A stretch of DNA of 64,000 bases from Calcarisporiella thermophila CBS 279.70 (taxonomy: Eukaryota; Fungi; Calcarisporiellomycota), in the NCBI RefSeq assembly GCF_041956535.1, contig NW_027192207.1, forward strand, positions 343,163 through 407,162. Reading direction: 5' to 3'. The notes under the pieces are model-generated. The model made no database searches. It saw only the letters and a program-made list of their open reading frames with translations, and had not been told where the DNA came from. Position 1 is the first letter of the stretch; the number at the start of each line of letters is the position of its first letter. Of the stretch, positions 1-64,000 are shown in pieces. Both the position numbers and the translations under genes were made by a program.

Positions 1-64
1 ATTATTTTGATCATAAATAAGCGAAATAGCGCATTGTGATTGGTTAATGATTTTTAGTAGCCAG

Positions 65-760
65 TTAAAATGTAGAATTTTGCTTAAAAATAAGCAAAAT
101 AATCCGAATAAGCTGGAAGCGTGAACACCCCCTATGTGTTACTTGTACTAGGTAATATTTGGTAGTCATGACAGGTGTCGGGTCTGTTTCCTTATATCTT
201 TGATACAACAACTCTGCCTTTTCTAAGTTCTTTCGTTCTTTGTAGAAAACGGTTAGTTCTTCCAGAGCATTTCCTGCTTCATGACTCTCGGCTCCATACA
301 TCTTCTCAATTATCAACAACCACCTTCGATACAGAAGTTCTGCCATATTACAATTTCTGCGCTCTTTATAGAAATTGGCAAGGTCATTCAGAGAACCTGT
401 CGTTTCTTTACTCTCGGTTCCACTGTACTCCATTATTATTGTAACCCTTCTCTGATATAGTTGTTCTGCTTTATCATACTCTCTGCACTCTAAATAAAAT
501 CTGGTTAACCAGCTTAGAGCCAATGATGACTCATTACTTTTAACCCCAAACTACTCCTCCATAATCGTCATCATTTTTTTATACAACTGCTCTGACTTGT
601 CATATTTTCCGCGTACTAATCGGGTAGCTTGTTAAGAGCATGTACTGTGTACTTACTCTCAGTTCTACAAAGTTTCTCCAAGGTCAATAATGCTTTATAC
701 AATAACTGCCCTGACTCGTTAACATAGCCTCGGTCTAAATAGAAGCTGCCCATATTGAAT
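65..760 (-). pseudogene. Degenerate TPR-repeat (kinesin light chain / NLR-type) gene fragment
   Basis: About 42-aa repeats of the type YDKAEQLYQRRVTIIMEYSGTESKETTGSLNDLANFY. The pattern continues upstream of the ORF (RGKYDKSEQLYKKMMTIMEE*FG; GSFYLDRGYVNESGQLLYKAL) with in-frame stops and a frameshift. Confidence 0.75.
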
Positions 761-865
761 AAATGAAATCTATACTTTATATAACCTTGACTTCATAAAT
801 ATAGGTACCCTTCTACTATTTAATGATAAAGCCCCTTCGATGGTGACTTTAATAATATCGCTAAT

Positions 866-2206
866 CTACTCGCCCCTTTGAAATATTTCAAGGAGTGTAT
901 CTTCATCCCGCTTGGTGAGGACCACGATTTGCCCTTTATCAAATGAAAGCCGCCAAATCGTATTGGCTGTAGAGATGATATTTCGTAACAACCGGCCTTT
1001 TTGTAGATCCCATAATTTTACTTTACCATCGCTTCCACCACTTACAATATACTTGTCATCAATTTTCAAGGTGGTTACTGAGTTATCATGTGCTTGAAGT
1101 CGGTGGGTGTATTTATACGTCCCTAGATCCCAAATACAAATATTGCCATCCGATCCACCTGTTACAAGCGTCTTATCGTGCACTTTAATGTGCCCTACAA
1201 GAGATGAATGTCCTTCAAGTATGCTTAGAAGCTTCCCTGTGGGAAAAGACCATACTCGGACGGTTGTATCTAAAGATCTTAGTTATAAAGCGGATTAATA
1301 CTTTACATTTATGAAGTTGAACATATCGAAGATTTACCCAGTGAAAATGCGCTGACCATCACAATCAAGCGAGTATATTTGATGGCTGTGGCCCTCAAGA
1401 ACACGTAGACATGTTCCAGATTGCAGGTCCCAAATACGACAGGTGGCATCATAAGAACCAGATATCAAGTGATCACCCACAATTTCCAGACATCTTACAG
1501 ACGCGGTGTGGCCGGAAAGGACGTGAGTTAAAGTGCCCTGTTCAATATTCCACACACGAAGCGTGGTGTCTCTCGATCCGCTCGCTGCCATCAACTTGCT
1601 ATGCATTTTGACGCATCTTACTGTTGACGTATGACCACGGAGCACATGCTTGCAAACACCACTGTCAAGGTCCCAGACAAGTACGTTTCTAAAAGGGGTA
1701 GAGATAAAAATTATTGGAAAAATAATTTTTGATATAATTCAAACTACCTATCGCATCCTCCAGACACTAAAATACGCCCAGAGTCGCTAGGGATACCGCC
1801 CAAGAAGTGGATTGACCACACACCACCCTCATGGCCCTTAAGCTTATGAATTAATGAACCATTTTTAGCACTATACACTTCGATTCTATTATTATTGCAT
1901 CCAATCACAATTAGGTCATCATCCATCTGGAGTGAGGTAACCAGGTGGGTACCAATCACTGTTCGATGAAATGGAGCAATGCTATCTTGTTCGCAATTTT
2001 GCTCGACAGTTTCTGAAAACATCACTTCAATTTGATATAGTCTATTTCACACTTAAATATCAAATTTTAAGACTGAGATTCTCAAAAAATACCAGTAATT
2101 ACGCGATATATTGGTTTGGAATTTGGTTTTTAACAGAATTAACGCTAGTTATAAGATGTGAGCTCAATAATGCCTCGAGGCTCAATTGTTCAAAGTGCGA
2201 ATTCAT
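866..2206 (-). CDS. WD40-repeat protein, Cdc4/Fbw7-like propeller (spliced; start uncertain)
   Basis: Consecutive GH..WD repeats (GHEGGVWS, GHTSTVRC, GHTASVRC, GHSHQIYS, GHSSLVG, AHDNSVT) joined by GT-AG introns near 1279-1336 and 1689-1746. Candidate ATG at 2206. Confidence 0.8.
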
Positions 2207-2626
2207 GCCAAAGCCAAGATATTTTTTAAACACTTGTGGCTGAGTTTAGCTATATTAGAAGCTAATACAGAATCTGCACGGGCTACATCGCCATGGAATG
2301 CGATTATTTGGTATTGATTGATCGTTGAGAAACGAACTACTAGATATCGTACTGAGAGTTACTACAGACACTCTATAGTGTTTAAAGTGAGCGCCGGTTT
2401 AATGGTCTTTAACATAAAATAGTTGTTAACTAGGATATATATATTTAAGACTAAATCCAGCGATTTGTCTCCAAGCCACATTGTGACGTAATCATGAAGT
2501 AAAGCCCATGTTGCGCGGCACTTTTATTGTAAAGTTTCTGCGTGTTTTTTCTCTTCGGTTTCTTCACTTCCGTTCACTATTGCACTACATAACCTTTGAT
2601 TTATATTCAAATAAATATTACAAAAT

Positions 2627-3537
2627 ATGTCCGATCTCTGGTAAGTTGAATGACGTTCTCAATCGTGGATTCCCATGATATCCCATCATCTCCACTAGCT
2701 ACCCGCGATTAGAATTTTTTTACTCTTCATCCCCAGGTTACTTTTAATATTAATTCCTTGGATATCTCTTATTTATGAAACAGCCCGGTCTACTCTCCCT
2801 TTTTTGGCGCGATGGGATGCGTGTCTGCAATCGTCTTTACATGTGAGTTCTTAGCCATCGCAGGATTAGATTATCGAGATGGATACTAAATATTTTAATT
2901 TTTAGGCTTCGGTGCTGCATATGGTACTGCGAAATCTGGAGTAGGTCTCTCGGCCATGGGTGTCCTTCGTCCTGATCTTCTTACCAAATGTATCGTACCA
3001 GTGGTATGTAACAATTCTTTCAATCATCTGTTTTACCACTCTTGATGCTCTGTGAAAGCAGTATTGCTAAATTTGATTTTCGAATTTTTAGGTCATGGCT
3101 GGTATTATTGGTATTTACGGTGTGGTTGTCTCCGTAATGCTTAGTAATTCCTGTTAGTATCTGCTACATTTACAATTATTGCTATTTCAATTAAATTTCA
3201 CGTCTTGTGTAAATTTAGTGAAGGCGAAAATGTCTCTATTCGCGGGTTTCATCCAGCTAGGTGCTGGCCTTTCCGTTGGATTGGCTGGTCTCTCAGCTGG
3301 TATTGCAGTCGGTATTGTGGGTGATGCTGGTGTTCGTGCTACTGCTCAGCAGCCAAAGATGTTTGTGGGCATGGTAATTAGGCCCCATTACTCTCCAACT
3401 CAACTTTTTACTAACCAACTTTTTATACCACTTAGGTCCTTATTTTGATTTTCGCTGAAGTACTGGGTCTCTACGGATTGATTGTTGCCCTTATCTTGAA
3501 CACTAGAGCAGGTTCTGAGGCCGTTCCATGCCCTTAA
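2627..3537 (+). CDS. VMA3: V-type ATPase 16 kDa proteolipid subunit c
   Basis: Six exons splice to [67 protein letters not shown], including the essential Glu. Confidence 0.97.
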
Positions 3538-3897
3538 GTATTTCCTATCCACGTGCCTAGAGAGGGTGGAAAAATACTTTAAAATATATGTGTGTTTGCT
3601 TGTGTTTGTTCTCGAATCTTCAACTCTTTTATTATCACCTCTTTCTTCTATTTTTTCAATATATATATTTTTAAAAAAGAGTTTCAGACCATTACACTCC
3701 ATGATAAGAACCGACTCCACAAAATTTTCTTATTGCAGCAAAAAAGCTAATACAAACACAACAATAAAGAATCGATCGGGGAATCTGTACTATTTCTTAT
3801 ATAAAATATTTTACAATATCCATATAACCAAACGAGATATGAAAATGAGATAGAAATACGCTTTTCAAGCAGAGGATGAACAAAGATGACGACTCAA

Positions 3898-5932
3898 CTA
3901 CCCCTCATCCTCGTCATGCACCCTGCCACGGGCTGCTTCCAACAAAGCAGCCTCCTCTTCCTGCTCCACTTCTTGCTCCACCTCTAGATCTGACATCACT
4001 CGCGGAGAAACCACCATCACAACAGCAAAGGCTATGAAAAACACGGCCAAGAAAATCCACTGCATATAATAGAAGGCCATTCCGAAAAATGGGGTGTTCA
4101 CAGAGATTCGGTTGATGAAAGTGGACACGACCGTAGGAGTGCAAATGTCGCTGGGACCATAAACGTCACATGGGACGATCAGTTGTGGATAGGAAGAGCA
4201 ATCACGCACCCCGCGTACCTCAGTTCCACTTTGGGTATGATTGCAATAGTACTGCCCACCAAAATGTCCATATCCAGGCATAACGACCGTCACCAAGGTA
4301 TAATTCAGTGCCAACAGGGTGAGCATTAGCAAAAAGGTCAACAGCAAAAGGCCTTGGGGTGGGGTTGAGTTACGACGAATGCGGAAGAGATCGACCCATG
4401 CAAATCGTACACCGATGTGGATGATACCAACCAAGGTGCAAACGAAGATATAGAGGACAACAAAGCCAAGGAGAATAGAGTCGAGAGGGAAGAGGGATGA
4501 GAGTCGAAGGAAGAGCAGATTAAGAGGATTAGGGATTTTTGTTTGCGTAAGGAGAAAACCACAGCGGCTGCCACAAATTGAATTTTTTATCTTATCGAGA
4601 CTAGGAGTTCAAACTTGAATGAGTTCACATTATTAGCCGCTCTACAAATTCACCTAAAACTATACCTTGTGATGATGATTGAAATTGCAAATAAGAGCGA
4701 GAGTGCCAAAAAGAGAACACCAAATATTGACTAAACAGAAAGGGTTGAAACAACAAATAGTGTAGTCAAGAGTAGATATATGCCTACCTTGAGCGGTCTA
4801 AAGAAAGCAAAAATACGGTTCAGAATTCCCGTCTGAGACTCCTCCAGATTACGCGAACGACGAATCAGTATCCTCTCCTCTCGTTCAAGATTTTCCAGTT
4901 GTTTTCGATCTCGTGACGAAAGCGGTTGATCAGTGCCTAAATATTTGACGGTAATCGCTCTTTGTTTTTCCCGGTTAATGGCTAGCTTTGCGGCAATCTC
5001 TTCATCTTCCCGTTGGAAATTGCGAAAACCATCTTTGATCATGGTCATAGGAAGAACAGTTAAACCAGGGGCCTAAGCGAAAAAAAATGACTCATTATAT
5101 AAATTCTTAGTACGCAAAGGAGCAGCAAGTTTGATCCAAACCGTATAGGCAATATACACTATAAGTCCAACGAAAATAAGGACCGCGATTACAAAAACCA
5201 AGGCTTTTTCGCCCCCATTTTGGTCAAGCAGATGTTTGAACCAGTCGAGATCAATATGGCTTGGCTGCGTGCTTGGGTGCAAAAACATGCCAGTGACGAA
5301 GAGCACGACTACTATCACTATGAAAAAGGTTGTGTATTTGATGGAGGACATGGTCCGCTGCCTCACCGTCTGAGATTCCTCAAGTTCCTCAAAGTAAAAG
5401 TATGCGAAGGGGACAAGGAAAAAGCAGAAAAATGCGATCGCGCCGTACGCAACTAATCAATTTTTCAGTTAGTCATAATAAACAAGTACTACTGTAGAGC
5501 CAAGTGAGATATACTGTAATAAACAGCCTTTAACGTAAATGTCAAATTTGCAATAACATTGGGTGTGGCCCATCCCTTTTTTAATCCAGTTCGAGGATCC
5601 ACCGTCGATGAAACGAGAAATATGTCGATCGGGAAAAGCGCAACCGTAGCGAATGTAAGAGTGAGCCCGACAATGGTCACTATCGTCACTAGTAATTCGG
5701 CTTCTCTTTGATTTTGGTAGTATTTGGTAAAACCAAAACTAAAGACAAGAAAGCCCTTGTTTCAAGGAACAAGTGATGGGAGAAGGAGCCAATGAGAGAA
5801 CAAATAAGAAAAGGTTAAAAAAAGATGTTTTTAACCTCTACTTACCACACACACGCATAGAAAGACTAATATGGCCACGGTTAGATTCGGATGAGTAGAA
5901 CTAGCAAGAAATAGCGGATGCGAAGATTCCAT
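3898..5932 (-). CDS. LMBR1-family membrane protein, probable lysosomal cobalamin exporter (LMBRD1-like)
   Basis: Multi-exon, multi-TM protein with LFPIDIFLVSS, IRRNSTPPQGLL and YGHFGGQYYC motifs and a Cys-rich luminal loop (PCDVYGPSDICTPT). Confidence 0.85.
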
Positions 5933-7077
5933 TTCGTAAGAATAGTTGGAGGATAACTAGAAATCAAGATCCAAATAAATTTTCGTTAAAAAATATATTT
6001 AAGAGGAAACAATGTATTGCATTTGATCTCTCCAGCCTGGAGAAATATTAATAATTTTTCTCTTTAGTCATTGTGAAAAGTGAGACGCCAGAGTGAATTT
6101 TGGTGGCGAGTACACAGTCACAAAAGAAATCGGCATTTGAAAATAACTTGGATGAAGGATATGACACTCTCCCGAAATCCGCATTCAAATAAAAGCTACA
6201 ACGGAGTACTCTCAAGTACCAATCATTAATAGCAGAGCTCGTAAAAATTCAATTCCCTAGTATCCGATTAGCTTGAAATACTTTTATCTTGTACCATTTT
6301 GCTTATTTATTCACATCCAGTATACAGCGGCTTAACTAAGGGCAGAGATGCTTCCAGCTCTTAAAATCAGCTAGACTTTTACAAAAAAATCTCTCCTTGG
6401 TAATGCTCCTAGCATATTTTTATAGAGATAGAAAATCGGGATGGAGCTAAACTGAAAAAGTTGCTTTGGAGAATTAGGCTAGAAGTTCAAATCAGTGATC
6501 TGTGCAAACCCCTCTGGCTTTCATATTGAATAATATGGAAAGCAAAAAGAGTAGAAATATCTAGAACATCTGGTTCTCTCCATAAATGAGCTACTATTAA
6601 ACTAATAATGGCAATGTGCGGTATATTGTTTGCCTATTTACCACGTACCACGTGGGTGGTTAGAAAAATATACAAAATGTGTAGATGAAGTGTGGCTATT
6701 GTTCTTGTTGGTTCGCTTGCCACCCCGATTTCAAATACTTTTTATGATTGATGAGTGTGTAGACAGATCCACCAGAGATGATGTGGGTAATTTCTAAATA
6801 AAAATAGCATATCTAAAAGGGTGGGGATAGATGCATATTTATAGATAAATTATAATGTCCACATAGCCCACAAATAAGCTCTCAGCTTCTGCCCGAACGG
6901 ATGACATAGTTGAGAGACACATGTATTGGATTCTTTTCATTCTTTCATTGCAGGTGAATATTTCAGAATAAAATAGAAATGCTGACCCTATTTTAATCTG
7001 TTCCTCTTCTCCATCCTCTTGTATATAAAGGCATTGCAATTTTCAATCATTCTAATACTTAACTACTCTACGTAAAA

Positions 7078-8172
7078 ATGAAAGCTTTCTATTTTATTCT
7101 CCATTTATTCTTCCCAATCTTCGTGTTTGCGAACCCTCTCTCGGATGCCCTGCGTTCGATTACCACTGAATTGGATCATCAACCGCTTAACGATACCCAA
7201 TTAAAAGCCACGAAGCAATATGCCAAACTAATGGCGGTAACCTATTGTGGTGCTGGGAAGCCAGGACCATTTGAGTGCAGTTTCTATTGCAATGAATTTT
7301 CTAACACTACGGCTGTTCAATATTTCGAAGTACCACCCTATGATATCAATGGCTATATTGCTCGGGACGACAGCCGACAAGCCATTGTCATCGCCTTCAA
7401 AGGAACAACCTCATTAACGAATGTTAAAGTTGACAAGAACTATTTGCTTACCCCATACGACGTAGCAGATCCAAAGAAAGGCTTGGTTCACCTAGGTTTC
7501 CGAAATGCTTATTTGAGCGCAGGTAAAGGAATATTGCCAAGTATAATGGACCAAATACAAAAATATCCAGGTTACGAAGTAGAAGTAATTGGCCACAGTC
7601 TTGGCGGTGCAATGGCTGCATTTCTTGCCATGAATCTATGGGAGACCGAGAAAGTTTCGAAAGAAAAGCTTGTGCTTGTGACATTGGGTCAACCTCGCAT
7701 AGGAAATGGCGAGTTCGCTGAACGATTAGATCGCGCTGGATTTTTGGCAAAACGCTTGGTCAATGGTAGAGATATGATTTCAGTTTTCCCAAATCGTGAA
7801 TTACTGCCGGGATATAAAGTATGTAAACCCGTGCTTCGATTTTTAAAGTGATATTCCCATTTAACTCTTTTTATTTTTAATGCCTTAGCACCATTCACCT
7901 CAAATTCAGTCTGAATCAGGAGCCACAATACAGTGCAGAAATGCAGAAGACCCTAAGTGCTTTCATGAGAGGCCACTAAACTGGGCCGAATTTCCTAATG
8001 TAAATTTGTATACAAGTAGTTTTGCTCTGAACGTCAACTTATAAGAAATTATTATACGTAGCATCTCTGGTATAATGACGTTAATATAATACGGTGTATT
8101 GGCGATTATATACCCCAGCGCGTCTCTAAGGTTTTTTCGAAGTTTCCCCTGCTGGATCCCAATTGGATTTAA
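7078..8172 (+). CDS. Secreted class 3 triacylglycerol lipase
   Basis: N-terminal signal peptide, AFKGT, VHLGF, GHSLGG nucleophile elbow, TLGQPRIGN, RDMISVFP. Two 3' introns lead to the catalytic His exon (HLWY) and TAA at 8170-8172. Confidence 0.93.
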
Positions 8173-8326
8173 CTAGATATTTACACTCGTAAACCCGTTA
8201 TTTACAACCAAATAATTTTTTTCATTTTTGAAACCTTAATTTTATAGTTCAAAAGCTTCATCGCTTTCCACTAATTCTAATAAGCTAGAATAATTTTTGA
8301 ATGATTAATTGATAAAATAATCTTAT

Positions 8327-8383
8327 ATGAGAGATTCCACAGAGATTCAGACAGAATCATAGAAGAATTATGAAGTTTGATTG
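8327..8383. repeat. Dispersed 57-bp repeat, copy 1
   Basis: Matches the reverse complement of 32869-32925 at 47 of 57 positions by manual alignment. Confidence 0.75.
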
Positions 8384-8852
8384 ACTCAGATATTTACATA
8401 GTAAATCTTTAATACTATGTCCTTATTAGAGTTAATAACTCTACTAATATACACCTAAATTCCCTAATTTTTGGTGCAATGAATACTCCTTTACTTGCCG
8501 CTTCTTTTTGGAAACCATATGCAAAACTTTCGCTTCCCCCAGTAGTGTTATATAGAGTTTCTAACCTAATTATTTGGACTAGGATTGCATTCTAGTTAAC
8601 GTCTCTTGCAATTGCCAAAAATGTTTACTCGATACAACTTCGTTATAATTGAAGAAATAGGACTATATCATTTAATGGTTCGGTTAATGATAGTGTTTAT
8701 TTAGTAGATTTTTGTACTTACAACCACTCAGACTTGAGATTTACTCTTGTCTATAAAATTGTATAATGCTCACATTTCGCTAGTGATCTTAATGAATTAT
8801 TGTTGCAAAATAACTATATTCTAATCATCTTTTTGTTTTGAAGAACTATCTC

Positions 8853-11299
8853 ATGAAAATCCAGTCTATTTGGTTTAAATGCATAAGGCCTGAAGTGACG
8901 GCATGGTCCAGAGTCGCCTTAAGAAATGTCGAATTTGTCGATGATCTCAAAAAGGTTATCAAAAGCGCAAAGCCAAATCAGCTCAAAAACTACGATGCAG
9001 ATCAACTTACCCTTATGATTAAGAGGAAAAATGAGGGCGATGAACAAGCAATCGAACTTGATCCAGAGGAAACAATTGCATCAGTCTTAAAGCGTTTCAA
9101 TAACGACTGCCGGGTGTTGGTGTCAGTTCCTAATGGTAAATAATCCAGGAGAAATATTGCTTTTGTCACTTTCACTTGCTATCCATTTAAATTTTTTTTT
9201 TGTATAATTCAATACTCCATTAGTCAAACGAAATAAGCGGCCGCTGGATGCAGGTATGCACTTCACTATTTTTTTTTTTTTTGTAAAACACACTCTTCTT
9301 AATGCATATTTTTCTCATCGAAGATGAGGGACCTTCAAAGAGGCCAACCATGGATAGTCTACTGAAAGGTAAAATTGTATTGTGCCTTTGGGTTGCAGGA
9401 TCTATTTTAATTCAGTTATAATTCAATTTTTTTTAGAGATTGCACCATTCCAGTCACTATTCCGCCGGATCATGGAAGAGACTTCCAGAGATCCTGAGGA
9501 GTATTCTAACCCCAGCAAAATTATGAAGATTCCCTTTCCTTTCCTTAAAACCATCCCAGTCGACCGTTTTAAGATTACTGATGGGTGTTTTATTTACATG
9601 GGTCGCGAGGGATTCGCTCGAGTGCTGGCTGAGGTCGAAAGTTTGGAATATCCAGTCGACTATCACAAGCTTTATGTTTACGGAAGTATTGGCTATGGAA
9701 AATCCCATATCCTTGCAGCAATGACATGTCTCCTCATCCAGCAAGGAAAACGAGTTGTCTACCTCCCAGATTGTCGCGCTATGGCTGCAGATTTCCTGGG
9801 ATATCTTACAGGAGCTCTTCTTCTAACCTTTGGTGACTCCGAATTCCATCAACTTGAAATTTTAAATTGTGACACTACAGAAAAAATTCATGCATTCTGC
9901 AAAAGAATTATTTCCAGAGATTCTATCCGTCTCTACTTTATCGTCGACCAACTAAATGCACTGGACCACGAGATCATCAACGAAGATAGCATCACCAACT
10001 CTAAAAAGAGCACAGTACGCGAATACTTAGACTTGATTACGTCTGAGCACTATGTCATAAAAAGCGCATCGGCGAACTTTCAATCAGCTATTCACATGGA
10101 GCAGAAACAGTTATCTGAAAAAAAGGTTGCACTTTTAGGAGGTCTAACTAAGGTAAAAACTTTTCTTAATTAAGTTAAAAATCGTAATTATTCTCAAATT
10201 AATACTGTTGTTGGTTAACTAGACAGAGATGCAGGAATGGTGGAAGCTCTATAAAGACTATTTGCCATATCTCGATCAGAATGAAAAAGAATTTATTGAG
10301 GACATCACCGGTCGCACGCCTCTTTTTCTACGTCCGCTCCTGAGACTAGATCACAACAAGAGTTTCAAAGAAATGAAGCGCAATTATCTGGAATCTCAGG
10401 AGCTGAAAAAAATATCCAGCCAAGTGGAATTGTTTGCAATGCAGAAAAAAAACGAATTAAGCCGACTGGACTGGCGCAGGCAAGTCTAGAAGTTTATTTG
10501 CTTTGTTTTATGCATTTATTTTATTACATCTTCTCCAATTTGTAGATACGTGGATTTCATGAATGGGTGCCTGCTCAGTGATAATGTGTCAGATAGCATT
10601 AAATACTACGATCACCGTCACTTCTATATCGACGAGAAAAATGTCGGTCGTTACACCTGTGGGATGGCACGTGATACAATGGCAGGAATATTTCGCGATT
10701 TGGGAGATGACATTTTCCTTGATACTGCGTGGTTTGAGAGTTTGAGTATTTTTCAAGGCAACCCGTCAGTCCTTGGGTTTATCGTGGAACAGATGTGTCT
10801 TAGTGGCATTTCACAAACCGGATTAAAAGTAGTCGGCCTAGGGTTCTCCAATATGAAAACCATAGTATTCAGAAAGGATATTCCCAAGTATAACACTAAG
10901 CTTGAACTAGCATTATATGTTCCTTTAACTTACAACTACACAGCAATTGACGGGTTGATTTTGCCTTTGGACACGGAAAAAAAGATAGCTCACTTAGTTC
11001 CGATTCAGATTACCATTGCCAAGGATCATACAGATTCGGAATCAAAATTTTTCGCTAACTGGCATAGCTGGACACGAGCTCTGACCGTCGAAAAATTTAC
11101 AATCAGGGCCATATTTCTGTGGATCACAGAAGGAAAACGAGAGATAAAGGAGCTGGAGACAAAGCTGAGGGAAACAAGACAAGGTGTCATTTTGGTACAA
11201 CCGGAACATGCCAGTGTGTGCGTCACAATTGAAGACATAAATAGAAAGCTTGGTGAAGCTTTGAAAATAGCCCGAGGGCTTCGTGATATTGGAAGATGA
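8853..11299 (+). CDS. Crinkler (CRN)-like effector: ubiquitin-like header + P-loop NTPase + PD-(D/E)xK-type nuclease domain
   Basis: Header VDDLKKVIK..YDADQLTL..RVLVSVP. Two micro-exons encode KRNKRPLDADEGPSKRP. Walker A GSIGYGKS, Walker B FIVDQ, C-terminal AIDGLIL..PIQITIAKDH. Confidence 0.8.
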
Positions 11300-11779
11300 A
11301 GTACAGTCCGTTGTAAAAGTAACCCTGAAACAGAGAGATGATCTACGGTAAAAGGTGGCCACATCCAACTAACAACCGTTTGGAGTCCTGATGAGTAATT
11401 TGAACCGAAGATTATCTGATATTGTGATATCTATTCACAGTAAGGGTTAATATTATTAACCCATCATATTAAATTTACTTCAACTTAATTATTTTTCTAT
11501 AAATAGGTCTAAACTAAATATCAAACACATACTCTAAAATCCCACTTATACCGCTTTTATTTCATATACAATACTGTAGAATGATTATCAAATGACCCTT
11601 TTTGGTAAAATATCAAAATTTTTTGGAATTTTTTGTATTTTCTTAAGAAGTTTGTGTGGTGATTTTTCTTCATAAGTGAACGCTGAATGCTTAGGATCGA
11701 GCACTTGAGCGACTGTCATCACTGGCTTTTTTATAAAATTGAAATGAGCAGCAATCTGTCAAGCTTCTGTCAAGTTTTT

Positions 11780-12289
11780 GCTCTGATTGGATGCGTTACA
11801 GCCAATTTCATTAATGAAAAGTAATGTTGATTAACAAATGAAAGGCTGGGCATGGCTTTCTCAAAATCTGCAATCACAGCCGAAATTGGGTTGACCAAAA
11901 TTCCTCAGCTCCTCCAGCTTATTCCAACAAGAAGTTTGAAGTAAACAGTCTAATACTTCGCCGCCTCTATTTGGATGAGCAGTGAGCTCCAAGACTGCTA
12001 TTTGGAGGGGAATGCGCGAAGACAAAACGGATTCCAAGCATTTTGAGTATGAGAGCCACCGCATCTCAACCGGAAGCTCAAGTGCGATTTCATCCGAGCT
12101 TTTCTTTTTGGATCCTTTTGAGAATCGAATAGGGAACTAAGTGATTTCAAAACTATTTCGCAATTGCTTTCACTTCGCCAATTGTGCTCGCCGCCCATGG
12201 AAGGCTCAAAATATCCTTAAGCAGTAAATTGGTAGCATGCTTATATGGGACTTGGCTAGAAAAAAATAAAATACGAATTCGCAACCCTA
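11780..12289 (-). mobile_element. Degenerate hAT-family transposase fragment with one candidate terminus
   Basis: ALELPVEMRWLSYSKCLESVL..WNKLEEL..(frameshift)PISAVIADFEKAMPSLSFV follows the hAT TRWxS..FW..L.P pattern. Minus-strand TAGGGTTGCG at 12289 resembles a hAT end. Confidence 0.65.
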
Positions 12290-12591
12290 TGTGTAAGTAT
12301 AATTTAATATCTTGGTACCCCATTCTGCTCTGTCAAATTGATTGTGTACCGGATATCTTTCGAAATCATTCCCAAAATAATAGAATGCTTGTCAACAGAT
12401 ATTCTAGCCAAAAAAAAGGTGATTATAAATAAACTGAATTTATTCAACGAGCTAAATTGAACTATGGAGCACATCATGGAAACGGTTAGCTTAATCTAGA
12501 ATAATAGATATTATAGATACCAATAATACTAAAAGCTTAGGAATCATATTCGACATTATCGGAAAATACTATTAGAGCACTCCAAAGGTAT

Positions 12592-13860
12592 TTACCATAG
12601 AGTACATTTGTCTATCGGATTCATGGGGCTTCCAGATCTGCAGTTGAATGCTTCTGCAAAATAGGCTGAGTTTTGGAACAAACCATTAACACGCCAACGG
12701 TTTGGAAGGTAACGTCCAGCATTTACTATATGTGCAAGAGAGGCGGGTGTCTCGATTGAGCACCATGATTGTGCAAACGAGATAAAGAAGAGCTGCTCGC
12801 GTGTGAAATTTTCCAAACCAGGGATTAAACGATTATTGTACTTGTGCATCTGCCGGTCCGAATCGAATCTCTTCTTCCATGTAGCAAAGGCAAGGCGCAT
12901 CCCACCATTATCTGCAATAGTTTCACCAAGAGAGGAAAACCCATTCACCTTGAGAGCAGCGCCATCAGGTCCCTTTACTGAGACCTTTGAGTTTTGATTC
13001 ACAAAACACTGGGCTCTAATATTGAAATTCTGAGTGCTCGCATTTGTCCACCAATTATTCAAGATGCCATTCGCATCATAAAATCGACCATTGGAATCGA
13101 ACCCATGAGTGACTTCGTGCCCCGCAACAACGCCGATAGATCCATAGTTTAGGCTAAAGGCGATAAAAATAAATTCATCCCGAATAGGAATTAATAAGAT
13201 TCTTGAAGTATGGAAATAAAAGGATTTCTAAACTCGAAGACACTTACTACTCTGGAAGTTTAGGAGAGTAAAACGGAGGCTGAAGAATACCACTGGGGAC
13301 AACTATTTCGTTGAACCAAGCTCTGTGAAAAGCATTGACTATATGCGGTAAAGTTGGCTCCCAATTCGAAATATCCTGCGATTCTCCCAATTTGGCTAAC
13401 TTTTTAATGTAATGCCACTTTTTGGACTGCAATATATTCGCGAGGAAATTGGTTTGATTGAATTCAAGTCCTTCATAGAATTTCTGGATTGAAGAGGGTT
13501 TCAAAGTGTCAGGAGCAGTCGGGTGGCCAACAGTTTGTACCAAATGATCGATTTTTTTGGTTGCCTTTGCTCGAGTTGATTCATCGAGCCAAGTGATATT
13601 GGGAAGGCTCTCTTTGAAGGTATCCCGGAGACTAGTTAAAATTTCTATAAAATGATGTGAGAGTAAGAGGGCGAATTAATAAGCTGATTATTACTAGTAT
13701 TCTCCCTATGTACTCTAGAATAATACCGACATAACTTACCTGCGACTTGCAGTTTCGAGTCATTTGTTAAGGTATGGAGCACATAATAACGACCAAGGCT
13801 TTCTCCCATTGATTCAGACACAGTTCTCATACAAAAAAGCCAGCGAGGTGGATCAGGGCT
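12592..13860 (-). pseudogene. M13 (neprilysin/ECE-like) metallopeptidase copy A, 5'-truncated
   Basis: VNAF..PSGILQPPFY, GHEVTHGFD, GETIADNGG and FNC..GSPMNP..KCTLW are present. Coding similarity stops near 13860 and abuts sequence homologous to the upstream region of copy B. Confidence 0.85.
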
Positions 13861-14636
13861 ATACAACACTATAAGCTGAAGCATATATGGAAAATTACCT
13901 CTACTCGAATTATTATCCAGATTGAATAAAAGACACTTCGAAACAATAATTTTATGCCTATCACAATGTGCACAGAGTTACACGGCAAAGACAATAGGAT
14001 TATGATGTTGTTTTATTGCTCTGTGAAAATTTAGAAGAGATAGAAAATATCACACTTGCTATCGTTGTGGAGAGCTTAGCTGAACTATTTCCCTTGCTAT
14101 ACTGACAAAACCAAATATTTTGTATATTTCGCCTTTCGCAAACGTGATGTAAGGTAATTTCTTTGTGATTCAAACCGGGTCCACTGTTTCTTTCTCACCT
14201 TCATTTTCCTATACTCTTTGTGCTTCTATTAGGGACCGTCTAGGACCGCCGAATTGTCCGGACAATATATCCAATTATATTTGCTTAGCGATAAAAAATA
14301 GCATTGCCTAAAAATATAGTCAACTCTAGCAACTATCCTGCTATTTTACATATTGGAATATCCTGATTAATAAAATAATATATGAGCTTGTCTGCAGCTA
14401 AGAGTGAAAAGATATTTTCTAATGAATTTCTTGCATTTCTTTGAATTACCTTGGATTCAGCAAGGCTACTCCATCCAATACAATGTATTGAATACTGCAG
14501 ATACACGCATGCACCCTTTGTATTTGTAGTGTAACTTGCTCTTTGATCTATGGTTCGACTTTCGAAAGATCTGAACATGGTTGATAGTTCTGGTCCACTG
14601 GAGTTTAACCCGCGTTTATTTTATTCATGTTTGTTT

Positions 14637-14689
14637 TATGGTCCTCAAATTCATACCGTAAGTCTCACGGTAAGAATTTGAGGACCATA
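14637..14689. repeat. 53-bp near-perfect palindrome
   Basis: TATGGTCCTCAAATTCATACCGTAAG-T-CTCACGGTAAGAATTTGAGGACCATA: 26-bp arms with 2 mismatches. Confidence 0.9.
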
Positions 14690-15759
14690 CACCATACATG
14701 TACCCGATAAGAGTCAGTTGTTAAAGTATTTATAAAAATACTCTGAGTCATAAAAAATTTGATAATCCACCAAAGACTAGTTAAACTTCTAAAAAAAAGT
14801 TAGTCACAGAGGGAGTTTAGCAAGTCTAGTCGCAAAAATGAGCTTTGCTCCATAATATTCTTTAGTTAATTTGAAGTTTGGGTCACGATATTGGTTTGCC
14901 ATAAGAGATGTCATGATAGGTTGCTATATATAGCATATCTTTTGATATAGACTCTAAAATTTATTTGATATGTTTGAAAATCCTAACCCCTTTTTCCAAA
15001 TTACATAGTTATTATATTACAAAGTCATGATGTATACAAAAGGGACGCTATTTTTTTTCCTCCTTTCCGTGTGGATATTTGACGTAGCAAAGGTAGTTAC
15101 AACAAATTACGCTTCTTCTTACACCTTCAACCTCTTCTATTGGCGAGTTCGAGCATTCAAGCGAATGTGTAAAGCATATTACTCAACAAATTTGGAAAGC
15201 CCAAGCTAGGTCACTTTGCATCATCGTGGTACGCGAATTATTGAATTTTTTTTCTTTTTGCTTAAGAATAACTATTGTGTTAACTTAAGCGAAATGGATA
15301 AAGGGGGTTGGGGTCAGCAAGTCACATTTCTCAATATTGCAGAGGAACATAATGTGTGATCTCGAGTTCAGCCGAGAAGAGCCTAGGATGAAAAACTATA
15401 TTTCTGAAGCACAAAATAAACAATTAGGTGAAATATCGGTTCTTTATAACGCAATGTATGATTTAATACATAATAGCCCATTCTGCTACATTTCGTCAAT
15501 TATAATTGCATACCGAATATCTCCTGAAAGAAACCATCTCCAAGATGGTAAAATGCATGTCAACAAATATTCTAGGCAAAAAAAGAATATTAATGGTAGT
15601 CATAAACAAATAAAATTCATATAACGAGCTAAGTTAAACTGAAGAAACCGTTAATCTAGAATAATAGATAGCATAAAAGCGAATAAAACTAAGATCTTAG
15701 GATTTATAACCAATATTGCATATTTGCTGGAAGATCTTGCTAGAGTACTCTAATGTTAT

Positions 15760-18164
15760 TTACCAATGAGCACACTTGTCTGCCAGATACATTGGGGTTC
15801 CAGGAGGACAATTGAAAGTTTCCACAAAGTTGACTGAGTTTTGGACCACGCCATTGACACGAAACCGGTTTGGAGCGTGAAGTTTATCTAACGCCTGATT
15901 TACAAGAAATGCAGGCGTCTCGATTGAATACCAATATTGCGCAAACGCGATAAAGAAGAGTTGCTCGCGGGTGAAGTTTTCTAAGCCAGGGATCCGACGA
16001 TTGTTGAGCTTTTGCATCTGCGGGTCCAAATCGAATCTCTTCTTCCACCTAACAAAGGCCTGGCGCATCCCACCATTATCTGCAATATTTTCACTAAGGC
16101 TGGATTTTCCATTCACCTTGTGATCTGCGCCATCAGGACCCTTTACCGAGAACTTGGAGTACTGATTCAAAAAGTATTGGACTCTATCATTGAAAGCATC
16201 AGTGCTCGAGGTCGTCCACTAATTATTCAAGATACCTTCGGGATCATACTCTCGACCAATGTTGTCAAACCCATGAGTGATCTCATGACCAACAATAAAG
16301 CCAAGGGCCCCATAGTTTAGGCTAGAAAAAAGACGAAAATGCATTAAGCCGGGATATGATAATAATGCTTATACTCTGAAAATTGTATCCAAACTCGTAA
16401 ACACCTACTATTCTGAAAGACTAGCAGAGTAAAACAGAGGCTGAAGAATACCGCTTGGGACCAGTATATCGTTAAATGTTTATCTGTGAGTCGCATTGGC
16501 CGTGTACGTGAATATATGAACTTTGAATAGTAATAGGCTAATATAGTTCACGTGCAACGCGATATTTCAAATCATTCGTAAAGGTATAAAGTACATAGTA
16601 GCGACCTAGACTTTGTCTCATTAAATCAGACACGAGGTTTATACATGAATACCAACGAGGTGATTGAGAGTCTGGTTTATCTGCTCCATTAAAGTGAAAC
16701 GCCGGCCGTTGGTATATAGAGTCAAGATAAATACTATATGCCAAGATACTTTGCCAAATGAAATAGGTCTGAAGTGCATGTCTGGGGATCTTTAACAACA
16801 CGTTGGCAAACGCCATGATGTTTTCCGGCGAATCGAGTAAAACAAAATCGGGAGCTTGGATTCCCTCACCAAGTAGGGATGAATGAACAAATTCCAATCT
16901 ATACCGGGTGCCATCTGCTCGAGATCAGAAATCTTAGTAGGAGCTGGGGTTAAGTTAGGGGCTTTTAAGTTGATGTTGGTGGACTCAATCACCATAACTT
17001 GTTCCGCCATTTTTGTGTATATATCATTGTTTATCGTGACGTTTGGCCATAGCGCGGAGCCAATTTCACCAACTACTAGCGCAAACGTTTCAGCTATCAT
17101 GTTGCGATACTTGGATACAAATTTTATATCCTTGTATCTATCGCTGCTATAAGTGTTGAATACTTTGATTGTGATTTCAAAAAAGTGAGAGCTATGATCC
17201 TTGGGATTAGGGATAGCGACCCCCTGATATGTTCCTGGTATGAAGTTACGTTAAAGTGTGGCAAGAAAATTAGCAATAACCCTGCGATCGATGTAGTCAT
17301 TATTGGAACTGGCGATAGTTTCCGTTTTACTATCATTGCTGGTGATGGCAGTGGCAGTTGTTACTGTGGTGATGATAGACGTAGCAGCGGCAGTAGTGAT
17401 GGTGGAAACATTATTGGCGGCAATAAGAGATGAGTTGTTCCGCTGAAGTAGTTCGCTATCATAATCAGGATGAACTGGTTTAGTAACCCCTATATTATTG
17501 GCTATTTTGCTGCGATAATCGGGTGCGGCAACATTGTTCTTGTTGAGGGTCACAGAGATGACGTTGACGTGGGTGAAGGAAGAGGCAGTGATACTGTCTT
17601 GATACTGTTCATTGGTGTAGTAAAGAGGGAGTGTTTTGGCTAGCCGCAGGTTATTGATTACTAGGTTTATCACTTGAAAAATAGGCTGCGCTCCCGAAGT
17701 ATTAATAGCTTTTTCATTCATACAAGATCGACATAACTATATAATTGTGTGCAAATAGAAGTGGCTGAAAGCAATGCGATACATTACTTACTGTTTAAAG
17801 CTTCTCGAAATTCTGCTGATCTGCTGATCTGCTCCAGTAAGTTCTTCAACATTTCAAGGCTTTTGTCAGTAATAATGTCCATTATTATAAGGTTTTGTTT
17901 CCAATTGGGAATTACATGTGTCCTTCTATAGTTTGAACAAGAATACTCGAAAAAATCTATACACGGATCAAGAGTAAAGTCGCGGGATTTGCGAATAGCC
18001 TCTGCAGCGGCGATATGCTCTGGATCAATGCAAGAAGATTGCTTCTGCCGTCTTCGCAACTGCGGTGAAGCATTGGCATTGCCCATGAGAAGATCTGCAC
18101 TAACTATCAATAATGAAACAAAAAAATGATCTCCATAAATTTTTCGCTCCCCTTTACACGGCAT
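15760..18164 (-). pseudogene. M13 metallopeptidase copy B, disrupted
   Basis: Hydrophobic N-terminal segment, [38 protein letters not shown]. In-frame stops at 17251, 16480 and 16219, a frameshift near 16885 and an internal deletion near 16510. Confidence 0.88.
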
Positions 18165-21100
18165 ATTCGAAGTGGTTTTGAAGTATAAAATGTATTATAT
18201 TGTATTAGATAAAAACAATAAAATTGAGCTTTTGCTACTTTCTCCAAAAAGACTCAGATAAACAAGAGCTAAGACGTAGAAAACATTATAGCGTGCAAAA
18301 ATCAACAGAATAATGGGCGAGAGTTTGTTGAACACCACGAATGGATCGGCCACCGGTATTCATATTAATATAAACTCTACAAAATTAGATAAAGATGCTA
18401 CCTTACACAATAAAGAACAAATCAAAATGCTCGAGACATCTTCCTCTCTCTTCTCGTACGGCCACTTTGATCATGTTCCGGTATAAGTTCTGACTGGAGT
18501 GAATGCTTGCAACAGAATATTAAAGAAGATTTAATACACATAAGCGGATCACAAAAGTCTCCTCTATTAGCTGAAGCATATTTGGAAAATTAACTCTACT
18601 CGAATTATTATCCTGATTGAGTAAAAGTTCTGCAGAGTGAACTTGTGGATATCTCAATACCATAGGTTTAGGCCGGTTACAACGTGTATAGAGTTGCACG
18701 GCTAAGATAGGACAATGATGCAGTTTTATTGTTATGAGGAAGGTGGGAAAGTGGCACACTTGCTATCGTTATGGAAGAGAGCTTAGCTAAACCATCTTCC
18801 TTGGAATGACAGATCAAACTGCTAATACGAATATGCTACAGAGCTCGACTTTTGAAACAAATTAATCGTATTCACCCCGTGATTTACACTGAATTCTGTT
18901 GTATCTTTCCTGCCTCTGCACACCTTTATTCTTTGTGTTTCGGCTTGGAACCGCTTGGGGCCATCGTATCATCCGAATATTAATTTATAATTACATTTGC
19001 TTAGCATAAAAAGTAGCATTGCTTTTAAATATACTCTGGTGACATCAGCTATTATCCCCCTATTTCTTACGTCGAAATGCCAGATAAGAAAAAAGAAATG
19101 AGTTCATATGCACCGAAGAGTGCAATTCTCTATTATAATGATATACTTGTACTTCTTTGGGTTGCCTTGGGTGTGAAAAGGATTCTTTTTTCAATACAAT
19201 GTGTTGATCCATTTTTGCTCTACTGTGAATACTTGCACCCTTTTTTTTTAATGGTATTACATGTTAGCTAATGATTCAGCTCTCGATAGATTTGAATATG
19301 GCAATTACTTCAGGCCTACTAGACCTTAACCTGCGTGTTTTCTATTCATGTTTGTTTTATGATCCTTAGCATCATACCGTGAGACCATCCCTATAAGAAT
19401 CAATTGTTAAAGGATTTATTAGAAAATTCTGAGACGTAATAAAATGGATAATCCATCAAGGGTTAGTTAAATTTCTTAAAAAAAAACTGAAAGGTTAGCC
19501 ACAACGGGGCTTTAGCAAGTATCTTTGCAAAAATAGCTTTTATCCACTATGCTCTATATATAATTTGAAGTTTGGGTCTCGATAATGGATGGCCCAAGGA
19601 GATGTCATGATAGGTTGCTGTGTATAGGGTATCCTATTGATATAGACTCCAAAATATAATTGGTATACCTGGAGCGTCTAGGAACGGTATTTGAAAAACT
19701 ATGTGGAAACTGCTGAGTGCATGAGCTACTTAGCAGAAGGCAATAATACATTAATCAATATATTTTGAACTTTGGTCGATGTATACAAAAAAATCTTTGA
19801 TAATTATTTCCTATTTAGGAAAATGGATTTGATTCTGAAAAGTACATGGAATTATGATTCTCAAATATGTTGGGCGCGTAATCAAATTTTACCATTTACC
19901 AACTCTATATTTTCTTTAGGCACTTTTCCTAAGTGAGTTGATCTCACTTATTCCTTGAACACCCGTACTTGATTCATCACGCGAACCTTCGGAAGCTATC
20001 GCAATATCATAAAAGTTTTTGCAGTGATTAGTTCTCTTTTCAATCTTTATCGTGTTCTTTGCGACTTTATAAAGGACTATTTAGAGACAATGATTCCCAC
20101 AATGATTATTTCGTAAAGATTAAACTTTAGCATTTATTAGCAAAAGTCGCCCCAACGCGACTTCCATTACCGAAAATCAGTTTCAGTTTTTCTTTGATAT
20201 ATAATATGCACCCATTTCCAGCACAGCTCATTCATAAACGCCATATCGTGTGATGGAAGAACAAGCATGCTGAGCTAAATGGTAATACTAGATGTAGACT
20301 TTTAAAACACTTAAAATAAATTCATTATATTGGTAAATTTGATAACGAAAGACACCAATCATCTTTCATCAATTGCTATTCTAATTCTCCGAGTCATCAG
20401 GCGCATTTTAAAAAGGGAAGTATCACCATCCCTTCTAATATAAGCCATACACATACTTTGGGGCTATTTGGTTAGGATCTTTACTCTGACAACAATGCAA
20501 TAGATGCAATGTGTTTACTACTCGATTGTATTGCGACCGATATCTGGAGATCGTGGTATTTTGTAGAGGTCATGGTAAGGTGTTACGGAGAAAAGCCGAC
20601 GGAATGCTGATTTCTGTGGATGAGTGGGTGGGATGCGGGTTTTGATCAAGTGTAAAATTTAAACCGATTTTTGTTTTCATGAAAGTAGGTATGAAATTTA
20701 TTCCACGGCATTCCACAAGCGGAATATCTTTGCAGAATTTAGTCAAGCAATAAGCACATTATTAGGAATAATAAACTTGGAGAGGGTCATATAAAACCAA
20801 TTTATCCTGTAATCAAGTCATATCAAAGAACTCAGGATTTGCAAAAAAATCTTCACTCGGTTTGAGAATATCATATACTTGAGAAAAAAAAGACGAGATG
20901 GGCCAAAGAGAGGCAGCAAATCAGCGTGGGCGATTTTGAAGAAGTTTGAAAAACATTAGCCATTAGCCCTAAAAGCTCCGGCACGTGAGAATCGATTGGC
21001 ATTCAGCCAGAGTAAAATTTTCAGCCGCGATAAGCCAGATCTGGAACATCGAGAATCACGACGTCAGCGAGGGAACTCTAATTGCAGTAGTGTTCCGTGG

Positions 21101-21541
21101 CCCTATTCGTGATCGTAGGGATATTGGGGGAGGGAGTAGAGGGCGGCACTATAGAATTCCTGGAGCACAGTGAGGCTGAATCCGCAGCGGAAGTGCAGAG
21201 AGAAAACGATCCGTCGATTTGTGGGAGATGACAGTGATCAAATAAACAATCGATGAATCTTAGGAAAATTTAACTTTCTCCGAAGTCTTCCGGCCTACGC
21301 ATTTTGAATGTGACGCAGCTCGACTTGTCTCGTTCCAGTACATTTTCGCGCGCTTCTCGTTTCCCGAAAATAAAACGTAAAAACATAATTACAAAAGTCA
21401 AAAGTGGGTAATTTTCTTGCGCTGCATTTTGCATAGCTACCTGTCCTGACTCTCCCCTCCATAACCCCCTTTCTTCAGGATTACGGGGAAACCTTTGGTC
21501 AGTATTAACCGAGAACCCAGCATCCATCTATACAACTTGGA

Positions 21542-23368
21542 ATGATGTCTTTAGAATTGCACTCCCGAGCTAATGTGACAGACAACATTCCTAAGAATGA
21601 CCTTCATGAATCTAGCATTTCAAAGACACCATCGTCCACGCCATCCGCGCAAGTGCCAGATGAGGACCAGCTCCGCCTGCGATTGGCAGCAACAATAGCC
21701 AATCTGCTGCAGGCTGCCAATTCGCCCGAAGGAGAAAAGGTGCTTAGTGCTCTTACGCCCGAGCAGCTTGCCTTGCTAAAACGTGCATTGCTGAGTAATA
21801 ACAATGCCGCATTAGCCAACAAGGCGGCTACTAATGCCAAATTAGAACGGGCCAAACGCCCGGCTGCGACAGAGACAGATGGCCCAGGAGACTCCAAACC
21901 AACTAAGCGGGCACGAGAGAAAAAGAATTCAAAACCGCAACTGGAAACAGCTTCTGACCTCTCTGCATCAGCGGTGGTTTCGCCCCCTACTCCTCCAGAC
22001 TCGGATGAGGTGTCCTCCCCACCCCCCACTACCACCACTTCGCAATCACAACCTCAGCGCCGAGGAGGACAGTCGGCAGAGCTCACGGCTTCGGAACCAG
22101 TGACTGAAATACGCGACGGGGTTGAATGGGTGACCTTTATCTATTCTCATAATCGGACACTACGAAGATATACCATTCGTACCGATGTAGAGAGGGTGAA
22201 GGTGGAGGAACTCTCAAAGCAATTTAAAAGTGAAAATTGCGTAGGTTTCTTTTTTCGATAGGTACAGCGAAAATAGACGAATTGCTAACGATCATTTGTG
22301 CCTGGTCGCTAGGTGTACCCACGGGCACTCTGTCCTCAGGAGAATTACCAGGGAAACCGCTGGGCCTATGAAACCGAGTGCAATATCATAGGCTGGAAGC
22401 TCACCGCCCTCAATAAAGAGGAGATCGGTGGCCGTCGCGGACTTATCCAGCGTGCAGTGGATTGTTTTCGCAACCGCTACCCGGAACTTCGTTCGCGCCG
22501 TGTGGCGCGCCAGGAAAAACTCCTCAATGGCACACTGCGCAAGCGACGCGACCACAACACCAATACCAACTCGCAACAAACTCCCTCGGTGGAATCCACT
22601 GTATCCGAGGACAACAAAAAATCAGCGCGCCATCCACCCAAGACCTTTGCGGTGTGGGATTTGTCGCGCAATACACGGTGTCGAATTCGTATCAACGTCA
22701 ACGATGTCCGGTTGGAAGACATCACTTCCGAATTCAAACGAAAAAACTGCGTGTTTCCTCGGGCTCGCGATGCAAGCTATCCGCATGCTGATTTGGCTCG
22801 GTGGCGAGAGGAAAGCGAGTGCAATGAGCTGGGGTGGAAATTGGTAACTAGCTAACAACCCCGTTTTTTGAAGGACACGCGGGATGCTTATCATTTCTTG
22901 TGAATATGTTAGGCATGGTTGAACCAGCGTCAGTTGGCCAACAAACGCGCCCTCCTCCAGCGCACCCTTGATCTCTACAGATCCAAGTTTTGTTCACATC
23001 TTCCTTTACGTCGCCGCCGCTCCACCCCTCCACCTCCTCCTGCTTGCACTGCCCCCTCCCATTCGACTGCGGTCGATTTCTGCTGTTCTTCTTCCGTCTC
23101 TTCCGCAACGCCATCTCTCTCCTCTACCACTTCAACCGTGATGACGCCTGAATTTGCCTGCTGGGCATCTCCATCACAGTCGCCGGAGTTTGCGGCTGTG
23201 GTGGGTTGCTTGCCGCCTCTGGAGCAATGCCTGTTGGAGGAAATGCAAATCGACGAAGATCCAGGAGCGGTCGTTGTAAAATCTGAAGGTGAAGATTGGA
23301 GTGAGGAAGGAAAAGATGAGGATGCAGATTGGAGGGGATTCATTGTCTCAGAATTCACAGAGGGATGA
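21542..23368 (+). CDS. Conserved fungal protein with two copies of an uncharacterised domain (probably nuclear)
   Basis: Spliced (introns about 22241-22312 and 22844-22912). Repeats FKSENCVYPRA..YETECNIIGWKL..RRGLIQRAVD and FKRKNCVFPRA..EESECNELGWKL..KRALLQRTLD, with basic NLS-like stretches. Confidence 0.8.
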
Positions 23369-24081
23369 TACATTAAATAGAAGAACCAATGGTTTTATTT
23401 TTTTGTGTGTGTAAGAAGAGTGTTAATAAGTTTTTTTATTTCTTGTTGTTAATTATTAATTTAGATTTTAGATTCTTTTTATTTCTGTCCTTCCCTACTC
23501 TTTCTTCCAACCCTCCCCCCAATTCATCACCATTCATATATGTTTTTTCTTCTTAGCATTAGTCCCCTTTCCCTTTCTTTGTCTTGGGTTTTGTATAAAA
23601 TTCTTCAGTGCGGGACTGTGTTTCTTTGGGATGAGTGTGTTCTTAAATAAAAAATTCCATTTGTGTTGAGATAAGGAGACCAAGGAATATCCCAGCTATC
23701 CGCTCGTTCAACACATTTGACGGACAATGGCAGATAACCCATTTTTATTTCTGTACTTGCTCACTTACTCACCAAGCTTGACGGACCCTCCGCCCCGACC
23801 TAGGGCGAGCACACAACACAATAGCCTCCTCTTCAAAAAAAAAAAGAAAAAAGTTCCCCCTCGTCTTTTTTTTTTTCCTTAACTTTCTTATTTTTGTTCC
23901 AGCTTATAATGCTGTCCCAAAAGTAATTATTAGCTCCATAATTTTAGTTAATTGTTCATTCTTTTTTTTTCTCACCAAGTCGTTTCGAGGGACAAATATA
24001 GAAAAGGGCTTTGGAGAGTTTTGTTAGTTTTTGTTTTTCTCTCTAATTGAAAGGAGATCTGTGTGCGTGATTTGTTATATA

Positions 24082-26659
24082 ATGAGCACTCCGGCAGGTA
24101 ATGACGACCATTATAGCCCGGAAAAGGCGGAAGCGGGAGGATTTGAAAATGGAAGTGAGGAGGTGGAATTAGTAACTCCTCGCGGAATGTCTAACAGCGA
24201 CCAGGGGCAAGATGCAGGTGAGAGCGGAGGAGGAGAGAAGGCAGCTGCTGGAGGTACATTCCCGCCCACCGCTCCCGCTCAGGGCCCCTACTACTATCAC
24301 CCCGGCGCGACGACGGGCCCTTATCCGGCCAATCCCTACGTCGTCTATCCTTATTACTCCGCTCCCACGGCCGGCAATGGTTACTACGGAACCCCGACGG
24401 GGACCGCAAGCGGAGGCAGCGGTGGCTACTACTATCCTACCGATCCTGCTGCATTCTATCCATCGGAGCCCCCCACTCCCGGCGCCATGTCTCCTCAGCC
24501 CGCGCCTGGTATGCCAATGACTTATCCGGTTGGCCCCCCCCATCATCCACACTCGCAACACCCTCATCCACACGCGCATCCATACTATCCCGCACCCCTG
24601 CACATGCCAGCGATTCACTCGCATCACCCGCCGCATCCTCGCCCTCCCATGTCTCACCATCCGCACCAGCAGTCTCCACCGACGCCCGCCCGATCTACGC
24701 GCACATCAGGATACACGAGTCCTGTAGTTTCCGCTGGTCGTCCTCCTGCCGTTACTCTCCCTATCACAGGTGCCCCCGGCGGTCCTCGCGGTCAGCGCTA
24801 TTCAGCCGGTGGCGCAGGTGCCGTGATGACTCAGCAACCGGCTCTGCGGCCTGAGAATGGCGGCGGAGGCGGAAAACACCACCCGAAAAACCTGGCTATG
24901 TGGGTTGGAAACCTTCCGGATGATTGTAACACTGAGGAGCTCGAGGCGTTCTTTGCCGACGAGCAAGTGGAGGTTTGTATTAACAGAGGAGAGGGGGGAA
25001 GTCGGGGAGGGATTAGGAAACACGCGAAGAAGGAGGATTAATCGCATTTCTTTTTACATTTGAATAGAGTATCTATCATCTGCCTAAATCCAACTGTGCC
25101 TTTGTGAATTTCAAGAACCGGGACGCGCTTACAAAAGCACTCGAAAAGTACCACAACTCTGGTAATTCTATTGCAATAAGCACTCTAGTCTGAAGTGAGT
25201 TTTCTGATGATTGCACTCGCGTAGATTTCAATGGAACCAAACTCGTCTGTCGTCCTCAAAGAGTAACATCTCTTCTCTTTTCTTTCCTTGGTCCCTAATG
25301 TATAACTTATTTTCGTTTTATTTAGCCACTTTCCCACGAGAATCCTGCCTGGCCATTTGCTGCTGCTTACAATCCTCCTCGCTACCAACAACCTCAGGTA
25401 GCATCTAGTGGCCGGAAGCTGAAGGAGCGCTATTTCATCCTCAAAAGCTTAACTCAGGAGGACCTTGACATCTCCGTGGGCACTGGAATGTGGGCGACGC
25501 AGCCAAGGAACGAAGCAGTACTCAACAGTGCTTTCAAAGTAAGCCCATCCTCTAGCTTCCTTTATCGCGGCATACTAATCCACTTTGAAATCGTTATTAG
25601 GATGCAGATACGGTATATTTGATATATAGTGCCAATAAAAGCGGTGAATTTTACGGGTTTGCGAAAATGGCAGGTCCGATAAGTACTCCATCCCAGAAGG
25701 TGCAATGGGCGCCTGTGCACAAGGAGCTGACTGGAGAGGAAAGCAACGAGGAAGAGGAAGGTAGAGAAGGCCAAGACAACAAGGAAGTTGACATTGCCGA
25801 GCAAAACGAGGAGTTTAGAGAAGCAGAGATGGAGAGCGAGGCGGATTTAGAAGGTGCAGAACAAGAAGGCTTTCCTCCAAAGGACAAGCGTTGGGGCAGC
25901 GAGTTCAAGGTACAGTGGATCATGCTCCACAAGTTACCGTTTACTCAGACGCGCCACCTGCGTAACCCGTGGAACAGCAACCGTGAAGTGAAAGTTTCGC
26001 GTGATGGTACGGAGGTCGAGACGTCGGTGGGAGAGGCGCTGATCCGAGAATTTTACCGTTATGAACAAATACAGCGAGAACTGGGTGCGAATCCTGCTCT
26101 TCAACGACGCGGAGAGCAGCTGGGTGGAGTGGAAGGAGCAGAGGAAATGGCTGCAAGTGGAGGAAGACCTCATTTCGCACCCCGCCCGCGCCCCCCGCGA
26201 CCTCACTCTATGCAGCGTCCTCATTTTAGACCCGGCGGAATGCCTCCTCAGAGGTATCCGGGACCGCACCAGCTTCACCCCATGATGTACAAACCGCAGC
26301 CATACTATCGGCCTAATGCTGGTGGCTATGCCGGCAGAGACGCAGGTTGGGTTCCACCGGAAATGAGTGGAATGGGTGGATACTACCCAGCCTATGGTCA
26401 CCCAGGGGGATATGTCTATCAGGTTCCTCACCCGGCCCCTGGCGCTCCTAATGTCACCTCTCACCCTGTGCAGCCAAGTCCGCTTATCCCAATGCTGCCT
26501 CCCTCTGTTGCGCCACCCGTCCCACCCACGACTGCCACCACTACTACCACAGTCTCCTCCACATCCTCGCCAAGCTCACCTATGTCATCTACTGGGCCCA
26601 AGGTAGAGGGTTTGGAGATGGAAATGGGAAAATTGAATGTTGGAGAGAAAGAAGGCTAA
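24082..26659 (+). CDS. RRM + YTH domain RNA-binding protein (YTHDC-like)
   Basis: RNP2 MWVGNLP and RNP1 NCAFVNF. YTH motifs RYFILKS..GMWATQ..SANKSGEFYGFAKM..LRNPWNSNREVKVSRDGTEV. Pro/Tyr/His-rich low-complexity ends. Confidence 0.92.
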
Positions 26660-27300
26660 AAAAGGTGCTTTCTCCTTGATTTTTTTTTCTTTTTATTTTT
26701 CTTCCTTTTCTTTTGGTTTTTCGGGTCTCTTCTATATTGCGTTTGCTTTCTTTTTTTTTCCAATGTTTTTTGGGGATTGGGATTTTTTTTCTTGTTGAAA
26801 GGTCTCATGTCATTCCCTCCTATCTCTCTTTAAGCTTACGCTTCCACTTTCTCTTGTGAAAATTCTTCTTTTATTTTCTTACATTTCTCTTTTTATTTCC
26901 GTCTGTGAACTCGTGTGAAAACGAAAAGTTGTTGTTTGAAAGATGGTCTCATGTTTCTCTGGTCTCTTCCCCTGTTTCTATTTTCCTTTTGATGTTTGTT
27001 GTGGTCTTATTGAAAATTTGGGGTGCTTTCTCTTTTTTCTTTTTTTTTCTTTTCTCTCCTCCCTTTCTTTCTCTTCTCTTTCTTTCTCTCTCTCTTGGTT
27101 ATGATATTTTCCCATTTAAAAAAATATAAAAAAAAAATTTATAACATGTTCCTATGTACTGAACTAAAATTAAACAGGCAACCAACGCACACAGCAGAAA
27201 TTTTCACAGAGTGGATAAACATAAGCACAAAACACAGAAAAAAAAAATAACCTAATCCACGACCCCAATGAAAATATATAGGGTCGGCAGAGGTGGCCCC

Positions 27301-27753
<453 letters not shown>

Positions 27754-27930
27754 GTTCAGTGAAATGAAATGAGTCCAAAAGAAAGAGGTTTTTTCAAGGA
27801 TCTGAGATGTCAAGCAGAAGTAAAATATAGAGTCATTCGAGTGACGTTGCTCGAATTGATTAATGAAATTGGGACTACCGCATTTATTCATAAGGTAGAC
27901 TATATGTGTTTGAATTCGTAAATCCAAGTA

Positions 27931-30202
27931 ATGGTGCGTGACCTAAACCATCCTCTTCCTACGAGCGGTCGCGGAAGCCGAGGAAAACGTGGCTCCCGTC
28001 GTCAGTTCCGCTTTACCTCCTTCCCTGCGTTCCCTCCTATTCAAACCACAAAACCGTCTTCGACTTATCTGAGATCGGACACATCGTACTTTCCTGGCTA
28101 CAAAGCAGGCGCCGAGGAGCTATTACCTGATGTGAGCCAGAGACGAATAGTATATTGAACATAGTTAAAATTTCAGCCTAACCCCTGCTCTATAATAATT
28201 TAGCCCGAGAAACAAGGTGATAATGTCATTATCATCCACCCCGGATCCCGCTACCTTCGGATCGGAAAGTCGAGCGACTATTCCCCTCGTGTAGTACCCC
28301 ATGCGATTGCTCGCAGGTTAAATACCCCCCTTGACACCATGGACGAAGACCATGCGTCTCCCGATGCAATGAAAACGACCGTCAAAAATGATGGCATCTC
28401 TCTAGTAGACCTGGAGATCAAACAACGTATGAAAGCGGCAAAGCGAAAGGCAGTGAGCAATGCCAATGCACAAGTTGTGGGCTTTAATAAAAGTGTGGAG
28501 CCGGAGATCATAGAGGACCACAATGATCCCTACAAGGTGGAATGGACGGATTTGGATGATTCTCCCGAATATCTTATAGGAGAAAAGGTAAAGTAGTTCT
28601 GGGCTGAATATACATTAAAGCTTCTCAAAATGTATATTTATTATCAAAATTCAATAGGCACTGCGGTTACCGGACACCGCGATGAATCGATACAAGCTAG
28701 TCTACCCGTTTAAACACGGAGGATTTAACGAGCATGATTATGACTCTGTTAAAGCCTTAATTGCAGACGTGGAGACAATATGGACGGAGGCGATTAAGGA
28801 AGAATTAGAGATTGATCCGAAAGATTTGAAGGTATATTTGTGATATGCCATATATTTTTATTTAACGTTTCGCTCATCTTAGCTGTTAATTAGAAATGTA
28901 ATGCCGTGCTGGTTATACCCGATCTGTATAATAAGTCGTATGTGTGCGAACTCATCACCTTACTCCTCCGTTACATCGGCTTCCAGGCCGTTCTTATCCA
29001 GCAAGAATCGGTGTGCGCGACATTTGGTGCCGGTATCTCTGCAGCTTGTGTTGTCGATATCGGAGCCCAAACCACATCTGTAGGGTGTGTGGAAGATGGA
29101 ATGTGTATTTCTGCATCACGGGTCTCGCTTACCTATGGAGGTGACGACATAACCCAATTTTTTGTAAATTTGTTGAAAAAGAACCAGTTTCCGTACGGTG
29201 AACTACAACTATCCCTACCCTATGGCTGGAAGCTAGCGGAGGAGCTGAAAGAACGGTTTTGTACCATCAACGAAGCAGAGATCAGTGTGCAAGTTGGCGA
29301 TTTTTATGTGCGTGTCCCAAGGCAACGCACACGTAAATATCAGTTTAAGCTATATGATGAGGTCATCAAAGCCCCACTGGTAATTTGGGTTTGAGTAGCT
29401 TTTATTTTCATTTTTAGTGTCTAATTTATTTTCTCTGTGTTTGCTTTATCAGTGCCTCTTCGTACCCCAGGTGATCGACTTTAAGAAAAAATTCGAGGGG
29501 CGCAGAGACCTTTTTTGCCCCTCTGTCGTGGACGATATTTTGGATGATGTTGACGATCCATTCGCCATAACCGGTCCTCCTACGGGAGCTCGTTATGGCC
29601 GCTTTACTTTTACACCCTCAATGACAGGCGTAGCTGCCACTATTGCCTCTCCTTATACAGCCTCCCCTCAAATGACTCCCATTCCGGCTAATGGCAACGG
29701 AGCTGGAGGCGAAGGTGGAAGTCGGGGAGGTACACCTGTACCACTTGCATTAAAGAACGAGGCCAATACCCTTGCAGCGCAATCACCCCCTTCCACTTCC
29801 GCTACAGCAGTATCTACTACCCCTACAGAGAGGCCAACGTTATCCTCCCTAGCCTGTCCACCACTTGCCCTCGACCACGCCGTTGTTCGTAGCATCCAGC
29901 ATGCAGTACAAGGCTTTGAAGAACGCGCCCACCGTTTCTACACCACGATTCTCCTTGTAGGCGGCGGGGGGATTATCCCGGGTTTCGATAGATTACTCCA
30001 AGAAAAGGTATTGGAAACAGCGGGGGTTGAACGAGTAGAGGTGGTGCAGCCACCGCGAGAAATGGATCCAAGGCTAGTAGTGTGGAAGGGAGCCTCTGTG
30101 CTAAGCAAACTGGAAACAGCACGGGAAATGTGGGTAGGCACGAAGGAGTGGGAAGAGATGGGTGCAAGAGCTCTAAAAGAGCGAGTTTTGTTTGTATGGT
30201 GA
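27931..30202 (+). CDS. ARP8: Actin-related protein 8 (INO80 complex)
   Basis: IIIHPGSRYLRIG, QESVCATFGAGISAACVVDIGAQTTSVGCVEDG, PPREMDPRLVVWKGASV. Five exons. Confidence 0.92.
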
Positions 30203-30733
30203 AACATGCATTTGGTTTGCAGGTCGTTTCGTTTATTTTCGAGAAACGCTCCATTTGTACTTTTATTACTTATGGTCACGGGTATATATGTATATATGTA
30301 TGTATATATCCTTTCCGTTAAACAAAAATAATTTACTCCGAAGGCGGTCTTGGTTTTTTTTTTTTGAACACTACAGCTCTTCACGGAGCAGCCTTCGTTC
30401 ATTATAGTAACACCCGGTGATTCGAGGGCCCTATTATGACCAAAGTTGATATACACTGAGGATCGAATAGGGATCAAATTAATTAGTTCTTATTGGGAAA
30501 TTGTTTAATTAGCCTAAAATCACAAATTGCCATTGTTTCTCAAGAGAACCTTGTTCCTTTGATCCTTCTTATGATTTAATGCCCATCCTCTTCTCTACAT
30601 TTCGCTACTGGCTGGATAGCCACCTACCGTTCATTACATACTGATTCTGCACTCTCATTCGGATACTAGCAAGAACTCGAATTAATCGATTGGATCCCGC
30701 GCCTCTCGATTTGATAATCAAATTCATTAAAAC

Positions 30734-31320
30734 ATGCCGTTCATTCGTACCTCCATTTTCACCAGCCTCCTTGCCCTCCTCCTCTTTATTACGATAACCT
30801 ATTCTGTGCCAATTAAACTCCCTGATCCTGTGAAAGCAACTGGTGCGTTCGAAGCTGCGATTAACACAACAAAAAAACCAAAAGAACTCCTCAACATGCT
30901 CACCTCGGAGCTCCTCCGTAATGGGAAGAAGAAGGGCCAAATATTCACGGGTCAAGGGACCTTTTATGATGTTGGTGCTGATGCTTGTGGATCCAAAAGC
31001 AAAAATTCAGATATGGTCGCAGCGCTGAATGCACCGCAATTTGGAAAAGGTGACACGACCAAAAATCGAAACTGCGGACGCCGTGTACTCATTTTTGGGC
31101 CAAAGGGCATGGTAGTCGTGAAGATTGTAGATTTGTGTCCTGGGTAAGCATCCTCTTCTATCACTTTTTATTACGATGAGGATTTTCAAAATACAGTTAT
31201 TAAATGGGTTGAATTCTACTTAGTTGTAAAAACGGAGATTTGGACCTCTCGCCGACAGCGTTCAAGAAAATCGCAAACTTATCTCAAGGACGAGTGCCCA
31301 TTAAGTGGAAATTTCTATAA
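30734..31320 (+). CDS. Secreted RlpA-like double-psi beta-barrel (expansin/loosenin-like) protein
   Basis: Signal peptide, GQGTFYDVGADACG, MVAALN, NCGR, IVDLCPG|CKNGDLDLSPTAF..GRVPIKW. One intron. Confidence 0.92.
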
Positions 31321-32651
31321 ATACTCTTCACTCTACCCATTGTATTGTTAGTCTCTGTTTATTTACCCTTAGCTGGATTTATTATGGATTTATATACATG
31401 ATATTTACATCTATTTTACTTTGGTAATATTCGGGCTATCGTTCCCTCCACTCCTTTAGTTCTATTCAAATCGCTCGATCATTCTGTTCAAACTTTCCCT
31501 AACATGGCTCACGAAACGATTAATCGACTTTGTCAATCCTCATCCATATTTATTTGCCGCGCAGATAATACATGGATATTCGTTGTACTAGCTTCTCTAA
31601 TGTCACTGTGTCTTATCATCATTGACCACTTATAATAAAATAAACTAGCTTTCCACGCTATTTCCTGAAATGCTACGGTGTGATGCGCTGAGATATTAAC
31701 AGCGGATCGATATAACAGATATTTCTGTCGAGCGTAGAAATTGATAATTCTGTTGGTATAAGAGATGTCGTCCTTTTTAATTTTATTGATTATTCATGAG
31801 AGTTAGTTTTTTTGTCTATAGGGCTAAATTCAATAGTAAATATTAAGGCAGCTATAAGCTTATAAACAACTTAGCAAAGCAAGTTTAAAAGGCTATTGCA
31901 TTTGCAATATTTAATCTTTAATATACCAAACGGAAGTAGGATCAAAGTGGTGTTGGGTGGTATTGCAATTTAGATTGGGCTCGAATAACCCTACAAAAAA
32001 CTGGACATATAAAACGTAAAAAAACGCCAGGCATAATGAATCCCGAACAAAAACCTCTGAGTGCTTATGTGTTTTTTCATCCTCTCCCATACATTCTATA
32101 TGCTCTTTTGTGTTTCCATTTTGGTATTATTATGTAGAGCCAATTATAAATAATTAACGAATTAATCGTAAATATTAAAATGGAATTAATGTAATTTTGA
32201 TACATACAGTAAATTATCTTTTATTGCTCTCCTTTCAGGTAGCACTTCCTGGCTGGTGTCTCCTCGGCCGTTTTTCTATACTGATTCCTCTTCTTCTGCC
32301 TCTGCCCATTGAATTGGTAATCTGTACATCTCTCCTCCTGTTTTGCTTTGGTGATATATACATCCTAGACATTCTGCCATTTCACGCACTTCGCTTCGAA
32401 TAATCTCTCTTGAATTAGTGGGTGATACTCCGATATTCACTTCAGGGCAAATGTATCTCTCCATAGCCCTCCAACTCCGTAAAGTTAGTTTGACCAGGCT
32501 GGATCGCTGTAACAACGTGCGCTGGCGATAAGCGGGAAGAGGTTAGAGCCTACTCACTTAGACGCGGCTTCAACAAAGAGTCGTCTGGTCTATCTCTTTT
32601 ATAAGTATGTTCTTGCAGGCAGTGTCTCTATACTACCCAACATTGGAAGAT

Positions 32652-32770
32652 TTACTCAATTATCTGGCCAACCTCTATCGTAGCCAGGTAAGTAGGTATG
32701 AACAAACGGAACCACTTCACGAGTGAGCACTGGCAACCCAGAATAAAGTTCTGGAACCTGACCATCCAGT
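32652..32770 (+). pseudogene. Isolated degenerate TPR repeat
   Basis: LLNYLANLYRSQVSRYEQTEPLHE*ALATQNKVLEPDHP follows the NLR TPR consensus also seen at 39391-39600. Confidence 0.8.
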
Positions 32771-32868
32771 CAAGAAATCTACGCCCAAAGTTATGAGCTC
32801 TCAAATTTTGCTCTAAATACTGAAGATTTATTATTACCTGGCATACTGACTATACCATTAGTCTTTAC

Positions 32869-32925
32869 CAATCAAGTTTCATAATTTTTATAGTATTCTA
32901 CCTGATTCTTTGTGGAATCTCTCAT
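32869..32925. repeat. Dispersed 57-bp repeat, copy 2 (inverted)
   Basis: See 8327-8383. Confidence 0.75.
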
Positions 32926-33337
32926 TTAGGCATTTTGTGCCAAAAATCTTGTGATATATATCAACTTTTCATATTGAGAGCATACATTTTCATGTATCAT
33001 TTGAGTATTTAAAAATATTCAAATGAAATAAATGCACTGTAAAAGCAATTCAAGGTCTGATCGTCTCGCTCTCCTTAGTGCTCTTAAGGGTAATCGTCAG
33101 AAATTGCACTGGGCCAGGATATTGCAAAACATATTACACATAATCTACAGATTTTATAGTCAAAAATGAAATCAGTGAGAGAGTCAGCGTTAAAGTAAAT
33201 ATCAACATACAAAAAGTATCTTACTCAGTTTCTGTGCGCATATATAGGAGCTGCTACACTTCATCGAAGCTGAATGCTGGAATACGGATATGAAAAATCG
33301 ATTTGCAGAGTTTAAAGCCAAAATCTATGTCATTCCT

Positions 33338-34230
33338 TTAACGTTTGTGCCATTTACGAGCATGATCTTCCTCGATATGCGTTACTAAGTTATAGTAATC
33401 TCCAAATACTGCGTGACATTTAGGGCAGTTTAGTTCTTCCATGTCTGGTGGTGACGAACCAGACTCTGATGACTCCTGTTATCAGGTATATAAGTTGTCA
33501 ATGTATATAGCTTGGAATTTAAAACAATCATATACTTGTGAAAGAGTGTCATCGATCGTATTAAGTCTCAGTTTAAAACCTGGCAAGACATCGCCACCGC
33601 TAAGAGTATTCCAGGGGAGCAGTGTGCGGCGCACATCTCCATTAATTTCCCTCTGGAATGTGTATACTTTTTTTACTCCTAGGGTCAATTAACCAGCCTA
33701 ACTTAACGCCCGCAGGGAAATAGGATTCCTTGAACTTTCGAGTGAGGTCAGTAAGCTTTGATGGAAATGAGATATTCTCAACTTCGACCACGAAAATAGG
33801 ACTAAAGGGTTCTCCTCGAAATGTCCAGACTTGTGTTTCGGATAATGGACGGTATATATCCTTAGGGGTAAAGGCCACATCTGGTGCTTTAATTTCCCTG
33901 CCTCTTAAAATACTCAGATTGAATCCACCCTGGGATGAAGTTATTACTCCATTTTGGCGGTATAAAACATTCCAATACCCCATTTGTCGAACTATCTCCG
34001 CTACTACAGCTTCTTTTCCGATAGGAGTTCGGGGTATGTGAATGAGCCTCCCCTCATGATCTTGTTCAAAATGACTAATCGGGGCACCTTCAATTTCTAT
34101 TTCATGAGACTTGAGCCAGTCTTTGTATTTTGCTCAAATTCTTCAAAAGTATAGATGCGATCAGGATGGTAGTTCTTGATCAGTTTCCTGATTTCGTTTT
34201 TCTGCAAAGGCATCATTCCACTTGATTAAC
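33338..34230 (-). pseudogene. Uma2-family PD-(D/E)xK endonuclease with C-terminal C2H2 finger, two frameshifts
   Basis: SSQGGF..APDVAF..PIFVVEV..GVKLGWLIDP..GGDVLPGFKL. After one intron comes CPKCHAVFGDYYNLVTHIEEDH. Frameshifts near 34130 and 33670; start not located. Confidence 0.82.
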
Positions 34231-35030
34231 TATTTGTAGAGCAGAATATAAAGAAATGTCTAAACATCAAACACAATCTTAGTTGAAAATATTTAAAGCC
34301 GTTAATATGGCCTAATTATTCTAAATTACATCACCCATTAATATACTGTATAAATTTACAAAATAAAGGGTAATGATTCAATATGTATTATCCAATATCT
34401 ATATCTAATAGAATTTTACGTGAATTATTGTATAATCCATAAGGATTTTTTCATCCTCTAATACTACACTCTTTGTTTTATTTAGAAATTAGTCTATTTA
34501 TATAGAATTCTATGGGATGCTATTGGGTTTAACTGTCTTCATACTAGTGGACCTTTATATAGTTTTTCATTACGCAAGAACTCTGCAAATACACATCCTT
34601 GATTGCATCGTATTGGTTTTCTCTTTGTAAGAAATCATTGCATGCTCTAGAAAACTCGTATTTAATGAAGAAATGGCAACGAAAAATTTTCTACCTTATC
34701 TCCACCTATTTTTTCTACCTAGTCACTCCTGTAAAATCATCGATCTTAATTATTATAACCCTATTTACATTTTATTGCCTAATAAATTAAAATAGAATGC
34801 GGGCTACATCAGCAATCCATGCTTCACGATGATGAGGCCGTTTTATTGGACAAATATTCTTAATGGTTTGTCTTCAAAAGTACTAGTCTTGATATTAATA
34901 TTTGAAATAAATACGCGTATATTTAAATATATTGAATGAAAAATTTTACTCTTAGAATTCTATATTGACCATACATGCTGTCTTTCTCCACCCCAATCTT
35001 TTCGTGATTGTATGCTAGCCAAGCTTTTAT

Positions 35031-36253
35031 TCAATGCTGGGATATCGGCGTTTCAGGCTGATCGTGGGTTGCACAATGAATTCCACCGCCACCCGAAGCT
35101 AGAGTATCAATTTCTACCGGAACAATATCTCGACCTGGGTAGCACTCTCGAAGGATCTGTTGTGCTCGCTTGTCGGCCTCTTCGTCCCCGAATTGGGGCA
35201 CAATCACTGCTCCATTGGCAACATAGTAGTTCACGTAGGATGCTAAGAATTCCGCTCCACGGCCTCTAATTTTTTTGCGATCCGGCTCGAACAATTCGAT
35301 GATCTTCAGCGGAGAGCCGCGAACATCCGTGGCTGACTGGAGAACTTTCTTGGCTTGGTCAGAAGAGCGAGACCATACATCAGGAGGTGAGCCGGGAGCT
35401 GGTCTATTCAGAATCACCACCCCAGGGGCAACGAACCGAACTAATGCGTCTACATGCGCGTCTGTAATATCTTTTCCGCGTACACCTTGCAGCCAAATCA
35501 CTTTCTTGATTCCAAGGACCCTCTTCAAATCTTGCTCAATCTCGTCCCGACTGCGACCTGGATTCCGATTATCATTGACCACTGAGCTTTCGGTAATCAA
35601 GAGCGTGCCTTGCCCATCTGTCTCCAAAGAGCCCCCTTCGGATACAATAGGAGCTTGTATGCGTGGTATCGCGTACTTGGCGAGAATCGTACGGGCGACT
35701 TGAGCATCGTTGGCATGTTTTTGCTTCTTTCCCCACCCATTGAAGTTAAAATCGATCCCAACCACTTTGTGTGCTTCCTCTGCGAACACAGGTGCAGTGT
35801 CTCTAGCCCAGAGATCGTCGACCATGGCTGAGATGACCTCAATTTCAGTGCCTAAAACGCTTTTAGCCTTTTGGGCCTGATCGGGATGAGCCAAAACAAC
35901 CACTGGCTCATATTTGGCGATAGCACGTGCAATCTGGGCAATGTCATTTCTCACATCAGGAAGCTCGTAGCCCCAAATGGATTGCGATGCTGGCCACACC
36001 ATGAATGTTCGCGCATGCTTTTCCCATTCCGCAGGCAGTCTACGCAACGTCGTGCTATTCGAGATGCTGTTGTCAGATAGCGATTGGGATGGAGTCTGAC
36101 CTGTCATTTCTGAAAAAAGGAACAATGAATAAACATTCATTTCAAGTTATTGAGAGAAGCCCCTTGGAAATAAACCTAACCTAGAGGATATTTACCAGGT
36201 TTAGCAAACACGGCCGCGAGGGTGAGTACAAGAAAAGAAGAGAAAAACTTCAT
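35031..36253 (-). CDS. Secreted agmatine deiminase / peptidylarginine deiminase (PAD_porph family)
   Basis: Exon 1 MKFFSSFLVLTLAAVFAKP, intron about 36110-36195, then LPAEWE, DDLWARD, FNFNGWG, EGGSLETDG, DAHVD, SYVNYY and GGGGIHCATHDQP with catalytic Asp, His, Asp and Cys intact. Confidence 0.93.
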
Positions 36254-36311
36254 TTACTGGCGTCTTTAGAGGTCCAGATATTGCAGGCAGCCGGACTTTG
36301 CGGTAAACCGA

Positions 36312-36321
36312 CCTTTATATA
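36312..36321 (-). promoter_or_regulatory. Candidate TATA box of the deiminase gene
   Basis: TATATAAAG on the minus strand about 60 nt upstream of the ATG at 36253. Confidence 0.4.
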
Positions 36322-37818
36322 TTGTCGAGGGTTGCGTGAAAAGAAAATTCTTCGACGACGATGTTTTCGATGATTATCCGTTTCGATTTGGTTTCTGCGC
36401 AACACTTCATCACTGCCAAGATGCAAGCCAATTAAAGCCTAAATCACAGTTACACCAATTTCCATCCTTGTTATATATTAATTAAAAAAATACCACTGGC
36501 CCCGAGAATTTGACAAGAAACCCTTTTTCTAGTTCATTGGCCACATGCTTGCACTGGCTAAGCGGGCACGAAAACAAGCAGAACAATAGAACAAAGGGAA
36601 AATCGCCTATTCGGTACTCTCCACGGGCAATTTAAGAGATGAGCGGCTCGATGCTGCTCGGCCGCTTTTTGCCGGTCAATCTTACGACATAAATAATGAC
36701 AAGCTTAGTCAGATCGAACTACTTCCAAGCATGTCTTGGGGATTTGTGGGAGAGGTGAGGCCGTTCCACGTGGATGTCGCCCAAGTCCACAATGGTTTAG
36801 TCAGTCTATGCAAGAAACTTGGTAAGGACAATCGATCTAAAGCCTCTTAGAATCGAATACTTTAAATCGGGAAGAGCTTATTGCACTTGAGCTCCCTTTT
36901 TTAATTCTGGCATTCCTGAGCGAGTTGGGCTTTTTGGTCTGGTCAGTCACAAGCGCTCTTATGGCCAAGGTTTGTGTATGTTTATAGGTTATAAGTGTAT
37001 GTGCATGATGACCAGGTCGCTTTCAATTTCTATTGTACTTGTTGTAAAAAATTATTGCTTAACCCTCTGTGCTGCTAGCCTAACTACTATGGGAAATTAA
37101 TAACTTTGTTCATTAGCTTATTAATCTTTGTTATCATGCCGAATTTAAATTTTGACTTATATGACTTTCATTCTATAAAGTTTCAAAGCATCAATCAACC
37201 TACATTTTATTTAGAAGCATTTTTAACTGATTTTATTGCTACATTATCTATTTTCGAGGTAGCTAGGAAGGAGGGTACGAGGGAAATTGCTTTATAATCT
37301 TTTCGAGAACCAAGGATCCTCTATCATTTTTTCGTGAGAATTTTCAGGCAATCTAATGTTGGCGCGAAAGCTTTAGGTGCATTCATACTTAGGTTATTGC
37401 AAGAGAAAGATCTTTCTAATCTATAAGAGAACAAACTTAGGAGATATTCCAGCTCTATTTACGTGAGAGAGTCTCTTAGTAGCTACATTAAAATAGGCTT
37501 AAAAGAGTACAGTACAATTACTGCACTGCACTGAATTTATAAAAAGTCGATTACCAAATAGCTCGTTTTTTCTTCAGGAGTAATAAAAATACCAGGTAAT
37601 GCCAGCTCGAAAATGGAATAACTTTATTCTTACATAAAAAGGATAAAATAAAAAGCTGCAACCTAGTGACGCTAAAAAGGCTTGCAAAATAAATGTTATA
37701 CATCAAAGCAACTTCTATTACAATATTTGAATTAATTGAGTTAATTGGGACATATATTTCGTGAAGTAAAATACAGCTGTAGAGTGTATTCTACGAATGC
37801 CAGCACATATTTGACTAA

Positions 37819-39643
37819 ATGTCCGCGCAAACATCTAATTGCAATGGAAATATACAGACTGAGACGGGTGGAAGTGTCAATGCTGGAAATATTTGTAACA
37901 ACTATTTTATTTTGTTGGGTAAATCTCTTTCTAGCGAGCGGTTTTCAGTAATCTAACATTATATCTGAACTAGGAGCCTCCAACTTAGCAAAAATATCAA
38001 CACCAACTAAATCAGTCAAAAGAACCTTTTTTGCAGTTCCACCGGAGAATAAGAATTTTGTTAATCGCCCCGATATGATCAGAGAATTGGAAAATGCACT
38101 TGCTGAAAGTTCTACAAGAGGATGTAAAATCGCTGCTCTCCAAGGTCTAGGAGGAATGGGGAAAACCCAATTAATGTTGAGATACTGTTATTTGCACCAT
38201 GAAAAATACGACTTCATATTTTGGCTCAAAGTAGATAATTGGACTATGGTAGTAGACTCCTTCCGCAACCTAGCAATTAATATATTGGTATACCAGATAA
38301 TGCATTGAGTGAAGCGTTAGAGGGTGATATTTTCGAATGGGTTCGAGATTGGCTTGAAACCCATTCCAAATGGCTAATTCTTTTGGATAACTTGGACAAG
38401 ATTATCAACAGGATATTTACAATATTGCTATGTAAAGGTGGAAATATCCTCCTGTCAACACGCGGGCGAATTTCGCGTAGGATGGCCACAGTTATTCATG
38501 TGAAAGAGATGAAAGAAGAAGAAGCTCTCTTGGAACTACTTGGCCATGAATTGCATACAATTGATAGAGAAAGTACGCGGTTTTGCTATGCCCACGATAT
38601 TGCGGTTCAACTTGGATATATGCCACTCGCGATAGAACTTGCGCTCGCTTACGTTGAGAATACTTCTTTATCTTTCGAAAAATATCTTAGCCAGCTAAAA
38701 TTGAATCGAAGAAGGTTGTTTTCCTATTACGACGAAGAATCCCTTGGAGATTACCCGCACTCAATAGCATCAGTTTGGAACATATCTTTCAATCGAGTTC
38801 GTGAGATAAACCCTGCGGCTGTACCGATCCTCGAAGTTTGCACTTTTCTTCACCCCGACGAAATTCCAACTCTTCTTTTTGAGTGTCAATATAGGACTTT
38901 CAACTTTTGTTCCAACTCGCAGTCGCGAGAAACCGAATCGCTAGAATGCGAAAGTGTTCAAATGGCAATAGCACTGTTAAACAAATTTTCACTCGTGCCA
39001 TTGACTGTTAGAGATACCGAAGGTAAAGGCACCGAGTTGATGGGTAATACACTAAGAATACATCGTCTCGTACGTGAAAGTGATCTATGATTCACTCGAG
39101 GATAAACAGAAATTAGACTGGGCACGGAAATTGGCCATCGCTTTTAATATCGAAACACAATCTTCGGATGTTTTTGATGCCAACTTTCGATCAAAAATGA
39201 ATTTATATCTTCCGCACTTATACCATATCGTAGATATACTCGAGAATATCAGCGAAGGACCTATTTGTGCGAGGATCTTATAAAGTTGCTAAATAGGACA
39301 ACTTTATACTTGTGTAGAAAAGGAATATATAATATTACGAAGAAGTTTGCTGAATTATCACTAAATATCAGTGAAATCATTTATGGAAAAGACCACCCAG
39401 ACACGGCCGCTTCGCTCTACAGTCCGGCCGTGCTCTACCGTGTTCAGGACAAATACGAGCAGGCTGAGCCCCTATTTCAGCGCGCGCTGGCGATTGGGGA
39501 GAAGGGGTTGGGTCCCGATCACCCAGACACGATCGCTTCGCTCCAACTGTCTGGCCAATCTCTGCTCTCATCAGGGCAAGTACGAGCAGGGAGAGCCTCC
39601 ACACTTTAGTGCACCTGAATCTAAATCATGTAATATATCTTAA
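37819..39643 (+). pseudogene. NB-ARC-TPR NLR with short N-terminal amyloid-like motif; four frameshifts, TPR array truncated
   Basis: Exon 1 (37819-37918) and intron 37919-37973 splice in frame to FAVPPENKNFVNR..GLGGMGKTQL (Walker A), WLILLDNLD (Walker B), LSTR, GYMPLAI, IHRLV, then GPDHPDT TPRs. Frameshifts near 38283, 39073, 39267 and 39544. Confidence 0.88.
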
Positions 39644-40184
39644 CCCGAAAATTATTAATTATACGCCACCTCTATTTCAGCATTCCCCTTTAGATATCTC
39701 CCTATGTTACCTTTTATATAATATTCCCTCAAATTTTCAAGAATTATGGGATTTAAATGAGTAATTAGTTAGTATTTCCGGTTTAACCTAATTCTGCTCT
39801 AGCATTTTCATAATTTATTCATTTTTCTCATTAATGATATATAATTCACCTTTTTTTCTATTTTTTTTTTTTCATTTTTCTAAGAGTTCAAGGTCAATTT
39901 TGTACTAATATATCGGAACATATTTTAAAATATTGACACTTCATTCCTTTCTACATTATTTACTTTCAATGTGTATCACTATGGTATTATGTCCTCATAT
40001 TACCTTAGGAAATACGAATTCATTAAAAGGAATAATTGGGAGGCAATAGCATCAAGAGAAATGAGAAAAGAAAACCAAATCAACAGAAATTTATAAAAAG
40101 ACCTAGGTTGAGCTTCGTATAAAAAGTATAGAAAGTTACAAATTGAAATTGAAAGAATAAAAAAAAATCAAATATACAGCTGAA

Positions 40185-41012
<828 letters not shown>

Positions 41013-42007
41013 TTCAGGTTGATATAAAGGCAGAACGGCGCTGAGATACAAAGGAATTAGAGTCGATTGGATCCCGCTCTATATAATTATAGTTAAGGAC
41101 ACTCTGCAAAAGAAGAAATAAAGAAAAAAAAAGGGTATTCTGCACTACGTTCTCTCAACATGTGGAATTTCTGAAATTCAAAATTAAATAGCGAAACCAA
41201 GTTAGGAAAATTGAATCAAAATCAGGGAAGAATGTCCGAAGTAAGGATTATATATAAGATAGCCAAGCTCACAAGAGTACTAGGTATTTGTATATAGATG
41301 GTAGAGTATATATTCTGCGACAGACCAAGTTTATGTATCCACTGGTTGGGAAAGACTCAGGACAAGGGGTGCTTGATCAGGCAATTATGAACTTTAGCTG
41401 ATTTAGCAGAATTAGCAGCATTTTCTACCTTGAATAACCTTATGAGTGACTAGAATCAAAAGTTAATGCTGAGACTCCTAATACATTAAGAGTGCCAAGG
41501 AGTGTATTATTGAGGAAATTTCATTAGAAATAAAGTTGTCATAGGGTTTAAGGAGTTTAGCCTATTGGGGTTGTTGGATTATCTAATAAAGCCAACCGGC
41601 TCTTGAGTCGTTGATCCGATATTAGATGGAAAAATTATATTAGAGAAGTTAATGAGAGTGTCTGATAAGCCACCTAGTTCTCTTACTTCAAGATCTACAG
41701 TATAGTTTAAGCATATTGCGTTGATTCGGTACATGGTCTATTTGATATACTACTTAGCAAAGAAATATTTTGACCTTTGGTTTGATCTATAGCCGTAGTA
41801 TCTCTTCCTAAACTCTTGCTAAATGACAAGCATATATAAAATTTGTTAAAGCGAAGATGTAGGCCCGAAAATGTCTCAAATAATATAGATTATGAACGCA
41901 GCGAAGAGAATAAGGTGTATATAACAAAAAGCTGGTTGAGTACAAGAAAATTAAGCGAATACAAGGGAAAATAAAATGAAAAGAATTGACAGACGAAGTT
42001 GTTGACT

Positions 42008-42509
42008 CTACCGGTCATCGACAATAGGGTTAAAAGCAATCAACTGGACCACCTTGCCCAGCTGTTCCTGCATGGCTTCTATATCGCCGGAAAGTGACTC
42101 GATGCGATCTTGCGATTCACGCAGTTCTGCATTAGTACGTATATAGTCTTGACACAGCTGATATGCTAAGTGGTGGGCATCTTTCTCGTTCTTTTTTGCG
42201 GATGCCCATTCCTTTAGCTGGGTAAGGGCCTCCTTGTAATCCTGGATATTTGAATTCGGAGTGCCCTGATCTGTGAAAATGGATTAGTCATAAAAACATC
42301 AAGCATGTACATGAGTATGGTTCGCAACCACTGACGGTCAAAGCAAAGATTGACTTACCATGCGATTTCAATAAAGGCACCTCAATCTCCTCATCTCTCA
42401 AAAACGCGTCTAGATCAAATGCCTCGTAATTTGGGTGCTCAGCCAGATCGAGATGGATATCGTCTTTCGTAATAACATGTTTTTCGCTGGCCGATTTTCG
42501 CTTTGCCAT
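42008..42509 (-). CDS. Small hypothetical coiled-coil protein (about 138 aa)
   Basis: Two exons join in frame over a GTAAGT..CAG intron (about 42272-42358). Heptad-like C-terminus ELRESQDRIESLSGDIEAMQEQLGKVV. Confidence 0.7.
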
Positions 42510-42793
42510 ATTGTCCTTGGTATGATATCACTAAAGGAAAGAGGGAAAGAGCATTCACAGTCACGCAGTTCAAAGCACAGGATTCTTAACCCTTAAATTG
42601 TTTCTATTTTTTGCTCATTATTATTTTCCCCATCTTTACTTAGCAACCCATCGATATGTTACAGTGACGGCCTTTATCGTATTCGCATCCACACTCTTTA
42701 ACTTATATCACTTCCTTTTACCCCAATTTCTGTGATCTTTGCTCTGTTTTCTATATCCTGTGACCCTATTTATCCATACGCACCTCCTTCAGT

Positions 42794-43657
42794 ATGATTA
42801 ATTCGTCGAATTACAATTGCATAGCCACATTCCCGCTAATGATGCAAGGGTTGCGGAGGCCTTACTTCTACATTCAAGATTATGAGACGTATGGCCTTGA
42901 AGACAAGGTAAGTGCTTTCGAGTGCCTAACATGGCATGGCCGGCTTTGACGCGTGATTGCCACGTTTTCTTAATAGTACCCGAAAGCAATCTTTGAATCC
43001 CGAAAGATCGATCTGCACGTCTTTTGCGCCAAACATTTTCCATCGTTTAACCTTGACTACATTGTAATGGCATGTGGCATGCTCGCCACCATTGTGCTAG
43101 CTCTCTTCGCTTTGTATGATAGTACAAGTCATATGCTCCGCTTCTTCATATTCATCCCTCCGATTCTCCTCTTCTTCTTTTTCTACATGCGGCGCTCGAG
43201 AATGTAATTCTTGATCCTGTTGTTTTAGTTACTCAGAAAAATAGCGACTAACGGCCAGTGTTTTGCTTATTTTAGGTATGACAAGTTGCGGCTCTTTGAG
43301 ACTAAGCTTAATTCGCTCCTTTACACTTTTACCCAATGCGATGTCTCTGCGCATTCCATAGCATGGCTTCCCCGCCGGCTTCCAAGCGCTATGCCCATCA
43401 TGTTCACCTCCATTTCTCGCTATGCCATTGATCTTGCTGTAGTCGAGCCCGAGGATTACATCGAGGAGTTGCCGGCCTACTCTGCCGTGGGGACGTCGGT
43501 GAATCCGATTGCTCCTCCTACTTATGCATTTTTAGGACCCCAACCTCCTCCTCCTCCTCCTCCTCCTCCAAACGCTCTGCCCGGAGACCCGCAACCACCC
43601 CCTTATGAGATGGAAACCCAAGGCGTCGCAAGGCCAAACCACGTGTATATTAGGTGA
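42794..43657 (+). CDS. Two-TM membrane protein with PY motifs (putative Rsp5/Nedd4 adaptor)
   Basis: Three exons splice in frame from ATG 42794. Two hydrophobic helices, then a tail with LPAY, PPTY, poly-Pro and PPPY. Confidence 0.75.
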
Positions 43658-44489
43658 ACTTGTCGAGCTGCTTGAGGCTACTCCCTGTTTCCCAACTTAA
43701 TTCTAATCCTCCTGCTTATATTGTTATTCTCTTCTTTGTGGAGAGATTTTCAGCTCATCTCATGCCTTTTGATATATTCATATTTTTTTTCTGCTTGGAG
43801 CGTTTCTGCGTACTTGAAGGTGATAGATATCAACACCGTTGATGATACCTTCTTGCTTATTTGCTCTCTTTCCATTCTTTTCACCTGATTCAAAGCTAAT
43901 CGCTTGGATGCTTTTTTTTCTATTTTTATGCTCACGCTTGACTTTTGTAAAATTGTATATAGTCGAAGTTGTTTCTATTGAATAAAGCTATTCTATCTCT
44001 ATTTTCAAAATTTCTTTCTTATTCATCCCAATGTGACTGCTTTAGGTTTCCTAGGTTAGCTATTCAGGGTCAAAAATGGTCTTCGTACTAATCCATTAAT
44101 CCTTCTCTTTCCCCCTGCCCGCGTTGGAAGTTCCTAGAGGCAACGGCTAGACTCTAATGTAAGTAATCTCGGCTTTCCAACGGGGGTGAGATGGATGGAT
44201 GGATAGAGTGGTATCGAGTCAATTCAGCCAATGGGTTAGTGATGAGACGAGAGGAATGGACCGTTGTAAAGAATGCCAAAAAAATAGAAAAGGAATGGAA
44301 GAGATGAGAGAAATACGGAGAAAACACTGGTTTGGGAGATAAAAAAGAGGGCCCTGATGAGGATCGCGATTTGCGATGGGGCCATCCATTGGAGAAGATC
44401 TCGGGACACCATGCCATCCACTCTCACCCTCCTCCAATCTGATCTCTTTATTAATGATTCTGGATTGAATTTATTGTTAGATCGTGAAA

Positions 44490-45261
44490 ATGGCTTCAAC
44501 AAAAATTGCAAAGCCCGCCGCCGACGAGATCGAATTGACTGTTGCCCAGGCTCTCTATGACCTTGAGCAGAACGTCGCGGAGCTCAAAGCTGACTTGAGG
44601 CCCCTCCAGATCTCTGCTGCTAAGGAGGTGAGCATTCCATTTTATAATTTTCTAGTGCAAATACTGCATCATCAAGCTACCTCTTCGCTTGGCAGCTTGC
44701 TTTACTTTGTGTGGTGATCGAGATCTAACCCCTTTTTTATATCCCAGATCGAGATCGGTGGAGGTCGCAAGGCCATCGTCATCTTCGTGCCGGTTCCCCT
44801 GCTCAAGCAGTTCCACAAGATCCAGCAGCGCCTCACCCGTGAGTTGGAGAAGAAGTTCTCTGACCGCCACGTTGTGTTCATTGCTCAGCGCAGCATTAAG
44901 CCCAAGCAGTCGCGTCACTCGCGCGAGAAGCAAAAGCGCCCGCGCTCGCGCACCCTCACTGCCGTGCACGACAACATCCTTGAGGACTTGGTGTACCCCA
45001 CCGAGATTGTTGGCAAGCGGACAAGGGTGAAGGTGGATGGATCCAAGATCATCAAAGTGTAATTATCCTACGCTTCCTCCGATGGAGAGCCATATTTCAT
45101 ATTCTAACGGTATGACTTTTATTTTTGGGTACAGTTTCCTCGACCAGAAGGATGCCACTTCCCTCGAGTACAAGCTTGACACCTTCTCCAACGTGTACAA
45201 GAAGCTCACCGGCAAGGACGTCGTCTTCGAGTTCCCCGCCACCCCCGAGCTGGCTCTGTAG
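44490..45261 (+). CDS. RPS7: 40S ribosomal protein S7 (eS7)
   Basis: [64 protein letters not shown]. Two coding introns. Confidence 0.98.
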
Positions 45262-45597
45262 ATCCGGTCCTTTTTATCTAACGTCACAATAAAATACACT
45301 ATTTGTTTTCTACTCCTCTGTCTCTATTTCGGAACACTGGATGGTTCCTCCCCAAAAACCGCGAGCTTTATTTTAAGTCTATTTAATATGCATAAAAGAA
45401 AATTAGATTCACCCTGAACTGTTCCAAAAGGTTGTCCAAGCCACATAAATTTAAAAATTGCCAAGAATCTGAAGTAGCTATTGAATTGCTGCCCAACTTT
45501 GATCGACACTGAGTGGGGGGGTAGATGAGCCCCCAATAAATAGAAAGGACACCGGAGATCTCCATACGTCTTCATTAGAAATACATAGTTTAGCATC

Positions 45598-46298
45598 ATG
45601 GTCGATGAATTACCGGATTATTATGGTATTCTGGGTGTCCCTGAGGATGCCACATTAGATCAGATCCGAGAAGGTACCATCATGAATGCGTTACATCTCT
45701 CATTTCTTTTCCCCAATATCCTCATCTTGTTCATGTATCACCGTTAGCGTACAAGAGGAAGGCGCTTCAATGCCACCCCGATCGGCATCCTACCATGAGC
45801 CAAGAGGAGGCCACCGCTGAGTTCCAGCGACTCGCCGATGCCTACTTTGTTCTGAGCGATGCCGCCCGACGCCGTGACTATGACAGGCGATTCAGGAGGG
45901 GCCGCCGATCGCAGAATGGGTGGCTCTCGCGGTCAGCCGATCCGGATCGGGTGTTTGTGGATGCTTTTCAGGATCTTCTAGGGGAGGAGCGAAGCGGCCG
46001 CTGGTTCTGGACCCCCGTGGGCGCCATATCGGGAGCTGCCATCGGCTTCATTGTTGGGAATGTACCTGGTGCCATTATCGTATGTGATTTCAAGATTTTG
46101 ATTATTTTCAAGTGGTGACCCATTGACAATCGAGCGCTTCATGCTTAACCCTTTTTAATCTAGGGCGGCTACGGTGGCAGTAAACTTGGCGCAGTACGCG
46201 ATAATAAAGGCATGAGTGTGTACGAAGCGTTTCAGCAATTGACGCGTGAGCAGAAATCGGCGCTTCTCGCAGCGCTTGCGGCCAAAATACTGCAATAA
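45598..46298 (+). CDS. Small DnaJ-domain membrane protein
   Basis: LPDYYGILGV..AYKRKALQCHPDR..EFQRLADAYFVLSD, followed by the Gly-rich segment GAISGAAIGFIVGNVPGA..GAVRDNKG. Confidence 0.92.
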
Positions 46299-47234
46299 AT
46301 TAGGCTGGCCTGTTCCCTCCTTCCTATTTCCCTAGCTAAATTGAGACTCTGAAACTATGAAATTTAATTTTCCAGATTTCATTATTCGGATTTATTTTTC
46401 CAAAATTAAGACACTTTCCCCTTCCCCCCTCTCCCCCCCTCCTCCTCTCCTATGAGCTATGCTCTTCACCGGATTTTGCTCCAAATGATTTGTTAGTAGG
46501 CATCCTTACCGCTTTTTTGTCACCGAGTTTGTTTTCGAGCCGTTTATTTTCCACACAATATATTTGAGTTTTCATATAAGACCTCTCATCCCCCAAGAAG
46601 AGCGTATTTGGGAATACGAGAATCCTATTTTATAGAAGCTTACGGTAGCGGTATCTCGAGCCTCGGAGTGCTGATCCATATATGTAAGGCAAGACGGAGT
46701 TGACGAGAGTTGTGTTCGGGCGTGTCGACATTGGCAGTGCACTTGTATCTTTGGGATTTCTCATGTGAAGTATCCCCGTAAAGGAAGGAGGATATGTGAT
46801 GACAAAGAGAATTCCTCCTCCCCTAAATTGTATCACTTTACCGACCCATCGGAAAAGGAATTAGGCCGGAGAGAAATCCCCTGTTGGCTCTAGCTCCTGT
46901 GCACAGACGGGCCAGGCTGTGGCAGCCAGGGGAGATCGTGCGGCCCGCCCCATTGGTGAGATTCGATAATTTGCTACAAGGGTTCACACTGCCTTGGAGG
47001 CTCAATTCATAGAAGCTTTTCCCGATCCTGCTGCTACAATAAAGGCGGAGATGAAACAACTTTGTTTTCTCTAGTCAGCAGAATTAACGGCTCTCTTATT
47101 AGAGGTCCACGGAGAGCTTGGTTGCCTTCATTCTTACCTTCTTCTTCCCGCTTTACCCCGCATCGAATACCAGCATCTCCCCCATCTCGCCTCCATCACA
47201 CTCCACTCATTCTCCAAGAAGAAGAAGTAGAAGG

Positions 47235-48913
47235 ATGACGGTCTACCGCACCTATCCGATACGGTTTTTCGGCCTTATCATCATAGCTTTGCTGAACATC
47301 AGCAATTCATTTAACTGGCTAACGTTTGCATCCGTGGCGGTGCAATCCCAGGATTACTATCGCATCGAACCCACGCAGCTGAATTTCTTCTCCTTCACAT
47401 TCCTGTTTGTCTTTATCGTGCTTAGCTGGCCCACGGCATGGATGCTCCGACGATTCAGCCTAAAACTTGGAGTGAGCGGCGAATTCTATTGGCCCGATGT
47501 CTTATCGAATACTAATGAAGCAATTTTAATCATTTAGCTCACCTTGGCGGCCACACTGAATGCTCTTGGCGCATGGGTAAACATCCCACTCATCTTCCAA
47601 GTATTCTCTACACTCCATCTAACCCATCCATGGCTTTTCTTCCTAACCAAAGGTACGATATTTTGGCACCTTTGCTCCCAATCCCGCCACCGCCTTTGCG
47701 ATAGCCATGCTAGGCCAGGTTATCTCTGCGAGCGCACAACCCACCCTGCTCTCGGTTCCGACTCAATATGCTGCCACGTGGTTCAGCCAGGAGGGTCGTG
47801 CAACGGCGACCATGGTTGGTTCGGTTGGTGGGTATCCCCTATATAGGCATTAGGTGAGCCAAGGCAGATATTGACTAGCGGCTCTCCTTTATTGTAGCCA
47901 ACCCACTGGGCGTCGCCGTGGCTTCTGCAGTTTTGCCGGAGATTGTTAAGAGTAAAGGCAGTGTGCCCCTTGGGGTAAGTCTATTCTAATGATAGCCTCA
48001 TTTTATTCCAGTCATTTAAACTCTGTTCCCCACAACTTCAGCTATTAACCGCGGCCATCATTGCCACGGTGTTTGCTATTCCGACGCCCTTCATTCCCAA
48101 CAAGCCCCCCACGCCTCCGTCGCCGTCCGCCTTCTATGAGCCTGAGCCCTACCTCCAAGGAGTGCAAAAGCTGGTTCGTAACATCAACTTCTGGGTGCTC
48201 TTTTTCGTTTTCGGTTCCTTTGTCGGTGCATTCTCAGCGTTCACCTCCCTGCTCTCCCTCATCGTTACCCCCTATAATTACACGGAGGCGGACGCGGGAG
48301 TGTTCAGCATCATCCTGGTTGTGTGTGGTCTCGTGGGGGCCATTTCGATGGCCATCGTGTCCGATAGGACTAAGAGACACTCCCTCATTATTAAGACAAT
48401 GACGCCGAGTGCGGGTGTGCTCCTGATAGGGCTCATTTTTGCGGTGCGAGAGGACGATTTTATTGGCATCGCCGTGGTGTGCGCGCTGCTGGGATTCGTC
48501 ATGTTCAGCTGTTTGCCTGTGGGCTTGGAGCTAGGAGTTGAATGTAAGGATGGCGACCGCTTCATCTCCATCCCATTTTGCTAATTTCATTTCTTTGCTC
48601 AGGCACGTACCCCATTGCCGAGGCAACCTCCTCCGCGGCCCTCTGGATGGGTTCCCAGATCTTCTCTATCATATTCCTCTTTGCCATGGATGCCCTGCGC
48701 GATTCTACCGGCGTCCCGAAGAACAACATGCGCCGGTCATTAATATTTGTTGCGGCGATTGGAATGGTGGCTGGGCTGTCATCCCTGCTGTACCGAGGAA
48801 GGAACAACCGAATCGAGAGTGAGAGAAACATGGACAGTAGCCCGTCGTCCACGCGGCCGCAGGGACCCGGATGGGTTGAGCTGGAGGACAATAGAGCGAT
48901 GTCGCCGCGATGA
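47235..48913 (+). CDS. MFS transporter, FLVCR/SLC49-like
   Basis: YRTYPIRFFGL..WLTFA, ATWFSQEGRATAT, PNKPPTPPSPSA, LPVGLELGVECTYPIAEATSS. Multiple TM helices across several exons. Confidence 0.88.
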
Positions 48914-50270
48914 GGAGTGTTCTGTTAATAGTTTGCTGGCCAATGGAGGCCGCTCCCTTGGCTTTATTTATAGCCTCGCCCTCTAACTTCGTTGTTTTCA
49001 TTTCCTCTCTCTCTATAGAGCTTGTGTTTGCTTCTGTTCTTGTTTTTCCCTGTTTTACCATATTCTGATAACCCCCTCCCCCCCCCAAACCTGGCCTTCT
49101 TTTTTTGTACTTCTCTAATTCCCCATCTCTCTAGCATTGTTTGTTTTTCTGGTTGCTCGATGTCATACATTAAGAAGTCTGAAACAGCGCACCCTAATTT
49201 GCTTCTCTTGAGAACATTGCCAAACGCTCCATGCGCATCTGCATTTTGCGCTCCAGCCGCTACAATCCAGGAATTTTCCTCGCCTCAGAGGAGTCTGAAA
49301 TCGGCGCCCAAGAAGGAAAAAGTTCATTTCTTTTTCTGATTCGCGGTCGCACCAACACTAATTCTAACCCCATGCTCATGGAGCAATTCCGGCCCACCGC
49401 TTCATTTCACTTACGGTGTCCATATTTTTTGCTGCCAGCGATGCACGGGCCCATCCCAATCAGCCGCGGTGCCGGCCTGCAGGCATGGGCCGCCTCCAAG
49501 CCCAAGCGGGGACTGCTTTGCATCGAGGGGTTGTAGTCCCGCCCTTCCCTTTTCGCGGCAACGTGCATCGACTTGCATCGCCCCGCGCAGGCCATGGCGG
49601 GCGAGTTATGGGCAGCCGCAAAGGGCACTGGCGCACGCCTGCAGGGAAACCAGGGCCGGGCAGGAGTGCAGCATAGCGGGCTCCGAGTTTGGCTGGAGCC
49701 CCATCCCGGCTGAGCGCATTTCTCGACTCTGGCTACACAAGCAAGCTCCCCCGTTCATTACCAGGAATTTTGCGGGCACCGCCGCCAGAGCGTTTATCCC
49801 CCCCAGCCCGACGTCAGCGGGCCAAGGCGGACGGGCGCCAATGCCGCGGCAGGAGAGCCTGCTTGGGCAGGGCCGGCTTCGTTGTGAGGGCCGAGGCGGC
49901 TGCGGCCGAGGGCAGCTCGGCAGACGCTTGACGGCTGCCGGGAAAACAGCCAGGCGCATTGTTTAGGCAGAGGTGGTGCAGACACGGGCATTGGGGGGCC
50001 ACCAATGCCCTAAATGATTGCCAAAAATGAGGCAGGAGTTTGTGGCCGGAGATTTGATTGCTTTTCATGGTACGAGCCTTCCATAACCTCTCGGCTCCTG
50101 CGCAAAACTCTAATCGGCAGATTGTTCACGTTCCTTAGTGTGCCGCCAGCCTGGACCCAAAGAAGCAGTGCCTTTTTGGTTTAAAAGGGGGGCATCGCCT
50201 GCCCCGCGTTGCCGTCTCACTTTCCCCCCCTCGCCACCTGCACTTTTCCTCCCCCGAATGCGCCGCGGCC

Positions 50271-52276
50271 ATGGCTAAGTCCTCCTCCTACAACTACATC
50301 GATTCGCTGCGCTCCCCGTGGCTCAGGCTCGAAGCGTAAGTCTTGCCTCTCCATTCTCCCCATCCCAATGCCCTCATGCCGTGTGCTCTCCCCCCCCCCC
50401 CATGCAATGCATTAGCCCCCGCTTTGACATTGTAATACGCCAGCAGCCGCGCCAGGCAAGGGTGCGGACGCCAAGAGAGAGAGGTGAGCAGTGTTCCCAT
50501 GCTGAGCATGAGGGAGGGAGTCACTAACATGGGCAGACATTGCGTTGCCATAGATCGCCGCCCGATAGAGCCTCCGCCTATACTGCAGCTGAAATTTGAC
50601 GAGAGCTCCACGGAGGAGACGCAGTAAGTTGCTCCTGGGCCTTTGTCTTCTGTCATTGCATGTTCTGATGCCGGGCGTCCTTGTGTAGACACTGTCTGCA
50701 GAATCCTCACTTCTTCGTGCTCACTGCCCTTGTGCCCGCCGACGACAGATACGCAGGCCGCGCGTTTTTCCCTCGCCAGCAGTTAAAGGGGAGCGTTGTC
50801 TCCACACTTCATAAGCTGAAAGACATCGGCAATGCTGGTAGGTGGAGTGCTGATCCTCGCCCTCTCTCCCTCAGCTTCACTAACCATCTCCATTGGCGTG
50901 CTGTTTTTGTTTGAAGATGGAGGCTTTTTCGTGTTTCCTGATCTTACCATTAGCTTGGAGGGCAAGTACCGGCTGAAGTTTAACCTTTATTGCGTGACAA
51001 GGTTTGCTATCAGGAATCGGGCATCTTTTGCCGCCCTAAGTCAGCTCATCTCTCTTATTTGGTCTAGCAACGAGGCGGTTTACCTGAAGACCGTTCACTC
51101 TGATCCGTTCATCGTGTACAACTCGAAGGAGTACCCGGGAATGTGTGAGCCGACCTTCCTGACTCGCGCTTTCTCCGACCAGGGTCTGAAGCTCAGGATC
51201 AGAAAGGAGCACCGGATAAGGGCTGCGTAAGTGTCTTGCCTCTCCCCTCATTTCTGATTGCCCTCTTTTAACGCGCGGCCGATGCATTCTCTAGGAAACG
51301 GGCCAGCATTAGCTTGGAGGAGACCGCGGAGGATCCCGAACGCGGTCCGGCTCAGGGCACAAAACGCAAATTCAGCTCCGAGATGGATATCATTATGGAG
51401 CACACGGAGAAGAGAGGCCATGCTCAGCCGTCAATGTGTGCGCCAATGTCGCCGCAGCACGCCCTCAAATACCGCTACAATACCGGGTTCAAGGCTTGGA
51501 GGGAAGAGTACCCTTCTCCTCACACTCCCGAGCCCTACTCTAGTTTACACGCACCTGTGGCTGACGCGCCGGCTGCTCAGCGCAGGCAATCTGCAAGCAC
51601 ACCCGGGTCTCTAACGCATTCCCCGGCCCCTCGTTCGCCCCTTTTCTACAGCTCGCCCCCTTCGAAAATGACGCACGCAAATGGCACCCACGTATTTAAT
51701 CGTCGCTGCAACTCGGGAGAACTCGCGTCCATCCCGCGGCATCCCTCGATTTCTTGCGGCCAAGAGCCTCACCCCTCATGCCACCCTCTGCAGCACAGCG
51801 CAGTGGGGTGTAGCTATTCCCAACCGCCTTTGACGGCCCCCCTTCTCTCTCGAAGAGAAAGCTACTCTTGCGGGCATTTACAAGCCGGCATAGGAGGTTC
51901 GTATGATAGAAGTCCGGGGGGAGCCGACTCGGCTGCGGCGGCCTCTCGGGGCATCCGACGCTCCAGCTCGATGGATCCCCCGGCAGCCAGCCACTCGCAT
52001 CCCCTCTCACTCGTTCACCCGCCGGACCGCTCCTCAAGGCATAGCATTACTCTCCCGCCGCTCCAATTTCCACAGCCCTCCTTTGTGAATACCAAATCGC
52101 ACCTGGTGCTTCCGCCGCCCTCCCTGCTCTTCCCCCCCACTCCCATTCACGATAAAGCAATGCATAGATATCCCCCGCTGGCCCCGTTTCCCGCCTCCTC
52201 GTCCCCTTCGTCCTCGCCTGCATTTGGCGTCGAGGGCGAGCGGGAGGCGCTTTGGGGCGAGCCATTTTCACGCTGA
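50271..52276 (+). CDS. Velvet-domain transcription factor (VosA-like)
   Basis: IRQQPRQAR..DRRPIEPPPILQL..LQNPHFF..GGFFVFPDLTISLEGKYRLKFNL..SDPFIVY..YPGM..TFLTRAFSDQGLKLRIRK, then a Pro/Ser-rich tail. Confidence 0.92.
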
Positions 52277-52661
52277 TTGTTGTATATTTTTCTATCTCAT
52301 AATTCCCCGTGTGTAATCAATATGAAGTTGAAATTTGCAGTGGCCGAGATCGAATCCAGTGAGGGGCTTGAAGGAAGATGAATAACGTCGGGTTTTGAAA
52401 AATAAAATAATCGCGACAAACTCTGAACGTCATCTTGCTCTACCTTCCCGTTTGAAGGCCTTTATTTTACAATAGAAGAGCGGGAAGTTGGTGATAGATT
52501 ACGAGATCAACATCGAGGATTATTTTCAGAGAAGACCTATAGAGTATCATAGTCAAGCCCTTCTCATCTGAGATCCTCGACCCCCCGCTTCCCCCATTAA
52601 TTTTCCCTTTTTTCTCTCCCCCTCCCCCCTTCCTCATATCCTCTTCTCTGTTCTCTATTTT

Positions 52662-55600
52662 ATGGAATCTCATTCGCACCCTACATCCAATCACAAGCAA
52701 GCAAACATCGACCTCAATACCAACCGAACCCCCGCTACTAAATCCACCCGGTCCTCACAAGAGCATCCCGACACTTCCAACTCATCTCACCTAGAAGCAT
52801 CGCCCCCGGTTGGCGTCTGCACCCGTACTTCTGCAAGGTTACGCAAATCTTCGTCCATCTCCACTGCCTACAGTCCCAGGTGGGTTAACGGTGCCTTTGG
52901 GAAGGCGGGGAAATCAACCGCTAATCATGTTGAATCATGTAGATTAAGGACTAGATTAAGTGAATCAACAAGCAACAGCAGCACCACCAGCAGCAGCAGC
53001 AACAGTAATATTATCCACGGTAATAGTGGTCCATCTGCGAAGCGAAAGCAACCTTCCGGTGAAGATAATCGGTCTCGTCCAGACAAAAGGTACCGACAGG
53101 CTGACGAGAATGCGTCCATCGATCCATTACTAACCCATTTGCTCCATCAAGATCTCGAACCTTTAGTGACCTAATCACGGCACCGATCTCCACAGGCGAT
53201 CCCGCGAAACGCAACACCAAGAGACAGCGCCGCGCGAAACTTAAACGAGAGCGGAAATACGGAATGGGTGGGTCGGCAGATCCGAACCGGGCTGGCAAAT
53301 CGCGATTTTCTACATCATCAGAAAAGAAGAAGAAAGGGGCGACAAGCGAAAAGAAGTCCTCGAAAAAAGAAAGGTACTGTATGCAGCCCGCGGTGGTTTG
53401 TTTTGCTCCGTTCTCTAACCCCATCTTGCTGTCGGGTAGTAGCAATAAGGGCGCCCAGAGTAAACGGAAATCATCCCTTCATGGCTCGCGCAAATTCAAC
53501 GAAGATACCTATCCCTTGGATGAATATGGCAACGAGCATATGATGTTCGATGATGAGGAGCGATTCAGCGACTTGGAGGCGCGAGACGGAGAAGATTTTG
53601 ACGATGACGAGGGTGAAATCGACTACGGAGAGGAGGGCGATGAAGGAGATGAGAGGATGGATTTGGGAGAAGATGCTGAGCACGACGATGAGGAGCTGGA
53701 CGAGGAGGTCGAGGACCATCCTGTCGGAGCAAGCCGCCGACTTTTTGGTGTCACTGGATCCCGAGCCTACGGGGTGTCTGGAATGGACTTGCGGCTGAAG
53801 TCCATCCTCACCAATCTGCGGACCAACGACCCAACCATGCAGCTCATCTCCCTCCAGGAGCTGGCTGAACTTCTCTCCGTTTCGACGGAAGACAACCTCG
53901 CCGGCTACTTCAGCGTGGATATCTTCGTGCGAGAGTTGGTCCGCTTGATGCGTGGCCCAGAGAGTGAGTTCGAAGTCGAGAATCCCGAGATGATGCTGCT
54001 GGCGTGCAGGTGTCTTACCAACCTGATGGAGGCCATGCCGACCACGGTGGGCGCCGTGGTCTACGGCGGCACGGTTCCGGTATTGTGCCAAAAGTTACTG
54101 GAGATCCAGTACATTGATTTAGCCGAGCAAGCACTTAGTGTAAGTGGTGGCTCCTCTCTTCTACGCCTCGCTCTTAGCAAGGTTGCACGGGCTAATCCTC
54201 TTCTCTGCTTGGATGTTAGACATTGGAAAGAATCTCCATCGAATATCCCAATTCCGTGATTCGAGAGGGCGGCCTTCGCGCTGTGCTGACTTATTTGGAC
54301 TTTTTCAGTACCCATGTACAGCGCACGGCGGTGACCACAGCTGCCAACGCATGCCGCAATGTGCCTGAAGAATGCCTGTCGATGGTGCAGGAGGTCATTC
54401 CAATCCTAGAGCAGATTATCGCTAGCCCCGACCAAAAAGTAGTTGAGCAGAGTTGTTTGTGCTATGTGCGACTGGCCGATAGCTTCAAGCATCAGACAAA
54501 GAGTTTGGAGGTAATGTCGATTTTTTTTTTTTACCAGTGGTTCTGAGATTATATATGCTCATGGAATATCATTTTTACTGTGGATTCTCTAGACGCTGAT
54601 TTCTAAAAAAGTGCTCGAATCGGTGAAAAACCTCATCTTCCCCAACGCAAACAGCACCGTCGTTTCACCTCCCATCTATACGCAACTGCTGCGGTTCTTG
54701 AGCATTGTGGCTCAAGGATCTCCCAATCTCGCCTTCCAGCTCCTCGAAATGAGCATCGTGGATACGCTTTACCAAGTGTTGACGGGGCACCCTGTGCCGG
54801 ACACAAAACTACCCGCCCTTGTACAAGCCAATATGGTGCACCGTCCCCGAGAACAAGTGTATGAGATGCTAGGGGTTATATGCGGTTTATTGCCACCGCT
54901 TCCCAAAGGTAGGTTTGCAACGGCTTCTCTGAATGGCACCGGCCTTGCTTATATGCTAACTGTTGCCCTGCTGCGTAGATGATATATTTGATCTCACACA
55001 GCCTAAAGTGGACAAAAATTCTGCTGAGGGGAGCACTTCTAGGAAGAGGGATAAAAAACACAAAGCTGAAGATGAGGAGGAAGAAGAAGAAGATGGCGAG
55101 GAAGATGAAGAGGAGGTGGAGCAAGATGAGGACGAGGCTGAAGAAGAAGGAGGAGAAGTTGAAGAGGAGCACGAGGATGAAGAAGAGGACGAGGAGGATG
55201 AGGGGCCGGAGAGACCAAGTAGAAGGCGCTCTTCACGCCAGACAGAATTGAAGAAAGAAAAAGAAGCGACGGCGGAGGCCGAGAAGAAGAAGGCAGAAAA
55301 GCGTATTGAGCTGCTGCGAACCCGTCCAGATGTGCTGAAGCGTTTCGGGCAGGTGCTCGTCCCGACCCTGATTGAGGTCTTCTCGGCCACCGTCAATCTT
55401 CCCGTCCGACAGCGTGTCATCACGGCCCTTCTCAAAATCGCGTACTATTCGGAGCCAGACATGCTTAAGGAGGTTCTGCAGGAGGTGCCCTTTGCAAGCT
55501 TCTTGGCCGGAGTCTTATCGCAGCGGCAGGAGCACCCATTGCTTCTCATAGTGGGGACGCTCCAGTTGACGGAGCTCCTCATGGGCAAGATGCCTGAGCT

Positions 55601-58600
55601 GTACGGGGACTATTTCAGGAGAGAGGGTGTCATGCACGAGATTGAGAGGCTGGCCAATGGAGAAATTGGCGACGGACTCCAAAAGGAGGAGGAGGACGAC
55701 AAGGAGGAGGATTCAGGCGGCCCATTGTCGGCTCTTGCCAGTGGCTCGGAATCGAACACAGCCACTCGCCGGTTGAACGAGCTGATGTCCGACCTGCGCC
55801 GACTGAGGCAGCGAATTGAGACGTCGAGCGAGTCCACTTTGTTGGGAAGTCGCTCGGGAGAGAACGAGGGCCTCCATATCCTGGAGCGCCTCGGCATTGT
55901 GTTCCGGCCTAATGGCCACCAGAACACCCCCGAGATCTCGAAGTCGCAGCTTAAGGCCTGGATTCTGCACCGGACTCGTATCTTCCGAGACACTTACCTA
56001 CACGCTTCATCTCAGGACTCTGCTGCCTCTGTGCTGCAGGTGCTACTGAAGCTCTCCAAACAACTCCTGCCCACAGCCTTGAACACGGCGGACCCATGTT
56101 CTGTGGAAGCATTGCGGCGCGTGGCCTCGTACTTCACGCAGGAGGGCGTTTCATCGTTCGAGCTGTTGAACTCGGGGCTCATGGATGCCTTGCTAGACTA
56201 TTTGACAAAAGAGGGAGAAGGTAGGATGAGCACTAATAGAAGAGAGAGCCTAATTGGTCGAGCATCCTTTTCTCACCCTATTCTATTAGAACTTGCGCCT
56301 CTCAACGATCGCCTTCGCACCTTTGTACAGGTGTTCTTGATGGAGCCGGGCACCGCCCAATCACCCTTCGAGGTGCTATTGAAACGGTTGCAAGACTCTT
56401 TAAGCAGGTTAGAGACGTTCGAGGTGGTGACCGCCTATCAGTCCATCATGGATGGTAATCACGTCAAGCTTCTTTTGTTGGTCGAAACGCTAGTGTCTCA
56501 CATTCTCCCCCCTCTTTGTCTCATTTTCTCACACGATTAGAAGCACGACGGAGTCCGGCTAGTATGCTCGCAAAGCAACTTAAACTGAAGCTGATTGCAG
56601 AAGATCCATCCGATATCCCCCGCCCCTACTCGAATCTGATCGTATCGGTGCATGCTGTGGCCACCTTTAAAGCTCTCTCCGATTACCTACGTCCACGGAT
56701 CGCACTACCCCGATCCAACCCATTGGCCCCTATGCGGTTTAGAATCTTGCGATCGGCGGCTAGGGACACTTCGGACGAAGCGGCTGACGAAGGCTCCGCT
56801 GAAGGGTAAATTTCGCCCTATTTCATTCGATCCAAGACATGCTCTCTAATTTTAAGGTTTGTTCGCGTAGATCTTCACGAAATGCGGAGAAACAATCCCT
56901 CAAGCTAAGGACCAAAGACGAAGAGGAGGAGGAGGACGACGACGACGACGACGACGACGACGAAGACGAAGCCGACGAAGATGAGGAGGTGGAGGCCGTG
57001 GAAGAGGAGGTTACGTCGGACGAGGAGCACGAGGGGGATGAGATCATGACGGATATATTTGCCAATTCAAAGAGAAGTAGCCTTGTGCCCGAAGACGAGG
57101 ATGAGCCTGGCGACGCAGACACGGGGGAGAAGAGCGTGGAGGATATCGACATCACCGACGACCTCCTCCCCTCCTCCTCGGCTACTGCCTCCGAGAAACA
57201 GCCTACGACCCCCACGAAACGCGTGACGCGCTCTACCCCAAAGTCCGCTCGGTCCGGCACTTCCGCTTCCGCCTCCACCCCCACCCCCACTCCCTCCTCC
57301 TCCAAACCCAAACCCTCCTATTCAGCTGCGCTCCAGAGCACCCCTCAGGACTGGCACCTTGCGTTCACCCTCGGCGACTTGCCTGTCGATATGCAGACCA
57401 CCATTTATGGGGCTGTGCACCAGTATGAGAGCAGAATGGGGGCTGCGCCGACGAAAAACGTATGGTCGGTGATCTATCCCGTGAAATACAAACGGGTTCC
57501 CGGCCCACCGCCCTCCACCCCCTCGACGTTGTCGAGAGGCTCCTCCGAGATATGGGAGGGTGAAGGCGCCAATGCCTTCAACCGAAGTTTGCCGAGCTCA
57601 CTGCCAGCCGAGGCCGAGCACAGTCGGGTGTTGAACCTGTTGCGGGTGTTGCACGGGTTGAAACGCCTTCCACTGGAGGAGTACTCCGATCGAGTCAACG
57701 GAAACGGGGATGGGGTCGAGGGCCAGAGGCAGTTGGCGGTTCGGGATGCGATCAATTTCGTCAACAAAAAACTCACCGCCAAGGTCAATCGCCAGCTCGA
57801 GGAGCCGCTCATCGTGGCAAGCTCGTGTCTTCCCCGATGGTGCTTCGACCTCGCTCGCTCATTCCCATTCCTGCTCCCCTTCGAGACCCGCTACGTCTTC
57901 CTCCAGAGCACCTCGTTCGGCTACTCGCGCTCCATTACCCGCTGGCAGACGCAGCACCAGCAGCAGCAACAGGGCGGTGCGGAGCGGAGGGATGATATGA
58001 ACGTGTTCCTGGGAAGGGTGCAGCGGCAAAAGGTGCGTATTTCCCGTCACCGGATGCTGGAGTCCATGGTGCGGATCATGGAGCTCTATGGCCGCTCGTC
58101 GTCCTACTTGGAGGTGGAGTATTTTGAAGAGGTGGGGACGGGGCTGGGGCCCACGCTTGAGTTCTACGCCACGGTGTCCAAGGAGTTCTGCCAGCGCTCC
58201 GTCAAGATGTGGCGGGACAATGGGGCGGAGGGGCGGTATGTGGACACCCGCGGGGGCGTGTTCCCGATGCCGATGAACGAGGCCCAGGCGGCAAGCGAAA
58301 ATGGAAAGCGGGTCCTGCAACTGTTCCGGGTGCTCGGGCAGTTCGTCGCCAAGGCGATGCTCGACTCGCGGATCATTGATATACCATTTAACCCCCTCTT
58401 TTTGCGCCTGGTGCTTGGGGAGGTGGAGGAGGGGGTGGAGAGCGGGGTGCGGACGGTGTCCCTGGTGGATCCGGCGCTCGGGAGTTCCCTGGCGGACCTG
58501 GAGGCTGCGGTCCGAGAGAAAAAGGAGGTGTATGCGAACAAGGAGCTGAGCGCGGTCCAGAAGCAGCAGGCGCTCAAGGCCATTCGCGTGCGGGGCGCGT

Positions 58601-59220
58601 CGGTGGAGGAGCTGGGCCTCGACTTCACGCTGCCCGGCTTCCCGGAGATCGAGCTGAAGCCGTCGGGGGCTGACATCGAGGTGACCATCCACAACGTCGA
58701 CGAGTATGTGCGCGCGGTGTCGGACATGACCGTCCACAGCGGGGTTGCGCGCCAGGTGGAGGCGTTCCGCGACGGGTTCAGCACCGTGTTCCCCGTCCAG
58801 GACCTCCGCGTTTTCACGGCCGAGGAGCTGGTGGCGCTGTTTGGGAATGCCCGGGAGGACTGGTCCGTGGAGACCGTGATGGACTCGATCAAGGCCGACC
58901 ACGGCTACGGCATGGACAGCCCCTCCGTGCAGCGCCTGGTGGAGATCATGAGCGAGCTGACCCTGGCGGAGCGGCGGGAATTCCTGCAGTTCGTCACCGG
59001 CAGCCCGAAGCTCCCCATCGGCGGCTTCAAGCAGCTCACCCCGCAGTTCACGGTGGTGCGGCGGCCCCACGAGCCCCCGCTCACCCCCGACGACTACCTG
59101 CCCTCGGTGATGACTTGCGTCAACTACCTCAAGCTCCCCAACTACTCTGCGAAGGAGATCATGCGCGAGAAGCTGTTCGTTGCGATGAGAGAGGGCAGAG
59201 ATGGATTCCATTTGTCTTGA
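52662..59220 (+). CDS. UFD4: HECT E3 ubiquitin ligase UFD4/TRIP12
   Basis: ARM region LACRCLTNLMEA..LLEIQYIDLAEQAL; INFVNKKLTAKVNRQLEEPL; EVGTGLGPTLEFY; LPSVMTCVNYLKLPNYS..FHLS*. The 5' exons are approximate. Confidence 0.95.
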
Positions 59221-59521
59221 TATACTACTGCTAGATAGATAGGGTGGGTGGGTGTGTAGGCGTGGGTCCATAGACGCCCATACACATAGCGTATTTTTTT
59301 GGGGGGTTGTCTGTAGGTGTCTTGTACAAAGCAAGTGGAGGAGTTTTCTTTTTATATTGTCTTGTCTATTTTCATATTATTGTCATATTACATAAAACGG
59401 GAATTGCCTAAATTTTCCAACGGTGCACCGTCACACAAGCCGTATGACGACTTTTTATTTGGGTACAAAATAGAGGAGTGAGAGGCGGTGGTTCCTGAGA
59501 GCCCATGGGATTTGTGGCAAA

Positions 59522-61232
59522 ATGCAGTCGCTGTTTTTCCAATTGTCGCGGCATCTCCTCTCGTGCCTCATACTGCTGATCACCCTCACTCTCTCCTACT
59601 ACGTAGCATACTCGCTCGTGGCCACTCGCCCCGTGGGCGACCTGCGAGAGTATTCGTGGGAGTTCCTGCGGGACATGGAGACGCTGCGGGTTGAGCGGGG
59701 CCGGCTGACGTCGTCGTGGCAGTGTGAGGGCGAGGGAAAAAAGAGCGTGTGCGTGGTTGAAAATCTGTGTGTTGATCGAGAGAGGGGTAAGTGAGCATGG
59801 ATGGCGGTTGGAATGGGGAGGCCATTATCTCAAACCTACTGTTTTGCTACTAGGTGCATTTGTCGTCGAAAGCTCTGCAGAAGCGCCACTCTACGCTAGC
59901 ATGGACGCGAATGCGCGCGAGGAGCAAAATGATTACTGGGCACCGCGAGTGATACCGGAGATGCCCGGCGGGCTCTATGGCTTCGTCAATGAGACTGTGT
60001 TCGTGTATGGGTTCGGAAGCGAAGATATCAACGAGCAGTACTTTAGGACAATTCTGTCACTCTGGAGGTAATGTAATCAGCTTGCCGTCTCGTACTCGCT
60101 TAATTGGATTGCTAACCTCACCTATAGCACGATGAAAGATCACGGGGCCACTGCAAATTCCTGGCTGCTCCGTCCTTACTCTTCGGCTAGCGACTCGAAG
60201 GCTCTCCAGTTTGACATATCCTTTTTGGCGCCTCAGGGCCGAGAGGTTGTCTTCTCTGCCAAGCACCGATCCTCCCACTTCCAGATCGAGCCCTCCAGCA
60301 AGCCCCTGTGCTTCCGCCGAGCGGTGGTCGGGCTCAAACACAGATGCGCCCTAGCTTCGTGTAAGAAGAAAATAGGTGGCGAGTACGCCACTTCGTTGAG
60401 AGCTCATATCATCGGAAACCGCCGGCCAGTGGATGTGCATACACCCGTCGTTGGTCTCCTCGAGGTCGAGGCGGGCGGTGGCCCTATCGCGAATTTGGAT
60501 GAATTGGACGCCGCACTTGCCAGAGAAGGATTCACAACGAGACGCGTGCGTCCGATCAGCATGACGCAAAGCTTTGGGGAACAGGTCGATGAATACGCAA
60601 AGTTGGCAGTGTTGATTGCACCCGGAGAAATGGGTCTGGTTCCCGCCGCACTAATGGCTCGTTCGGCCACCCTCATTTCTATCAACGCCCAGCATGCGAC
60701 CAACGAAGAAGCGTTGCAATACCCCATGCTGGCGGTGGGGCGAAGAGTGTACGCTTGGGAGTGCCGCAGCCCCAATTGCACCATAGTGGCGGAGGGGGTG
60801 GCGCGAAAATGCTTGGAGGAGGCGGGACTGGGGGCGGAGTGGATAAAAGAAAACGACAAAGCATTTTCTAAGCTGACAAGGCTTGAGCCCATCTTCTGGT
60901 CGGTCCTGAACTCATTCGACGAGGAAGATGAGGTGCGAGAGGCGCGGAGGTGCTACGGGCGGCGGGTACCCAAGCGGGTGGAGGTGAAGACGCTGGTGGA
61001 GATGGTGGGGAAGATCATTGCGGGCATGGGATACTCCGAAAAGGGGCATCAGTTTGGCGAGGAGTTCGGCGTGGTGGAGGGGCTCGAGTTTGTGGACATT
61101 TGTCGGGCGGCACGGTGTTGTGGCCCCTCCTGCGAGGAGGCGCTGGCGACGATGGTGTTTGGGACGGAGAACGTGTGGGGCCTAAAGCCGGGACCCATGG
61201 AACGCGATTTAAGCTGGGAGCTGGAAGCATAG
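59522..61232 (+). CDS. Type II membrane glycosyltransferase family 61-like protein
   Basis: N-terminal TM anchor, CVVENLC, LCFRRAVVG, IANLDEL, SFGEQV..LIAP. Two introns. Confidence 0.6.
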
Positions 61233-61468
61233 CATACGTTTTTTTTATATTTGATGTCTATTTCTAAGTAAATATTTCAATCGTGTATTCTTCTCTATTT
61301 TCTCTATTTTCTCTACTTTCGCTTGGAGCAAATAACGATTCATTTTTATTCTAGCCCTCATCGCTACATAGATCACAAATCAAATGTGTCAGCTACACCT
61401 ACCCCTCTACCCCTCTTTTTATGAGAATGCTATCAAACTGGAGGACACGGCTGGAGAAAAAGAATGCG

Positions 61469-62510
61469 CTACCAGCATGTGTATCCGCCATCCAAAACCA
61501 GGTCTGCTCCTGTCATGTAGGAGGAGGCCTCGCTGGCCAAGAAAGCAACCACTCCACGCAACTCTCGTGGCTGGCCTATTCGCCTCATCGGGGTGAACCC
61601 TTCCCAAAGCTTCCGTAGCGAAGGATTCTCCTCGAGTACGGCGTGTAGCTCCTCGGTCTCCATGTAGCCGGGGCTGATCACGTTGACTCGGATCCCATGA
61701 GGGGCCCACTCGCATGCCAGCGACTTGGCGAGATGGGCCACCGCAGCCTTGGACGCGCTATAGGCAGGCTGAGCCATCGGTCGACTTACCGTTCGGCCCG
61801 CTCCACTACCGATGAATATGATCGAGCCGGTTTGACCGCTGACGAGCATTTGACTACACACAATGAAATGAAGCACATTAGTAAGAGTCATTATACCTGC
61901 GCCTAGACAGTAGGCTTGCGTACTTTGCCGCGGCTTGGGCGCAGAAGAAGGTTCCGTTCACGTTGATATCCATCACGCGCCTGAACTTGTCCGCGGGATA
62001 CTCTCGCGCTGGGATATGCTCTACGATGCCGGCCGAGGTCACAAGAATGGTGACCGGCCGTGAAAACTCCTTGCCGATCCATGAGAACGCACCAGACACC
62101 TGTTTTTCGTCCGCCACATCGCACATGTAAAAGCGCGCCTCCACCCCGTACATCTTTGCGATTTCCTCGCACGCCCGAGTTCCCTCTTCGACCAAGAGAT
62201 CAAGACAGGCAACATCCGCACCACATGCAGCAAGGGTTCGCAGCATTTCAAGCCCAAGCCCACGAGAGCCGCCCGTAACTAAAGTAGAGCCAGTGTCTAT
62301 ATGAAATGCCTACGGTGCATTAATGCTAACATAGCACTGACCAGCCGCGACACGCCCTTTTAACGAAAAGAGCTCTCGAATGTCCTCCTTTTGCTTCCCG
62401 CTTCCTCCCGCTCCCTCCTTGGCGGACGGAGTCAATGAGAGGGTGCCGAGATCTTTGGCGAGCGTTTCCTCGGATGAGGAATGCTGATCTTGCTTTGATT
62501 CTTTCGACAT
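61469..62510 (-). CDS. Short-chain dehydrogenase/reductase (D-arabinitol dehydrogenase / sorbose reductase-like), copy 1
   Basis: LFSLKGRVAAVTGGSRGLG, YSASKAAV, EWAPHGIRVNVISPGY, DGGYTCW. Two introns. Confidence 0.93.
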
Positions 62511-62811
62511 GAAGGGGAATTGTGGATAGACAAGTCTCACACAGGGCAAGGCCTCTCGAAGTTATATGCTTTCCCTCGAGCCAACGCAATTTTACGTGGA
62601 GTTGCCTCACCATTGGCTAAAATCTTACATATAAGGTAAGGCCTGAGCACGGCGATATGTGGAGGGAAGCCACTGATTCGGTAGAGACCAAGGTGCTCCC
62701 TTCTCGGTCAAATCTCGTTTATTATCCTGAAGCCTGAGCAAGTACATATGGGGAAGGTACAACGTATAGGAGATCTAAGCAACCGCGGTATCACTCGACA
62801 ATAGGCAAGAA

Positions 62812-63082
62812 CTACCAGCACGTATAGCCGCCGTCCAAAGTCAGCTCTGTGCCGGTCATATAGGATGAGGCCTCGCTCGCTAAGAACGCGATGACCCCGT
62901 GCAGCTCCCTCGGCTGGCCCATTCGGCGCATCGGGGTGGACTCCTCCCAAATTTTGCGCAGAGCAGGGTTCCCGGCAAGCACTTGGCTCACCAGATTTGT
63001 CTCCATGTAACCCGGGCTGACCACGTTGACCCGAATTCCGTGCGGAGCCCACTCACAGGCCAAGGATTTGGCGAGATGGGCC

Positions 63083-63114
<32 letters not shown>

Positions 63115-63859
63115 GGGCTGTGGCCGGTTCACGACCTGACCAGACATGCTGCCAACGAAGATGATGGAGCCGGGTTTGCCACTGGTAAGCATCTGGCTAC
63201 AAACATAGAGACAAGCATACGCCAATGAATATCGAATATGGTTAGCTCCCAAAAAAAAAGCGCCTGTATATACTTTGCAGCAGCCTGAGCACAGAAGAAG
63301 GTTCCGTTCACGTTGATATCCATCACGCGCCTGAACCTGTTCGACGGATACTCTCTGGCCGGAATGTTGTCCACTATCCCCGCCGCTGTCACAAGAATAG
63401 TGACAGGCCGCGAAAACTCCTTGCCTATCCATGAGAATACACTAGACACCTGTTTCTCGTCCGCCACATCGCACATGTAGAAGCGTGCCTCCACCCCATA
63501 CGTCTTTGCGATTTCCTCGCACGCTTGAGCCCCCGCCTCGACCATGAGATCAATGCAGGCAACATCTGCACCACAAGCAGCAAGCGATCGCATCATTTCA
63601 AGTCCAAGCCCGCGAGAGCCACCCGTAACTAATGTAGAGCCAATGTATATGTGAAATACTCCCGGTCATCAAAAATTAACTCTCACTGACCGGCGGCGAC
63701 CTGGCCCTTTAGCGAAAAGAGCTCCGGGATATCCACCCTTTTCAACTCTTCCCCGGGTTTCGCGTCCTCGGGGGATGGGGTCAATGAAAGGGTGCCGAGC
63801 CCTTCGGTAAGCTTCTCGTCGGCCGAGGAGCGTTGTCCCTGGTGTGTTTCTTTTGACAT
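62812..63859 (-). CDS. Short-chain dehydrogenase/reductase, copy 2 (tandem paralog)
   Basis: Same motifs and intron positions as copy 1; GSMSGQVVNRPQPQAAYNASK. Confidence 0.93.
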
Positions 63860-64000
63860 TGTTTGCAATGCCGTAAGACAAGCAACAGTATTCAGTAATA
63901 AAGCTCTAGACGTTCCGGGTGCCTTAATTTTTTTGTGGGGCTAGCATTCCTTCAATGGCTTAGCATCCTAATTCTATCTAAACTTGCTTGTGCTCGTGTG

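Follow-up and report, generated by a model that had tools for sequence, protein, structure and literature searches.

We report here that a short motif, which forms the whole N-terminal region of a broken NLR gene in the fungus Calcarisporiella thermophila, is found under selection at the terminus of 15 NLR sensors and three enzymes, and on nothing else found in the genome. The best reading of this distribution, and to our judgement a likely one, is by analogy with known systems that the NLRs signal to caspase-like proteases and a lipase through an amyloid scaffold made of this motif of about 30 residues. The gene lies in a stretch of 64,000 nt, called the window below, for which a preliminary description made from the letters alone had inferred an amyloid-type NLR system in an early-diverging fungus. 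The host indeed lies outside Dikarya, being placed by NCBI in Calcarisporiellomycota, and the inference gains support, at the level of sequence, from the motif in intact paralogs and from matching effectors.

The window gene itself is described in Table 1. Because an in-frame TAA directly abuts ATG 37819 on its 5' side, as had been claimed, the NLR has no longer N-terminal domain in the frame of exon 1. This exon of 100 nt encodes 33 residues, and the following intron, canonical in donor, branch site and acceptor, would join it in frame to exon 2. The proposed splicing to the NB-ARC domain is therefore in agreement with the sequence signals, and four paralogs have the exon spliced identically in their NCBI gene models, which may or may not rest on RNA. 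Searches were run exon by exon, the joined spliced models serving for frame checks only. Exon 2 taken alone gives a weak NB-ARC match (Pfam E 4e-4) and the TPR part a strong one, and the order of an NB-ARC with P-loop and then superstructure repeats is that of fungal NLRs of the NB-ARC/TPR kind. The copy had been called frameshifted, and we count four frameshifts plus a truncated end, the gene stopping with some two and a half TPRs read, while intact paralogs reach 1077-1372 codons. The window copy is thus a pseudogene, which cannot signal normally itself, and this counts against the amyloid-link reading.

Table 1. The NLR pseudogene of the window and its parts (position 1 is the first letter of the window)
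Feature	Position	Strand	Basis
In-frame stop TAA	37816..37818	+	sequence
Exon 1: 33-codon amyloid-signalling-like motif, the whole NLR N-terminal region; core Q4-I25 at 37828-37893	37819..37918	+	
Predicted phase-1 intron, 55 nt, GTAAAT / CTAAC / CTAG; position and phase as in paralogs	37919..37973	+	sequence, NCBI paralog models
Start of exon 2: linker and beginning of NB-ARC, P-loop 38144-38167, to first frameshift near 38280	37974..38280	+	
Remainder of NB-ARC: Walker B, helical and winged-helix part, weak DUF7779 match; second frameshift near 39077	38281..39078	+	
Helical segment after NB-ARC in a different frame; third frameshift near 39260	39077..39264	+	
Remnant of TPR_10/TPR_12 repeats; fourth frameshift near 39544; truncation near 39600	39265..39600	+	

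Several other features of the window are listed here for completeness. Degenerate NLR-type TPR fragments with no NB-ARC are located at 65-616 (-) and about 32634-32925. A Porphyromonas-type peptidyl-arginine deiminase domain (PF04371, E 1e-113) is encoded by one long open frame at 35031-36140 (-), 1.7 kb from the NLR pseudogene. The truncated end of the pseudogene is faced by a convergent gene at 40150-40830 (-), which we take, by eye from its translation pattern, to be a Rab (Sec4/Ypt-like) GTPase. The multi-exon gene at 8860-11300 (+) has a P-loop domain and an N-terminus that we presume to be Crinkler-like, and a gene like it stands before the NLR of a metagenome contig, L066. At the start of that NLR (L066:2949-3070, hidden first exon, phase-1 donor, 5' of NB-ARC-TPR) lies an N/S/I/V-rich exon, which resembled the motif at first but was set aside, as it scores just 2.9 bits; it is a candidate for a different motif.

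On the whole, the genome (28.2 Mb in 116 contigs was covered) contains at least 22 related NB-ARC loci, and the search for paralogous first exons suggested in the preliminary description finds 15 NLR paralogs with a related first exon upstream of the NB-ARC. For this reason the window exon is more than a chance occurrence. The shared pattern is roughly Q-S/T-x4-G-x-V/I-H-A-x2-G-G-x-V/I-x-x-G-N followed by another strand, and in the copies checked the exon stops at a phase-1 donor, mostly 94-103 nt past the ATG. Broken or short copies make up about two thirds of the motif-bearing NLRs, most paralogs having been read in part, and at least five have open frames of 1077-1372 codons, showing that the motif is kept in long intact members as well. 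VTP21DRAFT_9796, VTP21DRAFT_10838 and VTP21DRAFT_1062 are intact paralogs. The uncorrected pN/pS of the exon is 0.49 and 0.30 in two subfamilies; nonsynonymous differences being this much rarer than synonymous ones, the exon peptide is under selection. A short motif that is the sole N-terminal domain and is conserved among NLRs is what NLR amyloid signalling generally displays.

We then report the search for partners. A profile built from 13 NLR first exons only was run against the six-frame genome at E<=10 and gives 18 matches, namely the 15 NLR first exons and three non-NLR proteins. All three are enzymes with the match at a terminus (E 4e-4, 0.012 and 0.059): it is the C-terminus in two Peptidase_C14 genes (C1:901059, C1:766137) and the first exon in a patatin (C16:694932). 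The two caspase tails and the patatin exon score 29, 26 and 28 bits against the NLR-only profile, a level reached by 0 of 2000 shuffles, and re-profiling with the three enzyme copies added gives no further matches in the genome. Genome-wide, the E-values of the caspase tails are modest, and the two caspases do not make independent evidence because they are paralogs. Still, the same motif stands at the terminus of separate effectors in the same genome, as is general for NLR amyloid signalling. Proteins with a matching C-terminal motif, on whose existence the preliminary description had made its inference depend, are therefore present in these two caspases. Of the effectors it had proposed to look for, separate enzymes with a terminal motif are found, including the patatin, while they carry single copies and none is of the HeLo/HET-S kind. 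The recurrence of the exon motif on caspases and patatin suggests, as far as sequence goes, a prion-style link from receptor to protease.

The two proteases, VTP21DRAFT_383 and VTP21DRAFT_327, are intact, single-exon, C14 caspase-like proteins, each with one C-terminal copy of the motif behind an acidic or Pro-rich linker. They match Pfam Peptidase_C14 (E 4e-16 and 5e-12) and have the catalytic dyad, His in FSGHG and Cys in LNCC, with SGH and C invariant. The AlphaFold caspase model (pTM 0.77) matches the folds of metacaspase, MALT1 and legumain, with the tail at low confidence; caspase fold and His-Cys dyad together place them in Peptidase_C14. A fungal type I metacaspase (Yca1-like) was considered and rejected on grouping, N-terminal prodomain and introns, as compared with the metacaspases of the same genome. 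A third caspase paralog (C39:19131-20138) is interrupted by an internal TGA, and its short tail, rich in N/S/G/Q, differs from those of the other two; it may represent a further class of motif or one in decay. In the patatin all catalytic motifs of a patatin-like phospholipase (GxGxxG, GxSxG, DGG) are present, and its motif sits on a phase-1 first exon, the same exon structure as in the NLRs. The effectors are unlinked to the matching NLRs. An intact NB-ARC-TPR NLR of 1279 aa, VTP21DRAFT_386 (C1:911554 onward), is located 9.5 kb from VTP21DRAFT_383 in divergent orientation. Its first exon, though of equal phase, does not match the motif, which makes this NLR a less likely partner of the caspase and counts against the amyloid-link reading.

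The nearest homologs of the caspases are found in Jimgerdemannia and Endogone, together with sequences from sequencing runs. All of these homologs end in a linker and a tail rich in N/G/T/V/I/F, and despite the similar composition the NLR profile of Calcarisporiella gives these tails 0-10 bits. Co-evolving partners should have tails that match the NLR heads of their own genome and vary from lineage to lineage, hence the mismatch is, on the sequences at hand, consistent with lineage-specific co-evolution of caspase and NLR motifs. An Endogonales NLR with a head matching the caspase tails was not found, nor is there a called NLR neighbour on the Endogonales caspase contigs. In a maximum-likelihood tree (midpoint root, limited sampling), the fungal caspases group together in a single clade (100/100), nested in prokaryotic C14 proteins and well apart from the two ordinary metacaspases of C. 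thermophila. Probably the caspase and its tail were obtained from prokaryotes before the split of Calcarisporiella and Endogonales, or have spread between both.

In prokaryotes, one sister caspase is flanked in its operon by an AAA-TPR gene and an NB-ARC-TPR gene, the genes overlapping by 4 bp. Among 79 prokaryotic loci, four have a caspase tail matching the head of the adjacent P-loop gene (0-1 of 500 shuffles): Methanothrix with NB-ARC, Oscillatoriales with NACHT, Pseudanabaena and Anaerolineales. The C14 tail-head loci (L074:3974-6177, L135:3992-7152, L134 and L090) are BASS-like, C14 being unnamed in the text of the BASS preprint. Four other prokaryotic loci have caspase, motif and P-loop fused in one frame. 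The fungal motif has no sequence match among the prokaryotic caspase tails, the best reaching 13 bits. A metagenome scan for related NLRs yields mostly bacterial TIR or CHAT-type loci. One intron-bearing metagenome contig (L067:3-1663) has a Peptidase_C14 exon directly 5' of an NB-ARC of the fungal clade, by its sequence a candidate all-in-one caspase-NLR. Taking the four tail-head pairs, the four fusions and this contig together, all-in-one and two-component layouts both occur, and such co-occurrence is typical of amyloid-signalling effectors.

It is of interest to discuss what kind of motif this is. Its composition is rich in N/G/S/V/I/T and nearly free of Pro. Compared with the HET-s-related motifs (HRAM), Gly at position 19 is present in 16 of 17 members, and hydrophobic residues (counting A, T and C) at positions 8, 10, 16 and 18 in 15, 14, 17 and 13 of 17, respectively. 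Position 5 is mixed, with 10/17 hydrophobic; at position 3, where N/Q/H is expected, N occurs in 6/17; and the preferred R/K at position 15 is seen in none of the 17. The double pseudo-repeat with which HeLo or HeLo-like effectors end is likewise absent, the copies on the enzymes being single. The count of 7 identities in 19 to HET-s in the preliminary description is arithmetically right for the HET-s sequence quoted there, but several of these identities are specific to the window copy: N3 is shared by 6 of 17 members and T10 by 2 of 17. Scoring against library profiles (HRAM, PP and sigma, as had been proposed there, and RHIM) gives no support: none of the 17 members matches the Pfam amyloid-motif families at E<=10, nor does the motif match solved amyloid structures in PDB, both searches being of low power for so short a motif. 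Membership in HET-s, PP or RHIM was rejected, the Pfam, PDB and Atlas searches all being blank. So of the claim that a HET-s-like motif is the entire N-terminal domain, the extent and the HET-s-like pattern hold, while from sequence its membership in HRAM is not demonstrable and we do not file it there.

This leaves room for another view, the main rival, to which we give a small but real chance, that the motif is a true coupler of sensor and effector acting as a homotypic adaptor of finite size, made of a beta-strand or a beta-helix, with a role like that of CARD or EAD, rather than as a self-propagating amyloid. Motif sharing and co-evolution indicate coupling, not fibrils; no known amyloid motif is matched; each effector has a single copy; and in related bacterial caspases EAD1 and TIR adaptors occupy the same C-terminal place. 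However, the length, the N/G/V/I/T composition, the G-N ending and the terminal site behind a flexible linker match the tested amyloids of HRAM and BASS, and AlphaFold finds no globular fold in the motif. That AlphaFold gives no confident structure for it at all counts against the amyloid reading too. We keep to the amyloid scaffold as the preferred reading. Its steps follow, as an analogy, those of NWD2/HET-S, PP and BASS: binding of a ligand would make the NLR oligomerize, the clustered N-terminal motifs would nucleate a cross-beta filament, and the effector motifs would co-polymerise on it, one copy per rung. Proximity may then activate the protease (by dimerisation) and the phospholipase, and the outcome would be the regulated death of the hyphal compartment, with many unlinked sensors converging on few effectors.

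The effectors may also be questioned. It might be that only an NLR-to-patatin or NLR-to-NLR link works, or that the executioner is a pore-former whose motif has diverged too far for the profile, and that the likeness of the caspase tails comes from composition or old ancestry. The patatin exon is the best non-NLR match of the profile, with the exon structure of the NLRs, and the genome search scores best candidates only. Pore-former candidates do exist: the sole HeLo-domain gene found (C38:7175-7831, E 6e-52) and an MLKL_N, protein kinase and LRR gene (C6:81717-83590). Both were rejected as effectors, there being no motif match in the former or in the part read of the latter. The former is multi-exon with a long C-terminal region, in a host outside Dikarya, and the LRR-containing, sensor-like architecture of the latter is unusual for fungi. 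In the genome no HeLo-like PF17111 was found, a Pfam search for gasdermin (an insensitive test) gives no match, and none was found adjoining the caspases. The Lipase_3 gene of the window (7078-8100, +) has no motif and a hydrophobic, signal-peptide-like N-terminus, and is not taken as an effector of the motif system. Composition is controlled by the shuffles, and the tails of orthologs, equal in ancestry, give no match, which makes this explanation improbable. Weakest is the idea of a mobile N-terminal leader for stability, localisation or protease recognition, spread by duplication and exon shuffling and having no part in caspase signalling, which the many broken or short NLRs, the shuffle-friendly phase-1 exon and a pN/pS just moderately under 1 would allow, but which we hold very unlikely as it leaves unexplained the intronless C-terminal copy on two proteases and the like matching of heads and tails between neighbouring genes of prokaryotes.

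The amyloid-scaffolded system can be compared with those known. Like Podospora NWD2/HET-S and HRAM1-5 (PMC4518210), it has effector-less NLRs with one N-terminal motif resembling that of the cognate effector, and the motif shares with HRAM1-5 a conserved Gly19, in most cases with Asn after it, and a core in which every other position is hydrophobic. Unlike HRAM1-5, it has no R/K at 15 but Gly at 6, an upstream Q-S/T segment and a downstream strand (~30 aa) (PMC4518210). In addition, unlike NWD2/HET-S, the effector has one copy and not two and is an enzyme and not HeLo, the genes are unlinked, and the host is outside Dikarya (PMC4518210). Unlinked single-copy motifs on enzymes with an excess of NLRs are a published pattern (PMC9815663), as in the HRAM3-like NLR12/PNP_UDP pair and the basidiomycete NLR05/08/22, which have a single copy on an enzyme and non-adjacent genes; the ratio of NLRs to effectors is 15:3 in C. 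thermophila and 5.7:1 in that survey (PMC9815663). Unlike the systems there, the effectors here are C14 caspase-like proteases and a patatin (PMC9815663). Bacterial BASS, including CHAT-BASS/NLR, also have a protease of caspase fold whose C-terminal motif matches the head of an NLR (bioRxiv 2020.01.06.895854), and the prokaryotic sisters of the fungal caspases show this arrangement in the same lineages (Cyanobacteria, Chloroflexi, Methanothrix). The published BASS example has CHAT, not Peptidase_C14, in adjacent operon genes, whereas C. thermophila has C14 in unlinked ones (bioRxiv 2020.01.06.895854). NLR control of a caspase-like protease or a patatin as the death effector would be shared with the gasdermin-cleaving CHAT/S8 protease NLRs of fungi (bioRxiv 2021.06.03.446900) and with PLP-1 (PMC12881547). 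In Dikarya, the caspase-like CHAT and patatin domains are reported as fused to their sensors (bioRxiv 2021.06.03.446900; PMC12881547), the patatin NLR being PLP-1 and the CHAT/S8 NLRs being likewise fusions, while in C. thermophila the enzymes are separate and would be coupled by the motif.

What is new in this reading is the effector types and the fungal lineage for NLR amyloid signalling, while the signalling principle is known. For fungi, descriptions of amyloid signalling come from Ascomycota and Agaricomycetes, where the effectors are pore-formers, lipases or nucleoside phosphorylases. No mention of amyloid motifs of Mucoromycota was found in the survey mentioned above (PMC9815663), and Mucoromycotina are described as nearly without NLRs (PMC9119436). 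Our literature search, with many subscription papers outside its reach, found no paper on an NLR-amyloid-caspase system, on amyloid motifs of this lineage or on an amyloid-tailed fungal C14, in accordance with the preliminary description, whose author was not aware of such a system in early-diverging fungi. If the reading is true, this would be to our knowledge the first eukaryotic caspase-family protease with its own signalling amyloid, and also the first NLR amyloid signalling we know of in fungi outside Dikarya.

The proposed pathway resembles the animal apoptosome and inflammasome (Apaf-1/caspase-9, NLR-ASC-caspase-1) and the RHIM necrosome, in that an oligomer of a STAND ATPase would nucleate a polymer by which a caspase-fold protease would be activated through proximity. 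Animals use CARD and PYD death folds for this, and their caspases carry no amyloid motif; the likeness is an analogy, not orthology. We lean, with some reserve, towards the view that Calcarisporiella, and probably Endogonales, may have an inflammasome-like pathway in which NLRs would switch on a phospholipase and a caspase-like protease of horizontal origin, with a shared amyloid motif, encoded as a shufflable exon, as the direct link. The source is a culturable thermophile and its genes are testable in Podospora or yeast, which offers a minimal setting of two components in which to ask if a caspase-fold protease can be activated by an amyloid scaffold, as it is by CARD filaments in animals. 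Such a system in a sister lineage also matters for the origin of amyloid signalling, which may be ancestral to terrestrial fungi or may have been brought in repeatedly from multicellular bacteria, and for the effector the caspase tree points to import.
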